A DNA stretch of 10,940 nt, from positions 224,604 through 235,543 of the forward strand of contig CP070695.1 of NCBI GenBank assembly GCA_020353515.1, given 5' to 3'. Positions 1-10,940 of this stretch are shown here, one piece after another; positions within the stretch are counted from its first letter, which is position 1; each line of letters opens with the position of its first letter. The notes below the pieces were generated by a model. It was not told where the DNA came from. It did no database searches and saw only the letters and a list, made by a program, of their open reading frames with translations. The DNA comes from Candidatus Heimdallarchaeota archaeon (GTDB taxonomy: Archaea; Asgardarchaeota; Heimdallarchaeia; Hodarchaeales; Hodarchaeaceae). The position numbers and the translations under genes were made by a program.

Positions 1-81
1 GACTTTTTTATTGTTAACAACACTGTAAAATAATTTTAACCACTGGTCCTTTTTTTGGACATATAAATTTTCAGGCTTCAT
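1..81 (-). CDS. 5' end of a gene running off the left edge (MKPENLYVQKKDQWLKLFYSVVNNKKV...), identical to the start of ORF 3338-3532; probably ATC-hydrolase-like family
   Basis: ATG at 81-79 with an in-frame TGA at 90-88, so this ATG is the start. GTGA RBS-like motif just upstream and TTAAATA TATA-like box near 110-104 on the minus strand. Nucleotide-identical to 3452-3532. Confidence 0.65.
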   Translation of the reverse strand, partial: MKPENLYVQKKDQWLKLFYSVVNNKKV

Positions 82-83
82 TT
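1..83. repeat. Direct repeat copy A (at least 83 bp, truncated by the window edge)
   Basis: 1-83 is identical to 3452-3534; identity ends 2 nt upstream of the minus-strand ATG. Confidence 0.97.
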
Positions 84-505
84 GTAATCACTTCAGTTTT
101 TCATATTTAATTTTCCTATATTTGAGAATTTTTATTCTCCAAGAGGTTTTCTGGTTTCCTATTAGGAGTAAATTTGAAGGAATTAAATTGAAACACAAAG
201 AATGAGTGGATAATACTCTAGACTATTGCTTTTTTAAAAATAGAGATTTGGGCAATTGAAATTTTAAATACTTTATAGCTAGCTGATTTTCATTCAAAAA
301 AGGTTTATTCTTAATAGCTTCTATTATGTATTTTTGTTAACTATGGATAAGCAGGAACACGAAGTCTTGAGAGGTATTTCAATACAAAACGACTTCCTGT
401 TGAAATCAGACATAAAGAAAAAATACCAACAAGGGTCCTCACACATATCAAGAAAACCTATTAGTCACAAGCATCTTCTGTGAAGTACAATATAAACAGC
501 TGAAG

Positions 506-522
506 TACATGACCTTCTTCAA
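506..522. repeat. 17-bp direct repeat copy 1, TACATGACCTTCTTCAA, overlapping the stop codon of 519-1211
   Basis: Exact match to 1252-1268. Confidence 0.9.
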
Positions 523-1211
523 AATCGATCTTTTTCCATCCCATACGAGTCACCTAGCTTATAGAGTTTAACACCAAGGATTATTTGCCAGAAACCACTT
601 AGAATCAATCCAAATAGTGTTCCTATAGTTAGGGGTTCCAGTAAGACTCCGAAGGTGCCGATAACAGTCAATGTGCCTGCTATAATGACCAAATAAGCTA
701 TGCGTTTGCTGAAAACTCCCTTCGACATAACTAAGCCTATAACGACAGATCCAACACCAAACAGGGCTAAGGCCATAATAGCAAACACACCTGATACTTC
801 AAGTGCAAAATGTGCCGTTGCTAAGTAAGCTGCTCTCATGGTCGCATCTGTTGTTGCCACATAACTATCACTAATTGCTACAAGTGAAATTACCTGTCCA
901 CGAGAAATTAGAAACATTGGTATAGCAATTAAAAACACTGCAGTCCCTAGAAATGCTTGGCTCTTATTAACATCCTTTAGAGAGAAGTAGAGTCCTAGAA
1001 CTCCGGGCATCAGAAGAAATTCTCCGAAAGCAGCTAAGGAAAATAGAAAGACTGGTTCTAGGGGGGCATCAAGAACTGATTGTGCGGCTAGTGGAAGTTG
1101 TACTTGAAATAAGAATACTAAAAAAAGGAATATGATAACGATGGCTCCCCCTGTGAGTAGGGAGAGTCCACTAGCTTTATACACTCCTTTCCAAGATAAA
1201 TCAACGCTCAA
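519..1211 (-). CDS. Multi-pass membrane protein, DUF4386-like
   Basis: 230 aa with about 6 hydrophobic helices and DUF4386-like patterns (GLYFSLKDVN, SKGVFSKRIAYLVIIAG, WQIILGVKL). TTG start with a GAGG RBS at 1222-1219. Confidence 0.75.
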   Translation of the reverse strand: MSVDLSWKGVYKASGLSLLTGGAIVIIFLFLVFLFQVQLPLAAQSVLDAPLEPVFLFSLAAFGEFLLMPGVLGLYFSLKDVNKSQAFLGTAVFLIAIPMFLISRGQVISLVAISDSYVATTDATMRAAYLATAHFALEVSGVFAIMALALFGVGSVVIGLVMSKGVFSKRIAYLVIIAGTLTVIGTFGVLLEPLTIGTLFGLILSGFWQIILGVKLYKLGDSYGMEKDRF

Positions 1212-1251
1212 ATTATAACCTCATCTCTGAATTGATTAATACTTTTCCGTT

Positions 1252-1268
1252 TACATGACCTTCTTCAA
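1252..1268. repeat. 17-bp direct repeat copy 2, TACATGACCTTCTTCAA, nested in a TCCGTT...AACGGA inverted repeat (1246-1277)
   Basis: Exact match to 506-522; the flanking 6-bp inverted repeat is directly visible. Confidence 0.9.
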
Positions 1269-1550
1269 GATAACGGATGAATATAAATTGAATCTTGAAT
1301 TGTATAAGTAAAGGAGATGTTTTTCTTTAATTGGATCTGGTACCGACTAAAAATTTATAGCAGTCCTCGGTTTATAGCACGCAACGATATGTGGATAAGG
1401 GGGATACAAAGGGAAGAGTAATCATTATTATGTAAGTTAACATGAATGAGAAAGGAAGAAGAAAAATGTTATCAGAAAAAGGTCTCAAACGATTGACGGG
1501 GTCAATCAAAAAGAGCAGGGCTAGTCACATGGGATGATGTCAACAGATGG

Positions 1551-1937
1551 ATGGACAAATCCCAAAATTACTGGATAAATACAATTCGAGGTAACTTCCC
1601 ACATTCTCGTCCTGTCTGGGGAATTTGGTACAAAAATATCTTCTACTTCGGGGGGGGAACTGAGACCAGAAACGCGAAAAACTTACTGAAAAATAATAAC
1701 ATCTCAGTTCATACAGAGAGTGGTGAGAAGGTGGTAATTATAGAGGGATACGCGGAGCAATTCTCAGATGAGGAGTTACATCAAATACTTGGGGAGTTGT
1801 ATGAGAAAAAATACAAGATGTTTCATCCCCCCCCCTTCTGGAGAGTGATTCCTCGGACAGTATTGGCCTGGCAGATGAGTGATTTTGCAAATACTCCCAC
1901 GAAATTCATCTGTAAGGTCGAAAAGAAAGATAAATAG
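1551..1937 (+). CDS. Pyridoxamine 5'-phosphate oxidase-like (FMN/F420-binding split barrel) protein; 5' end uncertain or possibly disrupted
   Basis: Motifs NYWINT..PHSRPVWGIW..FYF..RNAKNL..N.NISVH.ESG..VVIIEG and W...DF...PTKF. The frame continues upstream without a start codon as ...GLVTWDDVNRW back to a TGA at 1494-1496. Confidence 0.8.
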   Translation: MDKSQNYWINTIRGNFPHSRPVWGIWYKNIFYFGGGTETRNAKNLLKNNNISVHTESGEKVVIIEGYAEQFSDEELHQILGELYEKKYKMFHPPPFWRVIPRTVLAWQMSDFANTPTKFICKVEKKDK

Positions 1938-1945
1938 TTATCTTT
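1926..1945. terminator. Hairpin AAAGATAA-atag-TTATCTTT between convergent genes; possible terminator
   Basis: Perfect 8-bp inverted repeat with the stop codon of 1551-1937 in the loop. AT-rich and therefore weak. Confidence 0.35.
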
Positions 1946-1962
1946 ACTGGGAAGGGATGACA

Positions 1963-3255
1963 CTAGGTCTTCCGTTTCTTTCGTAGAGAGTAACTCAGGA
2001 GGATTATCATCCCAAGGGCTATACTAATTGAGTCAAAACTCGTAGTTGAAGACGGTGTAGTAGTTGTAGTTGTTACGGGAGTAGATGTGTCCTTTTCTAT
2101 AAGAGCTTTGAGGATAAAACTAGTAAACACAATATCAGGTGTTATCCATTCACCACCTTCCCAAGCCGTGAACGTAACAACTAAATTAATATCAGGTTTC
2201 ACAAATATTAATTGGCCCCCTAATCCAGAGGCATAATAATAATTTCGTGTACCATCAATCCACCATTGATAGCCATAAATCCCCCTCCCAGAATGATCCT
2301 TGGTCGAGGTTGCTACCCATTTAGAGGGAATAATCTGGACATCATTCCATTTTCCATCGTTCAAATATAGATATCCAAATTTTAACATATCATTTGGGTG
2401 TAACCACAGCCCATCAGCTCCTAAACTCAGTCCTGATGGATCTTCCCACCAGAGATAGTCTGTAATATTCAGTGGATCGAATAAGTACTGTCTAGCAAAC
2501 GCTTCAGTATTCATCCCTGTTTTTTCTCTGATTATGGCTGAAAGAAGATGGGTAATACAATCGCTATAACGCCACTCTGTTCCTGGTTCTACGGCCATGG
2601 GTTTATCCAATGCGAATTGTGTCCAATCGCTGGAAACCATTAATCTTGTAAAATCATTATCAGCAAAAAGATAGTTTACCCATGTCCCAGGAAACACATT
2701 GGTTGTGTTGGTTCGAAATGTAAAATCGCTATGGGCTATATTTTCACTGAAATAAGGTACAGAGAAATCATTCACCTCCAACCCACTCTTCATCTCCAAT
2801 AAATGCCTAATCGTCATCGCTTCTTTTCTAGAATCTAGGTTTTGGATCGTTCGACTTGAAAAGATTTCTACTACGGGTTCGTCAAGGTCTGGTATCATTC
2901 CCGTAGAATTAGCTATTCCTATGAGTGCACTGATCACACTTTTAGTCGCAGAATGAATAAGATGTAAATTTGAATGATCATAATACTCAAAATATTGTTC
3001 ATAGCATAAATACCCATCTTTTACAACGGATACACTATCTATCCCTAGTTCTTCATGATCAACTATAAATTGAGTTGTTTTTTCAAGCTGTGTTGAATTC
3101 ATCCCCACTTCCTCGGGAGTAGCGGTCGGCCATCCGTTTGTTGGATAGACGGTTACTGGATAGGACTCAACATGTTCAACTTCAATTGGTAACTTAAAAA
3201 CAAATAAAAATAAGTATAATAGGACTATTATGGAGATGGAGTTCCTTCTTCTCAT
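1963..3255 (-). CDS. Secreted, C-terminally anchored serine hydrolase of the beta-lactamase class C/NylB-like family
   Basis: SxxK motif (HSATKS), LLEMKSGL, PGTEWRYSD, YGYQWW, ASGLGGQ. A signal peptide starts at ATG 3255 (MRRRN + hydrophobic stretch, GAGG upstream), so 3255 is preferred over 3282. Thr/Ser linker + TM + RKKRK tail. Confidence 0.88.
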   Translation of the reverse strand: MRRRNSISIIVLLYLFLFVFKLPIEVEHVESYPVTVYPTNGWPTATPEEVGMNSTQLEKTTQFIVDHEELGIDSVSVVKDGYLCYEQYFEYYDHSNLHLIHSATKSVISALIGIANSTGMIPDLDEPVVEIFSSRTIQNLDSRKEAMTIRHLLEMKSGLEVNDFSVPYFSENIAHSDFTFRTNTTNVFPGTWVNYLFADNDFTRLMVSSDWTQFALDKPMAVEPGTEWRYSDCITHLLSAIIREKTGMNTEAFARQYLFDPLNITDYLWWEDPSGLSLGADGLWLHPNDMLKFGYLYLNDGKWNDVQIIPSKWVATSTKDHSGRGIYGYQWWIDGTRNYYYASGLGGQLIFVKPDINLVVTFTAWEGGEWITPDIVFTSFILKALIEKDTSTPVTTTTTTPSSTTSFDSISIALGMIILLSYSLRKKRKT

Positions 3256-3337
3256 CCTTATCCTCTCGAAATGTATCCACATAAGGAAGGTGCTACATAT
3301 GGATTGAAGGGACTTAAAAAGATTCTCTCAGGATTCA

Positions 3338-3532
3338 TTAATTGCCAAAATCTGGAATATCGGGTAATAATTCTTCAAATTGCTTCTGTGTCTTTAACTT
3401 CATTTCAGGAATCTTTTCGGGACGATAATATTTCAGAAACACTTCTTGATGGACTTTTTTATTGTTAACAACACTGTAAAATAATTTTAACCACTGGTCC
3501 TTTTTTTGGACATATAAATTTTCAGGCTTCAT
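3338..3532 (-). pseudogene. Truncated 64-aa N-terminal fragment of an ATC-hydrolase-like paralog; duplicate of the gene starting at 81
   Basis: Starts 6 nt after the stop of 3539-4264. FEELLPDIPDFGN resembles IQELLPFFKDHDN in the neighbour, then TAA TGA follows. The first 27 codons are identical to 81-1. Confidence 0.6.
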
Positions 3533-3534
3533 TT
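3452..3534. repeat. Direct repeat copy B (identical to 1-83)
   Basis: Direct base-by-base identity. Confidence 0.97.
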
Positions 3535-3538
3535 TTTT

Positions 3539-4264
3539 TCACTCACTAATGAAATATCTCATATCACATACTTCATCACCATTAGATAGCGTGTGTTCTC
3601 TCTGGTATTTGCCCCCTTCAACAAGATGTTCAGCTACGGTATAATCATAAGTACACCAAGTTCTTCTGAAAAAAGTCATCTCTTCTTCCCCGAATTGCGC
3701 ATAGAAATCATATACAGGACATGAATAGATATCCATATGATACACGTTTCTATCCTTGTACAGTTTTGTTTTATAGCCTGGTTCACTGTATGGAAATTTC
3801 AAAGCATCTTTAAGGCGCTTTCCCAGATAGGCTAATGGATCCTTCGTCCGTAGTTTAGCCAGCTTCAATCTCAACGGATCAAAAATTGGAACTACACCCT
3901 TCATGTTCACACGAACTTGCCAGATCAAGTCTGCGACCAGGTTCGTGGCGTAACTGGGATCTATTTTTTCTTTTACCATAGCTCTGTATATAGCTAAGTG
4001 TATCAATCCGGCATATTCATTCATGTAATTACCGATATTATCGTGGTCTTTGAAAAAAGGCAATAACTCTTGAATATTCGATTCTACCCGTGATATTATC
4101 TGTTCCATTTCCTTGGGAGTGAAGCGACCGTTTTCCGGTATTCCATCCTGTCTGCATCTCGGTGTCAATATCTGGACTATGACTTCTTTGTGAACTCCCC
4201 ATGCCTTTCTACGGATTATTTTTTTGCTAAGTAGTTTGAATAAGGTCATAGTATTCTCACTCAT
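3539..4264 (-). CDS. L-2-amino-thiazoline-4-carboxylate (ATC) hydrolase-like family protein
   Basis: C-terminal signature DIYSCPVYDFY...WCTYDY...REHTLSNGDEVCDMRY with three conserved Cys. The family name does not establish the activity. Confidence 0.8.
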   Translation of the reverse strand: MSENTMTLFKLLSKKIIRRKAWGVHKEVIVQILTPRCRQDGIPENGRFTPKEMEQIISRVESNIQELLPFFKDHDNIGNYMNEYAGLIHLAIYRAMVKEKIDPSYATNLVADLIWQVRVNMKGVVPIFDPLRLKLAKLRTKDPLAYLGKRLKDALKFPYSEPGYKTKLYKDRNVYHMDIYSCPVYDFYAQFGEEEMTFFRRTWCTYDYTVAEHLVEGGKYQREHTLSNGDEVCDMRYFISE

Positions 4265-4312
4265 GAATTGATTTCAGAGAATTTAAGGAAGATAAAAATC
4301 CTTAAAAGTATT

Positions 4313-4382
4313 TTCCAATTTTGGAATTTATTATTTCCATTACTGGAACTATTTATAAAACTATGTTTTCCAGAATTGGAAA
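4313..4382. promoter_or_regulatory. Three palindromic operator-like sites TTCCA-N4-TGGAA (4313-4326, 4335-4348, 4368-4381) interleaved with TTTATAAAA TATA-like boxes in a divergent promoter
   Basis: TTCCAatttTGGAA, TTCCAttacTGGAA and TTCCAgaatTGGAA, with starts 22 and 33 bp apart. TTTATAAAA at 4352-4360 and 4383-4391. Confidence 0.75.
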
Positions 4383-4474
4383 TTTATAAAAAAGATAAAT
4401 CTTAGACTGTACAGTATTGGACACTAAGTAAATGGATCAAAATTTAACTGATTCAATTATGGAGAACAAATTTT

Positions 4475-5404
4475 TTGGCACCAAAGAAAAGAAAACAAAA
4501 AATAGGAAATACCACCTATAGTAATTCAGTTGAGCCTTTTACGGGCTTTGATGATGTGATCGATTTATCTATATCTCAAGTTTTTATATTACTCATGATG
4601 TCGGTTTTTCCTGAAGGAACTGTGCGCTATAATGTTCTGCAAAGTATAAATTCATACTTATCTCCCCAGAAAATGATCTCAGCTTCTAGCTTTTACAACA
4701 GCTTAAATAAGCTTGAAAAAAAGGGATTGCTTGAATTCTCTGCAGACAAAACGGGAAATATATCACTCGTTCATCTGACTCCAAAATCGGATGACGCCTT
4801 TAAACAGATTGGATCCCTATTTTCTTTTACTGGTTTTAATTTTCGGTTATTTCTCCCTAAAATTGCTTCCTTTATTGTTAATCAGCTTGGAGTAACTCAA
4901 AAGTTTGATTCTATTCTTGTTATCAGCCAAGAAGCTTCTTTGGATGTACATGTATATCCGATTATTGAACGTTATGCTAAACACCTCCATGTTGTCGCGG
5001 CTGATGACTCTTTTCAGAAATACATTCTACCGTATTCCTCTGAAATACATCAAACAAAGATTCTCAGTGGAAAAATCAGAGAACCAGATAAAGATTTTGA
5101 TGCTTGTTATTTATCATCATATCAAACTAGAAAGGAATTTTTTAATTTGAGTTCCATTGAGCTTCTTAGAGAAGCTGTTCGGGTCACCAAATCCGCGGGG
5201 TTGGTTATAGTTGCCTCATTTTCCACCCCCCAAAAGGTTAATCATTTCATTATTGATTCATTCATTGAATTGGTTTCCTCGAACCCATTAATAGCAACTA
5301 CTTCAAAAAATGAGGTTTATCGTGATCTAGCTCAAGTGGGACTTAAGGATGTTTCAGTTACTGAATTTAATGGTGTAATTCTTGGATTTGGAGTTGTTCC
5401 CTAA
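4475..5404 (+). CDS. PadR/MarR-like winged-HTH regulator fused to a C-terminal degenerate class I SAM-methyltransferase-like domain
   Basis: wHTH motif ISASSFYNSLNKLEKKGLL...VHLTPK. The C-terminal EPDKDFDACY...LLREAVRVTKSAGLVIV resembles the class I MTase 'FD..V...L.E..RVLKPGG' motifs, but the Gly-rich motif I is absent. TTG start with GGAG at 4461-4464. Confidence 0.72.
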   Translation: MAPKKRKQKIGNTTYSNSVEPFTGFDDVIDLSISQVFILLMMSVFPEGTVRYNVLQSINSYLSPQKMISASSFYNSLNKLEKKGLLEFSADKTGNISLVHLTPKSDDAFKQIGSLFSFTGFNFRLFLPKIASFIVNQLGVTQKFDSILVISQEASLDVHVYPIIERYAKHLHVVAADDSFQKYILPYSSEIHQTKILSGKIREPDKDFDACYLSSYQTRKEFFNLSSIELLREAVRVTKSAGLVIVASFSTPQKVNHFIIDSFIELVSSNPLIATTSKNEVYRDLAQVGLKDVSVTEFNGVILGFGVVP

Positions 5405-5560
5405 AGGAAATGAGGAATAGTATTGTATCAAACAATCAATGACATTTTTTGAAGTCATTTTTGAATATAACCAACGATCAGTATCAGATAAAATTATAGT
5501 TCATTCAAAATTTCTAATAATTTTTTCATCTAATACCAATTTACAAGAACAAACCCTTCA

Positions 5561-6157
5561 CTAACGAAATAAAATTTGTTTAAGAGTACGGAACATTTTC
5601 TTTACAATAAGATCGACATCCAATGAGGGGAGATACAAAGACACAAGATATGTTCCCTCTAACGTGGCTATAATATTGAATGCAAGAATCTCAGGATCAA
5701 TCTCAGAGGATATTTGTTTTTTTTCTTGAGCAAGTATTATCTTTTCAGTTAAAAGCTTCTTATGTCTCTCATAACTATCATTAATAAGAGAATTTGAAGA
5801 GAGATATTTAATACAGTCAAAGAATAAACGATGATAGTTAAAATTACTAGGAGGAACTTTCGTTAAACCATGAAAAATTCTATCTACCCTTCTAACTGAA
5901 AAGAATAATTCTTTAAGAGTAGCTTCCAACGTTAAATTTTGCTCAAAAAGATCTGAATATTTTTGATCGATTGCTTTGAGTAAGTAGTCCAAAACTGCTG
6001 ATAATAATTCTTGTTTGTTCTGAAAATAATAATAGATAGCTGGCTTTGTTATATTTACTTGATTAGCTAGATAGTTCAGTGATGTATTCTCATATCCTCG
6101 GATTAAGAAGCTTTTCAATGCTTCATCAATTATTCTTTCTTGGGTTGTCTTCATCAA
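5561..6157 (-). CDS. TetR/AcrR family transcriptional regulator
   Basis: TQERIIDEALKSF..RGYENTSLNYLANQVNITKPAIYYYFQNKQELL HTH. Start is TTG 6157 or ATG 6154. Confidence 0.93.
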   Translation of the reverse strand: MMKTTQERIIDEALKSFLIRGYENTSLNYLANQVNITKPAIYYYFQNKQELLSAVLDYLLKAIDQKYSDLFEQNLTLEATLKELFFSVRRVDRIFHGLTKVPPSNFNYHRLFFDCIKYLSSNSLINDSYERHKKLLTEKIILAQEKKQISSEIDPEILAFNIIATLEGTYLVSLYLPSLDVDLIVKKMFRTLKQILFR

Positions 6158-6194
6158 CTTTTATCTCACGCATTCAATTAAAAAAAAGTAGCCA

Positions 6195-7082
6195 TTATCT
6201 ACTCATCAACTCATTCATATCACGAAAAACATCATTAACCATGTTGAGAATAGAAAAGTGACCCAATCCAGGATAAGTTTTTAGGTTTGAATGAGGGAGT
6301 ATTTTACTTAACGCCTCTGAAAACTGAATTGGGACAAATTTATCCTCTGTTCCGTGATATATATGAACTGGGATGGAAATCTCTCTAAGATCAAAACCCC
6401 AATCTCGATATTGGAGTAATGCATCTAATGCAGGCCCTTTTGATCCTTGTCGAAAAGATTCTTTGACATCGTTTGCCAAAAATTCCGTAGTTTCGTGATC
6501 CTCTGCAATCATCTGTTTATCTGTTTCACACATTGAGCTCTTGAAATTATTCATCAACTTTTCCCCTCCCTGCCGTGAAACCAAGAATCCCATTATACGA
6601 TAAAAAACACGAAATATCACAGGAATTTTAATAGTTCTACCGAAAGTGCGTTCTATTGGAGCAAGGTGCTTGTATAGCTTTCCATCAATATTAGGTACCC
6701 AACCACCCATATCAGCCGTAAATTGAATATGATTTGGAATCTCATAAGCACAGGCAAGAAGAGGAGGATTACCACCTGAAGCCCCTATAATGCCAAATTT
6801 TTCAATTTCAAGATGAGCAGCAAGTTCTAAAACATCATTTGGCCAGTCAAGCCAAGTTCTATTTTTTTGAAAATCTGACTTCCCCATCCCAGGACGATCA
6901 GGAGAAATTATTCGAAAATTATATTTAATTCCAGGCTTATCGGTATGAATAGCTTCTAAACGTGACCCCGGGGATCCATGAAAGAAAAAAACTGGGAAAC
7001 CTTTAGTATATCCATATTCACTATATGCTAGTTTTCTACCATTACTTAATTTAAGAAATTTTACATTTTCTGCCTCAATCAT
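6195..7082 (-). CDS. Alpha/beta fold hydrolase
   Basis: FHGSPGSR oxyanion region, DRPGMGKS, nucleophile GASGG, HGTED acid and GLGH His. Likely co-transcribed with TetR. Confidence 0.93.
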   Translation of the reverse strand: MIEAENVKFLKLSNGRKLAYSEYGYTKGFPVFFFHGSPGSRLEAIHTDKPGIKYNFRIISPDRPGMGKSDFQKNRTWLDWPNDVLELAAHLEIEKFGIIGASGGNPPLLACAYEIPNHIQFTADMGGWVPNIDGKLYKHLAPIERTFGRTIKIPVIFRVFYRIMGFLVSRQGGEKLMNNFKSSMCETDKQMIAEDHETTEFLANDVKESFRQGSKGPALDALLQYRDWGFDLREISIPVHIYHGTEDKFVPIQFSEALSKILPHSNLKTYPGLGHFSILNMVNDVFRDMNELMSR

Positions 7083-7118
7083 GTCATATACCTTTATTTC
7101 AACTAATATGCTAAAATC

Positions 7119-7145
7119 ATTTAAATACTTACTTTACGGTAAGTA
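7119..7145 (-). promoter_or_regulatory. Putative TATA box (TTTAAA, about 7125-7120) and adjacent TetR-like operator palindrome TACTTAC-N6-GTAAGTA (7126-7145)
   Basis: Perfect 7-bp inverted repeat immediately upstream of the TATA-like box, about 40 nt before the hydrolase-TetR operon start. Confidence 0.6.
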
Positions 7146-7346
7146 ACTAAATTAATTACTTGAGTCAAAAAATTTTTAATATCCTTTTGCTTTGAATATG
7201 TTATCAGAAGGATATACAGTATGTTCTTTTTGTAAATCCAGAAGATTGAAATCGAATGAAACATTTGTTGGTAAATTTTGTTCCATTATCCAACATCTAG
7301 TTCACGAAAAGCTTTACATGTAATTCATTTAGGATATGCAACGTTT

Positions 7347-7654
7347 AATGATTGAAACGCTAGCCCCATAGCTATTTCGGGAAGAACCAGCTATTCTTGT
7401 TGCATTCACCCTTCTACCAAAACAATGATTGAAGTATTATGGGGATCAAGTGTTCGCGATCTTTAACGAAAGCTGCATTCACCCTTCTACCAAAACAATG
7501 ATTGAAGTATTATGGGGATCAAGTGTTCGCGATCTTTAACGAAAGCTGCATTCACCCTTCTGTTAAAACAATGATTGAGTAACTCACATTTTCCTCCTAC
7601 TCCGTTATGGAGATTTTGTTGCATCCACTCTTCTGCCAAAACAATGATTGAAAC
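7347..7654 (+). CRISPR. Degenerate mini CRISPR-like array with no cas genes in the window: 37-bp repeats (consensus about GTTGCATTCACCCTTCTRCCAAAACAATGATTGAAAC) and 4 spacers, 2 of them identical
   Basis: Repeats at 7399-7435, 7472-7508, 7545-7581 and 7618-7654 (period 73), plus the remnant AATGATTGAAAC at 7347-7358. Spacers: 7359-7398 (40 nt), 7436-7471 = 7509-7544 (36 nt), 7582-7617 (36 nt). GTT...ATTGAAAC ends are typical of Cas6-processed type I/III repeats. Confidence 0.85.
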
Positions 7655-8091
7655 TTGAGAAAAACAAAGAGCGAAACTTTCAAGATGTAAATTATACAGG
7701 AAAACCGTTTATTGGCATTGTGAAACATTATGGGGTTGGAGTAAGAGTTATGAAAGCAATTCATGAGTCCTCATTGATTTTACCTGATGAATGGTATCAC
7801 ATTAAAGTAACGCGAGAGTCAGATTTATTCAGTGTATATTTAGACGGTGACCTAATAATGAGATATGATGACCCTGATCCTTTCGATAATTATTGGGATT
7901 TTGAAAAGGAATCCCATCAGTTTCAATTTGCATCTCATGGCCAGACTCGTTTCGATAACATAACAGTCACGGAAAATACAGGCAAGAATGAATCTAAAAT
8001 TGCACCAGGTTGGGATATTCCTACGTTCATAATAGTCCTATCAGTGATGATCGGAATGAGAGAAAGAAAGAGGAGGATAAGAAAGAGTTAA
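7648..8091 (+). pseudogene. C-terminal fragment of a surface protein (ConA/LamG-like beta-sandwich + PGW-CTERM-like anchor) lacking its N-terminus
   Basis: EWYHIKVTR..FSVYLDG and FDNITV motifs, and the tail APGWDIPTFIIVLSVMIGMRERKRR. No signal peptide. The computed TTG start lies inside the last CRISPR repeat. Confidence 0.6.
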
Positions 8092-8311
8092 CAACTCGGA
8101 AATCCTTCAAAGATAAGCCGAATTCTCGCAAAAGATGGGTGAAATTTGGGGTGAAATCTGGCTACCAATCCCCAATAAGGGGTACATTTTTTACATCCTG
8201 CCTGCAGTATGAGTTATCATCTGCATCATAAATCGTCAGAATTTGAAATACTAAATACAAATGGAATAAAAAAGCTTTCAGGAATAGAAATGATAACATT
8301 TCCTACTCTAT

Positions 8312-10195
8312 CTATTTTTTAATCACAGGTAAACCTATATAACTCGGATGGCTGGGATTTCGGTGTAGTTTGATCATTGGTGGGGGATCCAATACAGGCG
8401 TGTCGAAATTGCTGGTGTCGGCAAAAGCAAGCGTGATCCGAATGCGATCTCCCTCCTTAAACTGATATGAAGTCGGTAGGAGATCGAAGACCAATTCGAA
8501 AGGTTCTCCTACTGTGAGGGGTTCGAGGTCGCTTTCATAATAACGGTGATAGGGAAGATCGAGATTTTCATAGGGCGGAGCGTTTATGGCCCGATGTGAG
8601 GCTCTGAGATTACCCTCGGTGATGTAGGTCGATTTTCCTTTACTATCCACAGTTTCCATGTAGACAAAAACATCCAAATCCACGGAATCGGTTGTTAGCC
8701 AGAGATGGATGACAGGATGGCCAGTGACCTCCATGTTACCATCCAACGGTGGTGTCGTGTAAGTAAGTGCTTTTTCATCGTTATCACGCATATTGGGGTA
8801 ATTACTGGCTCTAAGAACAGCACCCCAGCGCGAATTTTCACCGCTGGTAGTCGTATAATTTACCCTATAAGTGTCATTTGCTTTTGGGGAAGTCGGCTCT
8901 TCGAGGGTCAGGAATCCATCGTTAGTCGAGGCAACGCTGCCAGTCTTACCGGAGTGAAAATAGAATCGTATCTGTTCTTGGTTTGAAAGCGGCCAAAGAT
9001 CACTCGGTTGCCAAGCTTCCTTCTTCGGCGTGTTAATGGTGTAGTAATAGATGGGTGACTCGGTCATGATCCCATTATCGATACCCTTGAGCCAATAATC
9101 GAACCAGCGGTGCACCTCGGCTCCAAAATCAAGGTCGGAGCCATCACCTTCAACTTCGCTGTGATCTAGTGGCCGGATGATCAGACGCCGCGGAACGGTT
9201 AAGTTGGTGTACCAAAGGAACATATCACCAGTGAATAGGTCGTACCAACCATTGGTCATGTAGATCGGAATACCAGCTTGATTAATCCGCTCAATGAAAG
9301 GGTAGAGCGCAAAATCCCCCTCCCAGACATTATCACCCTTAGGGGTTGTACTGTCGCGAAATGGGTACTTCTTGAGAACCTCCACCGATTTTTCGCTAAC
9401 CGTCGCACCGCTGCGTTCTGCACGCGCCTGAGCCATGAGTACTCCGTTCTCATCATCGTCCACAGGTGTTGCCATGACTTCCAGCGCGCTTATGGACCAT
9501 GAAAACAGGGTGTTGAAGGTTTGGTTATAAACACCACCCCGGTAGTTGACCGCACTGTAGCTGTCCAGAGAACTGGAGATCGGAAAAATGGCTTTCAGGT
9601 GTGAGTTGCCGGTACTTGCGGCCGCGAATTGGATCATCGCTTGCCATGAATCGCCATACATGCCGATATAGCCATTACACCATTCCTGAGCAGCGATCCA
9701 ATCCAGGATTTCATTGGCTTGTTTAGCCCCAACTTCAAAAGATGGATCCATGACCCCGAAGGAAGCACCTGTCCCAGGTCGTTCGACCACTATAACAGCA
9801 TAACCATGGTGGAGCAGAATTTTTAACCAGCTGGTATTAAAGACTGCGTCCATCAGGTGTCCTTGATTGGAGGTCTTGTAACGTATGCGGAGCATAACTT
9901 TCTGGAACCAGTTCAAATCGTACAATTCTCCAAGCAGGAAATTACCATCTGCATCAAAAATCGTAAAAGCACGCAGGTAGGGCGTGTATTTGAAGAGCGT
10001 AGGCAAAGGTTCATCTGCTGGCACACCATCTTTCGTGGGCAGAAGAAGGTCATATGCTAACCGAGTGCCATCGCTAAGAGTCAGGTATTTTGAGTGGCGC
10101 TTATAACCATCAAAGATAGCATCCGAATAACCTTGGTATTGGCCGAATTGGGATACTTTCTTACCATTTGTTATTTTGCTTAAGATTTTGTACAT
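8312..10195 (-). CDS. CocE/NonD family hydrolase (peptidase S15 / PepX C-terminal domain)
   Basis: LSDGTRLAYDL, YTPY, GYAVIVVERPGTGASFG, WIAAQEWCNG.IGMYGDSW, GWYD, RWFDYWLKG, PTSYQFKEGDRIR. Confidence 0.93.
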   Translation of the reverse strand: MYKILSKITNGKKVSQFGQYQGYSDAIFDGYKRHSKYLTLSDGTRLAYDLLLPTKDGVPADEPLPTLFKYTPYLRAFTIFDADGNFLLGELYDLNWFQKVMLRIRYKTSNQGHLMDAVFNTSWLKILLHHGYAVIVVERPGTGASFGVMDPSFEVGAKQANEILDWIAAQEWCNGYIGMYGDSWQAMIQFAAASTGNSHLKAIFPISSSLDSYSAVNYRGGVYNQTFNTLFSWSISALEVMATPVDDDENGVLMAQARAERSGATVSEKSVEVLKKYPFRDSTTPKGDNVWEGDFALYPFIERINQAGIPIYMTNGWYDLFTGDMFLWYTNLTVPRRLIIRPLDHSEVEGDGSDLDFGAEVHRWFDYWLKGIDNGIMTESPIYYYTINTPKKEAWQPSDLWPLSNQEQIRFYFHSGKTGSVASTNDGFLTLEEPTSPKANDTYRVNYTTTSGENSRWGAVLRASNYPNMRDNDEKALTYTTPPLDGNMEVTGHPVIHLWLTTDSVDLDVFVYMETVDSKGKSTYITEGNLRASHRAINAPPYENLDLPYHRYYESDLEPLTVGEPFELVFDLLPTSYQFKEGDRIRITLAFADTSNFDTPVLDPPPMIKLHRNPSHPSYIGLPVIKK

Positions 10196-10370
10196 CTTCT
10201 TCTCCTGATATGATAATACATTATACAGTTTGTATCTTAAACTAAATTCGTTATGATTTAGCGCATAAATTGATGTAAATGCAAGAGCTGTCAGAGTGTT
10301 TTATTCAGAATTCTTTCTTTCATTTACTTAATTTCATTAAAATAAATTTCCTAACAGATTATGCTATATG

Positions 10371-10387
10371 ACATTTACTGTAAATGT
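10371..10387. promoter_or_regulatory. Palindrome ACATTTAC-T-GTAAATGT in the divergent CocE/DUF6326 intergenic region; candidate operator
   Basis: Perfect 8-bp inverted repeat; related half-sites CATTTAC at 10321-10327 and GTAAATG at 10275-10281. Confidence 0.45.
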
Positions 10388-10540
10388 TTCTGTAAAAATT
10401 GTTTAGAATCCACTTTGTAATTACTTTTTACATAAAAAACTAGTTATATACAACATTCCTAACCCTCCGTGCATAAATCTTGCTTTTTCTGAGAGAAATG
10501 ACATCTCAAAAATCAAAATAAATTGAACAGTGACTAAATC

Positions 10541-10936
10541 ATGGAAGATATGAAGATTAATGTCAAGATAAAACTATCAGCTCTCTGGACATCTGTAATG
10601 TTTTTCTATTCATATGCGGATGTTCTGGGATTTTATAAACCAGGGAACCTAGCGGAATTATTAACTGGAGAAATAGGAGGGATACAAATTACTCCAGAAT
10701 TTTTGGTGTTCAGCGCAGTATTAATGGCAATTCCGAGTCTTATGGTTTTCCTATCTCTGATATTGATGGAAAAAGTGAATCGCTGGATAAACATTGTTTT
10801 GGGTATAGTCTATATTGGTGTTATACTCATTACATTGCTTATGCCAGGGAATTGGGCTTATTACATCTTTTATGCCATTGTAGAAGTTATTATCTATGTT
10901 TTGATTATTTGGCATGCTTGGAAGTGGCCTACATAG
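10541..10936 (+). CDS. Small 4-TM membrane protein, DUF6326-like
   Basis: KLSALWTSVMFFYSYADVLGFYKPG...LMAIPSLMVFLSL..K.NRWINI...YYIF..IVE...IIW.AWKWP pattern; GTGA RBS-like motif upstream. Confidence 0.8.
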   Translation: MEDMKINVKIKLSALWTSVMFFYSYADVLGFYKPGNLAELLTGEIGGIQITPEFLVFSAVLMAIPSLMVFLSLILMEKVNRWINIVLGIVYIGVILITLLMPGNWAYYIFYAIVEVIIYVLIIWHAWKWPT

Positions 10937-10940
10937 GAAG

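Follow-up and report, generated by a model that had tools for sequence, protein, structure and literature searches.

An orphan CRISPR array of a type I-B repeat family in a Candidatus Heimdallarchaeota genome, probably a non-functional relic

In Clostridium thermocellum, the type I-B repeat listed as 'CRISPR-9' has 37 nt, a AAAACAAGGATTGAAAC tail and an 8-nt 5′ handle (PMC3737339); its family combines spacers of about 36 nt with a period of 73–74 nt and little secondary structure. Within the archaeal genus considered here, one genome (G012) holds a complete type I-B locus on a 21-kb contig (C252), with the operon order cas8b-cas7-cas5-cas3-cas6b-cas1-cas2-cas4 and profile matches to Cas8b (PF09484, E 2e-108), Cas7 (PF05107) and Cas6b (PF17955 and PF17262). 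Past the operon lie a leader of ~100 nt and then 37-nt repeats ending AAAACAAGGATTGAAAC at a 74-nt period; this array, located just after cas1, was found by a pattern search for paired ATTGAAAC tails. The same genome has a second Cas1-linked array (C343, L172; 4160–4269) whose 37-nt repeat is a different one, has the ending GAGGATTGAAAT and recurs every 73 nt, so that two CRISPR systems occur in one genome of the genus. Overall, Cas1 was present in just 3 of 21 same-genus genomes, so that loss and patchiness of CRISPR are normal for this genus. Orphan arrays of cas-less genomes, finally, have no detectable cas genes, degenerate repeats, no leader and few spacers.

Here, we describe an array from a window (the whole stretch of DNA that was analysed, 10,940 nucleotides) of Candidatus Heimdallarchaeota archaeon, an uncultured archaeon from sediment. 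The window is one whole 10.9-kb contig lying exactly between two 100-N joins, and the 4.94-Mb genome sequence is a MAG (96% completeness, 7.4% contamination) whose about 113 contigs are strung together by 112 internal runs of exactly 100 N, so that arguments from absence in the genome or from neighbouring windows must take these joins into account. The first ~409 kb of the MAG consist of 51 small contigs in descending size order. The contig was placed in this genus because a gene fragment and an intergenic element flanking the array (see below) match same-genus genomes. Both array junctions were recovered with zero differences in Logan contigs from two sediment studies, the left one in contigs covering 7045–7430, 7086–7358 and 7213–7366 and the right one in contigs covering 7532–8212, 7474–7998 and 7580–7730, which shows that the array structure is real and no assembly artefact. 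In X3, one contig lacks a 73-nt unit (it passes from 7400 straight to 7474), which would be explained by a genuine three-repeat allele or by collapse of the exact duplicate at the k-mer level.

Repeat finding and TRF (score 335) agreed with the sequence-only reading of this DNA, which had described four 37-nt repeats at a 73-nt period, a 12-nt remnant and spacers of 36–40 nt. The repeats occupy 7399–7654 with start-to-start distances of 73, 73 and 73 nt, and the features of the locus (R, repeat; S, spacer) are as follows:

7347..7358, + strand: R0, the 3′-terminal 12 nt of a repeat, AATGATTGAAAC; exact copy of 7643–7654
7359..7398, + strand: spacer S0, 40 nt
7399..7435, + strand: repeat R1, 37 nt; handle mutated to ATTGAAGT
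7436..7471, + strand: spacer S1, 36 nt; no protospacer found
7472..7508, + strand: repeat R2; differs from R1 by 1 nt (position 2, T to C)
7509..7544, + strand: spacer S2, 36 nt; same sequence as S1
7545..7581, + strand: repeat R3, the one that has degenerated furthest (30/37 to R1); handle ATTGAGTA
7582..7617, + strand: spacer S3, 36 nt; no protospacer found
7618..7654, + strand: repeat R4, the nearest of the repeats to the family consensus; handle ATTGAAAC intact
7661..7677, + strand: R5, a degenerate 17-nt repeat tail, 14/17 match, 6 nt past R4
7685..8091, + strand: gene fragment, the C-terminal ~135 codons of a ConA-like / 3-keto-disaccharide-hydrolase-fold membrane-anchored protein

The array shows what generic CRISPR recognition looks for: three or more direct repeats of 23–47 nt, a regular period, and spacers between the repeats that are similar in length but unrelated in sequence. 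Of its spacers (36–40 nt), only the duplicated S1 and S2 are related to each other. As had been noticed, every repeat differs from the others: compared to R1, we counted 1 difference in R2, 5 in R4 and 7 in R3. The contrast between the internal repeats and the last repeat and remnant also held, with R1 and R2 ending ATTGAAGT, R3 ending ATTGAGTA, and R4 and the R0 stub ending ATTGAAAC. The 8-nt handle is mutated in three of the four repeats (R1–R3), which retain the repeat portion upstream of the presumed Cas6b cut site, and is intact in R4 and in the R0 stub. Positions 7401–7473 and 7474–7546 are 100% identical; S1 therefore equals S2 through the tandem duplication of one repeat-spacer unit rather than through two acquisitions, and the GT-ending variant is common to R1–R3 because one variant unit was duplicated. 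The earlier view that this pattern reverses the usual trailer-end decay is unsafe, as the leader end is missing and a degenerate stub is present at the 3′ end. At the left end, the R0 stub lies 77 nt, rather than 73, ahead of the end of R1, and the 25 nt on its 5′ side match the repeat at chance level and are not repeat-like. At the right end, the R5 tail follows R4 after only 6 nt, indicating an internal deletion of a spacer and of the 5′ part of a repeat. Folding of the array repeats gave no stable hairpin or other stable fold, and Rfam returned no family over the array, either at gathering thresholds or at E ≤ 10.

Judged from its tail, the repeat is most probably a member of the known 37-nt type I-B (Cas6b) family ending AAAACAAGGATTGAAAC. 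The tail found here, AAAACAATGATTGAAAC, matches the family tail at 16 of 17 positions and is one base off (G to T) in all copies. The family named in the sequence-only reading was thus the right one, although the ending given there, AAAACAAGG..., is one base away from the tail that the array actually has. A lack of similarity to known CRISPR repeats had been named as the result that would speak against a CRISPR array; instead, the 16/17 tail links the repeat to a known family, and the CRISPR assignment is supported by both the G012 type I-B array and the C. thermocellum type I-B repeat (PMC3737339). Over the whole repeat, identity to Cas-linked or same-tail arrays and to the published type I-B repeat is 22–26/37. 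R4 has 25/37 identities to arrays of two genomes (G181 and G238), 24/37 to a third (G232), 22/37 to that of G012 and, by our own count, 25/37 to the C. thermocellum repeat (repeat from PMC3737339). Arrays sharing the family tail occur in several genomes of the phylum (including G181, G232, G238 and G175) and have 24–26/37 identities to R1 or R4. Overall, archaeal and bacterial members of the family resemble the repeat to about the same degree.

Compared to CRISPR-9 (PMC3737339), the array thus has the same repeat length of 37 nt, the GTTG start, an AAAACAA-GATTGAAAC tail (16/17) and the spacer length, period and near lack of secondary structure of that family. It differs in the middle of the repeat (25/37 overall), in the one G to T change in the tail and in having a mutated handle in three of four copies, with Cas6b not found in the MAG. 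The G012 locus (repeat L171:3152–3188) comes from the same genus and the same repeat family (22/37; 16/17 in the tail) and shares the array orientation, in which the handle closes the repeat on its 3′ side; unlike the window, it has a full cas operon and a leader of ~100 nt, and there is zero synteny between both loci. Searches in larger collections returned no cognate repeat. A 26-base pattern scan of the genome-contig collection found none, and the matches of a two-copy 11-mer scan were rejected as other 37-nt families ending GATGATTGAAAC (Chloroflexota, Chthonomonadales and an uncultured archaeon; ≤26/37). The metagenome scan gave two unrelated loci, one of which (L062) is a non-CRISPR 55-nt tandem duplication, and scans of the viral collection gave nothing or chance single 17-mers.

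No cas, defence or virus hallmark family was found among the ORFs of the window (whole contig, 7.3 kb to the left and 3.3 kb to the right of the array); the earlier statement that no cas gene lies within these flanks was borne out on the contig ORFs, and the contig ends there in the 100-N joins. In the MAG, a profile search with ten Pfam models detected no Cas1, Cas2, Cas6_C, Cas6b_C, RAMPs, DevR, Cas_Cas7, Cas8b (TM1802) or Cas5, PF17262, PF05107, PF09484 and PF09704 included and Cas7 being represented by three families; each of the Cas models gave matches in control genomes. When the eight Cas proteins of G012 were searched against the MAG by tblastn, nothing better than E 0.06 was obtained. 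The repeat has no further copy in the MAG, a k-mer scan found no other CRISPR-like array there, and none of the 23 other genomes of the order contains the array. Two checks that had been proposed, for a genomic cas operon with a cognate repeat and for conservation in relatives, were accordingly negative in the MAG and in these 23 genomes. The DNA upstream of the array resembled the leaders of four relatives only at shuffle level, the first unit of the array is the 12-nt stub, and no synteny was seen between the window and the cas loci of relatives. The piece 7286–7319, which also occurs at a contig end in another genome (G005), was considered as a CRISPR leader mark and rejected, that contig being without cas genes.

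The right-hand side of the array runs into a damaged gene. The mechanical ORF 7648–8091 begins inside R4, while homology of the gene fragment begins at about 7685 (tblastn and blastn), 8 nt past the R5 stub, and PF06439 matches at profile positions 122–186 of 187 alone, i.e. its last third. Full-length relatives of the fragment (in G007 and G009) have 295–334 aa, which together with the start of homology at ~7685 means that about 195 N-terminal codons are gone. At the DNA level, 7685–8091 is 81% identical to the gene of the same-genus G009, and the N-terminal half was absent elsewhere in the MAG. Extension of the tblastn alignment through R4 was rejected, as it gave just 8/31 identities and a stop codon, and so was derivation of the array from the missing N-terminal half, since the similarity was no better than that of shuffles. 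Deletion has thus left scars inside repeats at both ends of the array, and on the right it also took half a native gene.

The spacer search that had been suggested succeeded for S0 and failed for S1 and S3. Positions 7356–7394, which take in most of S0, match the LSU rRNA gene of Vescimonas at 36 of 39 positions on the opposite strand (BLAST against plasmid records, E 2e-5), and 185 rRNA-bearing plasmid records match the same interval at 89–92% identity. The best match lies inside a bacterial LSU rRNA gene (RF02541, 2755 bits). Contigs of other organisms match the window at 7359–7395 alone and continue into unrelated sequence on both sides. The 23S of same-genus relatives, whose LSU rRNA fits the archaeal model (2782 bits), agrees with S0 at 19 of 21 positions of the homologous site and then diverges; the MAG contains no LSU (23S) rRNA gene of its own for this comparison. 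S0 is thus a piece of bacterial-type 23S with the length of a spacer; on the + strand it reads antisense, and its borders at the repeats are sharp. Spacer acquisition yields spacer-sized foreign inserts bounded by repeats, and S0, as a foreign fragment of this kind, argues against a non-CRISPR origin. S1 and S3 had no match in phages, plasmids, the MAG or 83 genomes of the class, and half-spacer matches in IMG/VR failed to extend (22–25/36). Among the phage, plasmid-record and IMG/VR searches, none of S0, S1 and S3 had a match to a mobile (viral) element, the plasmid-record matches of S0 being rRNA.

We consider it probable that what survives at this locus is an orphaned part of a CRISPR array of the type I-B family, and infer that it no longer functions. 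Of the two possibilities offered by the sequence-only reading, the relic is favoured because no cas gene and no second array were found in the MAG, because the array is absent from the 23 relatives, and because both array ends and the neighbouring gene are truncated. Signs of decay are the stubs at both ends, the exact unit duplication, the mutated handles and the lack of a recognisable leader. Counting against a relic are the intact R4 and the retention in R1–R3 of the portion upstream of the presumed cut site. The identity of the array in contigs of two studies fits either a recent origin or maintenance, and since the MAG is incomplete and in ~113 contigs, a cas operon could lie on an unbinned contig or plasmid. 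Like the orphan arrays of cas-less genomes, the array has no detectable cas genes, degenerate repeats, no leader and few spacers; in addition, it displays both deletion breakpoints and a truncated neighbouring gene, and nothing essential differs.

The order of events would then be the following. Transcription of an ancestral or donor array of 37-nt repeats would have run along the + strand, with Cas6b cutting 8 nt before each repeat end to give crRNAs with a ATTGAAAC 5′ handle, and these would have been loaded into a Cas8b-Cas7-Cas5 Cascade. Deletions would then have removed the cas genes together with the leader and the greater part of the array, with breakpoints inside repeats, one of them leaving the 12-nt stub at 7347 and another the 17-nt stub at 7661, 8 nt before the native gene that is short of its first ~195 codons. 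The four remaining repeats would have drifted by point mutation, and one repeat-spacer unit would have been copied through repeat-mediated unequal recombination or slippage. Alternatively, the starting point may have been the transfer of a fragment of a type I-B locus instead of the deletion of a resident one.

An alternative explanation is that the array is still functional in trans, being served by a type I-B Cas6b and Cascade encoded on DNA missing from the MAG, and perhaps transcribed from promoter-like AT-rich boxes near 7121–7183. We regard this as unlikely. The fragmented and incomplete MAG, the existence in the genus of a type I-B system with a related repeat, the intact R4 and the invariance of the array across two studies would all fit such a guide locus, which had been the second proposal of the sequence-only reading. 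However, the MAG yielded no cas gene of ten families and no match with type I-B proteins, and a second array with the same repeat was absent from the MAG, the 23 relatives and the genome, metagenome and viral collections. No leader was recognised, decay is indicated by both stubs, by the doubled spacer and by the handle mutations, and the spacers are without a mobile-element match; the proposal thus received no positive support. Somewhat less likely still is a version in which the array is native, its own type I-B adaptation machinery captured bacterial 23S rDNA or rRNA, and the remnant is perhaps still used in trans.

A regulatory RNA of the CreTA type, or another cr-like RNA, whose 'spacer' pairs partially with a nearby gene or promoter and represses it via Cascade, appears very improbable. 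In the parts of PMC8501985 and PMC9458426 available to us, CreA is, like the array of the window, a short array with divergent and degenerate repeats; it consists of two repeats around a single pseudo-spacer, sits at a cas operon and keeps the neighbouring toxin repressed via Cascade. The window array has, in contrast, four repeats, spacers of ordinary length, no cas genes and no convincing target. Besides the degenerate repeats, the point in favour of this explanation is a match of 17/22 between the R1/S1 junction (7430–7451) and 7721–7742, a conserved coding stretch (K-H-Y-G) of the gene fragment. This match was treated as chance because 5% of shuffled flanks reach its score, and it sits in the coding body of the truncated gene and not at a promoter; it also lies near where a fifth repeat would end (7726 versus an expected 7727). 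According to the same parts of these two sources (PMC8501985, PMC9458426), CreA modules are located in or beside cas operons and need Cascade, none of which was found here, and no toxin-like small gene was identified.

Just as improbable is a mini-array that serves inter-element competition and travels on a virus, a plasmid or an integrated element. A short array without cas genes is typical of virus-borne mini-arrays, at least as these are presented in the part of PMC6858448 available to us. However, the genes on the contig encode a TetR regulator, an alpha/beta hydrolase, an S15 peptidase and others, and hallmarks of viruses or plasmids are absent. Chromosomes of the same genus have counterparts of both the gene fragment and the intergenic element upstream, and the spacers match no viral contigs. 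Least probable of all is a non-CRISPR tandem repeat such as a gene-internal duplication or binding-site iterons, which would suit the plain tandem duplication R1-S1-R2-S2 and the lack of a stable hairpin but not the unrelated S0, S1 and S3 of constant length between conserved 37-mers, the 16/17 tail match to a documented Cas6b-family repeat, the spacer-sized foreign insert S0, a 73-nt period that is no multiple of 3, the dissimilarity of the array to the missing part of the neighbouring gene or the failure to find the 37-mer scattered through related genomes as an element unconnected with CRISPR.

Taken as a relic, the array, found among metabolic genes, is a decaying orphan of a well-known repeat family and no new guide-RNA system, which makes it a clean negative. 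It would document the loss of CRISPR-Cas in a genus where these systems are patchy, with the deletion scars and the collateral truncation of a neighbouring gene still visible. The sole feature worth remark is the bacterial-type 23S rDNA spacer in an archaeal genome, a minor curiosity. If the array is native, S0 would be a record of DNA of a neighbouring or partner bacterium entering the archaeal cell. If the array was transferred, S0 would have been self-targeting in a bacterial donor and harmless in the archaeal host. Self-targeting spacers are a known prelude or route to cas loss, as described in the part of PMC6990116 available to us; like the autoimmunity spacers treated there, S0 matches a conserved cellular gene (23S rDNA) and the cas genes are missing. 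Unlike the self-matching spacers of that part of the source (PMC6990116), S0 matches a bacterial-type and not an archaeal 23S, so it would be 'self' only with a bacterial donor.

Several further observations were made along the way. At the helix that corresponds to S0, the LSU rRNA of same-genus genomes comes in two clearly distinct sequences (L138 versus L147, L140 and L141), and one genome (G014) holds both types (L138 = C57, L147 = C38), which reflects either MAG contamination or divergent rRNA operons. In the window, the gene at 8312–10195, encoding the S15 peptidase (X-Pro dipeptidyl-peptidase/CocE-type), has a GC content of 47.5% compared to about 36% for its neighbours and the genome, and was probably gained recently by horizontal transfer. 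The intergenic element at 7222–7320 is found as stretches of about 85–100 nt with 75–88% identity in five same-genus genomes, where its surroundings are different (it precedes a carboxylesterase or an MFS transporter, among others) and where its copies carry a GGAAC-N4-GTTCC-like palindrome. Its minus strand folds at −20.8 kcal/mol (z −2.5), and the five copies gave no supported consensus structure; the element is probably a shared promoter/operator region, and possibly a small mobile or RNA element. Finally, the first 92 nt of the contig (1–92) are 97% identical to the internal stretch 3452–3543, which is either a real duplication or a contig-end assembly effect.
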